DNA of 64,000 bases, taken from Planctomycetota bacterium (GTDB taxonomy: Bacteria > Planctomycetota > UBA1135 > UBA2386). The position numbers were made by a program, and so were the translations under genes. Each line of letters opens with the position of its first letter. Within the stretch, counting starts at the first letter, position 1. Location of the stretch: positions 6,368,001 to 6,432,000 of the forward strand of contig OZ245838.1 in the NCBI GenBank assembly GCA_965228735.1, given 5' to 3'. Under the pieces are notes generated by a model, which ran no database searches, was not told the origin of the DNA, and saw only the letters and a list, made by a program, of their open reading frames with translations. Shown piece after piece: positions 1 to 64,000 of the stretch.

Positions 1-1
1 A

Positions 2-2371
2 GCCAACGCGTACACGCAGGCGGAGAAGTTCGGCGACGCCGCGCGCCATCTCGAGGCCGAGGCCGATTGCCTGCTCGATCAGAACGAGCCGAACAAGGCC
101 GCGCGCAAGCTGCTCGAGCTGCGTCAGATGCTGCCGACGTCGCTGTCGGCGCGCGAGAAGCTCGCCGACATCGCGCTCGACCACAACCTGTCGCTGCCCG
201 ACTTCGACGCTCTGGCCGAAGGCAAGGAGATCGTCGAACTGCTGCTCGCGTTCGGCGACGTCGAGCGCGTGCGGGCGCTGCTCGAGCGGCTGCTCGTCGT
301 CGTGCCGGACGACCTCGACCTCAAGAAGGCGCTCATCAGCGTCCACATCAAGGCCGGGGACCAGCAGCGCGTCGCGGAGCTCTACGAGGCGATCGCCGAA
401 GATCTGGTCGAAGCCGGCCAGCCGCTCGAGGCCGTTGGCTACCTGCAGAAGATCCTGCTCATGGATCGCAGCCGCACCGACATCTCGGCGCGGGTGCGGG
501 AGCTCTACGAATGCGACGAGCGGGCGCGACGGCGGATGCGCATCCTGGGTGCGCTGGCCTGCCTGTTCTGCGTGCTCGTCATCGGCGGCGCCTTCTACTG
601 GTTCTACAACGAACGGGCGAAGCAGGAGTTCGAGAAGATCGACGTGCGTGAACTCGTCGCGCACCAGGACTTCGCCGGCGCGGCGATCGCCTACCGGGAC
701 TTCGTCAATCAGTTCCCGTTCACGTCGGTCGTCGGTCAGGCCGAGAACGAGCTGAAGCGCATCGAGGCCGAGCAGAAGAAGTTCGACGCCAAGCTGGCGG
801 CCGAGCGCGCCGAGCGGCAGCGCGAGATCGACCGGTTGCGCCGCGAGTACAAGAAGGGCTGGAAGCTCCACCGCGAGCAGTTCCTCGACGGCGCGCCGGC
901 CGAAGCCATCGAGACCCTGCGCAAGGTGCGCGAGCAGCTCGAGGCCGCGGGCGCGGCGGAGGACGTCGCGTGGGCGCTGGAGAACGAGGTCGAGCGCCAC
1001 TGGCAGCGGCTGCAGGACTACGTGAACAACGCCAACGAGCTCGCCGTGCAGTACAACAAGGCGCTCGAGGGTGGTGACTGGCAGCTGGCGCGCGAGCACG
1101 CGCTGCACCTCAAGGACAAGTACGAGAACACCGAGGCCAACCGCAAGGTGCACGTGCCGGTGATGATCCGCACGCAGCCGCCCGGCGCCAAGCTGATGCA
1201 CCGCGGGAAGCCGCTGACGCAGAACGTCGACGGCGAGACGGAGCCGCTCGTGACCCCGACGCTGATCTACTGCGCCGATGCGCTCACGCCGGTCGAGCTC
1301 ACGACGGAGCTCGAGGGTTTCGAGAGCAGCACGATCACCGTGCAGCCGATCAAGGATGGTGAGGTCGCGGTCGTGCTCACGGTCGTGCCGGCGCGCCGGC
1401 TCGACTTCCCCGTGCCGCTGCAGTCCGGGATCACCTCGGCCGGCGGCTGGCTCGCGGTCGGCCTGCGCAGCGGCAAGCTCGGCATCGCGAGGACCGATGG
1501 CAGCGGCCAGCGGGTGTTCGACCTGCCGGGTCTCAAGGAGCTGAGCTCGGCGCCGCAGATCTCGACCAACCGGCTCTATTTCGTGAGCAACGAGAACACG
1601 ATCGAGTGCCTCTCCCTCACGACCGCGAAGCCGGTGGCCGGCTGGCCCGCCGCGCTGCCGAACGGCGCCGCGACGGAGCTCGTGGTCGGCGGCGGTCGCC
1701 TCGCGGTGATCGACGGCGCCTACGTCGTGCATTGCTGGGAGCAGGGGCGCGGTTCGCACCTCTGGTCCGTGTCGCTCGACAGTGCGCCCGCGGGGCCGCC
1801 GACGATGGCCGGCCGCAACCTGCTCGTCGGGACGAACGACGGGCGCGTGCTGAACATCGATGTCACGAACGGACGGATCCGCAACGTGCTGCGGACGCGC
1901 GAGAGCCTGAGCACGCGGCCGTTGACCGACGGCAAGATCGTCGTGTTCGGCTGCTCGTCGGGCCTCGTTCGCGCGATCGAACTCGAGACCGGCCGGGTGC
2001 TCTGGGATCAGCAGCTGCCCGCGAAGGTCGTCGACGGCACGCTGATGCTCGCGAGCGGCCACGTCGCCTGCGCGCATGGCCGCGAACTCGTCGTTTGGAA
2101 CCGCGACACCGGCACGGAAGCCGGGCGCCGCGACCTCGGCGCCGAGGTCCAGCCCGGGATGGGGCTGCAGGGCGATCAGCTGCTCGTGCGCGTTCGGCGC
2201 AAGAAGGAGGGCCGACGTCGCACGCGCGACGTGCTCGTCGCCGTCGACGTCGCCAGCGCCAACGTGCTCTGGGAATACGAGAGCGAGACCGTCAGCCCCG
2301 GGGCTTTCGGTGTGGACAGCATGTCGATCGCGTTCCCGGGCGCGGAGAACCAGGTGGTGTTGTTCCGCTAG
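2..2371 (+). CDS. Large TPR-repeat membrane protein with PEGA-like segment and C-terminal PQQ-like beta-propeller (5' truncated by window edge)
   Basis: The frame of ORF 128..2371 is open back to position 2. It has TPR-like helical repeats, one TM helix (ILGALACLFCVLVIGGAFYWFY), a coiled coil, a PEGA-like VMIRTQPPGAKL, then repeated propeller motifs (TGRVLWD, GSHLWS, ANVLWEY). Confidence 0.75.
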   Translation, partial: ANAYTQAEKFGDAARHLEAEADCLLDQNEPNKAARKLLELRQMLPTSLSAREKLADIALDHNLSLPDFDALAEGKEIVELLLAFGDVERVRALLERLLVVVPDDLDLKKALISVHIKAGDQQRVAELYEAIAEDLVEAGQPLEAVGYLQKILLMDRSRTDISARVRELYECDERARRRMRILGALACLFCVLVIGGAFYWFYNERAKQEFEKIDVRELVAHQDFAGAAIAYRDFVNQFPFTSVVGQAENELKRIEAEQKKFDAKLAAERAERQREIDRLRREYKKGWKLHREQFLDGAPAEAIETLRKVREQLEAAGAAEDVAWALENEVERHWQRLQDYVNNANELAVQYNKALEGGDWQLAREHALHLKDKYENTEANRKVHVPVMIRTQPPGAKLMHRGKPLTQNVDGETEPLVTPTLIYCADALTPVELTTELEGFESSTITVQPIKDGEVAVVLTVVPARRLDFPVPLQSGITSAGGWLAVGLRSGKLGIARTDGSGQRVFDLPGLKELSSAPQISTNRLYFVSNENTIECLSLTTAKPVAGWPAALPNGAATELVVGGGRLAVIDGAYVVHCWEQGRGSHLWSVSLDSAPAGPPTMAGRNLLVGTNDGRVLNIDVTNGRIRNVLRTRESLSTRPLTDGKIVVFGCSSGLVRAIELETGRVLWDQQLPAKVVDGTLMLASGHVACAHGRELVVWNRDTGTEAGRRDLGAEVQPGMGLQGDQLLVRVRRKKEGRRRTRDVLVAVDVASANVLWEYESETVSPGAFGVDSMSIAFPGAENQVVLFR

Positions 2372-2405
2372 GCCGCGAGGCTGGGCAGGAGCCTGAGGCA
2401 GATCG

Positions 2406-3506
2406 ATGCAGCTCATTCAACGAATGAAGATCTGGAAGGAGCTCAAGCGGCTCGAGATTCGAGTCCGTGAGGAGCCCTCCCCGACGACGTTCGTCGATCT
2501 GGGCCAGGTCTACATCAACCTCGAGAGTTACGACAAGGCGCTGCGCGTCGCGGAGGACGGGCTCGCGCTCTTCCCGAAGGCGAGCGAGATGAAGAAGCTG
2601 CTCGACACCGCGCGTCGCGGTCTCGGGAAGCAGCGCGCCACCGAGCTCAAGGCCAAACTCATCCGGTCGCCGAGTCCGAAGCTGTTCCGCGAGGTCGCGG
2701 AGCTGCAGATGGACCTCGGGGACGTCGCGGCGCTCAACCAGACCTGCCAGGAGTGGAGCCTGCGCTTCCCGGACGACGCGGGTGCGTGGCTACTGCTGGG
2801 TCAAGCGCGACTGCTCGGCTTCTACCGCGACCTCGCGGCGCGCGAAGGGCGCGAGGCGGTGCGGTGCCTCGACCGCGCGATCGAGATGAAGGGCGACGAC
2901 GAGCAGGCCCACCGGCTGCTCGGCGAGGTCCTCTACCGGGTCGGCGCCGTGAAGCAGTCGATGGAACACCTCGAGGTCGCGAAGGGTCTGCACCGCGGCG
3001 ACTCCGAGCTCGAGCAGCTGCTCAAGTACGTGGCCGGGCTCGAGGACAAGGGCATCGACGTCGAACAGCTGTTCGTCGAGGTCGAGGAGCGCGGCAGCCT
3101 GATGCACCCGCCCGCGGCGGCGGCCGGCGGCGCCGGCGAGATGGGCGTGACGAGCATCCGCGAGGCGCTCGGTCACATCGCGGACATCGAGGGCGTGACC
3201 AAGGCGACCTACATCAAGGGGTCGCGCGCGCTCGTCAAGGGTCAGATCAAGGACGGTCGCGACCCGTTCCTGCGGATCGTGCGCGTCATCGCCAAGGCGG
3301 CGCATCGCTTCGGTCGCCGGCTCGACATCGGCAACGCGTGCAAGAACGTCGTCGACGGCGAGTTCGGGCACATCTGCGTGTGCGTCTACGGCGAGGTCCT
3401 CGCCGGCGTGCAGTGTGAGAAGGGCACCGATCTCGAGCTCGTGCTCGGCGAGCTCCAGGAGATCGTCGCGGGTTCGCTGACGCCGATGGGAGGGACGAAC
3501 TCGTGA
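2406..3506 (+). CDS. TPR-repeat protein with C-terminal Roadblock/LC7-like domain
   Basis: N-terminal TPR motifs (DLGQVYINLESYDKAL, AWLLLGQA, AHRLLGEVLY). The last ~115 aa have a Roadblock-like alpha/beta pattern. Its stop overlaps the next start (GTGA). Confidence 0.7.
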   Translation: MQLIQRMKIWKELKRLEIRVREEPSPTTFVDLGQVYINLESYDKALRVAEDGLALFPKASEMKKLLDTARRGLGKQRATELKAKLIRSPSPKLFREVAELQMDLGDVAALNQTCQEWSLRFPDDAGAWLLLGQARLLGFYRDLAAREGREAVRCLDRAIEMKGDDEQAHRLLGEVLYRVGAVKQSMEHLEVAKGLHRGDSELEQLLKYVAGLEDKGIDVEQLFVEVEERGSLMHPPAAAAGGAGEMGVTSIREALGHIADIEGVTKATYIKGSRALVKGQIKDGRDPFLRIVRVIAKAAHRFGRRLDIGNACKNVVDGEFGHICVCVYGEVLAGVQCEKGTDLELVLGELQEIVAGSLTPMGGTNS

Positions 3507-3871
3507 AGTCGATCCAGGATGTCCTGAAGGAGCTGTACGGCAGCGGCGGGATCAAGGGGGCGGCGGTCGTCACGCTCGACGGTCTCGTGGCCGCGGGCGA
3601 GCTCGACGAACGCTTCCACTCCGACGTCGTCGGTGGGCTCGCGTCGTTCCTCGTGATGACGATGAACCGGAGCCTGCGCGAGGGTGGGCTCGGCGACTGC
3701 GAACAGTTCCTGCTGCACGCGACCCATGGCAAGGTGGTCCTCGCCGCACTGGGCGAGTCGTACCTCGTCGTGATCTTCGATCAGTTCGCGGACACCCAGA
3801 AGGTGCGCACCGATGTCGATCGGGCCGCCACCCGGCTGCGCGAGCTGTCGCGCCTCGGCTCGGCGAGCTGA
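3503..3871 (+). CDS. Roadblock/LC7 domain protein (MglB/MglC-like)
   Basis: 122 aa; GIKGAAVVTLDGLVAA and flanking helices fit the Roadblock/LC7 pattern; lies next to mglA. Confidence 0.85.
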   Translation: MKSIQDVLKELYGSGGIKGAAVVTLDGLVAAGELDERFHSDVVGGLASFLVMTMNRSLREGGLGDCEQFLLHATHGKVVLAALGESYLVVIFDQFADTQKVRTDVDRAATRLRELSRLGSAS

Positions 3872-4111
3872 CGCCGCCCGCCTCGCGGGCCGCCGGGCGC
3901 CTGCGGGCAAACCCGCACCCGGCGCCTCCGGTCCGGCTTCCGGGACGGCTGCGGCGCTGGTGAATCCGGCCGCGATCCGCCCCGCCGGCGTCTCAATCCG
4001 AGCGCACCTGCAACCTTCCTAAAGCGACGTTTCTGCGCGCGTCGATGAGGGATGTGGCGAGACGGTCGGGGGACCGTTCGACCACACCACCAGCTCGCAA
4101 CGGCTACACCA

Positions 4112-5098
4112 ATGGTTCAGATCAACTTCGCACTCAAGGAAGTCAACTGCAAGGTCGTCTTCTATGGCCCCGGGATGAGTGGCAAGACCACGAATCTCGA
4201 GATCGTTCACCAAAAGGCTCCCGAAGAGAACAAGGGCGAGCTCACCTCGATCTCCACGGACGGTGACCGCACGCTGTTCTTCGACTTCATGCCTCTCGAC
4301 CTCGGCAACGTGGCGGGCATGCGGACGAAGTTCCAGCTCTACACGGTGCCGGGTCAGGTCTACTACAACTCGACCCGCAAGCTCGTGCTGCAGGGTGTCG
4401 ACGGCGTCATCTTCGTCGCCGACTCCGATCCGGACAAGGTCGACGAGAACATCGAGTCGTACTCGAACCTGATCGAGAACCTGGCGGAGTACGGCAAGGA
4501 CATCCGCGAGCTGCCGCACGTCATCCAGTACAACAAGCGCGACCTGCCGAATGCACTGCCGGTCGCCGAGCTGGACAAGGCGATGAACAAGTTCGGTGTG
4601 CCGACCTTCGAGGCCGTGGCCTACACGGGCGAGGGCGTCTTCCCGACGCTCAAGACGCTCGCCGCGATGGTCCTCGAGAGCATCGAGAAGGTCGATGGCC
4701 GCAACCCGCGCAAGGCCGCTGGTGGCGGTGCGCGCCAGGCTGCCGCGGCACCCGCCGCGCCCGCAGCTGCCGCCGCGGCCGCGCCGGCCGCTCCGGCTGC
4801 CGCTGCCCCGGCCGCACGGGCGCCCCGCAAGGCGACTGCCGGTGCCGGTGGCCAGCGCAAGGGTGCAGGTCGCCGGTCGGCAGCGGGTGGCCGCGCCGCA
4901 GCGGGCGGTCGCGCCCAGGCCGGTGGTCGCGCTCCCGGTCGCCGCGCCGCGGCCGGCGGCCGCGCTGGCGGCAAACGCGCTGCGGCTGCTGCCCAGAAGA
5001 AGGGTGGCAGCATGGGGCTCGTGGTGGGTCTGACCGTCACGCTGCTGATCGCGGCGGCCGGTGTGGCCTACTTCTTCCTCGGTGACCAGCTGGGCTGA
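4112..5098 (+). CDS. mglA: MglA-family small Ras-like GTPase with Ala/Pro- and Gly/Arg-rich linker and C-terminal TM helix
   Basis: INFALKEVNCKVVFYGPGMSGKTTN, DRTLFFDF, YTVPGQ and NKRD closely follow Myxococcus MglA. The ATG at 4112 matches the family N-terminus. Confidence 0.93.
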   Translation: MVQINFALKEVNCKVVFYGPGMSGKTTNLEIVHQKAPEENKGELTSISTDGDRTLFFDFMPLDLGNVAGMRTKFQLYTVPGQVYYNSTRKLVLQGVDGVIFVADSDPDKVDENIESYSNLIENLAEYGKDIRELPHVIQYNKRDLPNALPVAELDKAMNKFGVPTFEAVAYTGEGVFPTLKTLAAMVLESIEKVDGRNPRKAAGGGARQAAAAPAAPAAAAAAAPAAPAAAAPAARAPRKATAGAGGQRKGAGRRSAAGGRAAAGGRAQAGGRAPGRRAAAGGRAGGKRAAAAAQKKGGSMGLVVGLTVTLLIAAAGVAYFFLGDQLG

Positions 5099-5109
5099 GG
5101 AGGCGACCC

Positions 5110-5622
5110 ATGGGCGACAAACTCTCGAAGAACGAGAAGCTGCGGTACGACCGCCTGACGTTCTACAAGGACGACATCGAGCGCATCGACAAGCTGCTCG
5201 CCGAGTTCTTGCGGTTGTCGGGCGCCAAGTGCGCGCTGCTGATCGACAAGGAAGGTCACCTCGTCACCAAGCGTGGCGAACTCCGCACGATCGACATCGA
5301 TACGATCTCGGCGCTCGTCGCCGGTTCGTTCGCGGCGACGAAGGAGATGGCCAGGCTGCTCGGTGAAGACGAGTTCACCGCGATGTTCCACCAGGGTGAG
5401 CGCGACAACATCCAGCTCTCGCTCGTGGGCGATCGCACTCTGCTGACGATCCTGTTCGACGATCGCACGACCGTCGGCATGGTTCGCCTCTACGCCGGTG
5501 AAACGGCGAAGAAGCTCGCCGAAGTGTACCGCGATGCGATGTCACGCGGTGACGAGACCCCCGATCTCGGTGACGGCTACGGCGAAGCGAGCAAGGGCGC
5601 GCTCGACAAGCTGTTCGACTGA
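5110..5622 (+). CDS. mglB: MglB-family GTPase-activating Roadblock/LC7 protein
   Basis: AKCALLIDKEGHLV, ISALVAGSFAATKEMARLLGEDEF, FHQGERDNI, LFDDRTTVGMVRL and the acidic C-terminal helix (LDKLFD) follow Myxococcus MglB; RBS GAGGAGG. Confidence 0.93.
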   Translation: MGDKLSKNEKLRYDRLTFYKDDIERIDKLLAEFLRLSGAKCALLIDKEGHLVTKRGELRTIDIDTISALVAGSFAATKEMARLLGEDEFTAMFHQGERDNIQLSLVGDRTLLTILFDDRTTVGMVRLYAGETAKKLAEVYRDAMSRGDETPDLGDGYGEASKGALDKLFD

Positions 5623-5653
5623 GATCGTCGGACGTTCCGACTGACGTTGCACT

Positions 5654-5694
5654 GCGGCCACCGGGACTTCGGTTCCGGTGGCCGCGCTGGTTTT
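5654..5694 (+). terminator. Probable terminator hairpin after mglB
   Basis: 14-bp stem GCGGCCACCGGGAC / GTTCCGGTGGCCGC closed by a C-UUCG-G tetraloop, with TTTT shortly downstream. Confidence 0.65.
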
Positions 5695-5789
5695 GCACTG
5701 CGTGTTCGAAGTTGTTGGCAGCGTCGAGGTGTCGTGCTGTGCGCGGTCCGGATTCGGCTCGAACCGACGCGTTCGAACCCGGTTCCACC

Positions 5790-6101
5790 GTGATTGGAAA
5801 AGAGTTCACAGGCCGATTTCAGGCGCATTCGTACCAAGCAAAATCAAAAAAAAACTGCCTGGGCCCGAGAACCCGCGAGTTCATGCAATGCATGCTGTTT
5901 GTGCTGTAATCGCAATGAATCATAGCGATTCGGATATTGATACGGCGCGGCGTCGCGACACTATCCCCAGGTGCCATCGCAGGTTCGGGTGAATTCAGCG
6001 ATCTGATCGGTCGATCAGGTGCGTGGCCGGAGTGACCGGTATGCGCCTCATGGTGTGACCAGCCGGCTTTCCCCAAACGAAAACCTAACAAGGATAGAGC
6101 T
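5790..6101 (+). promoter_or_regulatory. AT-rich promoter/leader region of the H1-like gene
   Basis: Clear local drop in GC (AAAATCAAAAAAAAA; TGTAATCGCAATGAATCATAG); AAGGA RBS-like sequence before the ATG at 6102. Confidence 0.5.
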
Positions 6102-6260
6102 ATGGCTGCCAGAAAGAAGGCCACCAAGAAGAAGGCGACCAAGAAGAAGGCCACCAAGAAGAAGGCCACGCGCAAGAAGGCCACCAAGAAGAAGGCGACC
6201 AAGAAGAAGGCCGCCAAGAAGAAGAAGAAGGCGACCCGCAAGAAGGCCGCCAAGAAGTAG
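6102..6260 (+). CDS. 52-aa lysine-rich histone H1-like nucleoid peptide (KKKAT pentapeptide repeats)
   Basis: ATG..TAG translates to MAARKKATKKKATKKKATKKKATRKKATKKKATKKKAAKKKKKATRKKAAKK. It has an RBS, a downstream terminator and variation at synonymous positions between repeats. Too short for the ORF track. Confidence 0.85.
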   Translation: MAARKKATKKKATKKKATKKKATRKKATKKKATKKKAAKKKKKATRKKAAKK

Positions 6261-6347
6261 GTCACCTCTTCCGAGGTCGCGACTCGGGAGTGCCTGCGAA
6301 ATGGCGATCGCAAGATCGCCAGTTGGCGCCCACCGAATCGCAGCGAG

Positions 6348-6377
6348 CGGGGCCCGGTTCTGCCGGGCCCCGTTTTT
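6348..6377 (+). terminator. Rho-independent terminator
   Basis: CGGGGCCCGG-TTCTG-CCGGGCCCCG followed by TTTTT. Confidence 0.85.
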
Positions 6378-6486
6378 CGTGGACGGGGACGTTCGCGAGC
6401 CGCCCGTTGCGGGGCGGGCCCGGCGGGGGTGGGCCCGCGGGTGGGCGCGGCGGGGCCAACGCGGCGGGCGCCGACGAGCGGCGCGA

Positions 6487-8523
6487 TCAGTGCAGCCGCT
6501 GGCCCGGCAGCGCGCCGTCGTCCGGCGAGACGAGGAACACTTCGCCATCGGTTCCGGCCGCGACGACCATGCCTTCGCTGAGGCCGAACTTCATCTTGCG
6601 GGGCGCGAGGTTGGCCACCATGACGACGCGCCGGCCCACGAGCTTCTCGGGCTCGTACTTGCCCTTGATGCCCGCGAACACGGTGCGCGTCTGGCCGCCG
6701 CCGAGGCCGAGCGTCAGGCGCAGCAGCTTGCGCGCCTCGGGCACTTCCGCCGCCGCGAGCACCTCGGCGATGCGCAGATCGACCTTCGTGAAGTCGTCGA
6801 TCGTGATCTCGCCTCTGAGCGGTTCCTGCGCGAGCGTCGGTGACGGCTCGTCGCTGCCGATCGGCGCGGTGTTCGCGTCCGCGGGCGGCTCGTCGACGGT
6901 GAACATCGCGGCGACCTTGTCGGCGTCGACGCGCTGCAGCATGTGTTCGAACTTCGCGATCGCGGCGCCGACCTGCGGCGTCTTCGTCGCCTGCCAGTCG
7001 TCGAGGGTGACGCCGAGCAGCTGACTTGCCTTGCTCGTCAGCTGCGGCGTGACCGGCGCGAGGTAGATCGCGAGCTGGCGGAACAGGTTGAGCACGACCG
7101 TGCACACGTCCTGCAACTCCTGCGCGCGGTCCGGATCCTTCCTGAGCGTCCAGGGCGCCTTCTGTTCGACGAACTCGTTCGCCGCGTCCGCCAGGGTCAT
7201 CGTCAAACGAACGGCCTCACGGAAGTCACAGCGCTCGTAGGCGGCCGCGATCTCGTCACCGCGCGCTGCCGCGGCTTCGAACAGCCCGCCGTCGTCCGGG
7301 TATGCGCTCGACAGACCCGAACTCTTCACGAACTTCGCCGACCGACTCGCGAGGTTGACGACGCGACCGACGAGGTCGCTGTTGCACTTGCCGACGAACT
7401 CCGCGGTGTTGAAGTCGAGGTCGTCGATGCCCGGGCCGAGCTTGCTCGCGTAGTAGTAGCGGATGAACGTCGGGTCGAGCCCCTGCACGAGGTAGGAGCT
7501 CGCGTTCACGAACGTGCCGCGCGCCTTCGACATCTTCTCGCCGTTGACCCGCAGGAAGCCGTGGATCTGCACCTTCTTCGGCAGCTGCAGGCCCGCCGTC
7601 TTCAGCATCGCGGGCCAGAACAGCGTGTGGAAGTAGGTGATGTCTTTGCCGAGGAAGTGGGTGACCTCGCACTCGGGGTTGCGCCACCACGCGTCGAAGT
7701 CCTGCTGCGTCTTCGCGCACCACTCGGCCGTGCTCGACACGTAGCCGATCGGCGCGTCGAACCACACGTACCAGAACTGGCCGGCCTCATCGGGGATCTC
7801 GAACCCGAAGTAGGGCGCCGGTCGCGACACGTCCCAGTCCTGCAGCGGTTTGTTCAGGAAGTGGCCGGCGAGGTAGTTGGCGACTTCTTTCTGCAGCGGC
7901 CCGTTCGCCTGCTGCGTCCACTCCTGCAGGAACGGCTGCACCGACTCGAGCTTGACGAACAGCTGGCGGCTCGGTCGCAGTTCCGGAGTGGCGCCCGAGT
8001 GCACGCTCCTCGGCTCGATGAGGTCGGTCGCCGCGTAGGTCGCGCCGCACTTCTCGCAGTTGTCGCCGTACTGATCCTCGGCGCCGCAGTTGGGGCACTT
8101 GCCCTTCACGAAGCGGTCGGCGAGGAACGTCTGCTGCACCGGGTCGTAGAGCCGCTCGACCTCACGTGCCGTGACCATGTCGGCCTGCTGCAGCGCCGCC
8201 CAGAAGCGCTTGCACTCCTCGTAGTTCGCCGCGCTGTTCGTCGAGCCGTAGTGGTCGAACGAGATCTCGAACGCGGCGAAGTCCCGCTGGTGCGACTCGG
8301 CCATCTCCGCGATGTAGTCCTCGGGCGTGCGGCCTTCCTTCTGCGCCCGGATCATGATCGCCGCGCCGTGCGTGTCGTCGGCGCAGATGTAGGCGACGCG
8401 GTGGCCGCGCAGCCGCTGGAAGCGGGCGTAGATGTCGGTCTGCACGTACTCGACGAGGTGCCCGATGTGGATCGGGCCGTTCGCGTACGGCAGGGCACTG
8501 GTCACGAGGATCTGGCGCGTCAT
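6487..8523 (-). CDS. metG: Methionyl-tRNA synthetase with C-terminal tRNA-binding (Trbp111-like) domain
   Basis: [14 protein letters not shown], zinc knuckle CPNC..CEKC, KMSKA and the C-terminal [16 protein letters not shown]-fold. Confidence 0.97.
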
Positions 8524-8570
8524 GGCGGGTCGGGCAGGCTACGTCGCGCCGCCGCAAAACGCGAAACCGA

Positions 8571-9479
8571 TCACCCCGGCGGCGACGCCGGCGGTCCTTC
8601 TGGCGCCTTGTCGCACCGGATCAGGCAACTCGTCGCGGCGACGGCGGCGACGCTCGGGAGCAGCAGCACGTTGAGGAACGGCACGCCCGCGACCGCGAGC
8701 AGCCCGAGGCCCAGGCCGAGCGCGCGCCAGCGGTTGTGCCAGATCAGCCGAGCCCGCTCGGCGAGCGGGTAGCCGCAGCGCTCTGCGGCGGCGTCGAGCC
8801 AGACGTAGGCCTGCAGCGCCGCGCCGAGCAGAACGGCGAGCGGCAGGCCGGCGTAGGGGATCGTGACGAGCGCCATCGCGACGAGGAGCAGCACGAGGCT
8901 CGCGACGACGGCGGCGAGCCGATGGCTGGCGGACCCGCGAACGCGCGGTGGGGGCGGCAGATCGGGGCCGAGCATGATGCGCTCGGTGAGATCGCGCAGC
9001 GGGTTCTGGCCCGGACCGGCGAGCAGCTCGAGCAACGGCGGGGTCAGGATCAGCAGTGCCGCGAACCCCCAGCGCGCGGGTTCGTTCGTCGCGCTCGAGG
9101 CCGAGCCGAACGCCGGCAGCAGCGCGAACCAGAACAGCGCCGTGATGATCACGACGGCGATCACGTTCCAGCGGACCGGGCCCTTGAGCTGGCCGAAGAA
9201 TCGCTGGCCGAGCAGAATCGTGAAAACCGAGCGCGTCGCATCGATTACCCCGCTGGCGAAGTCCACCGGCGGCAGCCCGCGGCCGGGCTCGACCGGATCG
9301 CTGCCGTGCAGGGAGCGCGCCGACCCGTGGCCGCGCTCGCACGGGCGATTCGGCGGGTCGCTCGCGGGGGCCGTTGCCGGGTCTGCTTCGGCGCCTGGCG
9401 TCGCGTCCGGCAACGGGTCCGGTGGCGCCGCGGCGTGGCCGCAAACCGCACATCGGACCGCGCCGCCTTTCCTTGTCAC
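8571..9479 (-). CDS. EI24/CysZ-like membrane protein (start uncertain)
   Basis: Several TM helices; C-terminal VPFLNVLLLPSVAAVAAT resembles the EI24 family; GTG start chosen by inspection. Confidence 0.6.
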   Translation of the reverse strand: MTRKGGAVRCAVCGHAAAPPDPLPDATPGAEADPATAPASDPPNRPCERGHGSARSLHGSDPVEPGRGLPPVDFASGVIDATRSVFTILLGQRFFGQLKGPVRWNVIAVVIITALFWFALLPAFGSASSATNEPARWGFAALLILTPPLLELLAGPGQNPLRDLTERIMLGPDLPPPPRVRGSASHRLAAVVASLVLLLVAMALVTIPYAGLPLAVLLGAALQAYVWLDAAAERCGYPLAERARLIWHNRWRALGLGLGLLAVAGVPFLNVLLLPSVAAVAATSCLIRCDKAPEGPPASPPG

Positions 9480-9565
9480 AACGAAGTGTCTATCCTGCTT
9501 CGCCCCCAAATCCCAATGGCTCAATGCCAACGGCCCGCTCCGAACGGGCCCCGCTCCGCTGCCCG

Positions 9566-10735
9566 ATGACCGATCCCTACAAAGCACTCGATTACCTCGC
9601 CGTCGACGAACTCTTCACCGAGGAGGAGCGCATGGTGCGCGACACCATCCGCTCTTGGGTGTCGGAGCGGTTCATGCCGGTGATCGAGGAGCACAACCGC
9701 AACGCGACGTTTCCGAAGGAGCTGATCCCCGAGCTCGGCGAGCTCGGCGTCTTCGGCTCGAGCCTCGAGGGCTACGGCTGCGCCGGGCTGTCGTCGGTCG
9801 CGAGCGGCCTCATCTGCCAGGAGCTCGAGCGCGGTGACTCGGGTCTGCGCTCGTTCGTGTCGGTGCAGGGTTCGCTCTGCATGTATCCGATCCACGCGTT
9901 CGGCACGGAGGAGCAGAAGCAGAAGTATCTGCCCAAGATGGCGACGGGTGAGCTCATCGGCTGCTTCGGTCTCACGGAGGCCGACTTCGGCAGCAACCCG
10001 GGCGGGATGCTGACGAAGGCGGTGAAGGACGGCGACGACTACGTCCTCAACGGCAGCAAGTACTGGATCACGAACGGCAGCTCCGCGCACCTGGCGATCG
10101 TCTGGGCGCAGTGCGAGGGCACGATCAAGGGCTTCGTCGTCGAGACCGACACCAAGGGTTTCCAGGGTCGACCGATCAAGAACAAGTTCTCGCTGCGCGC
10201 GTCCGACACGAGCGAGCTCGTGCTCGAGGACGTGCGCGTGCCGAGTTCGGCGATGCTGCCGGGCGTCGAGGGCCTCAAGGGCCCGCTGTCGTGCCTCACG
10301 CAGGCGCGCTTTGGCATCGCGTTCGGCGCGGTCGGCGCGGCGCAGGCGGCGTTCGACGAGGCCTGTCGCTACAGCAAGATCCGCGTGCAGTTCGACAAGC
10401 CGATCGCGCGGTTCCAGCTCGTGCAGAACAAGCTCGTCTGGATGGCCAACGAGATCACCAAGGCGCAGCTCATGTGCTGGCGCCTCGGCCGCATGAAGGA
10501 GGAAGGCACGATGAAGCACTTCCACGTCTCGATGGCCAAGCGCAACAGCTGTTGGATGGCGCTCGAGTGCTGCCGTCAGGGTCGCGACATCCTCGGCGCG
10601 AACGGCATCACGGACGAGTACCAGATGATGCGTCACATGTGCAACCTCGAGTCGGTCATCACCTACGAGGGCACGCACGACATCCACGGCCTGATCATCG
10701 GCCGCGAGCTGACGGGCGAAGACGCGATCATGTAG
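9566..10735 (+). CDS. gcdH: Glutaryl-CoA dehydrogenase (acyl-CoA dehydrogenase family)
   Basis: ELERGDSGLRSFVSVQGSL, GCFGLTE, GSKYWITNG and NLESVITYEGTHDIH are typical of GCDH. Confidence 0.88.
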   Translation: MTDPYKALDYLAVDELFTEEERMVRDTIRSWVSERFMPVIEEHNRNATFPKELIPELGELGVFGSSLEGYGCAGLSSVASGLICQELERGDSGLRSFVSVQGSLCMYPIHAFGTEEQKQKYLPKMATGELIGCFGLTEADFGSNPGGMLTKAVKDGDDYVLNGSKYWITNGSSAHLAIVWAQCEGTIKGFVVETDTKGFQGRPIKNKFSLRASDTSELVLEDVRVPSSAMLPGVEGLKGPLSCLTQARFGIAFGAVGAAQAAFDEACRYSKIRVQFDKPIARFQLVQNKLVWMANEITKAQLMCWRLGRMKEEGTMKHFHVSMAKRNSCWMALECCRQGRDILGANGITDEYQMMRHMCNLESVITYEGTHDIHGLIIGRELTGEDAIM

Positions 10736-10785
10736 CGCCCGATCGGGGCGCGCCCGATCTCGTGGTGTCAGGGGGCCGGCCGGGC

Positions 10786-13347
10786 TCAGCGACCGCGCTT
10801 CTTGCCGTGGCCCGTGCCGTGCGCGCCGTCCTTCCCGGGCAGCTTCAGCCCGCGCGCGTTGCGCGGGAAGTCGATGGCCTCGCCGCGCAGGCCCGCCGCA
10901 GCGATGTCGGCGAGGTCCGAGCACGTCTTCGACACGAAGCGGTTCTGCAGCGTGCGCGATCGTTCGAGCAGCGCCTCGGCGGTCTCGAATCCCGCGGTCG
11001 CCACGTCGTGGGCCTCCTGGAAGTGCCGGCGTGCCAGTTCGGCATCCTCGACCTCACCGCCGAGCGCAACGAGGTGCTCCGCGAGCTGCGAGCTGACGAA
11101 CGCGAACGTGCTCTGGACCAGCGCGTTCTGCGGATCCCGGTCGCGCAGGAAGATCAGTTCGTCGCGGCTCGTCCGTAGCAGCCGTTCGCCCTTCTCGAGG
11201 TCGTGGCCGCGGCACAGCGCGAAGCCGTAGACCCCGCGGATCTTCGCGCGCAGATGGCGCGCGACGATGTCGTCGGGATGTCGGTCGGCGAGCTCGAGGA
11301 CCTGCAGCGCGGTGGCGTGGCTCTGGAGCTCGCGTTCGTGGTCGGGCAGCCGCGAGTAGGCCTGACCGAGCCGGTAACAGAGGTTGCCGAGCGCCATCGC
11401 CGTGTCGAGGTCGTCCGGGTGGTCGCTGCGGATCTCCGTGAGGATCGCGCAGCCGTCCTTCAGGTGGGCGACCTCGGCCTCGGTGTCGGCGACCATGATC
11501 GCGACCGACGCGCGGCAGTTCTTCACCCGGGCGCGATCGAGGCGCAGGTCGAGGCCTTCGACGGGCGGCAGCTCGGCGAGGCGGTCGACGGTTGTCGCGG
11601 CGATATCCCAGTAGCGTTCGGCCGTCGGCATGTCGCGCGTGCGGTTGTAGGCCGTCGTGCCGCGTTGGAACGCGAGCTCCTTCCGCAGGTGGAGCACGCG
11701 GGGATCGTCGGGGGCCGCCGCGAGCAGCACATCGATGTGGCGCTCGCACTGGGCGTAGCTGTGGTCGGTGCGCGCGATCGCGTCCTTGTCGCGGCCGTTG
11801 TTGCGCTGGATGCCGCCGAGCTCCAGGTAGGCCCGGGCGAGCTGCCGGCGGCGATCGTCGTCGATCGTCAGCTCGTGCTCGAGGAACTCGAGCTGCGTCG
11901 CGGCCTCGGCGATCAGCGTCCCGCGCAGCTCGGTCGCGTGCGGCACGTCGCGCAGGCGACGCGGCAGGTCGAGCACGGTATGGATCGCCATGTCGAACGT
12001 GCGCTGCAGGGCGTCCTCCTTCGCCGCGGATTCCTCGACGGCCAGGCGTTCGGCGTCGTGGGCGCGGAACGCGTAGACGACGCTCGACGCGCCGCCGATC
12101 GTCGAGATCAGCACGATGGCCAGAGCCGACGCGACGAGCCCACGCCGGCGCCGCGCGAACATCCGGAGCTGATAGCGCAGGCTCGGTGGGCGGGCGGTGA
12201 TCGGCTGGTGGTCGAGGTGGCGCTGCAGGTCCTCGCCGAGGCTGCCGGCCGAGCCGTAGCGCTGCTGCGGGTCCTTGCTGAGGGCCTTCTGCAACACGAC
12301 TTCGAGGTCGACGTCGAGATCGGGTCGCACCGTCCGCAGCGGGGTCGCCTCGCGTTCGGCGAGGATGCGGCCGACCTCCGGCAGGCCGCGGCCAGCGAGG
12401 TCGAACGGCAGGCGCCCGGCGAGCTGTTCGAACAGCATGACGCCGAGGGCGTGCACGTCGCTGCGCGTGTCGAGGATCTCGTCGCCGCGGATCTGCTCCG
12501 GGCTCATGTAATGCAACGTGCCGAGCACGTCGCCCGTGCGCGTGAGCTGCTCCGGCACCGAGTCGGAGATGCTGCGCGCGATGCCGAAGTCGATGACCTT
12601 CACGTTGCCGTCGCCGTCGACGAGCACGTTGTGCGGCTTGAGGTCGCGGTGGACGACGCCGCGTTCGTGCGCGTGCTGAACCGCAGCACAGATCGTCACG
12701 AAGAGCGCGATGATCTCGCGGTCGTCGAGCTCCTGCGAGCGCACCCAGTCGCCGACGACGCGCGCATCCTCGACGTACTCCATCACGAAGAACGGCCACC
12801 GCAGATTGCCCATCGCCGTGGCTTCTTCGTGCACGCCCGCGGCGTGGATCTGCGCGATGCCCGGGTGCTGCAGGCGGGCGAGCAGTTCGCATTCGTTGCG
12901 GAAACGTTGCAGCGACTCGCCCGTGTCCGACAGGGTCGCCGTGAGCAGCTTGAGCGCGACGCGGCGGCGCGGTTGTTCCTGTTCGGCGAGGTAGACCGTG
13001 CTCATGCCGCCCTGGCCGAGCAACTCCAGCACGTGGTAGCCGCCGATCTTGCGGCCCCGCGCGAGCACGCGTTCGGCCGACGCGACGAGCGCCCGGTGCG
13101 AGGAGTCCGGATCGAGCCGGTCCGGCTGGTCCGTGATCTCGCGCAGCAGCGCCTCGACCTCCGCGCGCAACGCGGGCGCGGCGTTCGCGAGAGCCGCCGC
13201 GCGGGCCGGCGCCGCCAGCTCCACGCAACGCTCGAACAGCTCGCGAACCTCGCCCCAGTCGGGCGTCGGGCCCGTGGCGCCGGCGTCGGCGGGCGGGCCA
13301 GAAGCGGGATCACCAGCAGGCGGATCGACGGGCGGCTCGGCGGTCAT
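10786..13347 (-). CDS. Hanks-type Ser/Thr protein kinase with TM helix and C-terminal TPR-like region
   Basis: LGQGGMSTVY, VALK, HRDLKPHN, DFG, YMSPEQ, then a TM helix and helical repeats. Confidence 0.93.
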   Translation of the reverse strand: MTAEPPVDPPAGDPASGPPADAGATGPTPDWGEVRELFERCVELAAPARAAALANAAPALRAEVEALLREITDQPDRLDPDSSHRALVASAERVLARGRKIGGYHVLELLGQGGMSTVYLAEQEQPRRRVALKLLTATLSDTGESLQRFRNECELLARLQHPGIAQIHAAGVHEEATAMGNLRWPFFVMEYVEDARVVGDWVRSQELDDREIIALFVTICAAVQHAHERGVVHRDLKPHNVLVDGDGNVKVIDFGIARSISDSVPEQLTRTGDVLGTLHYMSPEQIRGDEILDTRSDVHALGVMLFEQLAGRLPFDLAGRGLPEVGRILAEREATPLRTVRPDLDVDLEVVLQKALSKDPQQRYGSAGSLGEDLQRHLDHQPITARPPSLRYQLRMFARRRRGLVASALAIVLISTIGGASSVVYAFRAHDAERLAVEESAAKEDALQRTFDMAIHTVLDLPRRLRDVPHATELRGTLIAEAATQLEFLEHELTIDDDRRRQLARAYLELGGIQRNNGRDKDAIARTDHSYAQCERHIDVLLAAAPDDPRVLHLRKELAFQRGTTAYNRTRDMPTAERYWDIAATTVDRLAELPPVEGLDLRLDRARVKNCRASVAIMVADTEAEVAHLKDGCAILTEIRSDHPDDLDTAMALGNLCYRLGQAYSRLPDHERELQSHATALQVLELADRHPDDIVARHLRAKIRGVYGFALCRGHDLEKGERLLRTSRDELIFLRDRDPQNALVQSTFAFVSSQLAEHLVALGGEVEDAELARRHFQEAHDVATAGFETAEALLERSRTLQNRFVSKTCSDLADIAAAGLRGEAIDFPRNARGLKLPGKDGAHGTGHGKKRGR

Positions 13348-13437
13348 GGCAGGGGACTCCCCAGGAGAGAGCGTCCGAGCGCCCCGCGTTTTCCGCGCAT
13401 TCGGCGAGGGCCCGGCCGCGCCAAACTCGGCGGCCGG

Positions 13438-14016
13438 TCACTCGCCGGCACCGTTGCCACGGCTCAACTCCCGGAGCAGGAACGCGCGGGCCAGTTCCCA
13501 GGACCGAAATACCGCGGCGCGGCTCCGTTCGAGCGTGTCGGCGGTCTCCTGCAGCGTGAGGCCGCCGAAGAACCGCAGCTCGACGATCTCCTCGAGTTCG
13601 GGGTCGCGTTGCGCGAGGCGTTCGAGCGCGGCCTGCAGGTCGAGCACGGCGATGCGCTCGTCCGGCCCGGGGCCGATGGCGATCGCGACCTCGTCCTCGG
13701 CCGGCAGCGACTCGGTCGGCCGGCGGCGGCGGCGGCGGGCATGATCCACGAGGACGTTGCGCATGACGCGGCCGGCGAGGCGGACGAAATGTCGGCGGTC
13801 GCCGATGCCCTCCGCGGCGGGCTGCAGGCGCATCCAGGCCTCGTGCAGCAGGGCGGTCGGCTGCAGCGTCGAGTTCGCCGGTTCGCGCCGCATCATCGAG
13901 CGGGCGCGGGCGTGCAGGTCCGCGTAGAGCAACGGCATGAGCTCGTCCGCGGCGGTCGATTCGCCGCGCTGCAGCCGCGTCAGGAGCTGCGTGATCTGGG
14001 CCGCGGTGTCGGTCAT
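13438..14016 (-). CDS. ECF sigma factor of the kinase-associated (ECF43/TIGR02999-like) type
   Basis: ITQLL..GESTAADELMPLLYADL, TLQPTALLHEAWMRL and VELRFFGGLT; directly upstream of the kinase. Confidence 0.9.
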   Translation of the reverse strand: MTDTAAQITQLLTRLQRGESTAADELMPLLYADLHARARSMMRREPANSTLQPTALLHEAWMRLQPAAEGIGDRRHFVRLAGRVMRNVLVDHARRRRRRPTESLPAEDEVAIAIGPGPDERIAVLDLQAALERLAQRDPELEEIVELRFFGGLTLQETADTLERSRAAVFRSWELARAFLLRELSRGNGAGE

Positions 14017-14164
14017 GGGGAGTGGCGGGGGCGCAAGTCTACCCTACGAACGGAGGTCCCGGGCCCGGTGGCGCGACCCGGCAACGGCACGGGCTTCGCC
14101 CGGAAGTCGGCTGTGGGATTCACGGATCTGGACGATCCGGAGCCGGTCGCGCAAACTCCTGCCC

Positions 14165-14992
14165 ATGACACTGGCCCATCACGCAAAGATCGTCTCGCTC
14201 GCGGCGCTGGCCGCCCTCGCCACGGCCCTGCCGGCCCAGGACAAGGATGCCGGCAAGGACAAGAAGCCGACCGCCGATCAGAAGGCGGCGGCGAAGCGCA
14301 CCGCCGGCGACCCCGCGGTCAAGGCGCTCGACTCGTTCATCAAGAAGAAGGTCAACACCAAGGCGAAGGACTGGCGCCTGCGCGCGCCCGAGCCGCCGCG
14401 CGTCGAGTTCGATGCCGAGTCCGCCTACTACTGGATGCTCGACACGGACTGCGGCCTGTTGAAGATCGAACTGTTCCCGACCGAGGCGCCGCGCCACGTC
14501 ACGAGCACGATCTACCTAACGCGCGCGGGCTACTTCGACGGCCTGAAATTCCCGCGCACGATCCGTGGCTTCATGGCGCAGGGCGGCTGCCCGACCAACA
14601 ACACGCGCGGCCGGCCGGGCTACACGCTGACCCACGAGTTCGCGCCGAACCGCCGCCACGACGGTCCCGGCATCCTGAGTGCCGCGAACGCCGGGGCGCC
14701 GAACACGGACGGTTCGCAGTTCTTCCTCACGTTCGTGCCGACGCCGCACCTCAACGACCGCCACACGGTCTACGGCAAGGTCCTGAACGCGAAGGAGTAC
14801 ATGGCGACGCTCGCGGCCATGGAGAAGCGTGGCACGGGTCAGCGTGAGCCGTGGCAGAACATCAAGAACCCGCCGAAGATCGCGAAGGCGTGGATCGTCG
14901 TCGAGTCCAAGAAGGGCGCGGGCGACCAGGGCAAGGGCGACGACGACAAGAAGAAGGGTGACGCCAAGAAGAGCGACCCGAACAAGGGCTAG
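14165..14992 (+). CDS. Exported cyclophilin-type peptidyl-prolyl isomerase
   Basis: Signal peptide (..ALATALPA-QD); YFDGLKFPRTIRGFMAQGG, GSQFFLT and HLNDRHTVYG. Confidence 0.9.
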   Translation: MTLAHHAKIVSLAALAALATALPAQDKDAGKDKKPTADQKAAAKRTAGDPAVKALDSFIKKKVNTKAKDWRLRAPEPPRVEFDAESAYYWMLDTDCGLLKIELFPTEAPRHVTSTIYLTRAGYFDGLKFPRTIRGFMAQGGCPTNNTRGRPGYTLTHEFAPNRRHDGPGILSAANAGAPNTDGSQFFLTFVPTPHLNDRHTVYGKVLNAKEYMATLAAMEKRGTGQREPWQNIKNPPKIAKAWIVVESKKGAGDQGKGDDDKKKGDAKKSDPNKG

Positions 14993-15001
14993 GACTGCGC
15001 C

Positions 15002-15781
15002 TCAGGCGTCGTGGTCGTCCGCGATGCCGAGCGTCTCGAAGCCGCTGCGTTCGGCGGCGAGCAGGTCGCGACCCAGCGTCCCGGCCAGTTCTTCGAGTTG
15101 CAGGTCCGTCGTGTCGGCGGCGACCTGCACCGGGTCGGTGAAGCGCAGCACGATCTTCGCGAACGGCTTGGGGACGACGAGGCGGTCCCAGCTCTTCAGC
15201 CGCCAGCATCGGTTCACCGCGATACCGAGGCCGAGCATCGGCACCTGGCTCCCGCGCGCGAGCCAGGCCGGGCCGCTGTTCATCGCGTGCCGCGGGCCGC
15301 GGGGGCCGTCCGGCGTGATGATCACGGGCGTGCCCTCCTGCAGCGCTTCCGACATCTCGCGCAGGGCGCTGGCGCCGCCGCGGCTCGCCGAGCCCAGGAT
15401 GACGCGGTAGCCGAACGAACGCAGCGCGATGCCGGCGAGTTTGCCGTCGTCGCTCGGGGACACGAGGATGCCGAGGCCGCGGTGGGCGTGGCCCTTGATC
15501 GGCAGCGGCGGCACGAGGCGGCCGTGCCACAGCGCGAGGACGAACGGACGATCGCCGTAGGCGACTGCCATGCCGGGCTCACCCTGGCGTTCGACGCGCC
15601 AGGTCCACGCGAGCACGCGGGTGAGCAGCGGGCCGGCCGTATGCAGGACGCCGTTCCAGAACTTGCGCCAGCGGCGCCGGCGACGGCTGCGCTCCGGGCG
15701 ATTCCGGCCCGCGGCCTCGCGCGCGTCGCGTTCGCGGCGGCGTTCGTCGTGTCGTTCACGCCGGATGTCGCGGGCCTGCAT
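15002..15781 (-). CDS. DUF374/lysophospholipid acyltransferase family protein
   Basis: ALWHG, LVSPSDDG, GSASRGG, ITPDGPRGP and KSWDRLVVPKPF. Confidence 0.85.
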   Translation of the reverse strand: MQARDIRRERHDERRRERDAREAAGRNRPERSRRRRRWRKFWNGVLHTAGPLLTRVLAWTWRVERQGEPGMAVAYGDRPFVLALWHGRLVPPLPIKGHAHRGLGILVSPSDDGKLAGIALRSFGYRVILGSASRGGASALREMSEALQEGTPVIITPDGPRGPRHAMNSGPAWLARGSQVPMLGLGIAVNRCWRLKSWDRLVVPKPFAKIVLRFTDPVQVAADTTDLQLEELAGTLGRDLLAAERSGFETLGIADDHDA

Positions 15782-15840
15782 CGGCAGCAGTGTGCCATTC
15801 CTCGCTCCGTCACGCTCGGATTGCTACAAATACCGCCCCC

Positions 15841-16347
15841 ATGTCTTCCCCTGCTTCCACCGAGGCGGCGACGCCGGAACAGCTGGCCGCGATCGACGAG
15901 GTCATCGAGCAACTGCGCAACGAGCGCGGCGCGACCCTGCCGATCCTGCACGGCATCCAGAACGCGCTCGGCTTCGTGCCGGCCGAGGCCGTGACGCGCA
16001 TCGCCGACGCGCTCAACCTGTCGCGCGCCGATGTCCACGGCGTCCTCACCTACTACCACGACTTCCGGCAGGCGCCCCCCGGCCGCCACGTGCTCAAGGT
16101 CTGTCGCGCGGAAGCGTGCCAGGCGATGGGATGTGACCGCCTCGTCGGGCGGCTCGAGAAGCACCACGGGATCGCGATGCACGGCACGGCTGCCGACGGC
16201 AGCCTCACGGTGGAGCCGGCCTACTGCCTCGGCAACTGCGCGCTCTCGCCGTCGGCCCAGCTCGACGGGCGGGTGATCGGCCGCTTGACCGAGGCGCGTC
16301 TCGACGCGCTCGTGCACGCGCTCGGCGGCGACGGAGCGGCGTCGTGA
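15841..16347 (+). CDS. fdsG: NAD-dependent formate dehydrogenase gamma subunit (NuoE-like 2Fe-2S)
   Basis: LNLSRADVHGVLTYYHDFR, CRAEACQAMG and YCLGNCALSP. Confidence 0.92.
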   Translation: MSSPASTEAATPEQLAAIDEVIEQLRNERGATLPILHGIQNALGFVPAEAVTRIADALNLSRADVHGVLTYYHDFRQAPPGRHVLKVCRAEACQAMGCDRLVGRLEKHHGIAMHGTAADGSLTVEPAYCLGNCALSPSAQLDGRVIGRLTEARLDALVHALGGDGAAS

Positions 16348-17870
16348 GTGCCGTTCGGGTCTACGTGCCGCGGGACAGCGCGGCGAAGTCGATCGGCGCG
16401 GACGAGGTGGCGCAGGCGATCGCCCAAGCGGCCGGTGACGCCGCGCAGATCGTGCGGAACGGCTCGCGCGGCATGCTGTGGCTCGAACCGCTCGTCGAGG
16501 TCGAGACCAAGGTCGGCCGCGTGGCCTACGGGCCGGTCACCGTCGACGACGTTGCCGGGCTGGTCGATGCCGGGCTGCTGGCGGGCGGTGAGCACGCGCT
16601 GCGACTCGGACGCACGGAAGAACTGCCGTGGCTGCGGCGACAGACCCGGCTCACGTTCGCGCGCGTCGGCGTGACGGACCCGCTCGATGCGGACGCCTAC
16701 GTCGCGCACGGCGGCATCGCGGGCCTGAAGAAGGCGCTGGCGATGTCGCCGGCCGAGATCGTCGAGACCGTCGTCGAGTCGGGGCTGCGCGGTCGCGGCG
16801 GCGCCGGGTTCCCCGCCGGCATCAAGTGGCGCACCGTGCTCGAGGCGGCGGGCGAACCGAAGTACGTGGCGTGCAACGCCGACGAGGGTGACTCGGGCAC
16901 GTTCAGCGACCGCATGATCATGGAGGGCGATCCGTTCCTCCTGCTCGAGGGCATGGCGATCACGGGGCTCGCCACGGGCGCGACCGAGGGCTGGATCTAC
17001 CTGCGGTCGGAGTATCCGGACGCGCTCGAGGTGCTCGAGGCGGCGATCGCGACGGCGCGCGAACGTGGCTGGATCGGCGACGACGTGCTCGGCAGCGGCA
17101 AGCGCTTCGAGATCGTTCTGCGGCTCGGCGCGGGCAGCTACGTCTGCGGCGAGGAGACCGCGATGCTCGAGAGCCTCGAGGGCAAGCGCGGCATCGTGCG
17201 GCAGAAGCCGCCGTTGCCCGCGCACGAGGGGCTCTGGGGCAAGCCGACGGTCGTGAACAACGTGATGACGCTCGCGGCCGTGCCGTGGATCGTCGAGCAC
17301 GGCGGTGCGGCCTACGCGGCGCACGGCGTCGGTCGCAGCACGGGCACGCTGCCGGTGCAGCTCGCCGGCAACATCAAGCAGGGCGGGCTCGTCGAGGTGC
17401 CGTTCGGCATCACGCTCCGTGAGCTCATCGAGGATCTCGGCGGCGGCACCGCGAGCGGCCGGCCGATCCGCACGATCCAGGTCGGCGGCCCGCTCGGCGC
17501 CTACCTGCCCCCGGAGAAGTTCGACACGGCGCTCGACTACGAGGCGCTGACCGCGGCCGGCGGCCTGCTCGGTCACGGCGGTATCGTCGTCTTCGACGAC
17601 ACCGTCGACATGGCCGCGATGGCGCGCTACGCGATGGAGTTCTGCGCGCTCGAATCATGCGGCAAGTGCACCCCGTGTCGCATCGGCAGCACGCGCGGCG
17701 CCGAGGTCATCGACCGCATCGTCCAGAACGTCGACCGCGACCAGAACACCGAACTGCTGCAGGACCTCTGCACGACGATGAAGGACGCCTCGCTGTGCGC
17801 AATGGGCGGGCTCACCCCGCTGCCCGTCCTGAGCGCCCTCGAGCACTTCGGCGAAGACTTCCGACGGTAG
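16344..17870 (+). CDS. fdsB: NAD-dependent formate dehydrogenase beta subunit (NuoF-like)
   Basis: RNGSRGMLWLEP, GLRGRGGAGFP, CNADEGDSG, YVCGEET and ESCGKCTPCRIG; overlaps the fdsG stop. Confidence 0.95.
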   Translation: MSAVRVYVPRDSAAKSIGADEVAQAIAQAAGDAAQIVRNGSRGMLWLEPLVEVETKVGRVAYGPVTVDDVAGLVDAGLLAGGEHALRLGRTEELPWLRRQTRLTFARVGVTDPLDADAYVAHGGIAGLKKALAMSPAEIVETVVESGLRGRGGAGFPAGIKWRTVLEAAGEPKYVACNADEGDSGTFSDRMIMEGDPFLLLEGMAITGLATGATEGWIYLRSEYPDALEVLEAAIATARERGWIGDDVLGSGKRFEIVLRLGAGSYVCGEETAMLESLEGKRGIVRQKPPLPAHEGLWGKPTVVNNVMTLAAVPWIVEHGGAAYAAHGVGRSTGTLPVQLAGNIKQGGLVEVPFGITLRELIEDLGGGTASGRPIRTIQVGGPLGAYLPPEKFDTALDYEALTAAGGLLGHGGIVVFDDTVDMAAMARYAMEFCALESCGKCTPCRIGSTRGAEVIDRIVQNVDRDQNTELLQDLCTTMKDASLCAMGGLTPLPVLSALEHFGEDFRR

Positions 17871-17873
17871 GGA

Positions 17874-18042
17874 CCCGTACGGAACCAGCACCCGTACGGA
17901 ACCAGGTTCATGCTGCCGGCCGCCGGAACGCTACCCGCGAGGTAAACCGCTCGCGGCCGGCAGCATGAACCTGGTTCCGTACGGGCTCAGCGAGGTAAAC
18001 CGCTCGCGGCCGGCAGCATGAACCTGGTTCCGTACGGGCTCA
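17874..18042. repeat. REP/BIME-like palindromic repeat cluster
   Basis: A 33-nt arm at 17891-17923 has exact inverted copies at 17953-17985 and 18006-18038. 17937-17989 is duplicated exactly at 17990-18042. A partial arm lies at 17874-17888. Confidence 0.9.
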
Positions 18043-20247
18043 GCGGATCGGGCCGAGGAACAGGAAGCCGTTGAGTTCGCCGCCTTCGACTGCGCCGATG
18101 CCGACGTGCAGCGGCGCGATGTTGAGGTCGACGGCGACGAAGCCGCTGCCGCCGACGAGCATGTCCTCGAACTGGTCGTCGCGCTGCGCCCAGGCGCCGC
18201 CGAGCTCGATCGAGGCGCCGACGAAGATCGGGGCGATGCCCTCGTAGATGCGATGCCGGGCCATCACGGTGCCGAACGCGACGTGCTGGCCCGAGATCGA
18301 GCCCGCCGGCAGGCCGGACAGCTGCAGGAAGCCGCCGATCGCCGACCGCGCGTAGCCGGGCCGGGTTTCGCTCAGCGTCGTGTCGTAGGCGGCGATCCCG
18401 GTCAGCGTGAAGTCGGTCCAGGTCGCGGCCTGGAGCCAGGTCAACGCGATCGCCTGGTAGTCCGCGTTGCCGCCCAGGCTTTCGAACCCGGTACTGTAGG
18501 CGAGGGACGCGAGCGTGCCGTCGCTCGGGAACAGGCCCCGGTCGAGCGTGTCGACGACGAGCTCGGCGCGGAACACGCTGTCGTCGAACTCGATCGTCGG
18601 GATCGCGGTTCCCGCGATGTTGAGGCCGACGTCGATGCGGCCGTGGGCCCGGCGCCAGCCGACGCGGAGCTCGGCGCACGAGTTGATCTGCGTGCCGATG
18701 TCGAGCCCACCCGCGAGGTACTCGAACGTCGTCTCGCCGAGCTTCTCGCTGCCGGCGTAGGCATCGGCGGAGGCTTCGATCGCGGCCACGGTCGGCGCGA
18801 CGAACAGTGTCCGGTCCGCGAAGAGCGGCTGGTAGAACTCGAACTCCACGCGCGACTGCAGCCCGATCCCGAGCGACGTGCGAAACTCCGCGCCGAGGGC
18901 GTTGAGGTGTTTCGCCGTGTGCAACGCCTGGATCTGATAGCTCGACGCGTCCTGGAAGTTCGACTGCAGCTGGAGCCCGACCGCGAGCGTGTCGACGCCC
19001 CACTCCTTGTCCTCCGGGCGCACGACGAGATCGGCTTCACCGCCCGCGACGTTCTCGAACGCGAACCCGATGCGCTGCACGTCGTCGGTGCCGTAGAGCG
19101 TGGCGATACCGGCGCGGAGCCGAGTCTCCTCGACTGGTTGCCCCGGCTCGACGCCGAGCCGCGCGCGCAGCACCGGGTCGGGGATGCTGCTCCGGTTGTC
19201 GAGCAGGATCTCGCGAATGCGTGGCAGCGCCCGGTCGGTGCGGCGCTGGCGCTGCAGGAATCGCGCGTATTCCGCCTCGCTGACCGCGAAGCGCCGCAGA
19301 TCGGCGGCAGCCGCCGCCGCCGCGGCCTTGCCGAGGGCGATCAACTCGGCGGCGCGGGCGAACTGTGTCGCGGTGATGTCGCCCAGCTCGGGTTGGATCA
19401 GAAGGTCGCGGTCGGTCAGGCTCGCGAGGCTGCGGTCCACGTTCTGCTGCGTGAGGATCGCGAACATCTGCGTCGTGACGTCGACCAGGTCGGCGACCGC
19501 GTCCTCGTCGGCCAGCGGCGCGCCGATGTCGACGGCGATCACGACGTCGCAGCCGAGCGCGCGCGCGACTTCGATCGGGACGTTGTTCGTGAGGCCGCCG
19601 TCCAGCAGTTCGCGGCCGCCGATTCGCGCGGGGGCGAACACGCCCGGCACCGACATGCTCGCGCGCATCGCCATGGCCAGGTTGCCGTCACCGAGCACGA
19701 CCTGGGCGCCCGTGCCGAGCGCAACCGCGACGCAGCGGAACGGCAGCGGCAGTTCGTCGAAGGTGTCGAGGTCGTGGGCCGCAGTGGTGAGAAAGCGCAG
19801 CTCGGTCTCGAGGTTCTGGCCCTGGATCCAGCCCTTCGGCAGCCCGATCTTCCAGCCGTCGACGCCGAAGCGGTTGGCGCCGACGATGCCGCGCGACTCC
19901 TCCTTGCGGCGGTAGTCGAGCGCCTTGCGCCCGTCGCCGTCGCTCAGCAGGTAGTCCCAGTCGCGGTCGCTGCCCTCGCGCGTGAGCATCCGCTCGAGTT
20001 CGCGCGGCGAGTAGCCGTAGGCGTAGAGGCCGCCGACGATCGACCCCATGCTCGTGCCGACGACGCAGTCGACGGGTACGCGGAGTTCTTCCATGACCTG
20101 CAGGACACCGGCGTGCGCGGCGCCGCGCGCGCCGCCGCCGCTCAGCACGAGGCCGATGCGCGGCCGTTCCTGCGATGCTACCGGCGCCGCGGCAAGGAGC
20201 GCGGCGAGGCCGAGGTGCGAGAGTGGGCGTCGGAGGAACGAGGACAT
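18040..20247 (-). CDS. Patatin-like phospholipase fused to POTRA and Omp85-type beta-barrel (PlpD-like, type Vd)
   Basis: Signal peptide; GGGARG, GTSMG and DGG catalytic motifs; POTRA-like linker; C-terminal amphipathic beta strands. Confidence 0.88.
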   Translation of the reverse strand: MSSFLRRPLSHLGLAALLAAAPVASQERPRIGLVLSGGGARGAAHAGVLQVMEELRVPVDCVVGTSMGSIVGGLYAYGYSPRELERMLTREGSDRDWDYLLSDGDGRKALDYRRKEESRGIVGANRFGVDGWKIGLPKGWIQGQNLETELRFLTTAAHDLDTFDELPLPFRCVAVALGTGAQVVLGDGNLAMAMRASMSVPGVFAPARIGGRELLDGGLTNNVPIEVARALGCDVVIAVDIGAPLADEDAVADLVDVTTQMFAILTQQNVDRSLASLTDRDLLIQPELGDITATQFARAAELIALGKAAAAAAAADLRRFAVSEAEYARFLQRQRRTDRALPRIREILLDNRSSIPDPVLRARLGVEPGQPVEETRLRAGIATLYGTDDVQRIGFAFENVAGGEADLVVRPEDKEWGVDTLAVGLQLQSNFQDASSYQIQALHTAKHLNALGAEFRTSLGIGLQSRVEFEFYQPLFADRTLFVAPTVAAIEASADAYAGSEKLGETTFEYLAGGLDIGTQINSCAELRVGWRRAHGRIDVGLNIAGTAIPTIEFDDSVFRAELVVDTLDRGLFPSDGTLASLAYSTGFESLGGNADYQAIALTWLQAATWTDFTLTGIAAYDTTLSETRPGYARSAIGGFLQLSGLPAGSISGQHVAFGTVMARHRIYEGIAPIFVGASIELGGAWAQRDDQFEDMLVGGSGFVAVDLNIAPLHVGIGAVEGGELNGFLFLGPIR

Positions 20248-20403
20248 GACGTCGCGGCAATCGGGCTGCGGTCGCGGCCCGCGCAGCCTACCTTTCGCCG
20301 GTGCGAACGTCAGCCCTGCTGCGGGTGGTAGCGATCCCATGCGCGGCGCGGAGACGGTAGACTCCTGCGCGTCTGCCCTCGCTTGCCCATCCTTCAGGCT
20401 TTC

Positions 20404-23220
20404 ATGCACCAACTCTCCTCCCTGGGCGCCGTCCTCGCGTGCGCCATCGGCTTCTCCGTCTCGGCTCAGGCCCAGGACGAATCGTCACGCATCCGGCTGC
20501 GCTACGAGTCCTTCGATCCGCTCGCCGGCGAGCCCGCCATGCCGGCGACGCTGCAGAGCCGCGGTGACGAGCGCCTCTTCATCGTCCAGTTCGCCGGCAC
20601 GCCGACGCAGGTCGGTCGCGACGGCATCGACCAGGCCGGTGGTCAGGTCCACGGCTACCTGCCGGACAACGCCTACGTCGTTCGCATGGGCGAACCGAAC
20701 GCCGATGCCGTCCGGTCGCTGCCGACCGTGCGCTGGGTCGGTCGCTACCACGCGGCGTTCCGCCTCGATCCGGCGCTCATCACCGCCATGCAGAACGGTG
20801 ACGTCGAGCGCGCGCGCTACAACATGGTCGTCGTCGACAAGCACAACGACAAGCCGGCGCTCGCGGCCAACATCCGAGCACTCGGTGGCGTGGTCGAGGA
20901 CGAGCACTTCGGCAGCCTGCTGTTCTCGGCGACGCTGACGCAGGATCAGCTCGTGGCGACGGCGCACCTCGACGAGGTGCTCTGGATCGATGCCTGGACG
21001 CCGGACGAGATCGACGTCGACAACGCCCGCATCCAGGGTGGCGCCAACCACGTCGAGTCGCAGGCCGGCTACACGGGTGCCACGATCAACCTGCACATCT
21101 ACGAAGGCATCGACGTCAATCACCCGGCCTACTCGGGGCCGGTCATCAACGTCAACAGCGGCGGTGCGAACTCGGGCCACGGCACGAACACGGCCGGCAT
21201 CGTCTTCGGCAACGGCACGGGCAACCCGCAGTTCCGCGGCTTCGCGCCCGACGCGGGCAAGTTCTACACCAACTACAGCTCGGTCACGACGTCGCGCTGG
21301 CAGGTGTGCAGCGACCTCATCAACGTGCACGACGTGAGTCACACGACCGCGTCATGGGGTGGTGGCCGCACGTTCTTCTACACCTCGGTCTCGGCCGAGA
21401 CGGACGACATCATCTTCGACCACGACATCGCGTGGACGCAGAGCCAGAGCAACGCGGGCAACCAGGACTCGCGGCCGCAGGCCTGGGCGAAGAACATCTT
21501 CTCGATCGGCGGCGTGCGCCACGGCAACAACGCCGATCCGCTCGACGACAGCTGGAGCAACAGCGGCAGCACCGGCCCGGCCCAGGACGGCCGCATCAAG
21601 CCGACGCTCGCCGCCTACTACGATCAGATCGGCACGACCAGCAGCGGCGGTGGCTACACCACGAGCTTCGGCGGCACCTCGGGCGCGACGCCGATCGTGG
21701 CCGGCCACAATGCCCTCGCGATCGAGATGTTCGCCGACGACAGCGGCAGCCCGGGCGTGAACCCGTTCGGCAATCCGCTGCGCGTCCCGGGTGGCACGAC
21801 GCACCAGAACCGGCCGCACTTCACGACGCTGAAGTGCATGCAGGTCGGAAGCGCCGCGCAGTACGCGTTCAATGCGGCCAGCACGGACAACCGTCGCGAG
21901 CACGTGGGCTGGGGCTTCCCCAACCTGCGCAAGCTCTGGGACAACCGCATGAAGACGCTGATCGTCGACGAGACGGACGTCCTGACGCAGGGGCAGAGCA
22001 CCTCGTACACGATCGTCGTGCCGGCGGGTGAGAACAGCTTCCAGGCCGTGCTGCACTACGCCGAGGTCGCCGGCAACCCGTCGGCGCAGAGCCAGCTCGT
22101 CAACAACATGTCGCTGCGCGTCACGTCGCCGAACAACACGGTCTACTGGGGCAACAACGGTCTCGAGCAGGGCAACTGGTCGGTCGCCGGCGGCAGTGAG
22201 GACAACACCAACCCGATCGAGTGCGTCTTCGTGCAGGATCCGGCGCCCGGCAACTGGACCGTCGAGGTCCTCGCGACCGCCATCGTCGTCGACAACCACG
22301 TCGAGACGGCGGCCGTCGATGCCGACTACGGTCTGTTCGTCTCGAGCTCGCGTGACCCGGTGTTCGCGACGTTCGACAAGTACGGTCAGGGCTGCCCCGG
22401 TTCGGTCGTGGAGCCCTATTGCGCCGGACTCAACGAGAACGGTGGTTCGCTCACGAACAACACGAACACCTATGAGTACTGCTTCGTCGTGAGCGGCCTC
22501 GGCAGCGCGCAGGTGCAGAGCTTCGACATCTACACCTACTCCAACTCCGGCACGCTCAACCGTCCGGCCCACATCTACCTGCCGAGCGGCAACGGTCCGA
22601 GCACGACGCCGCTGGCGACGACGACGATCACCGTCGGCTCGACGCCCGGGTTCTACACCGCGACGTTCAACCCGCCGGTCGCCGTGAACGGCACGTTCTA
22701 CATCGGCTACGAGAACTCGCCTGGTGGCATCATCTCGAACCTGAGCTCCGGCGCGACCGGCACGGGCTACTACCGCACCGCGGTGACGGGCTCGTGGAAC
22801 CAATCGAGCCTCGTGCAGCGGCCGTCGTGGCGCGTCAGCTGCAGCAACGGTGGCTTCGCGGCGCCGTCGCTCGGCAACGTCGGGTTGCCGGTGATGGGCA
22901 CGAGCTACGACGTCACGCTCGCCGACGCCGCGGCCTCGGCCGCGACGTTCTCGCTGACCGGGTTCTCGGACACGGTCTACCAGGGCACGGCGCTGCCGGC
23001 GCCGATCCCGGGCGCGCCGGGCTGCGACATCTACGCGGCGCCGGACTTCACGCAGCTGATGTTCACGTCGGCTGCCGGCACCGCGTCGGCGACCTACGCC
23101 GTGCCGACCTCGATGACGTTCCTCGGCTTCGACATCTACCACCAGTGGGCGGTGCTCGACGCGGTCAACTCGATCGGCATCGTGGTGTCCGAGGCCGGCA
23201 AGGCCTCGATCGGGCAGTAG
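20404..23220 (+). CDS. Secreted S8 subtilisin-family serine peptidase with propeptide and C-terminal beta domains
   Basis: Signal peptide (..SAQA-QD); HGTNTAG, GPAQDGRIKP, GTSGATPIVAG and GWGFPNL. Confidence 0.88.
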   Translation: MHQLSSLGAVLACAIGFSVSAQAQDESSRIRLRYESFDPLAGEPAMPATLQSRGDERLFIVQFAGTPTQVGRDGIDQAGGQVHGYLPDNAYVVRMGEPNADAVRSLPTVRWVGRYHAAFRLDPALITAMQNGDVERARYNMVVVDKHNDKPALAANIRALGGVVEDEHFGSLLFSATLTQDQLVATAHLDEVLWIDAWTPDEIDVDNARIQGGANHVESQAGYTGATINLHIYEGIDVNHPAYSGPVINVNSGGANSGHGTNTAGIVFGNGTGNPQFRGFAPDAGKFYTNYSSVTTSRWQVCSDLINVHDVSHTTASWGGGRTFFYTSVSAETDDIIFDHDIAWTQSQSNAGNQDSRPQAWAKNIFSIGGVRHGNNADPLDDSWSNSGSTGPAQDGRIKPTLAAYYDQIGTTSSGGGYTTSFGGTSGATPIVAGHNALAIEMFADDSGSPGVNPFGNPLRVPGGTTHQNRPHFTTLKCMQVGSAAQYAFNAASTDNRREHVGWGFPNLRKLWDNRMKTLIVDETDVLTQGQSTSYTIVVPAGENSFQAVLHYAEVAGNPSAQSQLVNNMSLRVTSPNNTVYWGNNGLEQGNWSVAGGSEDNTNPIECVFVQDPAPGNWTVEVLATAIVVDNHVETAAVDADYGLFVSSSRDPVFATFDKYGQGCPGSVVEPYCAGLNENGGSLTNNTNTYEYCFVVSGLGSAQVQSFDIYTYSNSGTLNRPAHIYLPSGNGPSTTPLATTTITVGSTPGFYTATFNPPVAVNGTFYIGYENSPGGIISNLSSGATGTGYYRTAVTGSWNQSSLVQRPSWRVSCSNGGFAAPSLGNVGLPVMGTSYDVTLADAAASAATFSLTGFSDTVYQGTALPAPIPGAPGCDIYAAPDFTQLMFTSAAGTASATYAVPTSMTFLGFDIYHQWAVLDAVNSIGIVVSEAGKASIGQ

Positions 23221-23335
23221 TCTCGGACTCCCGGGGGCGGGCCGTGCCGGTCCCCGGGTAGGCTGACGATCGCGTTTTCTCGCGATCGGCGTCATACCTC
23301 GGCCCGCCGACCCACTGGCCGGTCGAGGTGACTCG

Positions 23336-26300
23336 ATGACGACCTACGACACTCCCGACGCGCCGCTCGTGGTCGCGGCGTTCCTGGCCCGTTACTTCGC
23401 CGACGCCGAAGCCGGCACGGTTCGCGATCGCAGCGCCTACGAGGCTCTGTTCCCCGGTTTCGCCGCGGTCGTGGCCGCGGAGTACGACCGGCTCGAGCGC
23501 GACCGCGAGGCCGCTGCCAGGCCCGCGGCGCGATCCGACGAGGTCGCGGGCGAACGGCTCGGCGGCTACCGCATCGAGCGTGAGCTCGGACGGGGCGGCC
23601 AGGGGATCGTCTATCTCGCGGTCGACGAACGTCTCGATCGACGCGTCGCGCTCAAGGTTCTGCCGGGCGCATACTCGGCGACCGTGGCGCGGCAGCGGCT
23701 GCTGCGCGAGGCGCAGGCCGCTTCCCGGCTCGACGATCCGGGCATCTGCACCGTCTACGATGCCGGCGAGGAGGACGGGGTCGCGTTCATCGCGATGCAG
23801 CTGGTCGAGGGCGAGAGCTTCGCGGATCGGATCGAACGGGAGCGGCGGGCTGGCAACGCACCGTCGGCCCTGGCGGCGGCGGAGCGTGTGCGCGAGTTGC
23901 TCGCGGCGTTCGAGGCCGTCCTGCGGTCGCTGCACCGGGCGCACGAGAAGGGGCTCGTCCACCGCGACGTCAAGCCGAGCAACCTGATGCTCGCCGCGGA
24001 CGGCACGCCGCGGATCCTCGACTTCGGCCTCGCGTCGTTCGACGATCACCCCGACGGTTCGCTGACGGGCGAGGTCGCGCTCGGCACACCGGCCTACATG
24101 TCGCCGGAACAGCTGACGGCGCGCGAGGGGCGGGTCGACGCGCGCTCCGACGTCTTCTCGCTCGCGGTGACCTTCTACGAGGTGCTGACGCTCGCGCACC
24201 CGTTCGAGGCGCCGACGCGCGAACGGCTCTACCAGCACATTCTCCAGGGCGAGCCGCGCGCGCTGCGCCGTGTGCTCCCGGGCCTGCCGAAGGACCTCGA
24301 CGTCGCGTTGCAGTGTGCGCTCGCGAAGGACCGGACGCGGCGGTACGCGACCGCGCTCGCGTTCGCCGAGGACCTGCGCGCCGTGCGGCTGCGCGAGCCG
24401 ATTGCGGCCCGCCCGGTCGGTTGGCCCGGGCGCACGCTGCGCTGGGCGCAGCGTAATCCGGTCGTGGCCGGGCTCGCCGCGCTGCTGTTCGTCACGCTCA
24501 CGGCGTCGGCGGTGTTCTTCGCGATGCAGAGCGCCCGGCTCGGCGACGCGCTGCGCGCGACGGAGGACTCGCGCGCCACCGCCGCCAGCGCACTCGTCCG
24601 CGAACGCGCTGCCCGCGAACGGGCCGAGGGCCTGCACCTCGTCGGCATGGCGCGGTCGCAGCTCGGCGAGGACCCGGAGCTCGCGCTGCTGCTCGCGCGG
24701 GCGAGTCGGCGACGGCTCGATCATCATCTGACGCGCAGCACGCTGCGCGCAGCTCTCGAACGCTGGCAGCCGCGGCCGTTCGTGCCGGGCGTCGACGCGG
24801 CGAGCTGGGTGCGGCTCGAGCCGGGCGGGCAGCGCGTCGCCATCGGCAACGGCGACGAGGTCGTGCTGTTCGATCGCCGGACGAACGCGGAGATCGCGCG
24901 GCTGCCGTGCCCCGGTGCGTCGTCGAGCCGGCTGTGGTGGTCGGACGACGGCGCGCACTTCGTGCTCGCGCCGGGCAACGACCTCAACCGCTACGTCGAC
25001 GGCACGGTCGCGGACGGACCGTTGACCGTCACGCTGCACGATGGTGCGACGGGTGCGCAGCTCGCCGAGCTCGGTGGCCATCGCGGCCGGCTCACCGCGG
25101 TCGACTTCGAGGCCGGCTGGGTCGCGACCGGCGACAGCGCACCACAGATCGCCGCGCCGCGCGGCGGCACGGTGCGGGTGTTCGAGCTCGCCGCAGCGAC
25201 GGCAGGTCCCGCGTTCGAACTCGACGGTGCGGGCCAGGGCGTCGCGATCGTGCGCTTCTTCGGCCCCGAGCGCGCCGGCCGCTGGCCGGACCTCGAGGTC
25301 GTGAGTCGTGACGGTGAGTTCCGGCGCTTGCAGGGCGGTCGCGGCGTCGTGCTCGAATCGCGTCGGCTCGTCGAGCCTGGCACGAAGCGCCTGCCGGAGC
25401 TCCATCTCGGGAGGTCCGGCGAGGTGTTCGTGCGTGCGGCCGACGAACTCCGGCGGTACGAGGCGCGCACGGACGACGAGCCGACGGTCGGGCCGCGGAC
25501 CGCCGGGGCCCACATGCTCACGCACGCGGGCGGCCTGGTGTGCTGGAGCGACACGGCCGCCGTGCTCGTCGATGCGGGCAGCCTGGAGCGGCTGCGTGAA
25601 TTCGTCATGCCGCCGCGCGAGATCGTGCAGCTCGACATGGGGCGCCAGATCGCCGCGCAGGCGTCGTTCACGAGCACGACGCGCACGACGTTCTACGAGA
25701 CGACCGCGGTCGCGGCGTTCGCCGATGGCTCGTGTCGGGTGTGGTCCCTGCCGACCGGCGAGTTCCGCGACGTCCCGCCGATCGGCGGTGGCATCGTCGC
25801 TGCGGATTTCGCGCAGCAGGGCGCGGTCGCGGCGGTCATCGACCCGACCGGCCGCGTGCGCACGTTCGAGCTGTTCGGCGCCCCGTTGTTGCCGGCGGTG
25901 ACGGGGGTGACCGATCATACGTTCGACGCGCTGCACCCGGATGGCCGGCGGGTGGTGACCTTCCGTGACGGCGACGCTCTCTGCGTCGACCTCGCGACGG
26001 CCGCGGTCCTCTGGGAAGTCGATCCGCGCGCGGGCGCGCAGTTCGAAGTCGCGACCTGGAGTCCGGACGGCGCGGTCTGCGCGATCGGTGCTGACGACGG
26101 GGAAGTTCGCCTCGTTCGGGCCCTCGACGGGTCGGTCGAGCACCGGATCGCAGGTGCGGGCCGTGAGGTGCTCGAGCTGTCGTTCTCTGCGGACGGCCGC
26201 ACCCTCGCACTCTCGCGCCACGGGGTCGAGTTCTGCGACCGCGAGTCCGGTGAGCTACGCCCGGCGCCGGCTGCGATCGGGGAGCATGCGGTCAGCGTCG

Positions 26301-26998
26301 CGCTGAGTTCGGCGAGCGAGAACGTGCTCTACGCGCACACGACGTCGAGTCAGATCCGCTCGCCGGCCGGCGAACTCGTCGGAAGAACGGCGGGTGGGCA
26401 GAGTGACGACCCGTGGTCGCTCGGCGTCCCGGCCGGGGTCGGTGGCCCGTTCGTGCTGCTCTGTCGGCAGCACGTCGGACTGCGGCAGCAGGTCGGCGGC
26501 GACGGCGAGGCCTGGCTGGTCGATCTGCGTGACGGGGCGCGGCACGAGCTTCCAGGGGGGCCGTGGGGGCGTGGCGGTATCGCGCCGGGCGGCGACTACG
26601 TCGTGTTGCCCGACCCGGCCGGCGGCCTCGTCGTCTACGACCCGGAGACGCGGCAGTTCGGCGAGCCGCTGCGCGGCCATGATCGGCCACTGAACCACGT
26701 TCGCTTCTCGGCGGACGGCGCGCTGTTCGCGACGGGCTGGGCGTCACGGGGCTTCGCGAAGAAGCTCGATGGCCGGCGCGTCTGCGTCTGGTCGCGCGCC
26801 GGTGAGCTCGTGCAGCGCTTCGACTTCGACCGTGCGAGCATCAGCTGGTTCGACCTCTCGGCGGACGGCGAGTGGGTCCTGATCAAGACGTCGGACGGCG
26901 AGCTGCGCCGGTATCCGGTGCAGCCCCTGCGCATCGTCGCGGCGCTGCAGCTGCGCGATTTCACCGCGGCCGAACGGGAGCGTTTCGGGCTACGGTGA
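23336..26998 (+). CDS. Hanks-type Ser/Thr kinase with TM helix and WD40 beta-propeller
   Basis: LGRGGQGIVY, VALK, HRDVKPSN, DFG and GTPAYMSPEQ; a TM helix; WD40-like repeats (LRGHDRPLNHVRFSADG). Confidence 0.93.
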   Translation: MTTYDTPDAPLVVAAFLARYFADAEAGTVRDRSAYEALFPGFAAVVAAEYDRLERDREAAARPAARSDEVAGERLGGYRIERELGRGGQGIVYLAVDERLDRRVALKVLPGAYSATVARQRLLREAQAASRLDDPGICTVYDAGEEDGVAFIAMQLVEGESFADRIERERRAGNAPSALAAAERVRELLAAFEAVLRSLHRAHEKGLVHRDVKPSNLMLAADGTPRILDFGLASFDDHPDGSLTGEVALGTPAYMSPEQLTAREGRVDARSDVFSLAVTFYEVLTLAHPFEAPTRERLYQHILQGEPRALRRVLPGLPKDLDVALQCALAKDRTRRYATALAFAEDLRAVRLREPIAARPVGWPGRTLRWAQRNPVVAGLAALLFVTLTASAVFFAMQSARLGDALRATEDSRATAASALVRERAARERAEGLHLVGMARSQLGEDPELALLLARASRRRLDHHLTRSTLRAALERWQPRPFVPGVDAASWVRLEPGGQRVAIGNGDEVVLFDRRTNAEIARLPCPGASSSRLWWSDDGAHFVLAPGNDLNRYVDGTVADGPLTVTLHDGATGAQLAELGGHRGRLTAVDFEAGWVATGDSAPQIAAPRGGTVRVFELAAATAGPAFELDGAGQGVAIVRFFGPERAGRWPDLEVVSRDGEFRRLQGGRGVVLESRRLVEPGTKRLPELHLGRSGEVFVRAADELRRYEARTDDEPTVGPRTAGAHMLTHAGGLVCWSDTAAVLVDAGSLERLREFVMPPREIVQLDMGRQIAAQASFTSTTRTTFYETTAVAAFADGSCRVWSLPTGEFRDVPPIGGGIVAADFAQQGAVAAVIDPTGRVRTFELFGAPLLPAVTGVTDHTFDALHPDGRRVVTFRDGDALCVDLATAAVLWEVDPRAGAQFEVATWSPDGAVCAIGADDGEVRLVRALDGSVEHRIAGAGREVLELSFSADGRTLALSRHGVEFCDRESGELRPAPAAIGEHAVSVALSSASENVLYAHTTSSQIRSPAGELVGRTAGGQSDDPWSLGVPAGVGGPFVLLCRQHVGLRQQVGGDGEAWLVDLRDGARHELPGGPWGRGGIAPGGDYVVLPDPAGGLVVYDPETRQFGEPLRGHDRPLNHVRFSADGALFATGWASRGFAKKLDGRRVCVWSRAGELVQRFDFDRASISWFDLSADGEWVLIKTSDGELRRYPVQPLRIVAALQLRDFTAAERERFGLR

Positions 26999-27684
26999 TG
27001 ACGATGATCCCGCCCGAGGAGCTCGACACGCGGGCGCACGTCCAGCGCGCCGTCGTCGGGGGCGACGCCGCGAGCCTCGAGATCCTGATCGCACGGCTGT
27101 CGCCGCTGCTGCTCGCGCAGGCGCGGTTGCGGATCGGGCCCGCGCTGCGGCGGGTGATCGAACCCGAGGACCTCGTGCAGGAGGTCTGGGCGATCGCGTT
27201 GCCGCGGCTGCCCGAGCTCGGGCGGCGACCCGGGAGCGCCGGCGAACGTTGCGCATCGGGCGCATTCCGATCGGCCGAACTCGAACCTGCCGAACTCGAA
27301 CCTGGCATCCTGGTGGCGTTCCTCGCCCGCACGCTGACCTATCGCTGCAATGACCTCGTGCGGAAGTACATCGCCGGCAAGCCGCGCGCGCACGGCTCGT
27401 CCGTCGGCATGCTCGCTCGGCTGCCGGGCGACCAGAGCGGGGCCGTGACGCGGGCGGTCCGCCGCGAGACGGACGACATCGTCCGGGCCGCGATCGACCG
27501 GCTCGACGAGTTGGACCGGCAGGTCGTCGTGATGCGTGGCATCGAGCGCCACGCGCACGCCCAGATCGCGGCCGTCACGGGGCTGACCGCGAACACCGTC
27601 GCAGCCCGGTATCGCCGGGCCTTGCACAAGCTGTCGGAGCTGCTGCCAGCCGAGATCGCGGCGCTGTTCGCCGTCGCGACTTGA
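26998..27684 (+). CDS. ECF-type sigma-70 factor (planctomycete kinase-associated type)
   Basis: RLRIGPALRRVIEPEDLVQEVW and region 4 (LDELDRQVVVMR..AQIA..NTVAARYRRAL); TGATG overlap with the kinase stop. Confidence 0.85.
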   Translation: MTMIPPEELDTRAHVQRAVVGGDAASLEILIARLSPLLLAQARLRIGPALRRVIEPEDLVQEVWAIALPRLPELGRRPGSAGERCASGAFRSAELEPAELEPGILVAFLARTLTYRCNDLVRKYIAGKPRAHGSSVGMLARLPGDQSGAVTRAVRRETDDIVRAAIDRLDELDRQVVVMRGIERHAHAQIAAVTGLTANTVAARYRRALHKLSELLPAEIAALFAVAT

Positions 27685-27746
27685 CGCCAAAGCCGGTCGT
27701 GGATGCACTATAGGACGCCCGCGCTTTCGCTCGGGCGGGACGCATC

Positions 27747-30602
27747 ATGTACTCCAACAAGGTCCTCGATCACGGCACTCCGGCCAGCAAGGCCACAGAA
27801 CAGGTCACCGTTCACATCGACGGCAAGCCGGTGGTCGTGCCCGCCGGCACGTCCGTCATGCGGGCGGCGGTCGAAGCCGGAGTCAAGGTGCCCAAGCTGT
27901 GCGCGACCGACAGCCTCGAGAGCTTCGGCAGCTGCCGGCTCTGCGTCGTCGAGATCGAGGGGCGGCGCGGCTACCCGGCGTCGTGCACGACGCCGTGCGC
28001 GGACGGGATGAAGGTCACGACCCAGAACGACAAGCTCGCCGACCTGCGGCGTGGGGTGATGGAGCTCTACATCAGCGACCACCCGCTCGACTGCCTGACG
28101 TGCACCGCGAACGGCAACTGCGAGCTGCAGGACATGGCCGGCGCGGTCGGGCTGCGCGAGGTGCGCTACGGCTACGACGGGGCGAACCACCTCGACCAGG
28201 AGAAGGACCGCAGCAACCCGTACTTCACGTTCGACGCGACCAAGTGCATCGTCTGTTCGCGCTGCGTGCGGGCATGCGACGAGATCCAGGGGACGTTCGC
28301 GCTCACGGTCGAGGGCCGCGGGTTCGAGTCCAAGATCGCGGCCGGGCCGACGAACTTCATCGACAGCGAGTGCGTGTCGTGCGGCGCGTGCGTGCAGGCG
28401 TGTCCGACGGCGACGCTCATGGAGAACTCGCTCGAGGACGCGGGTCAGCCCGACCACGCCGTGACGACGACGTGTGCCTACTGCGGCGTGGGGTGCTCGT
28501 TCCGCGCCGAGATGAAGGGCAACGAGGTCGTGCGCATGGTGCCGCACAAGGACGGCAAGGCCAATCACGGGCACAGCTGCGTGAAGGGTCGTTTCGCCTG
28601 GGGCTACGCGACGCATCCCGACCGCGTGAAGGCGCCGATGATCCGCGAGAAGATCACCGACCCGTGGCGCGAGGTGACGTGGGAGGAGGCGTTCGCACAC
28701 ACTGCCCGGGAGGTCAAGCGCATCCAGGCGAAGTACGGCCGCGGCTCGGTCGGCGGCATCACGAGTTCGCGTTGCACGAACGAGGAGACCTACCTCGTGC
28801 AGAAGCTCGTGCGCGCCGCGTTCGGCAACAACAACGTCGACACCTGCGCCCGCGTGTGCCACTCGCCGACGGGCTACGGCCTCAAGCAGACGCTCGGCGA
28901 GTCGGCGGGCACGCAGGATTTCGACAGCGTCGACCACACGGACTGCGTGATCGTGATCGGCGCCAACCCGACGGACGGTCACCCGGTGTTCGCGTCGCGC
29001 ATGAAGCAGCGACTGCGCGAGGGAGCGGGCCTGATCATCATCGATCCGCGCCGGATCGACCTCGTGCGGACGCCGCACGTCGAGGCGGACTACCACCTGC
29101 AGCTGCGACCGGGCACCAACGTCGCCGTGATGAACGCGCTCGCGCACGTCGTCGTGACCGAGGGCCTCGCCGCCGACGACTACATCGCGGAGCGCTGCGA
29201 TCCGGCCGAGTTCGAGAAGTGGAAGGCGTTCATCAGCGACGACAAGAACTCGCCCGAGACGCTCGAAGCGGACACCGGGGTGCCGGCGGATCAGATCCGC
29301 GGCGCGGCGCGGCTGTTCGCGAAGGCGCCCAATGGCGCGATCTACTACGGTCTCGGCGTCACCGAGCACAGCCAGGGCAGCACGGCGGTCATGACGATCG
29401 CCAACCTCGCGATGGTGACTGGCAACATCGGCCGGCCCGGCGTCGGGGTGAACCCGCTGCGCGGCCAGAACAACGTGCAGGGCAGTTGTGACATGGGCAG
29501 CTTCCCGCACGAGCTGCCGGGCTACCGCCACGTCAGCGATCCCGACGTGCGCGCCATGTTCGAGAAGCTCTGGGGTGTTGCGCTCGAGCCGGAACCGGGC
29601 CTGCGCATCCCCAACATGTTCGACGCCGCGCTCGACGGCTCGTTCAAGGGGCTCTACGTCCAGGGTGAGGACATCGCGCAGAGCGATCCCGACACCAAGC
29701 ACGTGCTCAAGGCGCTCGAGTCGCTCGAGCTGCTCATCGTGCAGGACATCTTCATGAACGAGACGGCGAAGTACGCGCACGTCATCCTGCCGGGCAGCTC
29801 GTTCCTCGAGAAGGACGGCACGTTCACCAACGCCGAGCGCCGCATCTCGCGTGTGCGCAAGGTCATGCCGCCGCTCGCCGGCCTCGCCGACTGGCAGGTC
29901 ACGGTCAAGCTCAGCGCGGCGCTCGGCTACGAGATGAAGTACTCGCACCCGAGCGAGATCATGCAGGAGATCGCGGCGCTCACGCCGACGTTCACCGGCG
30001 TGACCTACGAGAAGATCGACGAGCTCGGCAGCGTGCAATGGCCGTGCAACGATCAGGCGCCCGAGGGCACGCCGTACATGCACGAGAAGGAGTTCGTGCG
30101 CGGCAAGGGCCGGTTCTTCGTCACCCAGTACGTAGCGACGCCGGAGCGCACGACGCGTAAGTTCCCGCTCATCCTCACGACGGGGCGCATCCTGAGTCAG
30201 TACAACGTCGGCGCGCAGACCCGCCGCACGGAGAACAAGGTCTGGCACGACGCCGACGTGCTCGAGCTGCATCCGCACGACGCGGAGCACCGCGGCATCA
30301 ACCACGGCGATCTCGTCGCGATGACGAGCCGGCAGGGTGAGACGACCATGCGCGCGGTGCTCACGGAGCGCATGCAGCCGGGCGTCGTCTACACGACGTT
30401 CCACCACCCCGAGTCGGGCGCCAACGTCGTCACGACGGACAACTCGGACTGGGCGACCAACTGCCCCGAGTACAAGGTCACGGCCGTGCAGGTTCAAAAG
30501 GTCGTCGCGGACAAGTCGGAGTGGCAACAGGGCTTCGCCTCGTTCGAGAAGCAGCAGGAATCGCTGCTGCCGCGGCCGGAGCAGCAGGAGGCCGGCAAGT
30601 AA
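27747..30602 (+). CDS. fdsA: NAD-dependent formate dehydrogenase alpha subunit (molybdopterin, Cys-ligated)
   Basis: N-terminal 2Fe-2S and 4Fe-4S motifs, CAYCGVGC, DTCARVCH, PLRGQNNVQG and C-terminal TNCPEYKVTAV. Confidence 0.96.
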   Translation: MYSNKVLDHGTPASKATEQVTVHIDGKPVVVPAGTSVMRAAVEAGVKVPKLCATDSLESFGSCRLCVVEIEGRRGYPASCTTPCADGMKVTTQNDKLADLRRGVMELYISDHPLDCLTCTANGNCELQDMAGAVGLREVRYGYDGANHLDQEKDRSNPYFTFDATKCIVCSRCVRACDEIQGTFALTVEGRGFESKIAAGPTNFIDSECVSCGACVQACPTATLMENSLEDAGQPDHAVTTTCAYCGVGCSFRAEMKGNEVVRMVPHKDGKANHGHSCVKGRFAWGYATHPDRVKAPMIREKITDPWREVTWEEAFAHTAREVKRIQAKYGRGSVGGITSSRCTNEETYLVQKLVRAAFGNNNVDTCARVCHSPTGYGLKQTLGESAGTQDFDSVDHTDCVIVIGANPTDGHPVFASRMKQRLREGAGLIIIDPRRIDLVRTPHVEADYHLQLRPGTNVAVMNALAHVVVTEGLAADDYIAERCDPAEFEKWKAFISDDKNSPETLEADTGVPADQIRGAARLFAKAPNGAIYYGLGVTEHSQGSTAVMTIANLAMVTGNIGRPGVGVNPLRGQNNVQGSCDMGSFPHELPGYRHVSDPDVRAMFEKLWGVALEPEPGLRIPNMFDAALDGSFKGLYVQGEDIAQSDPDTKHVLKALESLELLIVQDIFMNETAKYAHVILPGSSFLEKDGTFTNAERRISRVRKVMPPLAGLADWQVTVKLSAALGYEMKYSHPSEIMQEIAALTPTFTGVTYEKIDELGSVQWPCNDQAPEGTPYMHEKEFVRGKGRFFVTQYVATPERTTRKFPLILTTGRILSQYNVGAQTRRTENKVWHDADVLELHPHDAEHRGINHGDLVAMTSRQGETTMRAVLTERMQPGVVYTTFHHPESGANVVTTDNSDWATNCPEYKVTAVQVQKVVADKSEWQQGFASFEKQQESLLPRPEQQEAGK

Positions 30603-30832
30603 TGGACGGTCCGAAGCTCGTGCGCATGGCGAACCAGATCGCCGACTTCTTCGCGGCCGAGCCCGTGCACGCGGACGCCGTCGCGGGGGTCGCGGGCCAC
30701 CTGCGGAAGTTCTGGGATCCCCGAATGCGACGGCAGATCCTCGAGGTCCTCGACGCGGGTGGTGACGGCATGCGGCCGCTCGTTCGCGAAGCGCTCGAAC
30801 AGCACCGCGGCGACCTCGCGCCGACGAGCTGA
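30602..30832 (+). CDS. fdsD: Formate dehydrogenase delta subunit
   Basis: KLVRMANQIADFF and HLRKFWDPRMR; TAATG overlap with fdsA. Confidence 0.93.
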   Translation: MDGPKLVRMANQIADFFAAEPVHADAVAGVAGHLRKFWDPRMRRQILEVLDAGGDGMRPLVREALEQHRGDLAPTS

Positions 30833-30879
30833 CGTGGTGTGTGGACGTCGACCGGACGCGATCAACATGACGGTCCGAC

Positions 30880-32772
30880 GTGACTGGCGTGCATGAGAGG
30901 GAGCCGGGCGGGCGTACCCGACCGGGTCGCCGGCTCTGGCCACGCGTCGGCCTGGCGCTCGTGGTCGCGCTCGTCGGGCTCGAGCTCGCGCTGCAGGTTC
31001 TCGCGTTCGCGGCCTCGCTCCTGGTCGCGCCGGTTCCTGCCACCGCGGTCCCGGATGGAGCGCGCGTCGTCGTGTGCGTCGGCGATTCGTTCACGTTCGG
31101 GCTCGGCGCGACGGCTCCCGACGCCAGCTACCCGGCAGTGCTCGAAGCCCGGCTGCGAAGCGAGCAGGACGCGGCGTGGGTGACCGTCAATCGCGGGTAT
31201 CCCGGGCGCAACTCCCGTGAGGCAGTGATCGCGTTGCAGCGCGCGCTGACGACGATGCAGCCCGAGTTCGTCTGCATCGTCGTCGGGGTGAACGACGCGT
31301 GGTCGCGGCCCGACCGGCTCGATCGCGCTGCCGTCGAGACCGTTGCCGACGCCGCGGCAGAGCCCGGCTTTCGGTGGGAGTGGCGGACCCTCCGGCTGCT
31401 GCGCACGGCGCGCCAGTGGAACCCCTGGGGAGCTGGCGAACCCGCGCCAGAGTCAGGAGTCGTCGAGCCTGGAATCGTCGAGCCTGGGGTCGTCGAGCCG
31501 CCGGCCGAAGACCCGAGTGCGCCGGTCGAGACCCGGCCCGGGGGCGACCGGCCGACCGCGACGGTCAGCGGCCATTGGCGAAGCGTGGATGGCGTCGTCG
31601 ACCTGCACCTGCTGCGCTCGGGTGCGCTCGAGCTCGGCGCGTTGACCGGTCGCTGGCAGCCGGGCGCCCTGGCCGGCCAGCTCGAGCTGCGGTTCGACGG
31701 CATGCCGGCAGTGTTCGTGGTCGACGTCGCGCCGGATGGCAGCACGCTCAGCGGCGTGATTGCCGGCGGCGTGGAGGTCGTACTGAAGCGTGTGCGCGCC
31801 GGCACGTTGGCGGTCGAGGCCGCCCGCGCTCTGCTCAGGCGACGCGAATACGACGAGGCGGAGGTCGCGCTGCGCTCGGTGCTGGCCGGCCACGTGGATG
31901 AACCTCGGATCGAGGCGCTGGCCCGCGCCGGGCTCGCGGAGGTCGCGATGCACCGCGGGAACGTCGATTCTGCAGCTCGCCATGCCGATCGTCTGCGTGA
32001 GCTGCACGAGAGGGCCGCGGATCCCGAGGTCACCGCTGCCTGTCTCCACGGGCTCCTCCGCGCGCGGCAGCGGGCGGCTGCGCTCGCGATGGCGCGCGAG
32101 GCCGTCGCGGTCGCGCCGGACTTCGCCGCGGGCTGGCTCACGATCGCCACCGTGACGCTCGACACCGGCGAGCTGCGGGCGGCCCGCGAGGCCGTCGCGC
32201 GCTGGCTCGAGCTCATGCCGGCGAACTCACCGGGGCGACCGCACGTCTTGCGGCTGCGCGCGTTCGCTTGGGGTGGTGAAGACCCTGCGCTCGCGTCCGA
32301 GAGCGCGCTCGGAGCCTTGCTCGGCATGCGCGACGAGCGCGCGGCGCGCCACGCGGTCGGCACGCTCCGGCGCTATTTGCCGCCGGCGCGGCTCGCGGCC
32401 GCGTTCGATTCTCTGGGGGTGGACGCCGCCGACCGCGCGCGGGTGCAGCGACTCCTCGGGCCGAGTGACGCCGCAGTGTCGGCCGGGGTGCAGGAGACGC
32501 TGCGGCACCACCTGCGCCTCCTGGTCGAGCTCTGCCGCGAGGTCGGCGCCGAGCCGGTCTTCGGCAGCTACCCGAGGGGCGCGAGCGATGCGGTGCGGGC
32601 CGTGGCGACCGAACTCGGGGTCACGTTGCTGCCCGTCCACGAACGCTTCGAGCGCGCCCGTCGTGAGCAACCCGCCGCTGCGTTCTTCGTCGCGGACGGC
32701 CACTGCAACGACCGCGGCTACGCGTTGATGGCCGAGGTCTTCGCCGAGCACATCACGGCGCGGTCCCGCTGA
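30880..32772 (+). CDS. Membrane-anchored SGNH/GDSL hydrolase with large internal insertion
   Basis: N-terminal TM; blocks GDSFTFG, RGYPG and GVND; distal DGHCNDRGY; TPR-like helices in between. Confidence 0.78.
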   Translation: MTGVHEREPGGRTRPGRRLWPRVGLALVVALVGLELALQVLAFAASLLVAPVPATAVPDGARVVVCVGDSFTFGLGATAPDASYPAVLEARLRSEQDAAWVTVNRGYPGRNSREAVIALQRALTTMQPEFVCIVVGVNDAWSRPDRLDRAAVETVADAAAEPGFRWEWRTLRLLRTARQWNPWGAGEPAPESGVVEPGIVEPGVVEPPAEDPSAPVETRPGGDRPTATVSGHWRSVDGVVDLHLLRSGALELGALTGRWQPGALAGQLELRFDGMPAVFVVDVAPDGSTLSGVIAGGVEVVLKRVRAGTLAVEAARALLRRREYDEAEVALRSVLAGHVDEPRIEALARAGLAEVAMHRGNVDSAARHADRLRELHERAADPEVTAACLHGLLRARQRAAALAMAREAVAVAPDFAAGWLTIATVTLDTGELRAAREAVARWLELMPANSPGRPHVLRLRAFAWGGEDPALASESALGALLGMRDERAARHAVGTLRRYLPPARLAAAFDSLGVDAADRARVQRLLGPSDAAVSAGVQETLRHHLRLLVELCREVGAEPVFGSYPRGASDAVRAVATELGVTLLPVHERFERARREQPAAAFFVADGHCNDRGYALMAEVFAEHITARSR

Positions 32773-32833
32773 CGGGGCGAGCCGGTTGCAGTAGTGCCCG
32801 CGCCCGCGCCCGCGCCAGCGCCAGCGCCGCGCC

Positions 32834-33982
32834 TCATCTGGGCAGGTCGGGGAACGGGATCCGCTCGACCTTCGGCCGGCCCCGGGTCAGGTCGGCGAGA
32901 TACACCCCGGCGTGCTCGCGAGGGAGGCCCTGGACCAGCCCCGTCGAGAACGCCGCGACCGTGCGATCCGGCGCGAGCGCCATCGGCGCGAGGAACGCGG
33001 GCGCTTCGTCGTCCTTCTGGACGGGGATCGAGAAGAGCGGCGTCTCGCGCTTGAAGCTGCCGCTGAACGACAGCTCGAGCAGCGCGAACTCGTCGACCTG
33101 GTCCTCGCCGTTCCGGCGGCAGATGCCGGCGACGATCGTCACGCCGTCCTGCTTCCACCCGACGCTGCCGATGCCGAAGTTGCGGGTCTCCTCCACGCCT
33201 ACGCCGAGCGGCAGGCGGGTCTCGATCGCCCCGTCGCGCACGACGATGAGCCCGTGGGAAACCCGCTCGCCGGGACGGTGGGCGGGCAGCACGATGCGCT
33301 GCAGGTCCGGCGAGAAGCTCGGCAGCGCGTACGGGATCCACTCGCTGTCGTCAGGCGCCGCCACGATCGGAGTGCGCTCCAGCGTCTCGGGATCGAGCGT
33401 GCCGATCTCCCACGCGGTGGCCCGCCCCGCCTTCTGCTTCGGCAGCAGCAGGTAGCACAGGCCGTCGCCGCGCCGAGCCACGGCCAGGCTCATGCCCCGG
33501 GGTCCGTCTTCGCGTCGCACCTCGCCGGACTCGAGGTCGAGCCGGACCAGGCCATCGCTGCTGAAGAACAGGTACGGGCCGTGGGCGATCGGCGGCAGGG
33601 CGAGAAGCTCGAACGCGAGGCCGTCGGCGCGCACCTCGAAGCGGCGAGCTTCCGCCTCGGCCGCCTCGGGGTGCACGAGGACCTCGATCTTCGTGTTGCT
33701 GCCGTCCTGCTTGCGGATGACGAGCACCGCGTCGCCCGTCGCGGTCCAGCCGACGATCGGCAGCTGGTTCGTCGGCTCGAAGTCGCGCAACAGGCGGGTC
33801 GTGCGGGTCGCGCGGTCGAGGATCACGACCCCGAGCGTCTTGTTCGGCAGTGCGGTGGCCAAGGCCAGTCGGCGGCTGTCCGGGCTCCAGGCGGGGCGGC
33901 ACGCGAGCGTCACGAGCGCGGTGGCGAGCCCCGCGAGGACGAGGAGGCGGCAGGCAGCGCGCCCGGCGGGGCCGTTCATCAT
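32834..33982 (-). CDS. Hypothetical exported (lipo)protein, TolB/PD40-like propeller
   Basis: Signal peptide ending LAC; PAWSPDS and PSFSPDL motifs. Confidence 0.55.
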   Translation of the reverse strand: MMNGPAGRAACRLLVLAGLATALVTLACRPAWSPDSRRLALATALPNKTLGVVILDRATRTTRLLRDFEPTNQLPIVGWTATGDAVLVIRKQDGSNTKIEVLVHPEAAEAEARRFEVRADGLAFELLALPPIAHGPYLFFSSDGLVRLDLESGEVRREDGPRGMSLAVARRGDGLCYLLLPKQKAGRATAWEIGTLDPETLERTPIVAAPDDSEWIPYALPSFSPDLQRIVLPAHRPGERVSHGLIVVRDGAIETRLPLGVGVEETRNFGIGSVGWKQDGVTIVAGICRRNGEDQVDEFALLELSFSGSFKRETPLFSIPVQKDDEAPAFLAPMALAPDRTVAAFSTGLVQGLPREHAGVYLADLTRGRPKVERIPFPDLPR

Positions 33983-34021
33983 GCCCTTGCAGTGGCCGGG
34001 TCCGGACGCGGTCCTGTCGGC

Positions 34022-34678
34022 CTACCCCGTCTTCTTCTTGCCGCCAGCCATCGCGGCGCCGATCGCGGCCGCGATGCCGCCGGCGAGGGTGGTCCAGCCG
34101 AACGGCCAGCCGAGACACTGCAGCGACGTGAGCGCGAACAGCGCGACTTCTTCGGGGACCTCCGGCGTGAGCTTGGCGTAGTGCACGTCCCAGCCCTTCA
34201 CGATCGCGAAGTACTGGATCACCGCGACCGGCGCGCGCGACAGCACGCCGAAGAGCGCGAGGGCGAGCCAGGCGCGCGGCCAGGCGATGAGGGTGAGGAG
34301 GCCGGCGCCGGCCATCACGAGATTGCCGACGAGGAACCACTGCTCCCACTGATCCGGGGTCGAGGGTTCCATCATCATCCGTGACAAGGCCACCCCGCTG
34401 ATGCCGAGCACGAGACCGACGATCGGCAGGCCGAGCGCCAGCCCGATCGACCGCGGCGGGTGGCCGCCGCCGCTGAGCCGGACACCGAACCAGAACCCGA
34501 ACGGCAGCGCGAGCCACGTCACGCCGAGCGGCGAGAGTCCACCGCCCGGTTCGGTCGAGAACACGACGGCGGGCCACCCCTGCAGTTCGCCGACGAGGCG
34601 AACGATGCTGACGATCAGCGCCACGACGCCGGCAACGAGGACGGCAACGAACAGGCTCTTCTGCGGGCGGTCACCCAT
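34022..34678 (-). CDS. Hypothetical multi-pass membrane protein
   Basis: About six hydrophobic helices; coding-like codon usage; ATG at 34678. Confidence 0.7.
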   Translation of the reverse strand: MGDRPQKSLFVAVLVAGVVALIVSIVRLVGELQGWPAVVFSTEPGGGLSPLGVTWLALPFGFWFGVRLSGGGHPPRSIGLALGLPIVGLVLGISGVALSRMMMEPSTPDQWEQWFLVGNLVMAGAGLLTLIAWPRAWLALALFGVLSRAPVAVIQYFAIVKGWDVHYAKLTPEVPEEVALFALTSLQCLGWPFGWTTLAGGIAAAIGAAMAGGKKKTG

Positions 34679-34778
34679 GCCCCGGATCGTGCCGCGCCGG
34701 GCCCCGCGAAGTCCAGCGTGAACGCGGATGCCACGTCGCGTGCTCGCATGATGCGACGCGAGCCGGTACACGGGTGGC

Positions 34779-35744
34779 ATGCGATTCCTCGGGCTCGACG
34801 TCGGCGGGACCAACTGCCGCTACGAGTATTGGCCCGCGGGGTCGGGCGCGAGCGGGCGTGGCGCGGGCGTGCAGCCGGCCGTGCACGGGCTCGATGCGAC
34901 GATTACCGGGCTCACGACCGTGCTGCGTGAGGCCGAGGGCCGCGGCGAGGCGCCGACCGCGGCCGTGCTCGCGATGGCCGGTGCCGGTGACGCGGCGACG
35001 GCGCGGGCGATCGCCGATGGGCTGCGCGCTGCGGGTATCCGCTATCCGGTGCACGTCGTGGGTGACGTGCTGGCCGCGGCGGCCGCCGCGCTGCGGGACC
35101 GGCCGAGCGTGCTGCTATGGTCCGGGACGGGCTCGTTCGCGGTCGCGCGCGGCGGCGATGGTGGCGCTGGCGGCGCTGGCGGTGACGTGCCGGAGTTGCA
35201 TCGGGTCGGCGGGCGCGGCTACCTGCTCGGCGACCAGGGCAGCGGGTTCGACTTCGTGCGGCGCGCAGCCGCCGCGGCGATCCTGGCAGCCGACGACCTC
35301 GGCCCGGCGACGTCGTTGACGAACGAGCTCGTCGCCGCGTTCGACGCGCCGTCGATCGAACGCCTCGGCGCGGTTCTGCAGGGCCTCGATACCGCGACGG
35401 TTGCCGCGCGATTGCCGATCGTGCTGCAGGCCGCCGCCCGCGGCGATGTCGTCAGCAACGAAGTGCTCACTGCTGGCAGCGAGTCGCTGGCGCTGCTCGC
35501 GACCGCGGCGGCGCGGACCGCGGAGCTCGATCCGCGCGGCACGCCGGTGCGACTCGGCGGCGGCGTGTTGCTCAACGTTCCCGCGATCCGTGAGCTCGTC
35601 GCGGCGCGGCTCACGGCGCTCGACTTCACCGTCGGCGAACCCATCGCAGAGAACGCGGCGGCCGTCGGCGCGGCGTGGCTCGCCGCCGGCAGCCATGCGG
35701 GACGGCAACCCGAGTCGGCCTGGATGGAACGTGTCACGCTCTGA
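34779..35744 (+). CDS. BadF/BadG-family N-acetylglucosamine/MurNAc kinase-like ATPase
   Basis: LGLDVGGT, SGTGS, RVGGRGYLLGDQGSG and LGGGV. Confidence 0.85.
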   Translation: MRFLGLDVGGTNCRYEYWPAGSGASGRGAGVQPAVHGLDATITGLTTVLREAEGRGEAPTAAVLAMAGAGDAATARAIADGLRAAGIRYPVHVVGDVLAAAAAALRDRPSVLLWSGTGSFAVARGGDGGAGGAGGDVPELHRVGGRGYLLGDQGSGFDFVRRAAAAAILAADDLGPATSLTNELVAAFDAPSIERLGAVLQGLDTATVAARLPIVLQAAARGDVVSNEVLTAGSESLALLATAAARTAELDPRGTPVRLGGGVLLNVPAIRELVAARLTALDFTVGEPIAENAAAVGAAWLAAGSHAGRQPESAWMERVTL

Positions 35745-36168
35745 TCTGCCGCTGCGCGACGGCCGCGTGCTGCCGGCCGACTGCTTCCACGTGAGCTTCG
35801 CCCGCGGCGGCGGGCCCGGCGGTCAGCACGTCAACAAGACCGAGACGAAGGTCATCCTGCGCCTCGACCTCGCCGCGGCCGAGGGCGTGCTCGGTCCGAC
35901 CGACGTCGCCCGCATCCGTGAACGCCACGCGGCCCGGCTCGACGCCGACGGTCGGGTGCAGGTGACCGTGAGCGAACATCGCAGCCAGTACATGAACTTC
36001 TCGACGGCGATGGAGCGCATGGCAGGCCTGATCGCGCAGGCGCTCGTCCGGCGGAAGCGTCGGATCGCGACCAAGCCGACGCGCGGCAGCAAGCGGCGTC
36101 GCGTCGAGGCGAAGCGTCAGCGCGGCGAGACGAAGCGTGCTCGCCGCAAGCCGCGGCCCGAGGACTGA
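35731..36168 (+). CDS. arfB: Alternative ribosome-rescue peptidyl-tRNA hydrolase
   Basis: GGPGGQHVNK, RSQYMN and a basic tail RIATKPTRGSKRRR; GTG start at 35731. Confidence 0.92.
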   Translation: MSRSDLPLRDGRVLPADCFHVSFARGGGPGGQHVNKTETKVILRLDLAAAEGVLGPTDVARIRERHAARLDADGRVQVTVSEHRSQYMNFSTAMERMAGLIAQALVRRKRRIATKPTRGSKRRRVEAKRQRGETKRARRKPRPED

Positions 36169-36205
36169 GAGCCGCGGCCCGAGGGCCTGCGCTCGGGGTG
36201 TGGTC

Positions 36206-37468
36206 CTACGCGTAGATGCCGCGCATCCGCGTGATCTCCGCCACGCGGTCGACGCCGAGCATGTAGGCCGCGATGCGGTTGCTGACTTCCCACTTGCGGG
36301 CCATCTCGACGACCGCGGCGAACGCGTCGCACATGATGTGCTCCATGCGCTCCTCGATCTCCTTCTGGGGCCAGAACATGCCGATCCGGTCCTGCACCCA
36401 CTCGAAGTAGCTCACCGTGACGCCGCCCGCGTTCGCGAGGATGTCCGGGATGACGAAGATGCCGTTCTCGTCGAGGATCTTGTCGGCGTTGGCCGTACAC
36501 GGGCCGTTCGCGCCCTCGGTGATGATCTTGGCCTTGATGTTCGCCGCGTTGCGGCTCGTGATCACGTTCTCCGTTGCCGCCGGGACGAGGATGTCGACGG
36601 CCAACTCGAGAATCTCCGCGTTGCTGATGCGTTCGCCCTCGTTGAAGCCCTCGAGCTTGCGGTTCTTCGTGAGGTAGTCGCGGATGCCCTTGAGGTCGAG
36701 GCCGTTCTCGTTGTAGAGCCCGCCGTGCACGTCGCTGATCGCGACGACCTTCACGCCGAGCTTCTCGAGCTGGCGCGCGGACACGAGGCCGACGTTGCCG
36801 GCACCCTGCACCGCGGCGGTGCAGTTCTTCGGATCCATGTCCAGGTGCTTGAGCGCCTCGCGCGTGCACAGCATCACGCCGCGGCCCGTCGCCTCGACGC
36901 GGCCGAGCGAACCGCCGAGTCCGATCGGCTTGCCCGTCACGATCGCCGGCGTGAAGCCCTTGGCGTGCATGGAGTAGGTGTCCATGATCCACGACATCAC
37001 CTGGCCGTCGGTACCCATGTCGGGCGCGGGCACGTCGCGGTCGGGGCCGAGCACGTCCAGGATGCCGGCGATGTAGCGGCGGGTGAGGCGCTCGAGTTCG
37101 CCGCGCGACATCTTGAACGGGTCGCAGATGACGCCGCCCTTGCCGCCGCCGAACGGCACGTTGACCACCGCGCACTTCCAGGTCATCCACGCGGCGAGCG
37201 CGCGCACCTCGTCGCGGTTGACGTTGGTTGCGAACCGGATGCCGCCCTTGGCCGGCCCGCGCGCCGTCGAGTGCTGCACGCGGTAGCCCTCGAAGATGGA
37301 CACCGAGCCGTCGTCCATCACGACCGGGATGCTGATCGTGATCTCGCGCTCACAGCTGCGCAGGATGCCGAAGAGGTTCGGATCGAGGCCGAGCCGATCG
37401 GCGGCCTGATCGAAGCGGACCTGCATGGCCGCGAAGGGGTTCTCTTCGCCGGAGGCTTGTGGATTCAT
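36206..37468 (-). CDS. gdhA: Glu/Leu/Phe/Val dehydrogenase (glutamate dehydrogenase)
   Basis: GYRVQH, GPAKGGIRF, PFGGGKGG, DVPAPD, GAGNVG and ANAGGVTVSYFEW. Confidence 0.93.
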   Translation of the reverse strand: MNPQASGEENPFAAMQVRFDQAADRLGLDPNLFGILRSCEREITISIPVVMDDGSVSIFEGYRVQHSTARGPAKGGIRFATNVNRDEVRALAAWMTWKCAVVNVPFGGGKGGVICDPFKMSRGELERLTRRYIAGILDVLGPDRDVPAPDMGTDGQVMSWIMDTYSMHAKGFTPAIVTGKPIGLGGSLGRVEATGRGVMLCTREALKHLDMDPKNCTAAVQGAGNVGLVSARQLEKLGVKVVAISDVHGGLYNENGLDLKGIRDYLTKNRKLEGFNEGERISNAEILELAVDILVPAATENVITSRNAANIKAKIITEGANGPCTANADKILDENGIFVIPDILANAGGVTVSYFEWVQDRIGMFWPQKEIEERMEHIMCDAFAAVVEMARKWEVSNRIAAYMLGVDRVAEITRMRGIYA

Positions 37469-37511
37469 CGTTTGCGCGGCGCTGGGACCTGAGAGAACCT
37501 AACCACACTCC

Positions 37512-38267
37512 GTGTCCGCCAGCAACAAGCCACGTCCAGCTAACGACGACACATTGGCGCTTTTGGGCGTCGATGTCCGCCCCGTGGTCGAGCAGCTCGT
37601 TCACGGTGCCATCGGCAGGACCGTGCGTTGCACCCCGAACCGCCGGACCGTCTTCGTCGATGGCCCGGTCGCGTTGTTCGGGAAGTGGCGGGAGCACGGT
37701 CTCCCGGCGGGGTTCTGGCGCGTCGGCACCGCGGCCGACGCCGCGCGCGAGTGGCACTGGCTGCACGTGCTGCCGCTCATGGGACTGCGGGTTCCCGAAC
37801 CCGTGTGCTGGATCGGCAACCGGTCGCGCTCGTTGCTCGTGACGAACCGCGTGCCGGGTCGCGGCATGGATGCCTGGATGCGGGTCGCCGAACGGGAGGG
37901 CTGGCTGGAGCAGCTCTTCGACTACGTGCTCGAACACGTCGCACCCGCGATCCGGCGCTTGCACGCGGCCGGGGTCGCCTACCGTGACCTCTACTGGAAC
38001 CACGTCTTCGTGTCGGACCCGCGCGCCGGGGACGAGCCGGTGTTTCTGGATGTCGAGCGCGCCTTCCGACCGCTGTGGCGCTGGCGCCGCTGGGTCGTCA
38101 AGGACCTCGCCGGCCTGCTCGCGTCGGTGTCCGTCGAGCTGCCGCCGAGCTGGCCGCTGCGGTTCTTGCGGCAATACACCGGTGGGGCGCGGCTCGATCC
38201 TCGCTGGCTCGCAGCCATCGCGAGCAAGGCGCGGCGAATCCGGGGTCACCAGCCCAAGTTCGGCTGA
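37512..38267 (+). CDS. Lipopolysaccharide kinase (Kdo/WaaP/InaA) family protein
   Basis: AAREW, LHAAGVAYRDLYWNH, FLDVERA and KDLAGL. Confidence 0.75.
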   Translation: MSASNKPRPANDDTLALLGVDVRPVVEQLVHGAIGRTVRCTPNRRTVFVDGPVALFGKWREHGLPAGFWRVGTAADAAREWHWLHVLPLMGLRVPEPVCWIGNRSRSLLVTNRVPGRGMDAWMRVAEREGWLEQLFDYVLEHVAPAIRRLHAAGVAYRDLYWNHVFVSDPRAGDEPVFLDVERAFRPLWRWRRWVVKDLAGLLASVSVELPPSWPLRFLRQYTGGARLDPRWLAAIASKARRIRGHQPKFG

Positions 38268-38352
38268 CGTTCGGTTGCGGTTCGGTCGCCGTTCGCGCCT
38301 CCCGAACGGGCTACGGCGTGGCCCAGTGATCTACGACGGGGCGGCTAACGTC

Positions 38353-38414
38353 GGGGCTACGACGCGGGGGGGCTACGACGCGGGGGGCTACGACGCGGGG
38401 GGGCTACGACGCGG
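38353..38414 (+). repeat. Tandem repeat of G(4-7)CTACGACGC x4
   Basis: G-runs of 4, 7, 6 and 7 separated by an identical 9-mer; the last copy holds the stop codon of the PEP-CTERM gene. Confidence 0.9.
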
Positions 38415-38715
38415 TCGTTCCGGGGCGCTCGCGCCGCCGCAGTCGCGCTGTGATCGCGATGCCGAGCAGGCCGGAACCGACGAGGAACAGCGCGCTCGGC
38501 TCGGGCACGGGGGCCGCGCCGTCGCCGCCGGGCTCTCCGCCTGCCTGGTGGCGCGCATCGAGCGCCACGCCGTCCGTCGGCGAGGATGTGTTCTTGCTCG
38601 CCAAGCCTGGCTCCGACGGGATCGTGCTCCGATTCGCAATCGGGCGTGGGGGCGTCTGGGTCGTCGCGGTGGCGACGAGCAGGCAGCAGCAGGCGAGAGA
38701 GACGATGAGCCGCAT
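38404..38715 (-). CDS. Small PEP-CTERM sorting-domain protein
   Basis: Signal-like N-terminus; C-terminal VPEPSALFLVGSGLLGIAITARLRRR. Confidence 0.82.
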   Translation of the reverse strand: MRLIVSLACCCLLVATATTQTPPRPIANRSTIPSEPGLASKNTSSPTDGVALDARHQAGGEPGGDGAAPVPEPSALFLVGSGLLGIAITARLRRRERPGTTAS

Positions 38716-38939
38716 GGGGCGACGGGAGAGCAGGCGAGCGAAGCTGGCGGAGGGCGAGAACCGCTTCCGGATGTATTGGAATACCGGAAGAATCAGAATG
38801 CGCAAACACGGTCGTGCCGAATTCACGAGATCCTGACCTGGGGGGCTCCCGGAGTGTAGGTCGACCACCGTCCTACAATGTCGTGAGCGGTTTTCGTGGG
38901 ACGTTTTGTCCGGGAATCCTCGGAGATTACCATTCTCGG

Positions 38940-39302
38940 GCCTGGTCTCCGGGCGATCGCCGGCGGCCTCGTGCCGCGGGAGGAAAGTCCGGGCTCCGCA
39001 GGGCGAGGTGGTGGGTAACGCCCACCGTTCGCAAGGACAGGGAAAGTGCCACAGAGAACAGACCGCCGGACGGCCCAACGGGCGACGGTAAGGGTGAAAC
39101 GGTGAGGTAAGAGCTCACCGCGGGCCGGATGACCGGCTCGGCACGGCAAACCCCACCTGGAGGAAGACCGAATAGGAGGATCGCGTCGCCCGCGCCGAGA
39201 TCCTCGGGTAGGTCGTTCAGGTCCGCCGCAAGGCGGGCCATAGAGAAATGATCGTCGCCGTCCCTCGGGGCGGTACCAGAACCCGGCTTACGGAGACCAG
39301 GC
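38940..39302 (+). ncRNA. rnpB: RNase P RNA, bacterial type A
   Basis: GAGGAAAGTCCGGGCTCC, GAAAGTGCCACAGA, GGGTGAAACGGTG, GGCAAACCCC and AGAACCCGGCTTA; P1 helix GCCTGGTCTCCG / CGGAGACCAGGC. Confidence 0.97.
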
Positions 39303-39398
39303 ACTTTCTTCTCCCGTTCCCCGGCCCGCCACCCCTTCAACCGTAAGCTTCGCGCGCGACCCGCTGGCGCATTGCGTGGGCCCGCCCGCGGCGGTCGG

Positions 39399-39815
39399 TC
39401 ACCCGCGGTAGCGCTCGAGGATGACGAGCGCGGCGATGCTGTCCGCGTGGTCCTTGCGGCGCTTGGCCTTCAGGCCGCCGGCCTTGAGCCGCGCGTGGGC
39501 TTCGTCCGTGCTGTGACTCTCGTCGACCGTGGTCAGCGGGCACGGCAGCGCCTTGCTGAGCACGTCGCGGAACGCGATCGTCCGCTGCGCCCGGTCGCCG
39601 ACACCGCCGTCGACCGTGAGCGGCATGCCGAGCACCACGAGTTCCGTCTCGCGCTCCTTCGCGAGCTCGGCGATGGCGCGAGCGAGTGCTGCGGGATCGC
39701 GTTCATCGATGCGCGGCAGCGGCAGGGCGATCGTGCCGGTCCAGTCGGTCGCGGCGAGGCCCGTGCGGCTGTCGCCGTAGTCCACGGCGAGGATGCGGCG
39801 CGGTCGGTCGGTCAC
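39399..39815 (-). CDS. ruvX: Holliday junction resolvase-like / pre-16S rRNA nuclease
   Basis: ILAVDYGDSRTGLA, LVVLGMP, VDESHST and DSIAALVILE; GTG overlaps the manC stop. Confidence 0.92.
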   Translation of the reverse strand: MTDRPRRILAVDYGDSRTGLAATDWTGTIALPLPRIDERDPAALARAIAELAKERETELVVLGMPLTVDGGVGDRAQRTIAFRDVLSKALPCPLTTVDESHSTDEAHARLKAGGLKAKRRKDHADSIAALVILERYRG

Positions 39816-40912
39816 AGCAGGTCGTCCCGGCCTTTGGCGCGGACGTGCTCGACGAACTTCTTGAGTTCGGCGGCGCGATCGCGCGGGCAGACGAGGACGG
39901 CGTCGCCAACGGCAACGACGACGAGGTCCCGGACGCCGAACAGGCAGACCGTGCGGTCGCCCTCGGCGAAGACGAGGTTGTCCTTGCTCTCGAGCGCGAG
40001 GTCCTGCGCGCCGTCGACGAGCAGCGCGTGATTGCCGTCGCCGCGATCGCTGCCGATGTCCGCGAGGGCAGCGAGGCCGCCGACATCGTTCCAGTCGATC
40101 GTCGCGCGCACGACCGCGATGGCCGGCGCGTTCTCCATCACCGCGTAGTCGATCGATGTCTTCGGTGCCGACCGGAATGCCGCGGCGAGCTCGTCGCCGG
40201 TTGCGCCGCCCCCCGAGAAGGCCGTCCGCATCGCTTCGGTTGCGGCGAGCAGCTCGGGGCTCGACTCCTGCATCGCGGCCATGATGCCCCGCGCGCTCCA
40301 GACGAAGATGCCGCTGTTCCACAGCATGCCCGCGGCGACGAACTGCTCCGCGGTCGCGCGGTCGGGCTTCTCGCGGAAACGTTCGGCGTGGAATGCGGCC
40401 GGCTCGCCGTCGTCGAGCTGCTGGCCGGGCTCGATGTAGCCGAACCCCGTCGCCGCGTGGGTGGGGGTGATGCCGAACGTGACGATCGTGCGGTCGTCGG
40501 CCGCGAGGTCGCGACCGCGGCGCACCATCGTGTGAAACGCGTCGGCCGGGCCGAGCACGTGGTCCGCCGGCATGACGACCATCGCGGCGTCGGGGTCCCG
40601 AGCCGCGACCGCGGCAGTCGCGAGCGCGATGCACGGCGCGGTGTCGCGCGCCTCGGGTTCGATGAGGATGCGTCCCTCCGGCAGGTCGGGCACCGCGCGG
40701 CGCACGGCGTCGAGCTGACCGGGGTTCGTCACGAGCCAGACGTTGTCGGGGTCGCAGAGTCCGTCGAGGCGGGCGAGCGTCGCGGCGAGCAGCGGCTGAC
40801 CGTGGGCGAGCGGCAGCACCTGCTTGGGGCGGGCTGCTCGACTCGCGGGCCAGAAGCGGGTGCCGGATCCTCCGGCCATGACGACGGCGTGCAGATTGCC
40901 GGTGGTTGGCAT
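39812..40912 (-). CDS. manC: Mannose-1-phosphate guanylyltransferase
   Basis: MAGGSGTRFWPASR..PKQ, EPEARDTA, PADH, FREKP, WNSGIF and SIDYAVME. Confidence 0.93.
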   Translation of the reverse strand: MPTTGNLHAVVMAGGSGTRFWPASRAARPKQVLPLAHGQPLLAATLARLDGLCDPDNVWLVTNPGQLDAVRRAVPDLPEGRILIEPEARDTAPCIALATAAVAARDPDAAMVVMPADHVLGPADAFHTMVRRGRDLAADDRTIVTFGITPTHAATGFGYIEPGQQLDDGEPAAFHAERFREKPDRATAEQFVAAGMLWNSGIFVWSARGIMAAMQESSPELLAATEAMRTAFSGGGATGDELAAAFRSAPKTSIDYAVMENAPAIAVVRATIDWNDVGGLAALADIGSDRGDGNHALLVDGAQDLALESKDNLVFAEGDRTVCLFGVRDLVVVAVGDAVLVCPRDRAAELKKFVEHVRAKGRDDLL

Positions 40913-40916
40913 CCGG

Positions 40917-43900
40917 TTAGTAGTCGGGGGTCTCGGTACGGGGCATGATCGGCGGCAGCGGCGGTACTCGCGAACGGTCGGGTGCGCCCTGGCCGAAGAT
41001 GCGCTGCTCGGCCACCAGGTTGCGGAGGTGGCCGTAGAGGTGGAAGCTCACGAAGTTGCCCGCGAAGAACTCGACGAACGGCGTCACGAGCGGGTCCGCG
41101 CTGTTGCCGAGCAGGTTGGCCAGCTTGAGCTGGATGTCGACGTAGCCGTCGAGCCCGAGCGTGCCGTCGCCCTCCGCAGACAGCAGGTTGGATTTGACGA
41201 GCAGCCTCTCGAACGCGAGACGCTGTTCGCCGAGGCTCCAGGTCGCCTCGAGGTCGGTGAAGCGCGGGCGCTCCGGTGCGGGCATCTGCGCGTAGATCGC
41301 GGTGAAGAGCGGGACCGCGCCGAGGTCGCCGCGCTCGATCACGAGCGTGCCGTTGCCGACCGCATCTACGATGGCCTGGCCGTCGAGGCGGTCGATCCGC
41401 AGCGCGCCGCGCGCATCGCCGCGGTAGGGCGGTGACTCCCAGCCGGTCTTGCGCAAGAAGCTGTTCACATCGACGCCCTTGAAGTCCACGTCGACCTGCA
41501 ACCGCCCGTCCGGAGTCGCGGGGGCCGGCAGGGTGTAGACGAACGCCGGCGTCGCGGGGTTGCGCTGCCGGAACGTGCCCCCGTGCAACCTGGCGTCGAG
41601 GCCGTCGAGGACGAGCCGCTGGGAATCCGCCTGGAAGCGGCCCGAGAGCCCCTCGAACGGCTGGTCGACGAGTTGCAGCGAGGCGTTCGTCAACCGGCCG
41701 GCGAGGCCGCCGCCGCCGTCGCCGACCCGCGACTCGTCGAGCTTGACGTCGCCGTAGAGTCGGCGGACGCGCAGCCCGTCGCGGCCTTCGCCGAGCGTCA
41801 GCCCGACGTCCTGCAGGCGCAGTTCGCCGCTCAGCGTCGTCTCGAACGGCATCGAGCTCCCGGCGGGCGGCACGGCGAAGGCCAGCTTCAGCCGTTCGAT
41901 ACCGGCGCGGCCCGAGAGCCGACGGCCGGCGATCGACTGCCGCAACGGGCCGGCAAACAGTCGCGCGAGGTGCTCGTCGACGGGGAAGTCCGTCGCTTTG
42001 ACCGTGAACGCGACGAGCGTGCGGCCGTCGGGTTCGGGCGCTTCGGAGATCGTGCCGTCGAGCAGCTGCACGAGCTTGCCGCCGAGCTCGGCGCGGACCT
42101 CCTCGAACCCGATGCGCCCGTTGGCGACGTGCACCTCGCCCGTCATCTTGCGGGCCGGCCGCGGCAGGATGGCCGCGTCGGTGCCGACGTCGAGCAGGTG
42201 CACGACGATGTCGAGGTCCGCATCGTTCGCCGGCGTCACGCGATGCCGGCAGACGAGATCGACCGCGCCCGACGGCTGCAGGAAGTCCCAGGTCTCCTGC
42301 TCGAGCGCGCCGAGCGTCGCCAGCGCGTTGCCGAGTGCGTCGTCGAGCTCGAGGCCGCGCACGACGAGGGACAGGTCGCTGTCGGTCTGGTCGGTCGTGG
42401 CCGTGGCGTCCGCGGCCCGGCTCGCGCCCGGCTCGCGGTCCTTCTGGCTGTATTCGACGCGGCCGAGCATCGCGAGCTGTGCGGACGTCGCCGCGCCGTG
42501 GTCGAGCCGGCCGCGCAGCGCGTCGAAGTCGATGCGCATGGCCTCGCCCGAGCCGGTGATGAGGATGCGGCCGTTGAGGTCGCGGGCGAACCACGGGTCC
42601 ACCGCGAGCCGCAGTTCGACGTCCTCGACGTCGAGTCGGAGGTCGTAGTGAAAGCCGTCGAGGTCGGGCGCGATCGAAGATCCGGCCGCGGCGCTCGCGG
42701 GCTGCCACGCCCGCACGAAGCCGCTGCACCGGCCGCTCGGCGCCACGGCACCCCACGGCTTGTCGATGTCCGGCGCGAGTTTGCGCACGGCAACGCGCAG
42801 GTCCTCGTCGATCGCCAGGCCTTCGAGTTCGACCGCGACCTGGACGCCTTCGCGTTCGGTGCCCTCACTGTTGTTCGAGCCGGTCCCGTCGTTCTCGTAT
42901 TCGATCGGGAGCCGGCCGTGCAGCGTCACGCTGCCGTCGCCGTGGCGCCCGACGAGGTCGAACTCGGCCTTGCTGTAGTGCACGACGATGCTGCCGCGGA
43001 TGGCCGCGAGCTCGTACGGGAACTCCTGCCACAGCACCGCGGCGTCGCGCGGCGTGATCGTGACCGCGAACAGACCGTCGAGCTGCGACTCGGGCCGCAC
43101 GGCGACATCGACGTCCGCGTTCCCGCGCGGTCGCAGGCTGTCGTAGAGCGCACCGTCGTCGGTCAGCAGGTCGGCGAGCGCCGTGCGCAGCGCCGACGTG
43201 AAGCGTACGTTCTCGGCGCGGATGTCGAGGGTCGTGCTCTCCAGCGGCTCGACCACGGTGTTGATCCGGCCCGTCAGCGTGACATCGCCGCCGCCCGCGG
43301 ACTCCTTGATGCGCGCCGACATGTCGATGAGCTCGACGATGCCCTCGCGCAATCGCACCGTGCCCTGCGCGCCCTCGAGCGGCAGCGCGAATCCGATGCG
43401 GTGACCGCGCGTCTCGAACCCGCGGTAGGCGAGCTCGCCCTCGCGCACCTGCATGTCGAACTCGACCTTGCCGGTCGCGCGCTGCGGATCGCGGAGGAAG
43501 AACTCCATGTCGGCGCGGCCGGCGCGCGGCGCGAGCGCATCGACGATCTCGGCACCGAGGTCGAAGAGCCGCAGCGCGTCGAGCGTGTCGTCGTCGACCT
43601 GCAGGTTCTTGCCGGTCGCGCGCACCGTGTAGCTGAGTTCGTCCGCGCCGAGCGTCATGCCCGTCACGTCGACCGTGATGTCGATCGACCCGTCGGCCAG
43701 CGGCTGCTGGATCTGAGCGCGCAGCTCGCCGCCGTTCCTGCTGCTCCCCACGAAATCGATCGTCGCCGACTGCAGGTGGCGCGGCAGGCTCGCGGCCGCG
43801 AGGCGCGCCTGCTGGAGCTGGCCGCGGGCCTCGACCCTGGTCGTCATCGCGCCGCTCTCGTCCGGCGCGGTGCGGAACGTCAGCTCGAGTTGCCGCAGCG

Positions 43901-44615
43901 TGCCGGCGAGGTCGATCGGGTCCGAGAACGCGATGCCGAGTCGGCCCTCGAGCCACTGCAGGCACGCCGTCTCGAGCGGCCAGTTCGTGACCCGCGCCGT
44001 GAACTCGGTGGCGCCCGATTCCGAGTCGACGTGCCCCGCGATCTCGACCGTGGCGCCGAGGCCTTCGACGCGCGCGGAGCCCGTCACGACGAACGTCTGT
44101 TCGTCGCCGAGGCGCGGCGTCGCGGTCGCGTTCAACGCCGTGAGTTGGATCGGCTCGCGGCCGGGCGTGCAGCCGATGCGGACCCGTCCGTCGGTGATCG
44201 CCAGGGCCGGCAGGGCGCTCGCCGCGCGGTTCTCGTCCGGCGCCGTGGTCCGCAGCAACTGGGCCAGGGCGGGTGGGTTTTCCCCAATGTCGACCTCGAG
44301 GCCGCTCACGCCCACGCGCCGGAGGGCAACGATCTGACCGATGTCGAAGCTGGCATCGAGGTCGACCTGCGCCGCTCGCAAGAGCGGTTGTCCTGGGCGG
44401 TTCGGATCCGCGATGTGCAGTTCCCGCACGATGATGCGACCGGCGCCGAGGTCGAGCTCCGTGCCGCCGAGCGTCACGGGTGCGAGCAGGAGCGCGTCGA
44501 GCTGTCGCTGCACGATCCCACTCGCGGCATCGGAGCGATGCAGGACACTCCACGTCACGCCGCCGAGCGCGATCACGAGCACCAGGGAGTACAGCAGAAT
44601 GCGGCGCCAGCTCAT
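40917..44615 (-). CDS. Large AsmA-like (repeating beta-groove) envelope protein
   Basis: N-terminal TM anchor, about 1200 aa of beta-rich repeats, AsmA-like C-terminus. Confidence 0.7.
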   Translation of the reverse strand: MSWRRILLYSLVLVIALGGVTWSVLHRSDAASGIVQRQLDALLLAPVTLGGTELDLGAGRIIVRELHIADPNRPGQPLLRAAQVDLDASFDIGQIVALRRVGVSGLEVDIGENPPALAQLLRTTAPDENRAASALPALAITDGRVRIGCTPGREPIQLTALNATATPRLGDEQTFVVTGSARVEGLGATVEIAGHVDSESGATEFTARVTNWPLETACLQWLEGRLGIAFSDPIDLAGTLRQLELTFRTAPDESGAMTTRVEARGQLQQARLAAASLPRHLQSATIDFVGSSRNGGELRAQIQQPLADGSIDITVDVTGMTLGADELSYTVRATGKNLQVDDDTLDALRLFDLGAEIVDALAPRAGRADMEFFLRDPQRATGKVEFDMQVREGELAYRGFETRGHRIGFALPLEGAQGTVRLREGIVELIDMSARIKESAGGGDVTLTGRINTVVEPLESTTLDIRAENVRFTSALRTALADLLTDDGALYDSLRPRGNADVDVAVRPESQLDGLFAVTITPRDAAVLWQEFPYELAAIRGSIVVHYSKAEFDLVGRHGDGSVTLHGRLPIEYENDGTGSNNSEGTEREGVQVAVELEGLAIDEDLRVAVRKLAPDIDKPWGAVAPSGRCSGFVRAWQPASAAAGSSIAPDLDGFHYDLRLDVEDVELRLAVDPWFARDLNGRILITGSGEAMRIDFDALRGRLDHGAATSAQLAMLGRVEYSQKDREPGASRAADATATTDQTDSDLSLVVRGLELDDALGNALATLGALEQETWDFLQPSGAVDLVCRHRVTPANDADLDIVVHLLDVGTDAAILPRPARKMTGEVHVANGRIGFEEVRAELGGKLVQLLDGTISEAPEPDGRTLVAFTVKATDFPVDEHLARLFAGPLRQSIAGRRLSGRAGIERLKLAFAVPPAGSSMPFETTLSGELRLQDVGLTLGEGRDGLRVRRLYGDVKLDESRVGDGGGGLAGRLTNASLQLVDQPFEGLSGRFQADSQRLVLDGLDARLHGGTFRQRNPATPAFVYTLPAPATPDGRLQVDVDFKGVDVNSFLRKTGWESPPYRGDARGALRIDRLDGQAIVDAVGNGTLVIERGDLGAVPLFTAIYAQMPAPERPRFTDLEATWSLGEQRLAFERLLVKSNLLSAEGDGTLGLDGYVDIQLKLANLLGNSADPLVTPFVEFFAGNFVSFHLYGHLRNLVAEQRIFGQGAPDRSRVPPLPPIMPRTETPDY

Positions 44616-44858
44616 CGAGTGTCCCGATGGTAGCCGGCCGCGACAGTCAGGGCACGGTGGGTCGTCGTGATTCCGCGCATCATTCGCGCTGACACCCGCG
44701 ACACGAAGGCTCGGAATCGGGCGCCAAACGGGGTTTTCGAGGGGTTTTTGATTTGATGTGTGCGCGGGATGTTGTCACACTTCGCGCGAGTTCGCCGGTT
44801 TCCAGGCACTTTGCCGGGTTCTAGCGCGGACCGACACCAATCGTTTCAGAGACATACG

Positions 44859-45065
44859 ATGGCTGCCAAAAAGAAGAAGAAGGCCTCGAAGGGCCCGGTC
44901 GATCTCATCATCTCCAAGGCGCGCACGAAGGCTTCGGTCCGGAAGTGCAACGTCTCCTCGGAGTTCTACGGTGCGCTCGACCAACACGTCCGTCAGTTGA
45001 TCCAGGGCGCTGAGAAGCGCGCTACGCTGAACGGTCGCAAGACCCTGCGTCCGCAGGATATCTAA
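44859..45065 (+). CDS. Bacterial histone-fold protein with lysine-rich N-terminal tail
   Basis: MAAKKKKKASKGPVDLIISKARTKASVRKCNVSSEFYGALDQHVRQLIQGAEKRATLNGRKTLRPQDI. It has the NVSSEF..AL alpha2 start and the RA..NGRKT...D L2 motif of short prokaryotic histones. Confidence 0.9.
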   Translation: MAAKKKKKASKGPVDLIISKARTKASVRKCNVSSEFYGALDQHVRQLIQGAEKRATLNGRKTLRPQDI

Positions 45066-45147
45066 GACGCACCGCGTCGCCCGCTCGCGGCCTGCACTAG
45101 GTGGTGGGTCGAGGGCTTCGACGACGGTCTGCACGTCGTCCACTGTC

Positions 45148-45187
45148 AGGGCCCGGTCGATGCTCGGTTAGGCATCGATCGGGCCTT
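45148..45187. terminator. Long hairpin between the convergent histone and tsaB genes
   Basis: AGGGCCCGGTCGATGC pairs with GCATCGATCGGGCCTT (16 bp including G-U pairs). Confidence 0.55.
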
Positions 45188-45314
45188 GCTTCGTACCCGC
45201 GCGAACTGTCCGACCGGCGGTCGCAGTCTGGAGCGGAACGTGCGATATCGCGGTCGAATCGGCCGTTTGGGCCGCGCCTGCGATTTTCGTCGTGGCGCGG
45301 GCGAGAACGCGCGA

Positions 45315-46046
45315 TCAGTCGGCGTAGGTGCCCATGAGGTAGCGCGGCTCGAGCTCCGTCGTCGCGCACGGCGCGAGCACCTCGGCGAGTTCGCGCGTGA
45401 ACAGCGCGCTGGCGAACGCGGTCTCCGGCTGCGTCGCGATCACCGTCGCCCGCGCAGCCAGTCGTTCGCGCATCGCGGCGTCGAACCCTGGCGGCACGAT
45501 GAACGTGTCGTCGGCGCGCGCGCTCGCGAGCACGTCGTCGGTCACGAGGGCCGCGGACGGTTCGAGCTGTCGCAGCGCGCCGCCGTTGCCGGTCGTCGCG
45601 AACGCGCCGCAATGCCAGCGGCCGCGGCGGGCATCGAGGACGGGTCGGAGGCGGCCGCCGCCGGTGGGCGGTGGTGCGGCCGGCGCCGCGGCGGCGTGCG
45701 CGACGAGCGCGAGCGTGTCGCACGCGAGGACGCGAACCTCGCCGAAATGCTGCAGGAATCGCACGAACGTGAGCGCGATTCGCAGCCCCGTGTACGACCC
45801 CGGGCCGAAGTCCGTACGCAGCTCGACGAGCTGGTCCGGCGCGACGTCGTGGGTTGCGAGCAGGTCGGCCACGAGCCGTGCCAGATCGCCACGCTGGCCG
45901 GTCGGCGTCGACGCGCTGTGGAAATCATTCCCCAGGCGCAGGCACGCGCTGAACGCCGCTTCGCCCGTCGGGTTGCTGCCGCTGACGGCGAGGGCCGCGT
46001 CGTTCCCCGGTGCTCCTGTCGCGTTGCTGTCGCCGCGGCCGGTCAT
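45315..46046 (-). CDS. tsaB: tRNA threonylcarbamoyladenosine biosynthesis protein TsaB
   Basis: GPGSYTGLRI, LDARRG and C-terminal LEPRYL. Confidence 0.85.
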   Translation of the reverse strand: MTGRGDSNATGAPGNDAALAVSGSNPTGEAAFSACLRLGNDFHSASTPTGQRGDLARLVADLLATHDVAPDQLVELRTDFGPGSYTGLRIALTFVRFLQHFGEVRVLACDTLALVAHAAAAPAAPPPTGGGRLRPVLDARRGRWHCGAFATTGNGGALRQLEPSAALVTDDVLASARADDTFIVPPGFDAAMRERLAARATVIATQPETAFASALFTRELAEVLAPCATTELEPRYLMGTYAD

Positions 46047-46048
46047 CG

Positions 46049-47410
46049 TCAGGCGGATGGGCCGCCGAGCTCGGCCGCCACGACCGCTGCGAGCTCGTCG
46101 CACAGGCGGTTCGTGAGGGCCTCGTCCGCGGCCTCGATCATGACCCGGCACTTCGGTTCGGTGCCCGAATAGCGCAGCAGCAGGCGGCCATCGGAGCCGA
46201 GCTCGGCCTCGATCTCGCGGGCCTTCGCGGCGACTGCCGGCACCGTGTCGAGGTCGGGTTTGCGCAGCACGGGCACATTCACGAGCTTCTGGGGGAAGCG
46301 CTGGAACGCGGCGAAACAGCTCGCGAGTCCGTTCTGCTGGCCGGCCGGCAGGTCGAGGAGTCGGATCGCGGTGTAGAGCCCGTCGCCGACGAGCTCGTTG
46401 TCGGCGAACAGGATGTGTCCCGACTGCTCGCCGCCGATCGCCGCGCCGCGCTCCTTCATCGCGAGCCAGACGTTGCGGTCGCCGACGGGGGTGACGTCGA
46501 CCTGCACGCCAGCCTTCCCGAGCGCCTTGTGCAGGCCGAGGTTGCTCATGACCGTCGCGGTCACGAGGTTGCCCGGCAGCTCGCCGGCGGACTGCAGCTG
46601 CAGGCCGAACAGGCACATCACGTCGTCGCCGTCGCGCACCGTGCCCCGTTCGTCGACGAAGATGCCGCGGTCGCCGTCGCCGTCGAGGCAGATGCCGAGG
46701 TCGAGGCCGTGTTCCTGCACCGCGCGCGCCATCGTCTCCGGGTGCAGCGCGCCGACGCCGTCGTTGATGTTGAAGCCGTCGGGTTCACACGCGATCTCGA
46801 CCACGTCGGCGCCGAGCGCGCGCAGGATGCGCGGCGCGAGTTCCGCGCCGCCGCCGTTCGCGGCATCGACGCCGACCTTGCGACCGCTGAGGTCGAGATC
46901 GGCGAACTGCTCGGCGAAGCGTTCGTCGTAGCCGAGCAGCAGTTCCTTGCCCGGCTTGATGCGCGGCGTCCTGGCCTCGGCCGGGCGCAGCTGCAGCGCG
47001 AGTTCTTCGAGTTCGCGCTCGACGTCGTCGCCGAGCTTGCTGCCGTCCTTGGCGAAGATCTTGATGCCGTTGTCGTGCGACGGGTTGTGCGACGCGCTGA
47101 TCATGATGCCCGCGTCGAACTCGCTGCGCGTGCGCGTGAGGAACGCGAGCGCCGGCGTCGTGCACAGGCCGACGTCGGTGATCGCGACCTCGGCGGCTGC
47201 GAGGCCCTGGGCGAGGGCCTCGAGGATCCAGGGCGCGGAGTCGCGGCCGTCGTCGCCGACGATGACGCGCTTCTGCTCGTCGCCCGAGCGTTGCAGAACG
47301 ACGCCGAGGGCGGCGCCGACACGGCGCAGGCTCTCGGGGTCCATCGGCGGGTCGCCGGCACGGGAGCGCAGGCCGTCCGTGCCAAAGCGCAGGGGTTCGA
47401 TGTCGGTCAT
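46049..47410 (-). CDS. glmM: Phosphoglucosamine mutase
   Basis: FGTDG, ISASHNP, DGDGDR, VMSNLG, GGEQSGH and RYSGTEP. Confidence 0.96.
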   Translation of the reverse strand: MTDIEPLRFGTDGLRSRAGDPPMDPESLRRVGAALGVVLQRSGDEQKRVIVGDDGRDSAPWILEALAQGLAAAEVAITDVGLCTTPALAFLTRTRSEFDAGIMISASHNPSHDNGIKIFAKDGSKLGDDVERELEELALQLRPAEARTPRIKPGKELLLGYDERFAEQFADLDLSGRKVGVDAANGGGAELAPRILRALGADVVEIACEPDGFNINDGVGALHPETMARAVQEHGLDLGICLDGDGDRGIFVDERGTVRDGDDVMCLFGLQLQSAGELPGNLVTATVMSNLGLHKALGKAGVQVDVTPVGDRNVWLAMKERGAAIGGEQSGHILFADNELVGDGLYTAIRLLDLPAGQQNGLASCFAAFQRFPQKLVNVPVLRKPDLDTVPAVAAKAREIEAELGSDGRLLLRYSGTEPKCRVMIEAADEALTNRLCDELAAVVAAELGGPSA

Positions 47411-48564
47411 GGCTTGCGGGTCAACGTCACGAGGGCGCCGCTCGTCACGTTGTAATCCGACCGCTCGACGCGATCACCCAGCCCGGAGAAGAACACGAGG
47501 GTTGCCTCGCGCGTGATCTGGCCCTCCCCGATGTCCTCGGGGCGGAGGGCCACGATGAGCGCGATGTTGTCCTTGGCCCATTGATCGAGTGCTGCCTGGC
47601 GTTGTCCTTCGGGTCGCGACCCGATCGGCACGAGATCGAGGAGCACGGGTCCGCCGGCCTCCAGCGTGATCTGCCGCAGGGTCTCGCCGTCCTTGACCTG
47701 GTACTGGCCCTGATCCTCCTGCGGCAACGCCTGCTCGTAGATGTCGATCGGAACCTTCATCGTGTAGGAGTCGGTCTTCTGCGCGACCTTCATGGTGAGC
47801 GTCGAGCCACCGGCGCGAAGCTGCCGCCAAGGTGCGCGGAGCATCACCGCGACGGACAGGTTCTTGTCCGTCTGGCGGGGTGCGACCGTGACGCGGAACG
47901 GCTGTTCGCCGCTCTGGATCGCGGCCTGCAGTCGTTCCATCTCGCGGGTCGGACCCGTGACCTCGACCTTCTCCGGCGAGAACGTCGCGCTGTCCAGGCG
48001 CAGACGTCGGCGGACCTCCTCGTCGTCGACGTCGAGGTAGACGTGACGGGCGAGATCGAGCGTGATCTCGAGGTTGTCCAACCGGTCGATGTTCACCCGG
48101 ATCACCGCCGGCTCCATGACCATCGACAGGCCGGCGAACGCGCTGGGCAGGATGAGCTTGTCGACGTCGAAGTCGACGAAGCCGCTCGCGAGTCCGTCCG
48201 TGACGCGGTCCTCGAGGTCGACCCGCAACTCCGGCCTCTTCCGGCGCAGGGCTTCGATGTCGGCGCTCGGACCCGTGAAGTGGATCGCAACGGCGTTGTT
48301 CGGCAGCGGCTCACCACCGGCCAGGAAGCCGGTCGCGACGATGCGGTCGTTGCCGAAGTCGACGTGGATCTGGCCCGGGGCGCTGCCCTTCGTCTCGAGC
48401 TGGAACTCGAGCGTGTCCGTGCGCTCGAGCTGCAGGTTGAGGAAGTACCACAGCCCGGTGGCGAGGCCGATCGCGGCGAGCTTGCGGTACGGGTCCGCGA
48501 CGATCGCCGCGAGGATGCGGCGTTTGCGCCGGTTGGGGAGTGACCGCGTCGCGAGCGAGGTCAT
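47407..48564 (-). CDS. CdaR/YbbR-like membrane-anchored protein
   Basis: N-terminal TM (KLAAIGLATGLWYF), YbbR-like repeats (FSPEKVEVTGP), and position between cdaA and glmM. Confidence 0.7.
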   Translation of the reverse strand: MTSLATRSLPNRRKRRILAAIVADPYRKLAAIGLATGLWYFLNLQLERTDTLEFQLETKGSAPGQIHVDFGNDRIVATGFLAGGEPLPNNAVAIHFTGPSADIEALRRKRPELRVDLEDRVTDGLASGFVDFDVDKLILPSAFAGLSMVMEPAVIRVNIDRLDNLEITLDLARHVYLDVDDEEVRRRLRLDSATFSPEKVEVTGPTREMERLQAAIQSGEQPFRVTVAPRQTDKNLSVAVMLRAPWRQLRAGGSTLTMKVAQKTDSYTMKVPIDIYEQALPQEDQGQYQVKDGETLRQITLEAGGPVLLDLVPIGSRPEGQRQAALDQWAKDNIALIVALRPEDIGEGQITREATLVFFSGLGDRVERSDYNVTSGALVTLTRKP

Positions 48565-49370
48565 GCGGCCTGCTCCAGGTGCAGGAAGGCCGCGAGCTGG
48601 TTCTCGAGTTCTTCGATCGAGAGCCCGTGGTTGAGCTTGCCGCCGATCGCGGTCGAGATGTTGCCGGTCTCCTCGCTGACGACGAGCACGATCGCGTCGG
48701 TTTCCTCGGACAGGCCGAGCGCGGCGCGGTGCCGGGTGCCGAGGCGCTTGTCGATGTCCGACTGACTCAGCGGGAAGAGGCACGATGCCGCGACGATGCG
48801 GTCGTCGCGCACGACGATGCCGCCGTCGTGCAGCGCGCTCTTCGGGAAGAAGATCGACTCGATCAGATACGAGTTGAGCTCGGCGTCGATCGTGATGCCC
48901 TTGTCCGCGACTTCCGCGAGCGACGCTTCGCGCTCGATCGCGATCAGCGCGCCGACGTGCTCCTTGCTCATGCGGGCCATCGCGCGCACGAGGCGCGGCA
49001 CGATGCGGCTCTCGTGGCGGAAGAACCGGTTGAAGATCGGCGCGTCACCGAGGTGCAGGATTGCCTTGCGGATCTCGGGCTGGAACACCACGACGAGCCC
49101 GATGACGACCGACGGCGCCACCATCGTGAAGAGCTGGCCCAGGTTGCGCAGGTCGAACACGCGGATCAGCACCCACACGACGATCGTGCCGATGAGCAGC
49201 AGCGTCATGCCGTAGATGACGCCGGAGCCGCGGGTCTCGCGGATGAACCGCAGCCCGAAGTAGATGAGGACCGCGAAGACCGCGATCTCGAAGGCCATCT
49301 TGGCGAGCCCGCTGATCTGCTCCCAGCTCGTGTCGCCGTCGAGCAGCGACAGGGCGAACGTCGCCAGCAT
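48561..49370 (-). CDS. cdaA: Diadenylate cyclase
   Basis: Three N-terminal TMs, VFQPEIR, GALIAIER, LHDGG, GTRHRAALG and VSEETG. Confidence 0.94.
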   Translation of the reverse strand: MLATFALSLLDGDTSWEQISGLAKMAFEIAVFAVLIYFGLRFIRETRGSGVIYGMTLLLIGTIVVWVLIRVFDLRNLGQLFTMVAPSVVIGLVVVFQPEIRKAILHLGDAPIFNRFFRHESRIVPRLVRAMARMSKEHVGALIAIEREASLAEVADKGITIDAELNSYLIESIFFPKSALHDGGIVVRDDRIVAASCLFPLSQSDIDKRLGTRHRAALGLSEETDAIVLVVSEETGNISTAIGGKLNHGLSIEELENQLAAFLHLEQAA

Positions 49371-49376
49371 GACGGA

Positions 49377-51716
<2,340 letters not shown>

Positions 51717-52023
51717 GTAGTTTCCTGGTGGGGCGCAGTCCCTTGGCGATCAAGCACCCCACTCTGAGCGCTCATTGGCGGTCCGCGGCACGAGAACGCC
51801 AACCAACGCGAGATCGGCCCCGGCAACCCGATTCTCGGCAACCCGGTGCATGGCATCGGGATCATCGGCAATCGGGGGGCAGGGCCCGTAGTCGCGTTGC
51901 CAACTGGTGTTCAGCGCCGGCGCAGACCTGTCGCAACCACTCTAGGTCGCCGCGCGCGCAGTTGCCAGTCTGCGCGTCCAACGGGGCCCCCGCCTGGGCG
52001 TCCAAGGGGTCCCAGCCGGCGCG

Positions 52024-52554
52024 TCAGCGGGGCGTCCGCGCGGCGTCCGCGTCGATCGCGCGGCCGTCGAGCGCGAGCGCGATCTTGCGGGCCAGGTCGT
52101 TCACGAGTTCGGCCCGCGCCGAGGTCAGGTTCTCGCCGATCGGCGACCGGAACTCGGTTCGGTCGAGCAGCACGCGTTCGATCAGGACCCGGCCGTCGGG
52201 CGCGATCAGCCGCATCGTCACGGCCGCTGCCAGGGTGCCTTCGCGGACCGGATCGGCGGCGCTCCCGGGCACCAGGGTGCGCTCGCGGGCCTCGTCGATC
52301 TGCACCTCCAGCCGGGCGTCGGCGTTGCCCCAGGTCGCGAGCCGGAGGTCGGTCGAGACCGGCAATTCGCGCGCAAGCTTGGCCGCCAGTTCGACTTCGA
52401 GCCGCTGGCGGAACGACTGATTGGTCACGACCGCGAGCGCGACGGTGCGGATCCCGCGGGCCTGCATGCCGGAGCCGAACGTGTAGCCGCACCCCGCGGG
52501 GAGCAGCGCGAGGCCGGCGGCGAGCGCCGCGAGCGCCGGGCGGGGGCCGCTCAC
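52024..52554 (-). CDS. lptE: LptE-like LPS assembly lipoprotein
   Basis: Lipobox PAGCGY, then IRTVALAVVTNQS and C-terminal LARKI; directly downstream of bamD. Confidence 0.72.
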   Translation of the reverse strand: MSGPRPALAALAAGLALLPAGCGYTFGSGMQARGIRTVALAVVTNQSFRQRLEVELAAKLARELPVSTDLRLATWGNADARLEVQIDEARERTLVPGSAADPVREGTLAAAVTMRLIAPDGRVLIERVLLDRTEFRSPIGENLTSARAELVNDLARKIALALDGRAIDADAARTPR

Positions 52555-53567
52555 GGGCCGTCCTCCTTGGCTGCCTCGGTCCCGGGTTCCGGCGTGGGCG
52601 AGCCGGTGGCCGTCGCCTCGTCCGCGGCTTTGGCGTCGGTCAGCGCCGCGAGGTCGCGGACCGCGCGCGCGTGGGCCTCGGTGCCGGCGAACTCGGCCGC
52701 GCTGGCGTAGCCGAGGTGCAGGCGCTGGCCCGCCGGGTTGTCGACCCGGCGGTAGAACTCGGCGATGTAGTAGTGCCGTTCGGCGCGCCACGCGAGGACC
52801 CGGGCGAGGGCCGCGCGGGCCTCGTCGACGAACCGCGGGTTCTCGCGGCCGGCCGCGAGGAACTGCGTCAGCTCCCGGCTCGCGAGCTCCATCTGATCGA
52901 GGTCGTACTCGGGCCCCTGCAGGCCCTCCACCATGCTCATCGCGAAGCGGAACGGCGCGTAGGACTTGCCCCACTCGCTGTCGGGGAAGCGCCGCATCAG
53001 GTCGCGATAGCGTTCTTGCGCGAGCAGGTAGTCCTGGTCGTCGAACGCCATGTCTCCGAGCACGCGCAGCGCGTCCGGAACCCGCGGGTTGTCGGGATGC
53101 CGGGTGATGAGGTGCTGCAGCGCCGAGCGCGCGCCGTCGGCCTCCGAGTAGAAGAACAGGAACGAGCGGTTGCTCTGGTGCAGGGTGTCGCCGATCCGCC
53201 ACACGAGCTCGCCGATCTGCATGCGGCGCTCGCTGTGCGGGAAGCGGTCCGGGAACTTCTCCGCGACCTCGAACGCGTCCCACACCTCGCCCGAGTTGAA
53301 CTCCGCGAACGCGAGGGCGAACTGGTGGCGCTCGGCGAGGCGGAACGCGAGCTCGCCGGGTTCGAGGCTCTCGAGGAGCTCCAGCGCGCCCGCGGGGTCG
53401 TTCTGCTGCAGCCGCTCTTCGGCCGCGGTGATCACGGCCTCGGGATCGGGCACCGTCGCGGGCGCGCCGGCGCACGCCGCCAGCAGCAGAGCCGTGAGCA
53501 CGTCGGCGCATCGACGGGCCGCGATCGGTCGGGTTCCGGCTCGAGATCGGGGCGCGGCGCGCTGCAT
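52551..53567 (-). CDS. bamD: BamD-like TPR outer-membrane lipoprotein
   Basis: Lipobox LAAC; TPRs with FPHSE and FPDSE; AERHYYIAEFY; start uncertain. Confidence 0.75.
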   Translation of the reverse strand: MQRAAPRSRAGTRPIAARRCADVLTALLLAACAGAPATVPDPEAVITAAEERLQQNDPAGALELLESLEPGELAFRLAERHQFALAFAEFNSGEVWDAFEVAEKFPDRFPHSERRMQIGELVWRIGDTLHQSNRSFLFFYSEADGARSALQHLITRHPDNPRVPDALRVLGDMAFDDQDYLLAQERYRDLMRRFPDSEWGKSYAPFRFAMSMVEGLQGPEYDLDQMELASRELTQFLAAGRENPRFVDEARAALARVLAWRAERHYYIAEFYRRVDNPAGQRLHLGYASAAEFAGTEAHARAVRDLAALTDAKAADEATATGSPTPEPGTEAAKEDGP

Positions 53568-53600
53568 CGCGACCGATGTTCGGCCCGGCGGCGGCACCGG

Positions 53601-54341
53601 TCAAGCGAAGACCAGGCGGCGCCAGCGCGGGCGCAGCTCGGTCGCGGTGGCGAGCCATGCGCCGGGCAGGCTGCGGGCCAGGGGCATCGCCACGTCATCG
53701 AATCGGGAATCGGGTCGCGGCCAGTCGCGGCCCGGCGCGTCGCGCAGGAAACGCAGCAGCTGCAGCACGGCGGGTGCCATCACGTGGCGCGGCGGCCGAC
53801 CGTGGTCGCCGCAGAAGAACGCGAGCGAGTCCTCGACGCGGTAGGCGCGATCGCCGAGCGGCGCGCCGCACTCGGCGCAGTGGTCGAGGTCGGGCAGCGC
53901 GCCGAGGTGCGCGAGGAACCGCAGCTCGAGTCCGAGCACGACCCGCGGCAGTCGCGTCGGCGGACAGCGCTCGAGCAGCGTGAGGCCGCCGGCGAGCAGG
54001 TCGTAGGCCGCCGGTTCCGGGCGCTGGTCCGGCATCGTGAACTCGCTGAGCTGCGCCAGGTGACACGCGGCGACGAAGCGCTCCGGCGACCGCAGCGCGC
54101 GCCGTTCGCGCAGGAGCTCGGCGCGGACGAGCAGCCGCAGGCCGCCGCGATCGGCGGAGAACGTCGCGCGTACTTCGTTGAGGAAGTCGATGCGACCGAG
54201 GAACGGCGAGTCGGGCCGGTGGGCGCCCTTGGCGAGTCCGGCGATGCGCCCGTGCTCGCGCGTCACGACGGTCACGATGCGGCTCGACTCGCGGAAGTCG
54301 GAGCGCCGCAGGATCGTGGCGGTCGTCGTGAGCTGCGGCAT
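53601..54341 (-). CDS. recO: DNA repair protein RecO
   Basis: ILRRSDFRESSRIV..TREHGRI..LAKGA, ELRFLAHLG and zinc finger CAECG..C. Confidence 0.92.
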   Translation of the reverse strand: MPQLTTTATILRRSDFRESSRIVTVVTREHGRIAGLAKGAHRPDSPFLGRIDFLNEVRATFSADRGGLRLLVRAELLRERRALRSPERFVAACHLAQLSEFTMPDQRPEPAAYDLLAGGLTLLERCPPTRLPRVVLGLELRFLAHLGALPDLDHCAECGAPLGDRAYRVEDSLAFFCGDHGRPPRHVMAPAVLQLLRFLRDAPGRDWPRPDSRFDDVAMPLARSLPGAWLATATELRPRWRRLVFA

Positions 54342-54449
54342 TGGCCTGGCGGCGATCGGTTTCGGTCGTGGAGCGCCGACGTCCGCGCTACGCTACCCGC
54401 ACCCGGCCGGTGGTGGCACTGCATTCGTCGCCGCCGCCGCCCTGGTGAG

Positions 54450-56465
54450 ATGCGCATGTGGGAGTGGTTGTGGCTGTTGTTCTCCTCGGAAGGGTTCGTC
54501 GCCCGGTGGGACTGCGGGGTCTGGCCCGCCTGGCTCGGCTGGCTGCACATCGTCGCTGACCTGCTGACGTTCCTCGCCTACGTCGCGATCCCGGTGGTCC
54601 TCCTCCGGGTGTTCTTCGTGAACCGCGAGCTGCCCGTCCCGCGGCTCTTTGCGCTGTTCGCGGCGTTCATCTTCGCATGCGGCGCCGTGCACCTCGTCGA
54701 GGCCGTGATGTTCTGGGTGCCGGTGTATCGCCTCTCCGGCGCGCTGAAGGCGGTCATGGCCGTCGCCTCGGTCGCGACGGTGATCGTGGCTGCGCCGGCC
54801 GCTCGCTGGGCGTTGCGGAAGCCGGCCACGTTCGCGGCCACCTCGCGGCTCGCGGCGATCCTGTCGGCGACGACGGACGCGGTGATCGCCATGGATCTCA
54901 GTGGGCGGATCACGAGCTGGAATCGCGGGGCCGAGACCATGTACGGATACGGCGCGGACGAGATGATCGGCGAGTCGATCGAGCGCATCGTGCCGGCCGA
55001 TCGGCTGGCGCAGCTCGACGCGACGACCGAGCGCGTGCGGCGCGGCGAGCGCATCGAAGCGATCGAGACCGAACGGCTGACGAAGTCCGGCGAGCGGCGG
55101 CCCGTGTCGCTCAGCATCACGCCGATCTACGGCCGCCGGGACCGGATGATCGGGATGGCCGGCATCTCGCGCGACATCTCGGCGCAGCACGCCCACGAGC
55201 GCAAGCTCGAAGAGGCCGCGCGGCGGCTCGAACGCGCGAATCGCCGGCTCCGCAAGCTCGCCGACAGCGACGCGTTGACCGGGCTGCGCAATCGGCGCGG
55301 CATCGAGCGCGCGCTCGCGGTGGAGGTCGAACGCATGCGACGGCATGGCTCGCGCGCGGCCGCCGTCCTCGTCGACTGCGACGACTTCAAGTCCGTCAAC
55401 GAGCGCTTCGGCCACGACGGCGGCGACGAGGTCTTGCGCGAGATCGGCAACCGTATCGAAGATCAGGTGCGCGACTCGGACGTCGTCGGGCGGCTCGGCG
55501 GCGACGAGTTCCTGGTTCTCGCGACCGACCTGCGGCCGGGCGAGGCGACGCTGCTCGCGCACCGGATCCGGCAGGCGATCGCGGACCGGCCAGTCACGAC
55601 CTCGTACGGGCCGGTCGCCGTCGCCGTCAGCTGCGGGGTCGAGAGCATCGACCCGCAGAACCCGGACCTCGAGGGGCTCGTCGGGCGAACGAGCGCGGGG
55701 CTCAAGGTCGCCAAGCGGGCGGGCAAGGACACGGTGGCGACGGCCGACACCGCGGCGGTCGCGCTGCCGGGGCCGAGCGATCTGCGCGCCCTCGCGCAGG
55801 CCATCGTCAACGTCGCCAACGGCGAGGTGCGCGGCTACGAGTTCCTCGTTCGCGGACCGCGCGGGCCGCTCGAGTCGCCCGAGCGGCTGTTCCGCGCCCA
55901 CCGCGAGCGCGACTCGCTCACGGACATCGACCTCGCGTCCCTCGACCGTTGCCTCGCGACGGCCGCCGACGTGAAGGCGGGGATGCGGGTGCACGTCAAT
56001 CTGCTGCCGTCGACGCTCATCGAATCGGACGTCGACAAGCTCGGGGAGCAGATTGCCGCCGCCCGCGAGCCGCGCAACCTGTATCTCGAGATCAACGAGG
56101 CGATGCTCGTCGGCGATCCGGCCGCGCTCGCGCCGAGCAGCCGTGAACTGCGACGTCGAACGGGGTGTCGCCTCGCGATCGACGACGTCGGCTACGGCCG
56201 CAGTTCGCTCGAGGCGCTGCTCGTGCTCGAGCCCGACGTCGTGAAGATCGACCGCCGGTTCGTGCACGGGATCGCCACGGATGCCCGGTTGCGCCGGCAG
56301 TTCGCGCGACTCGTGCGCATCGGCCGGGCGATCGGCGCCGAGATCATCGCGGAAGGCGTCGAGCGCGAGGCCGATCGTCGCGTGCTCCTGGAACACGGCG
56401 TCGAACTGGCCCAGGGCTACCTCTGGGGGCGCCCGTCCGAACTCGCGCCGGCCGCACCGTCGTAG
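54450..56465 (+). CDS. Ethylene-receptor-like TM sensor-PAS-GGDEF-EAL protein
   Basis: TM domain with D..AY..IP and I..CG..H; PAS (ITSWNRGAE); DALTGLRNR; RDSD..GGDEF; EAL motifs EFL, DDVGYG, KID, AEGVE and QGY. Confidence 0.9.
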   Translation: MRMWEWLWLLFSSEGFVARWDCGVWPAWLGWLHIVADLLTFLAYVAIPVVLLRVFFVNRELPVPRLFALFAAFIFACGAVHLVEAVMFWVPVYRLSGALKAVMAVASVATVIVAAPAARWALRKPATFAATSRLAAILSATTDAVIAMDLSGRITSWNRGAETMYGYGADEMIGESIERIVPADRLAQLDATTERVRRGERIEAIETERLTKSGERRPVSLSITPIYGRRDRMIGMAGISRDISAQHAHERKLEEAARRLERANRRLRKLADSDALTGLRNRRGIERALAVEVERMRRHGSRAAAVLVDCDDFKSVNERFGHDGGDEVLREIGNRIEDQVRDSDVVGRLGGDEFLVLATDLRPGEATLLAHRIRQAIADRPVTTSYGPVAVAVSCGVESIDPQNPDLEGLVGRTSAGLKVAKRAGKDTVATADTAAVALPGPSDLRALAQAIVNVANGEVRGYEFLVRGPRGPLESPERLFRAHRERDSLTDIDLASLDRCLATAADVKAGMRVHVNLLPSTLIESDVDKLGEQIAAAREPRNLYLEINEAMLVGDPAALAPSSRELRRRTGCRLAIDDVGYGRSSLEALLVLEPDVVKIDRRFVHGIATDARLRRQFARLVRIGRAIGAEIIAEGVEREADRRVLLEHGVELAQGYLWGRPSELAPAAPS

Positions 56466-56486
56466 GTTCGCGCTCCCCGGCGCCGT

Positions 56487-58061
56487 TCAGAATGCCTTGG
56501 GTTGGACCTCGACGCCCTGCGTCGCATGCGCGTCCTGCAGGGTCAGACGCAGGCGCCGCAGGCGCCGTTCGTCGGCCGCGAGCACGACGATCTCGAGGCC
56601 GCCGATCGTGATCACCTCGTCGGGCTGCGGGATGCGGTTGCTGTGCGCGATCACGAGACCGGCGATCGTCTCCCAGTCGCCTTCCTCGGGGAGCTGGCTG
56701 CCGAGCACCTCGTTGACCTCGCGGATCGTCGAACGCGCCGGGAGCTCGACGACGCGGCCCGATTCGACCACGGTCACCGGGCCCTGGTCGCTCTCCTCCT
56801 GGCCGGGCTCGTCGTCGTACTCGTCCGCGATGTCGCCGACGATCTGCTCGAGCACGTCCTCGACGCTCACGATGCCGGCCGTCGTGCCGTACTCGTCGAG
56901 CACGATCGCCATGTGCTGGTTGCCGGCCTGGAAGCGCCGCAGCAGCAGGGCCGCGCCCATCGATTCCGGCACGAAGAGGGTGTCCCGCAGCATCGTCGCG
57001 ACGCGCTGGTCACCAGCCGCATCGTCGTCCTCGACGAGCTTCAGGGCGTCCTTCACGTAGAAGATGCCGACGATGTCGTCGACGCGTTCGCGATAGACCG
57101 GGTAGCGCGAGAAGCCTTGTTCGAGCGCGGCGCGCACGACCTCGCGCACCGGCGTCGACTCCTCGAACGCGACGATGTCCGGGCGCTGCGTCATGATCGT
57201 CGAGATCTGCAGATCCTTGAGCGCGACGATGTTGCCGATCCAGGTGCGTTCTTCGCCTTCGAGCGTGTCCTCGGTCGAGTCCGCGACGGCCGCCATGACC
57301 TGCTTCTGGACCTCGGCCTTGTCGCTCGGCGCGCTCTGCCGGATACGCAGCGCGTGCAGGCAGAGCCTGGTCAGCAGCAGGAGCGGCAGCACGAGCGGCC
57401 AGCGCAGCACGAACCAGCCGGTGCGCACGGCCGGGTGCACGAGCAGCAGTGTGCGCTCGGCCCGGAACTTGGTGATCGCGACCGGCAGACTGCCGGCGAC
57501 GAGCAGCATCAGCGCGCCGAACGCGATGAGCGCGGTGAAGTAGAACTCCTCCGCGACCGCGAGCCGCAGCGCCCACAGGCCGATGATCCAGCCCGCGACC
57601 GTGTAGACGAACGCGACCGCGAGATACTCGGTGTCACGGCTGGCGATCTCGCGATGCAGTCGACTGGCGTCGTCGTCGCCGTCCTCTTCGAGTTCGGCCG
57701 CGAGCAGCGTGCGCGAGTAGCCGAGCAGGCTGGCGACGGCCATCGCGCCGAGCGCAGCGAGGAGCGTCGCCGCGAGCGTGACCGCGACGAACGCGAACGA
57801 CAGCGGCCCGTCTTCGGGTGGCGCAGCGAACTCGCGCACCGCGCCCGCGGTGCCGGCGAGGACGTCGGGGCTCAGCCCGGCGACGGTCACGGCCACGATT
57901 GCCGCGGCCGCGCACCTGTAGGGATCGAACCCGCGAGGATCGAACGCGAGGGTGTGGGGATCGGGGCCGCGAGGGTCGGGATCCGGTTCGTCGGATTCGG
58001 CGAGTGCCGGCTCCGGGGGGCTGTCCGATCGGTCGGGCGTGGGCAATGTGCGCTGGATCAT
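56487..58061 (-). CDS. Hemolysin/CNNM family protein (DUF21-CBS-CorC_HlyC); start uncertain
   Basis: TM region; IMTQRPDI, FSRYPVY, HMAIVLDEYG..GIVSVEDVLEQIVGDIADEYD and ETIAGLV. Confidence 0.88.
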   Translation of the reverse strand: MIQRTLPTPDRSDSPPEPALAESDEPDPDPRGPDPHTLAFDPRGFDPYRCAAAAIVAVTVAGLSPDVLAGTAGAVREFAAPPEDGPLSFAFVAVTLAATLLAALGAMAVASLLGYSRTLLAAELEEDGDDDASRLHREIASRDTEYLAVAFVYTVAGWIIGLWALRLAVAEEFYFTALIAFGALMLLVAGSLPVAITKFRAERTLLLVHPAVRTGWFVLRWPLVLPLLLLTRLCLHALRIRQSAPSDKAEVQKQVMAAVADSTEDTLEGEERTWIGNIVALKDLQISTIMTQRPDIVAFEESTPVREVVRAALEQGFSRYPVYRERVDDIVGIFYVKDALKLVEDDDAAGDQRVATMLRDTLFVPESMGAALLLRRFQAGNQHMAIVLDEYGTTAGIVSVEDVLEQIVGDIADEYDDEPGQEESDQGPVTVVESGRVVELPARSTIREVNEVLGSQLPEEGDWETIAGLVIAHSNRIPQPDEVITIGGLEIVVLAADERRLRRLRLTLQDAHATQGVEVQPKAF

Positions 58062-58116
58062 AGCCAACGGGGTGGGGCCGGTGCAGCTTTCCTCGCGTTC
58101 GGTCCGCGGATCGGGC

Positions 58117-60090
58117 TCAGTCCTTTGCCGGCCCCGGCGTCGGTCCCTGGCTCGGGCCGGGATCCTCGCTCGGCGTCGCCGCGACGGGCTCGACGTCGTC
58201 CGCCTCGGTCGGGTCCGCCGAGAACCGGTTGCGGCCGCGGTCCTTGCTCGCGTACAGCGCCTGGTCGGCGCGGTGCAGGATCGTCTCCCAGGTGTCGCCG
58301 TAGCGGCTGGTGGCGAGCCCGATCGACACGGTCAATGGCAGGCCGATCTCCCGGCCGCGGTTCTCGATGGCGGTGTGCAGGCGGGCGGCGAGCACGCTGG
58401 CTTCTGCCGTCGACGTCTCGGGCAGCATCACGAGGAACTCCTCGCCGCCGTAGCGACTCACGGAATCCGATCGCCGGACCGTGTGGCGCAGCACATCGGC
58501 CGTGACGCGCAGCGCGTGGTCGCCCTGCAGGTGGCCGTAGGAGTCGTTGAGCTGCTTGAAGTAGTCGAGGTCGCAGAGCAGCAGCGTGAGAGCGGTGCCC
58601 GTGCGCGCCGACCGCGCCATCTCCTGATCGAGGTAGTGCAGCCCCATCGTGCGGTTGAGCAGGCGCGTCAGACCGTCGGTCGACGCGAACTTCTGCGCCC
58701 GTTCCGCGCGCTTGCGCAGCAGCAGGTTCTCGATCAGCAGCGTGCCGGTGAGGCCGATCGTCGTCGCCAGGCGCACATCGATGATCGGGCGGATCGGCTC
58801 GTGGGTGAGCGAGCGGTCCAGCACGAGAACGGCCGGCGACTCGAACTCGGAGTTGAGCGGCACGACGAGCGCCTCGTCGGTCCCGAGGCGATCGAGCAGG
58901 CCGGCGCGCGGACCGCTGTCGTCGCCTTCGGCGCCGTCGCCACTCGCGGCCTCGAGGCGTTGCGGGCGGGTGCTGTCGAGCGCGAGCCGGAGCAGCGCGG
59001 CCTCGGCTTCGGTCGGCGTCACGACGGTCGCGGCGAGCGGGCGCGCGGAGAGATCGAACTTGGCGCGCAGGATGAGCTTGCCGCGGCGGCGGCACCACTT
59101 CGCGAGCACCGCGCGATCGTAGCCGCCGTGGCGTACGGCAGCCGCTACCAGCGCCGTCACGATGCCGCGGTACGACCGCGAACCCGAGCAGCTCAGCAAC
59201 GTGAGGGTCAGCTCGTCGGCCGAGATGTGCGGCGCGCTCTGATCGTCGTCACCGAGGGTGCCGGTGTCGCGCACGAACATGCCGGCCGTGCCGAGGTCTG
59301 GCTGCGAGAAGTCCAGACCGACGGCTTCGAGGTGAGTGGTCACGGCGGTGCGCGTGGCCGCGATCCGCTCGCGTTCCTCGGCCGACGGTGGTGTGGCGTC
59401 GTCCGCGGGGGCGCCGAAGCCGGCGAGCAGTGCGATCCGTTCGGCGCGATGCAGCAGCTCGGCGGTGGCGCTGTCGGCCTGGTCCCGGGTGTCGGCCTGG
59501 GCGGCGGCCGGCGCGGCGGCCCGGGCGGCGTCCTGCACGGCGGCCGGCAGGTGCCAGGTCAGCAGTTCGGCGATCGCCGAATGCGCGTCGAGCGGGTTGC
59601 CGTCGTGCATGCGCGCCAACCGGTCGAGCCATTGCCCGCTGCGATAGAGCAGTCCGAGGAGGTAGAGCGCCTCGGGGTCGAACGCGCGATCGTCCTCGCC
59701 GCGTTCGGCCGCGAGCAGCTGTGCTGCGTGCGCAGTGCCGATCGACTGCATCCACAGCTGCCGGATCCCCGTCGTGCCGCTGAGGCCCCGCTCGGCGGTC
59801 GCGATCAGACGGGTGCCCGCGTGCTGCCCGAGTGCTCCGACGATCCGCGCGATGGTCCACGGCTCGGGGCTATCGCCGTAGACCGGCGCACTGACGGCGC
59901 GCAGGCCGCGCAGCACGGCCGGCGGGTCGAGCGCGAGCAGGTCGCGGATCTGCGTCTCCGCGAGCCGGTCCGCGCCGACGCGGCGCCGCACGCGGCGTCG
60001 CAGATCGCAGATCGCGAGGATCGACGGCATCGTCGCGAGCAGCGCGGCGCCACGGATCGGGCTGGCGGGAGTTGGCGTGGGAGAGGACAC
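58117..60090 (-). CDS. Diguanylate cyclase with N-terminal HDOD-like and GAF-like regions
   Basis: DPPAVLRGLR..LWMQSIGTA..LLGLL (HDOD-like); TDGLTRLLNR, DLDYFKQLND and RRSD..RYGGEEF. Confidence 0.85.
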   Translation of the reverse strand: MSSPTPTPASPIRGAALLATMPSILAICDLRRRVRRRVGADRLAETQIRDLLALDPPAVLRGLRAVSAPVYGDSPEPWTIARIVGALGQHAGTRLIATAERGLSGTTGIRQLWMQSIGTAHAAQLLAAERGEDDRAFDPEALYLLGLLYRSGQWLDRLARMHDGNPLDAHSAIAELLTWHLPAAVQDAARAAAPAAAQADTRDQADSATAELLHRAERIALLAGFGAPADDATPPSAEERERIAATRTAVTTHLEAVGLDFSQPDLGTAGMFVRDTGTLGDDDQSAPHISADELTLTLLSCSGSRSYRGIVTALVAAAVRHGGYDRAVLAKWCRRRGKLILRAKFDLSARPLAATVVTPTEAEAALLRLALDSTRPQRLEAASGDGAEGDDSGPRAGLLDRLGTDEALVVPLNSEFESPAVLVLDRSLTHEPIRPIIDVRLATTIGLTGTLLIENLLLRKRAERAQKFASTDGLTRLLNRTMGLHYLDQEMARSARTGTALTLLLCDLDYFKQLNDSYGHLQGDHALRVTADVLRHTVRRSDSVSRYGGEEFLVMLPETSTAEASVLAARLHTAIENRGREIGLPLTVSIGLATSRYGDTWETILHRADQALYASKDRGRNRFSADPTEADDVEPVAATPSEDPGPSQGPTPGPAKD

Positions 60091-60303
60091 AGCGTGTATC
60101 CAATGTTCGGCTTCGCACGCTCCCTCGCTCAAGTCAGGCTCGGCAAGCCCGTGCCAAGGCCGGATCGGGGACCGTTCCGCGGTCCGCTGCCCAAATTTGA
60201 TGATCGTCTAAGTCTCCATCTGAAAGACCCTTGGGGCCTGTGTGGCGAAATCGCACGGGGTTTCTTGCCTGTTTGGCCCGGCGTTCGCTCCTGGTCGCGT
60301 GCC

Positions 60304-61104
60304 ATGACCTGCCCCCCCTCGCAGACGGCACCTTCGGCCCTCGCGTCCACGGAGTCGAACTTGTCCTCCCGCTCACCATCCGCGGTCGAGCGCGCTGCCG
60401 AAGTGCTCGCGCTCTACGACGACAGCACGGTGACCGCGCTCGCGCCGCCCACGGGCGAACGTGAGCAGGCCGCCGCGCACGCGACCGCGCTCATGGATCT
60501 CTATCGCCGTACCGGTTCGTCCGAGGCCTTCGAGTCGCTCGTGGCGGTCGCCGGTCCGGAGCTGTTCGCCCGCGTGCGTTCGCGCCTGCGCCGGCTCGGC
60601 GCCACGCTCGATCCGCATGAAGTCCTGCAGGATGCGATCGTCAACGTGTTCCGGTATCCGGATCGCTTCGTCGCATCGCGTTACAACGCGTTCGCGGCGT
60701 GGTCGGCGACGATCGTCGACAACGCGATCCGCCGGCAGTTGCGGCGCCGGCAGTCGGGACCGTCGATCGCGCTGAGTCCGACCGAGGTGCTCGCCCAGCA
60801 GGCCGACGCCCGCACGGCCGAGCCCGATCACGCCGCCGTCGAGCACGAAGAATCCAAGGCCACGGCCCGCGCGTTCAGCGTGCTGCTGGCGTGCTACCTC
60901 GCCGCGTTCGAGACGCTTTCCGATCGCGAGCGCTTCGTGCTGCAGATGGTCGAGGTCGAGCGCATGCGCTACGCGCAGCTCGGCGAGCTGATCGGCATCC
61001 GGGCCGAGACGATCAAGATGGTCGTGTTCCGCGCGCGCAAGCGCATCATGGAGCGCATGGCCGGGATGCTGGCGCCGCTCGCGCCGCTCTCCACCGCGGC
61101 GTAG
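60304..61104 (+). CDS. ECF-type sigma-70 factor
   Basis: Region 2 (DPHEVLQDAIVNVF, FAAW..IVDN) and region 4 (LSDRERFVL..YAQLG..ETIKMVVFRARKR). Confidence 0.85.
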   Translation: MTCPPSQTAPSALASTESNLSSRSPSAVERAAEVLALYDDSTVTALAPPTGEREQAAAHATALMDLYRRTGSSEAFESLVAVAGPELFARVRSRLRRLGATLDPHEVLQDAIVNVFRYPDRFVASRYNAFAAWSATIVDNAIRRQLRRRQSGPSIALSPTEVLAQQADARTAEPDHAAVEHEESKATARAFSVLLACYLAAFETLSDRERFVLQMVEVERMRYAQLGELIGIRAETIKMVVFRARKRIMERMAGMLAPLAPLSTAA

Positions 61105-61191
61105 TCGCCGCGGTCCGGACCGAATCGCGGACTTCGGGCAAACGGTCGGCGCGGGCTTGCGTTCTCCACCGGTGCCCGCGACCGTGCTGGC

Positions 61192-62499
61192 ATGGAGCAG
61201 GTCGACCGACTGTTCGTCCACTGCAGCGAACTCGTGACCCTGACCGACGGCCCGGCGACCGGGCCACGGCGGGGCGATGCGATGCAGGCGCTCGGGGTCG
61301 TGCGCGACGCGGCGATCGCCGTGGCCGGCGGGCGGATCGTCGCCGTCGGGCCGACCGATCGGATCACGCAGGACTACGAAGCGCCCGAGGAGCTGGATCT
61401 CGGCGGTTTCGTCGTCATGCCGGGCTTCGTCGACTGCCACACGCACCCGGTGTTCGCGCGGACCCGCGAACGCGAGTTCCACATGCGCTGCGGCGGCGCG
61501 GACTACATGGCGATCGCGGCTGCGGGCGGCGGCATCCTGAGTTCGATGCAGGGCGTTCGCGAGGCCGACATCGACGCGCTCACCGAGCGCACGGCCGAGC
61601 ACCTCTGGGGTTTCCTCGCGCACGGTACGACGACCGTCGAGTGCAAGAGTGGCTACGGCCTGTCGCTCGATTCCGAACGCAAGAGCCTCGAAGCGCTCGC
61701 GGATGCGCTCGGCGACGTCCCGATCACCGCGCGGCGCACGTTCCTCGGGGCGCACGAGTTCCCACCCGAGTACCGCGAGAACCGCGACGAGTACGTGCGC
61801 ATCGTCTGCGAGGAGATGTTGCCGGCGCTCGCCGATCTCGCCGACTACTGCGACGTGTTCGCCGAGCCCGGGGTGTTCGATAGAGCGCAGACCGCGCGCG
61901 TGCTCCAGGCCGCGAAGCAGAACGGCCTGCAGCTGCGCGTGCACGCCGACGAGATCGAGCCGATGGGGGGCACCGAGATCGCGGTCGAACACGGCGCGGC
62001 GTCGGTGGACCACCTGGGCCGGATCTCCGACGCGGGGATCCGCGCGTTGGCAGCGAGCGACACGGTCGGCGTGTTGCTGCCCGGGACGATCTTCTTCCTC
62101 GGCAAGCCGCACTACGCGCCGGCTCGGCGGATGATCGAGGCCGGCTGTGCGGTCGCGCTCGCCACGGACTTCAATCCGGGCAGTTGCTACACGCAGTCGA
62201 TGACGCTGATTCACACGATCGCGTGCACGCAGATGCACATGAGCGCTGCCGAGGTGATCACCGCGTCGACGATCAACCCGGCGTTCTCGCTCGGGCTCGA
62301 CGGCGAGGTCGGGTCGCTGCACGCGGGCAAGCGCGCCGACTTCTGCGTGCTCGACCTGCCGAGCCATGAGGCCGTCGGGTATGCGTTCGGCGGCAATCCG
62401 GTCGTCATGACGGTCAAGGACGGCACGCCGGTGCACGCCAACATCGGCGAGCGTGGGCCGGATTGGTTCGCGGACGATCTCGACGAGATCGTCGACTGA
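61192..62499 (+). CDS. hutI: Imidazolonepropionase
   Basis: PGFVDCHTH, GGGILSS, GTTTVECKSGYG, GAH, HADE and ATDFNPGS. Confidence 0.95.
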   Translation: MEQVDRLFVHCSELVTLTDGPATGPRRGDAMQALGVVRDAAIAVAGGRIVAVGPTDRITQDYEAPEELDLGGFVVMPGFVDCHTHPVFARTREREFHMRCGGADYMAIAAAGGGILSSMQGVREADIDALTERTAEHLWGFLAHGTTTVECKSGYGLSLDSERKSLEALADALGDVPITARRTFLGAHEFPPEYRENRDEYVRIVCEEMLPALADLADYCDVFAEPGVFDRAQTARVLQAAKQNGLQLRVHADEIEPMGGTEIAVEHGAASVDHLGRISDAGIRALAASDTVGVLLPGTIFFLGKPHYAPARRMIEAGCAVALATDFNPGSCYTQSMTLIHTIACTQMHMSAAEVITASTINPAFSLGLDGEVGSLHAGKRADFCVLDLPSHEAVGYAFGGNPVVMTVKDGTPVHANIGERGPDWFADDLDEIVD

Positions 62500-62578
62500 A
62501 GCCGAGCGGGATCGGAATCGGTCGCGGCGCCAATGGCCGCGAGTGGCCCCGTCCGTGCCGTCGAGGTAGCGTGGCCGC

Positions 62579-64000
62579 ATGGCCGAGGACGCCAAGAACG
62601 TCGGCGACATGCGCGAGTGTCCGGAGTGCGGGGCGCTGAATCCGGCAGCAGCCGGGTACTGCGACGCGTGTGGGTGCATGTTTCCCAAGATCGCGCGGCC
62701 CGCACCGGCCGCAGTGCCGGACCCCGCAGCCGCGGCGTCCTCTGGCCCGCCACCGCTGCCGGGCGAATCGGCGAAGGAGGAGCCGCCGCCATTGCCGGGT
62801 GAGTCGGGTGGGACCGCGGCCGTCAGAACTCGGAGTACTGCCGCGGCCGACAGGCGCGGGCGGTCGGGGCGGCGCGGCAGGCGCTCGCCCGAGGACGTCG
62901 AGAAGATACGGGCGCGGCAGGAGTTCGCCCGCGTCAAGAGCACGGTCCAGACCGTGCGCATGGTCTACATCGTGAGCGCCGGTGGCGCGGCGGTGAACGT
63001 GTTCCTGTGGCACGTCCTGCTCCCGTACACGATGCAGCTCGTCCTCGGTGACAGCTACGGCACGTGGTTCCCGATCATGTCCGTCGCGCTGTACCTGCAG
63101 TTCGGCCTCATGACGGTCGGGGCCGTGCTCGTGTTGCGCGCCCCGCTGCTCTGGACCGTGATCGGCGCGGCTGTGTGGACGATGCAGAACCTCATGCAGT
63201 GGTGGCTCGTCATCGAGTGCCTCGCGATCAATCGGCGGATCGCGGAGTACGAGGCGTCGCCGCTGAGTGCGCTCTTCAGCTCGCGGCCTCCGGTCGAACC
63301 GATCGAGGTCGGCATGATCATCGTGATCGCCGCGTTCTGGTCGCTGATCGCGGCGGCGCTCTGGTTCGCGGCGTCGCAGGCCGCGCGGGTGCAGCGCCTC
63401 ATGCGCGAGAATCCGGAGCTGCAGATCGAGCGCAAGGGCCTCGACCCCTACAAGCGCGTCGACGGCGGCGTCGGCGACAAGCTCCGGAAGAAGCGCGAGG
63501 AAGAGAGCGGCAACGAAGCGAAGATGATCCTGAAGATCGGCGGCGGCGTCGTGATCGGTCTCGTCGTGTTGCTCGTGTTCCTGCTGCTCTCGTCGATGCC
63601 GCCGGCCGTCGATGGCGCGGTCGACCGCTTCACCGCAGCGTGGCGGAGCGCCGACCTCGAGGCGATCGACTCGCAACTGCAGCGCGGTTCTGTCGCGAAG
63701 GAGATCCGCCGCCACGGCTGGGGCGAGGCGACGCCGACGCTCGGCGAACCCGAGATGGAGGTCGGCGATGACCGGGTCGACGTCACCTGGCCATGCGCGG
63801 GCGACGAGATCCGCGCCCGCTTCGTGCTCGTGGAGGAGGCGTGGCAGCTGCAGGACGTCGTGATCCCCGAGCTCGATCCGCCGGCGATCGGGCCGGCGAT
63901 CGAACGCTACCGGGTGGCGTGGAGCAAGCCCGGGATGGATGCGCTCGTCGAGCAGTTCCGGCCCGACCTGCGACCGCGATTCGGCGCCGCGATGCGCCGC
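62579..64000 (+). CDS. Zinc-ribbon multi-pass membrane protein (3' truncated by window edge)
   Basis: ATG 62579 gives MAEDAKNVGDMRECPECGALNPAAAGYCDACG, then a Pro-rich linker and several TM helices. The frame stays open to the window end, so it is absent from the ORF track. Confidence 0.75.
   Translation, partial: MAEDAKNVGDMRECPECGALNPAAAGYCDACGCMFPKIARPAPAAVPDPAAAASSGPPPLPGESAKEEPPPLPGESGGTAAVRTRSTAAADRRGRSGRRGRRSPEDVEKIRARQEFARVKSTVQTVRMVYIVSAGGAAVNVFLWHVLLPYTMQLVLGDSYGTWFPIMSVALYLQFGLMTVGAVLVLRAPLLWTVIGAAVWTMQNLMQWWLVIECLAINRRIAEYEASPLSALFSSRPPVEPIEVGMIIVIAAFWSLIAAALWFAASQAARVQRLMRENPELQIERKGLDPYKRVDGGVGDKLRKKREEESGNEAKMILKIGGGVVIGLVVLLVFLLLSSMPPAVDGAVDRFTAAWRSADLEAIDSQLQRGSVAKEIRRHGWGEATPTLGEPEMEVGDDRVDVTWPCAGDEIRARFVLVEEAWQLQDVVIPELDPPAIGPAIERYRVAWSKPGMDALVEQFRPDLRPRFGAAMRR

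Follow-up and report, generated by a model that had tools for sequence, protein, structure and literature searches.

The window, the whole 64,000-nucleotide stretch of planctomycete DNA analysed here, encodes at 4112-5098 on the forward strand a 328-residue Group-1 MglA which, by its sequence, combines an intact catalytic set with a long basic linker and a predicted C-terminal helix. This MglA probably works fixed to the cell membrane, and we put the probability at about 0.7 that it is a membrane-fixed switch which the adjacent MglB turns off. Judged from its relatives, the predicted tail-anchored design is standard across much of Planctomycetota. To our knowledge MglA has so far been studied only as a small free-floating protein, and the anchored variant of the MglA/MglB switch, conserved as it is, is apparently undescribed in print.

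The protein consists of the following parts:

4112..4690, + strand: MglA G domain, residues 1-193, with K25, R53, T54, T78, Q82 and NKxD all intact
4691..5008, + strand: disordered linker, residues 194-299, Ala/Pro and then Ala/Gly/Arg repeats, net charge +20, KKGG at its end
5012..5080, + strand: predicted transmembrane helix, residues 301-323, from hydropathy, a high-pLDDT helix and a position conserved in relatives
5081..5098, + strand: tail GDQLG and stop codon, five residues without cysteine, read from the sequence

The initial annotation had described an intact MglA G domain followed by about 100 residues of linker, a hydrophobic helix and a five-residue tail, and this layout holds throughout. 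The P-loop (GPGMSGKTT), D52-R53-T54, TVPGQ82 and NKRD are all present, and the best PDB matches of the G domain are M. xanthus MglA (E 3e-73), to which residues 1-193 align gap-free. The G motifs that characterise Group 1, including the intrinsic arginine finger R53 as well as T54, T78 and Q82, are found here, and so is the genomic coupling to an MglB roadblock GAP, as seen from the MglB match and the neighbourhood counts given below. The catalytic residues (K25, R53, T54, T78, Q82 and NKxD) are invariant in all 82 aligned rows. The start at 4112 is preferred over the longer start at 4052 from the ORF finder, as M1-V2-Q3 is invariant among relatives.

The linker of 106 residues contains 46 Ala, 22 Gly, 8 Pro, 21 Lys/Arg and a single acidic residue. 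The helix that follows has a best 19-residue Kyte-Doolittle mean of 2.26 and is the sole strongly hydrophobic stretch of MglA; all top hydropathy windows lie on residues 300-323, and the protein begins with the first strand of the G domain. AlphaFold2, run with an 84-row alignment, predicts a confident G domain to residue 195, coil over 196-299 and a helix at 300-324, with a pLDDT of 85-94 over residues 301-320. This model was used instead of the single-sequence model, which was poor (mean pLDDT 39.7). When the model is searched with Foldseek, ranks 1-14 are MglA chains, the best being 6izw_A (E 2.8e-27, TMt 0.93). Helix calls here and in the relatives come from our own hydropathy script together with AlphaFold and not from a dedicated TM predictor; the hydropathy cut-off was 1.6 in the initial surveys and 1.3 in the final recount. 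By hydropathy and AlphaFold, the single hydrophobic helix of MglA lies no more than about 30 residues from the C-terminus, and by hydropathy, the start of the fold and the positive-inside pattern the protein has a cytoplasmic N-terminus and no other transmembrane segment, as expected of a tail-anchored protein.

Codon positions 1 and 2 of the linker have a very high GC content (0.92 and 0.88), and the whole extension might be an assembly or frame artefact of such DNA. We regard this as refuted, with a negligible residual chance, because more than 100 relatives have the same architecture and because positions 3400-5700 of the window recur identical and unbroken in contigs of two runs from two studies, either of which may be the source of this DNA.

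The tail-anchored MglA proposed initially is conserved far beyond this genome. Our script finds the C-terminal hydrophobic helix in 115 of the 120 best database proteins, and four of the remaining five look truncated. The named-genome set comprises 80 loci, nearly all titled Planctomycetota, of which 17 run off their contig; 61 of the 63 complete loci are tail-anchored, the exceptions being L047 and L074. MglA was detected in 229 of 401 Planctomycetota genomes. The phylum set of 109 loci was drawn from the 150 best-scoring listed matches (243 further matches lie outside it), so it leans to close matches, and some of its genomes are also in the named-genome set. Thirteen of its loci are open-ended and two have unknown residues, leaving 94 complete. 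Among these best-scoring matches the helix is present in 89 of 94 loci, from 37 of 40 Planctomycetota families, at the cut-off of 1.3; at 1.6, four borderline helices fell out. The outcome that the initial annotation had named as speaking against its proposal, homologs that stop right after the G domain, is not what the two sets contain.

In the 89 helix-bearing phylum relatives the linker is 80-303 residues long (median 130), and its net charge is positive in 86, with a median of +11, i.e., moderately basic. A polybasic linker of AAGGR repeats had been noted at first; the charge stands for the window's protein (net +20), but the repeats are local to this genome and not conserved among relatives. 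On average, 2.6 Lys/Arg residues stand in the 12 positions before the helix vs 0.7 after it, and they are more numerous before the helix in 69 relatives, equal in 19 and fewer in one. An N-in/C-out orientation of the helix fits, because the basic residues precede it. The helix is followed by at most 30 residues in 80 of the 89 relatives and by more than 30 in nine, none has a cysteine among its last six residues, and the helix sequence drifts freely while its hydrophobicity is kept.

The helix could instead serve to bind proteins or to oligomerise, or be a sorting signal that is cleaved off, the active MglA being soluble. Its Ala/Gly-rich, moderately hydrophobic composition and the GG directly before it would suit such a role. 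The free drift of sequence under constant hydrophobicity argues against it, as do the nine relatives with more than 30 residues beyond the helix, and we consider it improbable. GlyGly-CTERM and PEP-CTERM sorting signals consist of a motif, a TM helix and then a basic cluster on an exported protein; a signal of this kind was rejected, since NCBIfam gives no sorting-signal match and the basic residues stand before the helix, not after it.

Small GTPases that attach directly to the membrane by a C-terminal tail are commonly regarded as a eukaryotic feature. K-Ras4B and Rab, with their hypervariable tails, and tail-anchored Miro have a G domain, a flexible linker and a C-terminal anchor beside basic residues; the prenylated K-Ras and Rab proteins end in a CAAX or di-cysteine motif, and Miro has two GTPase domains with EF hands. 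The window MglA resembles them in its G domain, flexible linker, predicted C-terminal membrane anchor and adjacent basic residues, but it has neither CAAX nor prenyl cysteine, neither EF hands nor a second GTPase domain. A prenylated GTPase of the K-Ras/Rab type was rejected, as all 89 relatives lack a cysteine in the last six residues, and Miro was rejected because MglA has one G domain and no other Pfam family. The likeness is convergent, the G domain being that of MglA. Of the parallel to K-Ras, Rab and Miro drawn initially, the anchor beside basic residues survives; K-Ras is only a loose analogy, given that the AAGGR repeats are confined to this genome and that a CAAX motif is missing. Closer counterparts are tail anchors and MinD-type peptides.

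In the control phylum, that of the genome G401, the helix is absent from all 30 best loci, which comprise 12 canonical MglAs of short length and 18 with extensions that are mostly acidic. Within that phylum, 17 extended MglAs among L242-L269, whose linkers are mostly acidic, have in common a short C-terminal motif that resembles a beta-hairpin, with alternating hydrophobic residues; it is a third type of tail, distinct from a membrane helix. One of the two exceptions above, L047 (G401:C8:433-1701, from a genome titled Acidobacteria), lies inside the TM clade in a quick tree, yet has an acidic tail without a helix. Its G domain is 77% identical to that of the window MglA and the same roadblock gene precedes its mglA, with no mglB match downstream; transfer and misbinning are both possible. 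In two planctomycete families, f15 (L149, L162, L165, L181, L183, L186, L187) and f24 (L117, L124), 29-119 residues follow the helix, which would make a bitopic protein with a low-complexity outer tail. Several of the f15 loci have a large DUF4388 gene downstream of mglB.

One Planctomycetota class, large and rich in closed genomes, has no MglA in any of its 121 genomes that are at least 90% complete. It probably represents the cultivated Planctomycetia, and its lack of MglA may explain why the anchored form was overlooked. In the openly accessible literature searched, we found no description of a membrane-anchored MglA, and a search for MglA in Planctomycetota gave no paper. The string 'planctomy' has no match in the main text or searchable supplement of the survey PMC4316618, and 'Mgl' or 'MglA' has none in the main text of the planctomycete papers checked. 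In its accessible part, a preprint of 2026 that deals with archaeal ArcoA refers to the MglA proteins as a cytosolic family (10.64898/2026.07.23.738820).

The mglA gene is the fourth of five in an operon with the order DUF4388-TPR-propeller, TPR-roadblock, roadblock, mglA, mglB, which the initial annotation had overlooked. Its other elements are:

1..2371, + strand: 3' part of the DUF4388-TPR-propeller gene, 1068 aa, which starts 835 bases before the window
2406..3506, + strand: TPR protein with C-terminal roadblock, 366 aa, matching Pfam TPR families
3503..3871, + strand: stand-alone roadblock/LC7 protein, 122 aa, PF03259 E 4.4e-09
5110..5622, + strand: mglB, matching PDB MglB over its whole length (E 4.7e-39), C-terminal helix present
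5653..5696, + strand: terminator-like hairpin of 15 pairs and a T run which closes the operon, a consensus match only

The 1068-residue protein contains DUF4388/PATAN (PF14332, E 1.3e-18), TPR (TPR_14) and a C-terminal PQQ-type beta-propeller (PF13360, E 6.4e-20), with one hydrophobic segment read by eye from the sequence. The roadblock domain of the 366-residue protein, at about residues 250-359, was detected by aligning it with the next gene in hhalign (probability 97.9, E 3.7e-13). The 122-residue roadblock matches the profiles of the 7yh1, 9jue and 7f8m roadblock chains (1e-16), MglB (3e-05) and MglC (0.011). It was rejected by sequence as an MglC orthologue, the MglC match being weaker than those to MglB, LAMTOR2 and other roadblocks. 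In the C-terminal helix of MglB, L165, D166 and F169 are nearly invariant. The mglB gene follows mglA, an order that is reversed in Myxococcus. Just past the terminator, a 52-aa ORF at 6102-6260 (+) with Lys/Ala repeats (KKATKK) resembles a small histone-like DNA-binding protein.

The operon is conserved with the tail. The following counts are for the named-genome and phylum sets, use profiles built from the same loci and include only loci with enough flank. They give mglB downstream of mglA in 59/61 and 89/94 loci, the stand-alone roadblock upstream in 78/78 and 106/109, the TPR-roadblock gene in 77/77 and 76/79, and, where there is room, the large DUF4388-TPR-propeller gene upstream in 71/72 and 15/19.

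The operon holds the only two Pfam roadblock matches of the genome. The only other MglA of the genome (G000:C1:1677927-1679816, - strand) has an acidic linker and, by eye, a histidine-kinase-like C-terminal part, and it lacks R53, the arginine finger being replaced. The organism therefore appears to have no soluble canonical MglA. Genomes of the window's family likewise show two MglA matches. No sigma-70 promoter match was found upstream of mglA. RNA-library contigs contain only small shares of the words of the mglA region; a contig from a relative joins the end of the G domain to mglB with 449 letters between (450 here) and a second covers the helix into mglB, although such contigs cannot show transcription.

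We consider it very likely that the following arrangement applies as a whole: the helix would lie in the cytoplasmic membrane N-in/C-out, the G domain would be held on a flexible cytoplasmic leash, and the MglB dimer would position R53 and Q82 for hydrolysis as in Myxococcus. The linker would let the G domain reach partners some nanometres away. According to the available text of PMC6785124, the C-terminal helix of Myxococcus MglB adds exchange activity via MglA K181, K185, L64 and I67; in the corresponding pocket of the window MglA, K181 and L64 are kept and position 185 is Ala (Lys in Myxococcus).

The chances are about even that the two upstream roadblock domains act together as a second regulator and that, at the same time, the DUF4388-TPR-propeller protein is a membrane-spanning partner. 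The regulator is suggested because heteromeric roadblock complexes act as GEFs or GAPs in other systems (PMC9481161, the part available), and the partner because the Myxococcus effector of MglA for pili is a TPR protein (PMC7519303, the part available). Since an anchored GTPase cannot cycle through the cytoplasm, spatial information would lie in a local MglA-GTP patch, whose position follows that of the regulators, and not in movement of the protein. Permanent membrane binding and a mechanism other than pole-to-pole switching, both asserted initially, are in our view proposals only.

The anchored MglA might still change poles or patches by lateral diffusion and landmark capture, Myxococcus-like but slower, the anchor only raising the local concentration. 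This would agree with the gap-free alignment of the G domain to M. xanthus MglA and the completeness of MglB, and relatives whose amphipathic ends are reversible could bind and leave the membrane in cycles. A TM anchor should hinder redistribution, because stronger membrane binding flattened the B. subtilis MinD gradient, in a different system (PMC13537761, the part available), and we regard such relocation as rather unlikely.

A similarly doubtful alternative is that the operon serves to signal across the membrane, in the manner of the actinobacterial conservons or Rag-Ragulator. The propeller would detect something in the periplasm, the roadblocks would pass the signal on, and MglA would act on envelope remodelling, division or gene expression instead of motility. 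The conservation of the five-gene operon across many families and its three roadblock domains speak for it, together with the GEF or GAP activity of heteromeric roadblock complexes elsewhere (PMC9481161), the division of planctomycetes without FtsZ (PMC12673574, in its accessible text) and the fact that PilT does not track MglA. However, the operon has no kinase or DNA-binding gene, the large gene is absent upstream in 4 of 19 long loci, and the Group-1 MglAs studied to date act on pili or gliding, as far as the available text of PMC7519303 reports.

The output of the membrane-fixed switch may, by analogy to other Group-1 MglAs, be cell surface behaviour (type IV pili, MreB-linked shape or motility), a suggestion we hold at somewhat below even odds. 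The genome has type IV pilus ATPases and MreB, and another DUF4388 gene (G000:C1:1558510-1560563) lies directly upstream of a PilT-family ATPase gene. PilT-family genes occur in 392 of 401 Planctomycetota genomes, including those without MglA; their distribution does not point to the MglA output, because PilT is near universal. In the window's order, a single PilT-family match is found in the three MglA-less genomes of family f3 and two to five in the remaining genomes, a comparison of few genomes with genome size as a confounder.

The closest known systems are the Group-1 MglA/MglB pairs of M. xanthus and Thermus thermophilus (PDB 5ymx, 6h17, 6izw, 3t12), which share the gap-free G domain, R53/T54/T78/Q82 and the MglB C-terminal helix. 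Some Group-1 members also have a PATAN/DUF4388 neighbour, according to the accessible part of Wuichet and Sogaard-Andersen (PMC4316618). Unlike these pairs, the window MglA has 135 extra residues ending in the predicted TM helix, mglB is downstream, and the operon adds two roadblock domains and a putative membrane TPR-propeller protein. In the text available, the PMC4316618 survey excluded GTPases longer than 240 aa, yet its Table S2 lists longer Group-1 members; with 328 aa the window MglA falls outside the survey's range (single domain, 150-240 aa). For example, Fibrobacter succinogenes Fisuc_0226, a long 'MglA2' of 313 aa, is listed with mglB downstream in the accessible parts of PMC3000849 and PMC4316618 Table S2, and so resembles the window MglA in having a C-terminal extension and mglB downstream, a likeness drawn from the published listing and not from sequence.

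More distantly, Haloferax ArcoA/DipA and Asgard ArfR are, in the available parts of 10.64898/2026.07.23.738820 and 10.1101/2024.02.28.582541, also prokaryotic Ras-superfamily GTPases that bind the membrane by a helix of their own. However, they are archaeal and Arf/SRbeta-related, and their helix is N-terminal, amphipathic and reversible. The C-terminal membrane-targeting helix of B. subtilis MinD, as described in the accessible text of PMC13537761, resembles the basic-aromatic amphipathic peptide that follows a flexible linker in relatives of the window MglA. The window MglA differs in having a full hydrophobic helix, and MinD is an unrelated ATPase.

These relatives suggest that the anchor type can be exchanged, a point absent from the initial annotation. 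Among the 150 best 50%-identity representatives, 49 are tail-anchored, 8 have a helix and a longer tail, and 93 have no helix. A MinD-like basic-aromatic peptide ends 35 of the 84 long-tailed representatives without a helix, and 49 fail the pattern, which was defined after the tails had been inspected. The pattern is found in 0 of 834 internal windows and has at most 4 occurrences in 200 shuffles. One cluster with the peptide includes TET95591.1, named as Zixiibacteriota. At the position of the helix, this peptide is likely membrane-sticking. Of 80 metagenome loci, 61 have a short MglA, 8 the peptide, 3 a helix and 6 other extensions, while 2 are open. In the peptide-form loci mglB is downstream in 8/8 and a roadblock just upstream in 6/8; most of the short-form MglAs have mglB upstream.

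In all five genomes of families f11 and f47 the operon is kept and MglA ends in a basic amphipathic PxF(K/R)KF(K/E)K, not in a helix, with a hydrophobic moment of 0.70-0.85. These tails do not match the MinD-like pattern and were set apart as a separate amphipathic motif. The genomes hold 3-11 MglA-like matches. Among their loci (L211-L240, in G008, G176, G098, G047 and G073), the tree joins all eight paralogues tested to the operon copy; short basic ends and long fusions are among the paralogue tails.

A G-domain tree of 69 rows, rooted on canonical short MglAs, unites the forms with mglB downstream and those with the peptide in a single clade (98/90; for the representative proteins in it, gene order is not available). 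All helix forms are one clade (100/98) inside the mglB-downstream clade, and f11/f47 fall within the helix clade (96/88). The TM rows form a clade apart from f11/f47 in 0 of 200 bootstrap trees, but the AU test does not reject this arrangement (p = 0.223). Going by the tree, the helix form has a single origin and f11/f47 likely lost the ancestral helix. The helix forms on the one hand and the MinD-like and f11/f47 amphipathic ends on the other therefore suggest that a membrane anchor is kept while its type changes.

It appears that an entire lineage of bacterial MglAs has an anchor of its own, a permanent one in most of the Planctomycetota families sampled and a reversible one in relatives. 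The two kinds offer a natural test of whether a polarity switch must cycle through the cytoplasm, and the operon is a concrete candidate regulator in a phylum with unexplained FtsZ-less division and membrane dynamics. As a long shot, it can be speculated that bacteria arrived by themselves at a hypervariable tail in the style of Ras/Rab, one whose anchor can be exchanged. The anchor of Planctomycetota would then have become a permanent membrane helix, and MglA, a roadblock heterodimer, MglB and a membrane-spanning PATAN-TPR-propeller receptor would make up a Rag-Ragulator-like platform that writes GTP-state patches on the cytoplasmic membrane to steer shape change, membrane remodelling or FtsZ-free division, while f11/f47 would have returned to a reversible peptide, multiplied the GTPase and rewired it for dynamic membrane work.

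A related cassette of TPR, DUF4388, two roadblocks and mglA occurs at L279, L284, L306, L324 and L331; its MglA is short and tailless and branches beside the tailed lineage.

Follow-up and report, generated by a model that had tools for sequence, protein, structure and literature searches.

The histone gene and its surroundings

The window, by which we mean the whole stretch of 64,000 nucleotides that was analysed, carries a short forward-strand gene whose 68-aa product has the features of a bacterial histone. The genes and features used below are as follows.

44859-45065 (+): gene of 68 aa for a predicted alpha3-truncated FtF-type histone, single copy in the genome
44847-44852 (+): purine-rich hexamer, separated from the ATG by 6 bases; putative, probably weak ribosome-binding site
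44859-44897 (+): N-terminal tail, residues 1-13, with six Lys and no acidic residue, predicted to be disordered
44898-45062 (+): histone fold, residues 14-68, with alpha1 at 20-24, alpha2 at 34-57 and a one-turn alpha3 at 65-67
45018-45062 (+): FtF signature R54, N58, R60, T62 and D67 (tetramer interface and RD clamp), found in 87/87 unique close orthologs
40917-44615 (-): gene whose 1232-aa product has a hydrophobic segment at its N-terminus and matched neither Pfam nor NCBIfam
ending at 45315 (-): tsaB (TIGR03725, 77 bits against a cut-off of 69)
6102-6260 (+): H1-like repeat ORF of 52 aa, built of pentamer repeats from K, A, T and R only besides the start Met, with no Pfam match

The histone ORF begins with the N-terminus MAAKKKKKASKGP, includes the motifs that the preliminary description had quoted, and closes with an RKT..D motif followed by one residue. 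As both flanking genes lie on the minus strand, it is indeed the stand-alone gene that the preliminary description had reported. Its in-frame start-type codons are ATG1, TTG47, CTG57 and CTG63, of which TTG47 falls inside alpha2. ATG1 is the only one of these upstream of the fold, so that translation has no initiation codon between the Lys run and the fold; this agrees with the earlier placement of the start ahead of that run. Initiation downstream of the Lys run was rejected, the next start-type codon being only at L47.

The host genome has 7.19 Mb and 69% GC and is 93% complete, and the GC fractions of the histone gene at codon positions 1, 2 and 3 are 0.56, 0.43 and 0.82. Compared with each of 10 relatives, the fold differed mostly at third codon positions (10/10). 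The family comprises 1539 relatives at E≤1e-3, and 25 columns are invariant across the 109-row alignment. The 68-aa histone gene is real, far beyond chance. A family profile search found no second histone gene in the genome, nor did a DUF1931 search, which is insensitive and missed the 68-aa histone itself. Pfam gave DUF1931 alone for this protein at E 0.092, below the cut-off, and NCBIfam gave no match. Some relatives do have a second, weaker histone-fold match (G032:C3:209231-209395, and genomes G078, G104, G117 and G127).

The purine-rich hexamer is the commonest upstream 6-mer and occurs in 21/87 orthologs. An altered anti-SD sequence was rejected as its explanation, both 16S 3' ends being canonical. 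Neither a sigma-70-type promoter nor a convincing terminator was found for the histone gene. The read data searched did not establish expression: one transcriptomic run contained a share of 0.21 of the sequence words from 44300-45700, four other runs of RNA or presumed RNA contained small shares, and a run of unspecified kind, which may be the source itself, covered the stretch without differences.

The 1232-aa gene, whose product we presume to be 'AsmA-like' as a guess only, is divergent from the histone gene and adjoins it in 65/110 loci. On the other side, glmM, a YbbR-like gene and a diadenylate cyclase gene lie beyond tsaB. The histone has glmM nearby in 44/110 loci and tsaB in 30/110; all these neighbour counts include the own locus, and the flanks are short and some incomplete. 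The conserved neighbours thus point to a stable, vertically kept housekeeping locus. The histone is present in 23/24 genomes of the same family and in 34/41 related genomes, and a histone relative was found in 88/201 sampled Planctomycetota genomes. Close orthologs also occur in records titled Luminiphilus, Verrucomicrobiota, Myxococcota, Eiseniibacteriota, Krumholzibacteriota and Methylomirabilota (L012, L069 and others). Among them, L012 lies on a 3-kb contig, is nested among planctomycete sequences on the tree and may be mis-binned, while the remaining loci under such titles may be transfers. The host genome encodes three HU/IHF homologs, next to which the histone may be a minor nucleoid protein.

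Fold and subfamily

The AlphaFold2 model, built on the 109-row alignment, has a mean pLDDT of 80, which drops to less than 50 over residues 1-3 and 5-8. In a sequence search of the PDB, the best matches were HTkC 9F2C (E 2.7e-5) and HLp 9QT0 (E 0.19), and no HBb chain was matched at E≤10. Foldseek ranked HTkC and HLp first and then HBb; its first nine rows all have probability 1.0, with E values of 3e-3 to 0.095, and no match fell below E 1e-3. VIA aligned the model with the alpha3 histones HTkC, HLp and HBb at Z 6.7-7.1 and an rmsd of 1.1-1.6 Å over 53-56 residues (1.1 Å over 54 residues for HLp 9QT0), against Z ≤5.0 for nucleosomal histones and all others. A Z below 8 is modest; the alpha3-histone matches are nonetheless clear of the remainder and cover the whole domain. 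Hence the histone fold claimed from the letters alone was borne out by the model, by both structural comparisons and by the PDB sequence matches. The truncated alpha3 proposed with it also stood (residues 65-67), while the start given for alpha2 did not: the helix spans 34-57, and N31-V32-S33 form loop L1.

Alpha3 histones are described as having a shorter alpha2 and an alpha3 of only 3-4 residues (Schwab 2024, PMC11390915), and by its model the 68-aa protein is an alpha3 histone in this sense. On the alpha1 face, DNA is likely contacted by K20, R22 and K24.

Since the monomer fold cannot separate an FtF histone from an HBb-type one (the model was tied between HLp at Z 7.1 and HBb at Z 7.0), the assignment to the FtF subfamily rests on residues. 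FtF histones are described as toroidal tetramers with K11, R41, N45, R47, T49 and D54 in D4GZE0; in HMM numbering the interface pair is R48 and N52 and the conserved alpha1 lysine is K16, and bacterial dimer histones are reported as being without the R48/N52 pair (PMC11390915). When 13 is added to the D4GZE0 positions, they become K24, R54, N58, R60, T62 and D67, all of which are present here. Similarly, R49/N53/R55/D62/F63 of HLp shift by 5 to R54/N58/R60/D67/I68. R54 is also aligned with R45 of HTkC, which has Glu at the N58 position, so the R/N signature is not absolute.

Conservation was followed in an ortholog set of 110 loci, 103 of them with a canonical start, which gave 87 distinct proteins including the query. 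K20, K24, R54, N58, R60, T62 and D67 occur in 87/87 of these close orthologs, and so does a C-terminus one residue after D67 (I68, then stop). The R and N of the tetramer pair were found again in 26/26 further loci across the phylum, these being the best new matches among the 88 positive genomes of the 201 sampled. In 11/26 of these more distant loci, 4-5 residues follow the Asp.

The alternative to be weighed here is an HBb/Bd0055-type dimer, which bends or coats DNA without wrapping it. Such a dimer would account equally well for the fit of the monomer model and for the RKTxxxxD motif, which is typical of dimers, and bacterial dimers occur in Planctomycetota too (PMC11390915). However, R54 and N58 are invariant here and absent from dimers; the sequence search matched HTkC and HLp but no HBb chain; and the protein is 39% identical to HTkC and 32% to HLp, but only 25-26% to HBb. 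We therefore regard the dimer as highly improbable. With R54 and N58 in register with HLp and invariant in the close orthologs, the 68-aa protein is, as judged from its residues, an FtF histone and a new member of a published family. It likely forms a four-subunit, DNA-wrapping ring.

HLp of Leptospira perolatii (PDB 9QT0-9QT2) is reported to be a tetramer by SEC-MALS, to wrap ~60 bp in simulations and to protect 35-72 bp from MNase (PMC12701072), and the same tetramer and ~60-bp wrapping would be expected of the 68-aa histone. Both proteins have the truncated alpha2/alpha3 fold and equivalent R/N/R/D residues, and the first seven residues of HLp are themselves unresolved in the crystal. HLp differs in being a 63-aa protein with a shorter N-terminal extension. 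Its gene is reported to adjoin smc and map in a genome described as having no other NAPs, whereas the gene found here lies between that of the 1232-aa, putatively membrane-anchored protein and tsaB-glmM, in a genome with three HU/IHF homologs.

HTkC of Thermococcus kodakarensis (PDB 9F2C) is the top match by both sequence and Foldseek, its R45 corresponds to R54, and both proteins end at equivalent positions; however, it is archaeal, has 59 aa, is essentially tail-less and carries the Glu mentioned above. HTkC is reported to wrap ~60 bp of DNA, and its R45A mutant to form dimers (bioRxiv 10.64898/2025.12.06.692711). HBb/Bd0055 of Bdellovibrio bacteriovorus (PDB 8FVX, 8CMP, 9EZZ) shares the alpha3-histone monomer fold (Z 6.7-7.0) and the RKT..D motif, but belongs to a class described as dimeric, DNA-bending and without the R/N pair. 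It has no Lys tail, the alignment with our model beginning at HBb residue 1-4. Eukaryotic core histones and Asgard nucleosomal histones likewise combine a histone fold with a disordered, basic tail at the N-terminus, but they have full-length alpha2 and alpha3, a nucleosome assembly (Z ≤5.0) and sequence-fixed tails with known marks.

The N-terminal tail and its resemblances

A Lys/Arg-rich N-terminus was seen by eye in all 119 homologs listed of the 1539. Over the 87 distinct proteins, four of which have mis-picked starts, tails consist of 36% K, 27% A, 8% R and 8% T. In those four (L003, L045, L051 and L070) the start had been picked too far upstream; they were excluded from the codon, motif and tree counts, which leaves 83 orthologs with tails of 6-46 aa. 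High conservation is confined to the first five or six positions (A2 99%, A3 84%, K4 82%, K5 95%), giving a shared start MAA[K/R]K; the majority fraction averages 0.64 over residues 2-13 and 0.81 over the fold. Identical folds occur with different tail lengths. On a tree of the fold only (55 columns, with many forks unresolved), tails of at least 20 aa require 9 changes, at least 3 of which are forced by strong branches. The charge of the tail is conserved; its length and sequence are not.

The seven of 110 loci that were set aside include two cut by contig ends but with long Lys-rich tails, two with basic tails and atypical starts, one cut and uninformative, L048 with a non-basic extension and L109 without a tail. 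In the phylum sample, a basic tail of net +3 or more occurs in 23/26 loci, L143 being tail-less and L150 short; the script had scored 24/26, but the start of L153 was probably mis-picked. Close relatives of the query are over-represented in these tail sets. Thus the prediction that orthologs keep the basic tail held in the close orthologs and in 23/26 of the phylum sample. The contrast that the preliminary description had drawn with the tail-less Bd0055/HBb, and the rarity that it implied, did not hold: the protein is assigned to the FtF histones, in which such tails are already published as common. A report that most bacterial singlets are without long tails and that histones persist in Planctomycetota (Hocher 2023, PMC10627809) does fit the premise of the preliminary description.

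The preliminary description had also called Lys-rich tails typical of eukaryotic and some archaeal histones. Of the sequence-fixed tail motifs of core histones, five of H3/H4 type occurred in 0/83 tails, and KAAR in 2/83. The tails are closer to bacterial H1-like Lys/Ala repeats, as found in the 52-aa ORF of the same window: 52/83 tails have a 5-mer in common with it, whereas 500 shuffles gave 24 on average and 39 at most; in this comparison kin are not independent, and the common start contributes. The longest tails have 12-16 5-mers in common with this ORF. BLASTP of the 68-aa histone against the 52-aa ORF gave no alignment. The comparison supports a bacterial H1-like sequence style shared by the tail and the ORF, not proven descent.

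The same kind of Lys/Ala-rich low complexity with variable repeat number is described for Chlamydia Hc2, the LR domain of Streptomyces HupS and mycobacterial HupB, and the long tails of the histone orthologs are made of the same kind of pentamer. However, these bacterial H1-like repeats stand as proteins of their own or form the C-terminal domain of an HU protein, whereas the histone tail is a 13-aa N-terminal segment on a true histone fold.

Several further observations concern the repeats. Orthologs L059, L060, L078 and L104 have tails with 36-46 aa of the same Lys/Ala pentamers, and the start of the L059 tail is almost identical to that of the free 52-aa peptide. H1-like repeat ORFs of about 43-140 aa occur in relatives, and in 3/6 relative loci checked (L119, L121 and L122) the repeat ORF adjoins the same upstream gene (5110-5622). 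The 52-aa ORF likely encodes a second DNA-condensing protein of the lineage. Lys-rich pentamer repeats are also carried by a large protein at G000:C1:3121399-3124242 (+) and in L123, C-terminally in the latter, which we take to be topoisomerase I; repeats in this style are found on further nucleic-acid-binding proteins encoded by these genomes. The upstream cluster at 2406-5622 (+) encodes three proteins, one TPR-like, one roadblock-like and one a small GTPase that has an Ala/Pro-rich linker and, at its C-terminus, a hydrophobic anchor. To judge from translations, from which these labels come, it presumably resembles an MglA/MglB polarity module.

Codon usage bears on another alternative, namely that the tail has no chromatin role and merely provides an A-rich, unstructured start for translation initiation in a 69% GC genome. 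AAA accounts for 48/500 Lys codons in tails against 18/522 in the fold, 16 ATG-started frames in the genome have at least 5 Lys in their first 13 residues (some may begin at an internal Met), and a few orthologs are tail-less (L109, L143 and probably L153), all of which would fit an initiation role. Nevertheless, 90% of the tail Lys codons are AAG, tails reach 46 residues, well past the initiation region, and Arg is a frequent substitute for Lys (8% of tail residues), which keeps the charge but not the A-richness. An initiation role is thus improbable.

We consider it quite probable that the histone is an FtF ring homotetramer that wraps ~60 bp without sequence preference, with the Lys/Ala tail serving as a floppy, sequence-independent booster of positive charge. 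By analogy with HLp and HTkC, handshake dimers would close into a torus through R54, forming a salt bridge to the C-terminal carboxyl of the partner, and N58, and the DNA would run round a basic rim of K20, R22, K24, K61 and T62. The composition of the tails suggests that all four may neutralise entry/exit or neighbouring DNA in the manner of bacterial H1-like repeats, which would raise affinity and compaction. The histone would act beside the three HU/IHF-family proteins and the free H1-like peptide. The first five tail residues are more conserved than a pure charge role needs, which counts against the charge booster.

Possible modification of the tail and its significance

A further alternative, compatible with the FtF core, is that the histone and its tail form a regulated platform for acetylation or methylation that loosens or tightens the nucleoid, as in the case of Streptomyces HupS. 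The six tail Lys and the conserved MAA[K/R]K start would suit such a platform, but past residue 5-6 there is no fixed Lys register, and tail length ranges over 6-46 aa.

There are precedents for the modification of such regions. HupS, with its lysine-repeat domain, is reported to be acetylated in vivo, which lowers DNA binding and is controlled by CobB1 (PMC11229371); modification of HupB has been reported (PMC5931751), and Asgard histone tails are described as acetylated (bioRxiv 10.64898/2026.07.02.735847). The HupS and Asgard cases favour the platform. Our literature search, which covered the main texts of openly accessible papers, found no study devoted to the deletion, function or modification of bacterial FtF histone tails. 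On general grounds, a lysine-rich bacterial protein that is abundant is likely to be acetylated to some extent. If tail lysines of the 68-aa histone are acetylated, the effect would most likely be charge neutralisation and not a read code.

The enzymes encoded by the genomes point both ways. The host genome has two HDAC-family proteins and one SIR2-family protein, which favours the platform. These families are widespread in control genomes (HDAC in 9/14, SIR2 in 10/14), histone-free bacteria included, and their presence is therefore not specific. SET was found in 21/41 genomes, that is, in 20/34 histone-bearing but only 1/7 histone-free relatives. The co-occurrence leans slightly toward a methylation link and is confounded by kinship. 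In contrast, a Pfam search of the 93% complete host genome found no SET domain, a local profile made from the SET protein of one relative gave a best E of 0.06 there, and 13 other histone-bearing relatives are likewise without a SET match. Searches of the genome for bromodomains and chromodomains gave no match, but neither did their controls. No modifier gene was found beside the histone gene in the window. On balance, a regulated modification platform appears unlikely, and the charge-boosting tail on a DNA-wrapping ring stays our preferred reading.

A more far-reaching proposal, which we judge quite unlikely, is that FtF histones of Planctomycetota bear an H1/Hc2-like, repeat-expandable N-terminal Lys module and so combine a core and a linker histone in one polypeptide, with condensation tuned by reversible, enzyme-controlled acetylation or methylation. 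If true, this would be a bacterial, independently evolved, tail-based chromatin switch.

The FtF family has already been described in the literature, as have its occurrence in Planctomycetota and its basic tails. Since family and tails are known and relatives occur in 88/201 sampled genomes, the single gene matters little. The wider interest lies in the function of the tail, and the natural series of tails of 6-46 aa on a near-constant fold offers a test set for whether tail-based chromatin control evolved separately in bacteria.

What the first reader, a model, noticed from the sequence alone, without database searches (positions are those of the whole stretch)
54450..56465. Ethylene-receptor-type copper-binding domain wired to c-di-GMP synthesis and breakdown
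Seen: the N-terminal TM helices read ADLLTFLAYVAIP..FAAFIFACGAVH..LKAVMAVAS. Asp (54558), Tyr +7, Ile +10, Pro +11, Ile +37, Cys +40 (54678) and His +44 (54690) keep the spacing of Arabidopsis ETR1 D25/Y32/I35/P36/I62/C65/H69. The output is PAS-GGDEF (with RxxD I-site)-EAL, not a histidine kinase. Known: Cys65/His69 bind the Cu(I) needed for ethylene binding, and the tested bacterial receptors (Synechocystis, Azospirillum) are kinase-type. Inference: a one-component sensor of ethylene or a related ligand that directly sets c-di-GMP and hence attachment or biofilm behaviour.
Basis: partly seen in the sequence, partly recalled or inferred. Interest (0 to 1): 0.78.

Follow-up and report, generated by a model that had tools for sequence, protein, structure and literature searches.

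The report
Ethylene-receptor sensor on c-di-GMP enzyme
A bacterium found on corals and seaweeds carries a gene that joins an intact copy of the membrane domain plants use to sense ethylene to the enzyme domains that make and break the biofilm messenger c-di-GMP, so it likely lets ethylene or a similar small gas set that messenger without a kinase step, an untested wiring of known parts.

Summary
Window 54450-56465 (+) encodes a 671-aa protein, ETR1_N (Pfam PF25487, 93 bits, cut-off 27)-PAS-GGDEF-EAL. It aligns without gaps to AzoEtr1, a proven bacterial ethylene receptor, and keeps all seven binding residues, the signalling Lys and the N-terminal Cys. GGDEF and I-site are intact. EAL keeps its catalytic residues but has a variant loop 6, and the PAS lacks the FixL haem histidine. 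The gene was inserted between cnnm and recO, has host-like codon use and appears under purifying selection. Identical or 98%-identical DNA occurs in coral and macroalgal metagenomes. The sensor family is large (6,763 clusters at 50% identity) and mostly kinase-linked; c-di-GMP outputs are a minority (14 of 210 close relatives), probably attached several times. Reviews already note diverse non-plant outputs, and this scan found the same architecture before on other DNA. Best reading: a copper-dependent, homodimeric one-component sensor that tunes c-di-GMP, most likely in response to ethylene. Ligand, enzyme activity and biofilm role are inferred, not shown. It is a new variant of a known kind, valuable mainly as an enzyme read-out for ethylene-receptor signalling.

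The parts
54450..56465 (+). Whole gene, 671 aa: ETR1_N-PAS-coiled coil-GGDEF-EAL (start may be the second ATG at 54456; relatives start there)
54450..54527 (+). N-terminal segment (residues 1-26) with the RWxCGxW motif; C22 at 54513 = AzoEtr1 C20, candidate dimer disulfide
   Evidence: Cys in 322 of 330; 22-25 in predicted interface
54528..54815 (+). Ethylene-binding domain, three membrane helices (27-57, 64-86, 93-122); PF25487
   Evidence: pLDDT 95.5; hydropathy
54558..54593 (+). Helix 1 residues D37, Y44, I47, P48 (= AzoEtr1 D35, Y42, I45, P46; ETR1 D25, Y32, I35, P36)
   Evidence: Y32 recalled
54669..54692 (+). Helix 2 residues I74, C77, H81 (= AzoEtr1 I72, C75, H79; ETR1 I62, C65, H69), predicted Cu(I) site
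54747..54749 (+). K100 (= AzoEtr1 K98, ETR1 K91), signal-relay partner of the Asp
54846..55190 (+). PAS domain, no His at the FixL haem-ligand helix
55191..55259 (+). Charged, probably coiled-coil linker (residues 248-270) into the DxLTG motif
   Evidence: sequence; coiled coil inferred
55260..55730 (+). GGDEF domain: D309, N317, D326, RDSD I-site (55470-55481), RLGGDEF (GGDEF at 55497-55511), K422
55785..56435 (+). EAL domain: EFLVR (E464), N517, E547, E550, D578-D579, K599, E635 (EGVE), Q655; variant loop 6 DDVGYGRSS (56181-56207)
53601..54341 (-). recO, left flank of the insertion site (context only)
56487..58067 (-). CNNM/CBS/CorC gene, right flank of the insertion site (context only; start codon uncertain)

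Best explanation
The gene encodes a membrane protein in which an intact ethylene-receptor-type domain is fused to PAS, GGDEF and EAL domains, and it likely works as a copper-dependent homodimer whose binding of ethylene would shift c-di-GMP synthesis against breakdown directly, without a kinase. Shown: the fusion, the residues and their conservation. Predicted: three membrane helices and a helix-1/helix-3 homodimer. Inferred steps: (1) Cu(I) is held by C77/H81 with D37 assisting. (2) Ethylene binds the Cu and changes the D37-K100 link to helix 3. (3) Helix 3 moves the PAS pair and the coiled-coil linker that sets the two GGDEF half-sites; the cyclase, feedback-limited by its I-site, is the more likely regulated activity, with EAL as counter-activity. 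(4) c-di-GMP then acts through the genome's PilZ protein or other receptors on surface attachment. On direction I commit weakly (about 0.55 given the rest): the empty receptor keeps the cyclase on and ethylene lowers c-di-GMP, since ethylene is an inverse agonist of ETR1 and reduces biofilm through AzoEtr1. In Synechocystis ethylene increases biofilm, so the direction is open.
For: PF25487 at 93 bits. Gapless alignment to the 525-aa AzoEtr1 ORF of A. brasilense Sp7 (35% identity over 110 aa, E 2.6e-16) with D, Y, I, P, I, C, H, K and the N-terminal C identical. That receptor's first 130 aa bind ethylene, and its D35A and C75A mutants fail to complement (PMC11819568). All seven residues are kept in 317 of 330 collected relatives and in 13 of the 14 c-di-GMP-type proteins (P0005 has I74V). 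AlphaFold model: three helices, pLDDT 95.5. Homodimer score 0.70 against best control 0.00; that mark was reached by 20 of 30 solved homo-pairs and 1 of 23 single chains; the runs agree in at least 87% of contacts, partner pLDDT at least 79; contacts include K100-D37' and C77-C77'. No solved relative of this domain was found, so memory of a structure is less likely. GGDEF catalytic motifs match PleD and RxxD plus GGDEF are kept in 9 of 9 GGDEF-EAL fusions. EAL metal-binding and base residues are kept in 8 of 8 non-redundant fusions. Against a strain 2% different: 11 aa changes among 43 base changes, pN/pS about 0.12, one pair only. GC3 is 0.92, like neighbours. The genome has only 6 GGDEF and 2 EAL hits, 3 HD-GYP-motif proteins and one PilZ with RxxxR/DxSxxG motifs. 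Habitat by laid contigs: coral (one study) and macroalgae (one study); algae and seawater photochemistry produce ethylene (PMC4036023).
Against: No binding, copper or enzyme data exist for this protein or its subfamily. Its RWxCGxW subfamily sits on a different branch from AzoEtr1 and the cyanobacterial example, and none of the tested receptors I read about is known to fall in it. Plant receptors also respond to CO and isocyanides (PMC13012798), so residue conservation shows a Cu-ligand site rather than ethylene specificity. EAL loop 6 departs from the usual DFGTGYSS, so phosphodiesterase activity is uncertain by the rule in PMC12900916. The late GGDEF helix departs from PleD (TSAGLKVAK versus ADEGVYQAK). 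The gene is patchy: among 60 relatives only G013 and G034 carry a fusion. My pattern found no canonical c-di-GMP motif in the five MshEN hits. Seawater ethylene is picomolar, below the 2.4 nM Kd reported for ETR1, unless local levels at host surfaces are higher.
Confidence: 0.55

Rival explanations
1. Same Cu(I) site and same wiring, but the natural ligand is another soft Cu ligand (CO, an isocyanide, another alkene, a thioether such as DMS) or the copper load itself; ethylene binding, if present, is incidental.
For: The subfamily is distinct from the tested receptors. CO and isocyanides trigger ETR1 (PMC13012798). The family is very large, 6,763 clusters, and is found across planctomycetes, myxobacteria, verrucomicrobia and Hymenobacter. 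Thioether binding to Cu(I) is my own inference.
Against: Every residue tied to high-affinity ethylene binding is kept, including Asp rather than the low-affinity Asn. The receptors with this set that the papers report as tested do bind ethylene.
Confidence: 0.25
2. The sensor works, but only one output is enzymatic: a regulated cyclase with an EAL domain that binds c-di-GMP or is weakly active (or the reverse). This modifies the best explanation rather than replacing it.
For: Loop 6 reads DDVG(Y/F)G in the whole clade and the GGDEF-EAL linker is only about 18 aa. An intact I-site suggests a feedback-controlled cyclase. The late GGDEF helix is divergent.
Against: All EAL metal ligands and the EGVE base are invariant in 8 of 8 fusions over 47-57% identity, which is not the pattern of a dead domain.
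Confidence: 0.3
3. The membrane domain is now only an anchor and dimerisation module; the enzyme is constitutive or regulated through PAS.
For: The window's domain has the longest end branch of its clade (0.57) and the lowest Pfam score among close relatives (93 versus about 102-131 bits).
Against: None of the nine key residues has changed. The four changes against the nearest strain in this domain are V/I or A/V swaps at non-key sites.
Confidence: 0.1
4. The fusion is an assembly or frame artefact.
For: The frame is open for 1,565 codons upstream, a by-product of 71% GC.
Against: Whole 6-kb stretch lies in single contigs of two other runs, one identical and one 2% different, with no indel in the gene; co-linear full-length homologues at 52-57% identity.
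Confidence: 0.01

Closest known systems
AzoEtr1 of Azospirillum brasilense Sp7 (PMC11819568)
   Same: Three-helix ethylene-binding domain followed by PAS; 35% identity, no gaps, same D/Y/I/P/I/C/H/K and N-terminal Cys; linked to biofilm.
   Different: Output is a histidine kinase with a separate response regulator; different subfamily branch; binding and phenotype shown there, not here.
SynEtr1 (slr1212, UirS/PixA) of Synechocystis sp. PCC 6803
   Same: Cys-dependent ethylene binding by the same domain type, affecting biofilm and motility (PMC11819568 passages).
   Different: Kinase plus photoreceptor domain; signals by phosphorelay. Its sequence was not fetched, so the comparison rests on the papers.
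Arabidopsis ETR1 (Pfam ETR1_N, PF25487)
   Same: Pfam membership over cut-off; Cu(I)-Cys-His site with Asp-Lys relay (PMC10266040); homodimer.
   Different: GAF-kinase-receiver output and CTR1 signalling; two N-terminal Cys rather than one (PMC6682694). ETR1 itself was not aligned here; numbering was carried over through AzoEtr1.
Membrane sensor-PAS-GGDEF-EAL hybrids (RbdA/PA0861, MorA, MucR, DosP)
   Same: Same output layout; nearest solved relatives of the enzyme domains.
   Different: Input is an ethylene-receptor domain; below the NCBIfam cut-off of each listed equivalog (best 25 of 46 shown); variant EAL loop 6; PAS without the haem His.
CheB-CheR-PAS-GGDEF-EAL and REC-GGDEF-EAL proteins of the same bacterial family
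   Same: Their EAL domains form one supported clade (100/99) with the fused ones. Three lie head-to-head with an ETR1_N-PAS-kinase gene (G002, G013, G017) and two more lie next to one (L053, L086).
   Different: Separate proteins, uncharacterised. The clade also has members with no ETR1_N gene found in the genome (G011 twice, G051) and the window's own CheB-GGDEF-EAL gene, so the linkage is partial.

Membership tests
ETR1-type ethylene-binding domain (PF25487) | Profile score above the curated cut-off | tested here: met
   92.9 bits versus 27
ETR1-type ethylene-binding domain (PF25487) | Three N-terminal membrane helices | tested here: met
   Model helices 27-57, 64-86, 93-122, pLDDT 95.5; three hydropathy peaks; a prediction
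ETR1-type ethylene-binding domain (PF25487) | Seven residues required for binding (D25, Y32, I35, P36, I62, C65, H69) | tested here: met
   Identical to AzoEtr1 at all seven; D/C/H from PMC11819568, I35/P36/I62 from PMC6586836, Y32 recalled
ETR1-type ethylene-binding domain (PF25487) | Asp-Lys relay (D25-K91) | tested here: met
   D37 and K100 present and in predicted contact across the dimer
ETR1-type ethylene-binding domain (PF25487) | Homodimer | tested here: inconclusive
   Model supports it (0.70 versus best control 0.00; mark reached by 20 of 30 solved pairs, 1 of 23 single chains) but does not show it
Functional ethylene receptor | Cu(I) binding and saturable ethylene binding | not testable with these tools
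   Needs the bench assay
Ethylene receptor histidine kinases (ETR1, SynEtr1, AzoEtr1) | HisKA/HATPase output | tested here: not met
   No kinase domain; it works like their sensor but is not a member of this architecture
Active diguanylate cyclase | DxLTG, DxDxFKxxND, GG(D/E)EF, late Lys | tested here: met
   DALTG, DCDDFKSVNE (D to E after N; D in several orthologues), RLGGDEF, K422; activity itself untested
Active diguanylate cyclase | RxxD inhibitory site | tested here: met
   RDSD; RxxD in 9 of 9 GGDEF-EAL fusions
Class I EAL phosphodiesterase | Metal ligands and EGVE base | tested here: met
   E464, N517, E547, D578, D579, K599, E635, Q655
Class I EAL phosphodiesterase | Canonical loop 6 (DFG[T/A]GYSS) | tested here: not met
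   DVGYGRSS here, DVG(Y/F)G across the clade; canonical motif as seen in the outgroup rows and MorA. Fits the partly deviating class II of PMC12900916
Haem-PAS gas sensors (FixL, DosP) | Proximal His in the PAS helix | tested here: not met
   FixL RHEHD aligns with LAQLD; no His in that helix; which His is the ligand is recalled

The most novel reading that the evidence does not exclude
Seaweed- and coral-surface planctomycetes read host- or light-made ethylene through a kinase-free receptor that writes directly into c-di-GMP. This would be the first ethylene receptor with a second-messenger enzyme output. One sensor subfamily was wired to c-di-GMP at least three separate ways (PAS-GGDEF-EAL, GGDEF alone, HD-GYP with or without GGDEF). 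The protein would give a soluble-product assay for the on and off states of the ethylene-binding domain, whose transmembrane signalling is still unresolved in plants.
Probability: 0.35. Interest if true: 0.75.

Novelty: new variant of a known kind. Interest (0 to 1): 0.5.

Why it matters
How the copper site of ethylene receptors passes its signal to the cytoplasm is listed as open in a 2026 review (PMC13012798), and no solved structure of the domain was found. A natural fusion to GGDEF/EAL gives a direct, countable output (c-di-GMP or pGpG) for ligand, copper and mutant tests, and a ready basis for an ethylene biosensor. Ecologically it would extend ethylene sensing to uncultured marine bacteria on corals and seaweeds and tie it to the attachment messenger. 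The parts and the general idea are known, so the value is testability more than surprise.

Tried and rejected
PDB sequence searches with two versions of the sensor domain found no relative. Fold searches gave only generic helical bundles (best Foldseek E 2.3; best VIA Z 9.3, rmsd 3.1, 101 aligned, within the noise range for helical bundles). No RNA holder was listed, which says nothing on expression. No sigma-70-like promoter was found and one terminator-like hit lies inside the gene at chance level. No repeat or IS end was apparent on viewing the insertion junctions; no repeat finder was run. A search for soluble di-iron monooxygenase (PF02332) rang nowhere, controls included, so it is uninformative. 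My script called P0178 GGDEF; Pfam shows a kinase, and it was dropped. The idea that the fusion arose from the head-to-head kinase/CheB-CheR-GGDEF-EAL cluster is not established: the EAL domains share a clade, but neither tree resolves a sister relation (bootstrap not settled; no clade test run). Literature searches for an ethylene-binding domain with GGDEF/EAL output found no paper describing or testing one. Lacey and Binder 2016, Wang 2006 and Binder 2020 were not held; Carlew 2019 and Papon and Binder 2019 were not looked up; Figure 2D of PMC7700396 was not visible. I recall that those surveys draw diguanylate-cyclase outputs, so absence from print is not shown. No supplements were read; those of the survey papers may list such proteins. 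A search for a paper naming all seven residues failed. A paper on EAL loop 6 was not held.

Full report
What is there. The window holds one gene at 54450-56465 (+), 671 aa. Pfam gives ETR1_N (PF25487; residues 29-118, 92.9 bits, cut-off 27), PAS (133-247), GGDEF (271-427) and EAL (446-662), with no kinase. It is below the cut-off of each named equivalog shown (best 25 of 46 families). The seven-residue spacing occurs once in the genome's six frames, expected 6e-5. The nearest named full-length homologue is annotated Planctomycetota (P0005), so the host is most likely of that phylum.

The sensor domain. I fetched the 525-aa ORF from the A. brasilense Sp7 plasmid record. Its length and its D35/C75/H79/K98 numbering match AzoEtr1 as described in PMC11819568 (section 6 read whole; passages). 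It aligns to residues 3-112 without gaps at 35% identity (E 2.6e-16): D37, Y44, I47, P48, I74, C77, H81, K100 and C22 are all identical. That paper maps D35/C75/H79/K98 to ETR1 D25/C65/H69/K91, shows ethylene binding by residues 1-130, and shows that D35A and C75A fail to rescue biofilm. PMC10266040 (passages) gives the Cu-Cys-His site, the Asp-Lys relay and the weaker Asn variant. PMC6586836 (passages) names I35, P36 and I62 as essential; Y32 is recalled. Among 330 proteins collected, 317 keep all seven residues and 322 keep the N-terminal Cys. PMC6682694 (section 11 read whole) suggests this single Cys may replace the plant dimer disulfides. The AlphaFold model has three long helices at pLDDT 95.5. 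The two-copy model scored 0.70 against a best control of 0.00; 20 of 30 solved homo-pairs and 1 of 23 single chains reach the mark; the runs agree in at least 87% of contacts; pLDDT is at least 79. The interface is helix 1 against helix 3, with K100-D37', C77-C77' and residues 22-25. This supports a dimer but does not show it.

The output. The PAS has no His where FixL binds haem, so it is probably a transmitter. A charged 23-residue linker leads to DALTG. The GGDEF domain aligns with PleD, with RDSD five residues before GGDEF; RxxD and GGDEF are kept in 9 of 9 GGDEF-EAL fusions, though the late helix is divergent. The EAL keeps E464, N517, E547, D578, D579, K599, E635 and Q655 in 8 of 8 non-redundant fusions, but loop 6 is DDVG(Y/F)G rather than DDFGTG. 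By the rule used in PMC12900916 (passages) its activity is uncertain but not excluded. The genome has 6 GGDEF and 2 EAL hits, 3 proteins with HD and GYP motifs among 5 HD hits, one PilZ with its motifs, and 5 MshEN hits in which my pattern found no binding motif.

Setting. The gene lies on the opposite strand inside a conserved run. In 9 of 10 relatives examined, cnnm and recO are adjacent; the tenth (G001, same genus) has an unrelated 1.7-kb insert there. The gene is therefore a lineage-specific insertion and its neighbours say nothing on function. GC3 (0.92) matches the neighbours. Against a strain 2% different there are 11 aa changes among 43 base changes, pN/pS about 0.12, from one pair. 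Of 24 runs listed, 20 hold part of the stretch, in 11 studies. I laid 4: one macroalgal run holds the whole 6 kb in one contig with 126 differences, a coral run holds identical pieces, and two runs with coded labels are identical. PMC4036023 (passages) reports ethylene from algae and photochemistry, at picomolar levels in seawater. A planctomycete-macroalga association is the subject of PMC4042473 (search listing only).

How common. The domain hits 6,763 clusters at 50% identity and is over cut-off in 31 of 301 genomes drawn from the phylum and 7 of 61 close genomes. Of 64 nearest proteins, 6 share this architecture, 1 is a chemoreceptor and 57 are kinases. Of 210 proteins (query included) have c-di-GMP-type outputs: 9 GGDEF-EAL, 1 GGDEF only (motif GGEEL), and 4 HD-GYP type, one also with GGDEF and one lacking the GYP part (Pfam was run on 42 of them). 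With a query from the AzoEtr1-like branch, 0 of the best 120 of 949 had GGDEF or EAL. Of the best 80 of 488 genome loci, 4 had c-di-GMP outputs, 61 kinases and 15 other (some repeat genes). One of the 4 is in a cultured strain, Tundrisphaera sp. TA3 (HD-GYP-GGDEF). In a 59-row sensor tree (a chosen subset; bootstrap not settled) the window's protein sits in a supported group of six fusions plus one fragment (97/94), the HD-GYP forms make a separate supported group (100/96), and the GGDEF-only form pairs with a kinase. Several independent attachments are thus likely but were not formally tested. The fused EAL belongs to a family-typical clade (100/99) also used by CheB-CheR and REC proteins, five of which lie beside an ETR1_N kinase gene. 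This hints that the sensor feeds c-di-GMP in unfused form too, but other clade members have no such neighbour.

What is known. SynEtr1 and AzoEtr1 are kinases. PMC7700396 (text parts 1 and 2 of 4, figure not visible) says prokaryotic homologues have many putative outputs, including ones absent from plants. Four searches found no description or test of a GGDEF/EAL output, but the main surveys were not held or not looked up, and I recall that they show such forms. Passages of PMC5285503, PMC6944256, PMC10452086, PMC6508509 and PMC9603746 added nothing on this. PMC13012798 (passages) lists transmembrane signalling as unresolved and names CO and isocyanides as agonists. Four earlier scan notes report the same or similar fusions in other genomes; these are unchecked and are not counted as support.

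Verdict. The feature is real, well conserved and apparently maintained by selection. It is a member of the ethylene-binding-domain family by every sequence test, not of the kinase architecture. I put ethylene binding at about 0.7 and the whole mechanism (ethylene-controlled c-di-GMP turnover) at 0.55; another Cu ligand is the main rival. It is a new variant of a known kind, interest 0.5: modest surprise, good testability.

Noticed in passing
G000:C1:1892360-1892749 (-) = L002:1465-1854; outside the window, same genome: A stand-alone 129-aa ETR1_N-like gene (PF25487 30.4 bits, over cut-off) directly after the portal gene in a prophage terminase-portal-protease-major head module. It keeps Tyr, Ile, Cys and His but has Asn at the Asp site and lacks the Pro and Lys. 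A 93-aa single-membrane-helix gene follows. No relative was found in viral contigs, phage records or the protein collection.
   Followed up: partly
L151:6044-6451 (+) = G134:C28: A second stand-alone 135-aa ETR1_N-like gene (E 4e-11), right after a phage tail gene (phrog_1101); keeps CxxxH and Lys, lacks the Asp.
   Followed up: partly
L155:3944-4789 (+), IMG/VR contig: A viral contig with a divergent ETR1_N plus PAS-like gene (281 aa, CGGNH), again followed by a small membrane plus coiled-coil gene (141 aa). With the two above, ethylene-receptor-like domains recur in phage contexts; a link to a holin-like neighbour is speculation.
   Followed up: partly
L014, L020, L022 (G002, G017, G013): Conserved cluster: ETR1_N-PAS-PAS-kinase (with a receiver-only gene in L020 and L022) head-to-head with a roughly 1,430-aa CheB-CheR-PAS-PAS-GGDEF-EAL gene and a further CheR-PAS gene.
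   Followed up: partly
L046, L057, L059, L061, L068, L079, L083, L101, L106, L108: Short proteins (214-338 codons of open frame), mostly from Phycisphaerae records, with ETR1_N and a tail with no Pfam output domain (one weak PAS hit): possible sensor-only or new-output forms.
   Followed up: no
P0057: ETR1_N-PAS fused to a chemoreceptor signalling domain (PF00015): a candidate ethylene chemoreceptor.
   Followed up: no
L026:6907-8652 (G001): The same cnnm-recO site holds a different, lower-GC (63%) insert of two small genes in a same-genus genome, so the site takes insertions repeatedly.
   Followed up: partly
window 58117-60132 (-): A conserved HDOD-GAF-like-GGDEF cyclase (RxxD and GGEEF intact) just beyond cnnm, present in all 10 relatives examined.
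   Followed up: no
G000:C1:3983511-3985970 (+) = L119: The genome's only other EAL hit is CheB-GGDEF-EAL without the CheR and PAS parts seen in relatives, with a more altered EAL (DDISYG, E to D at the second metal site).
   Followed up: no
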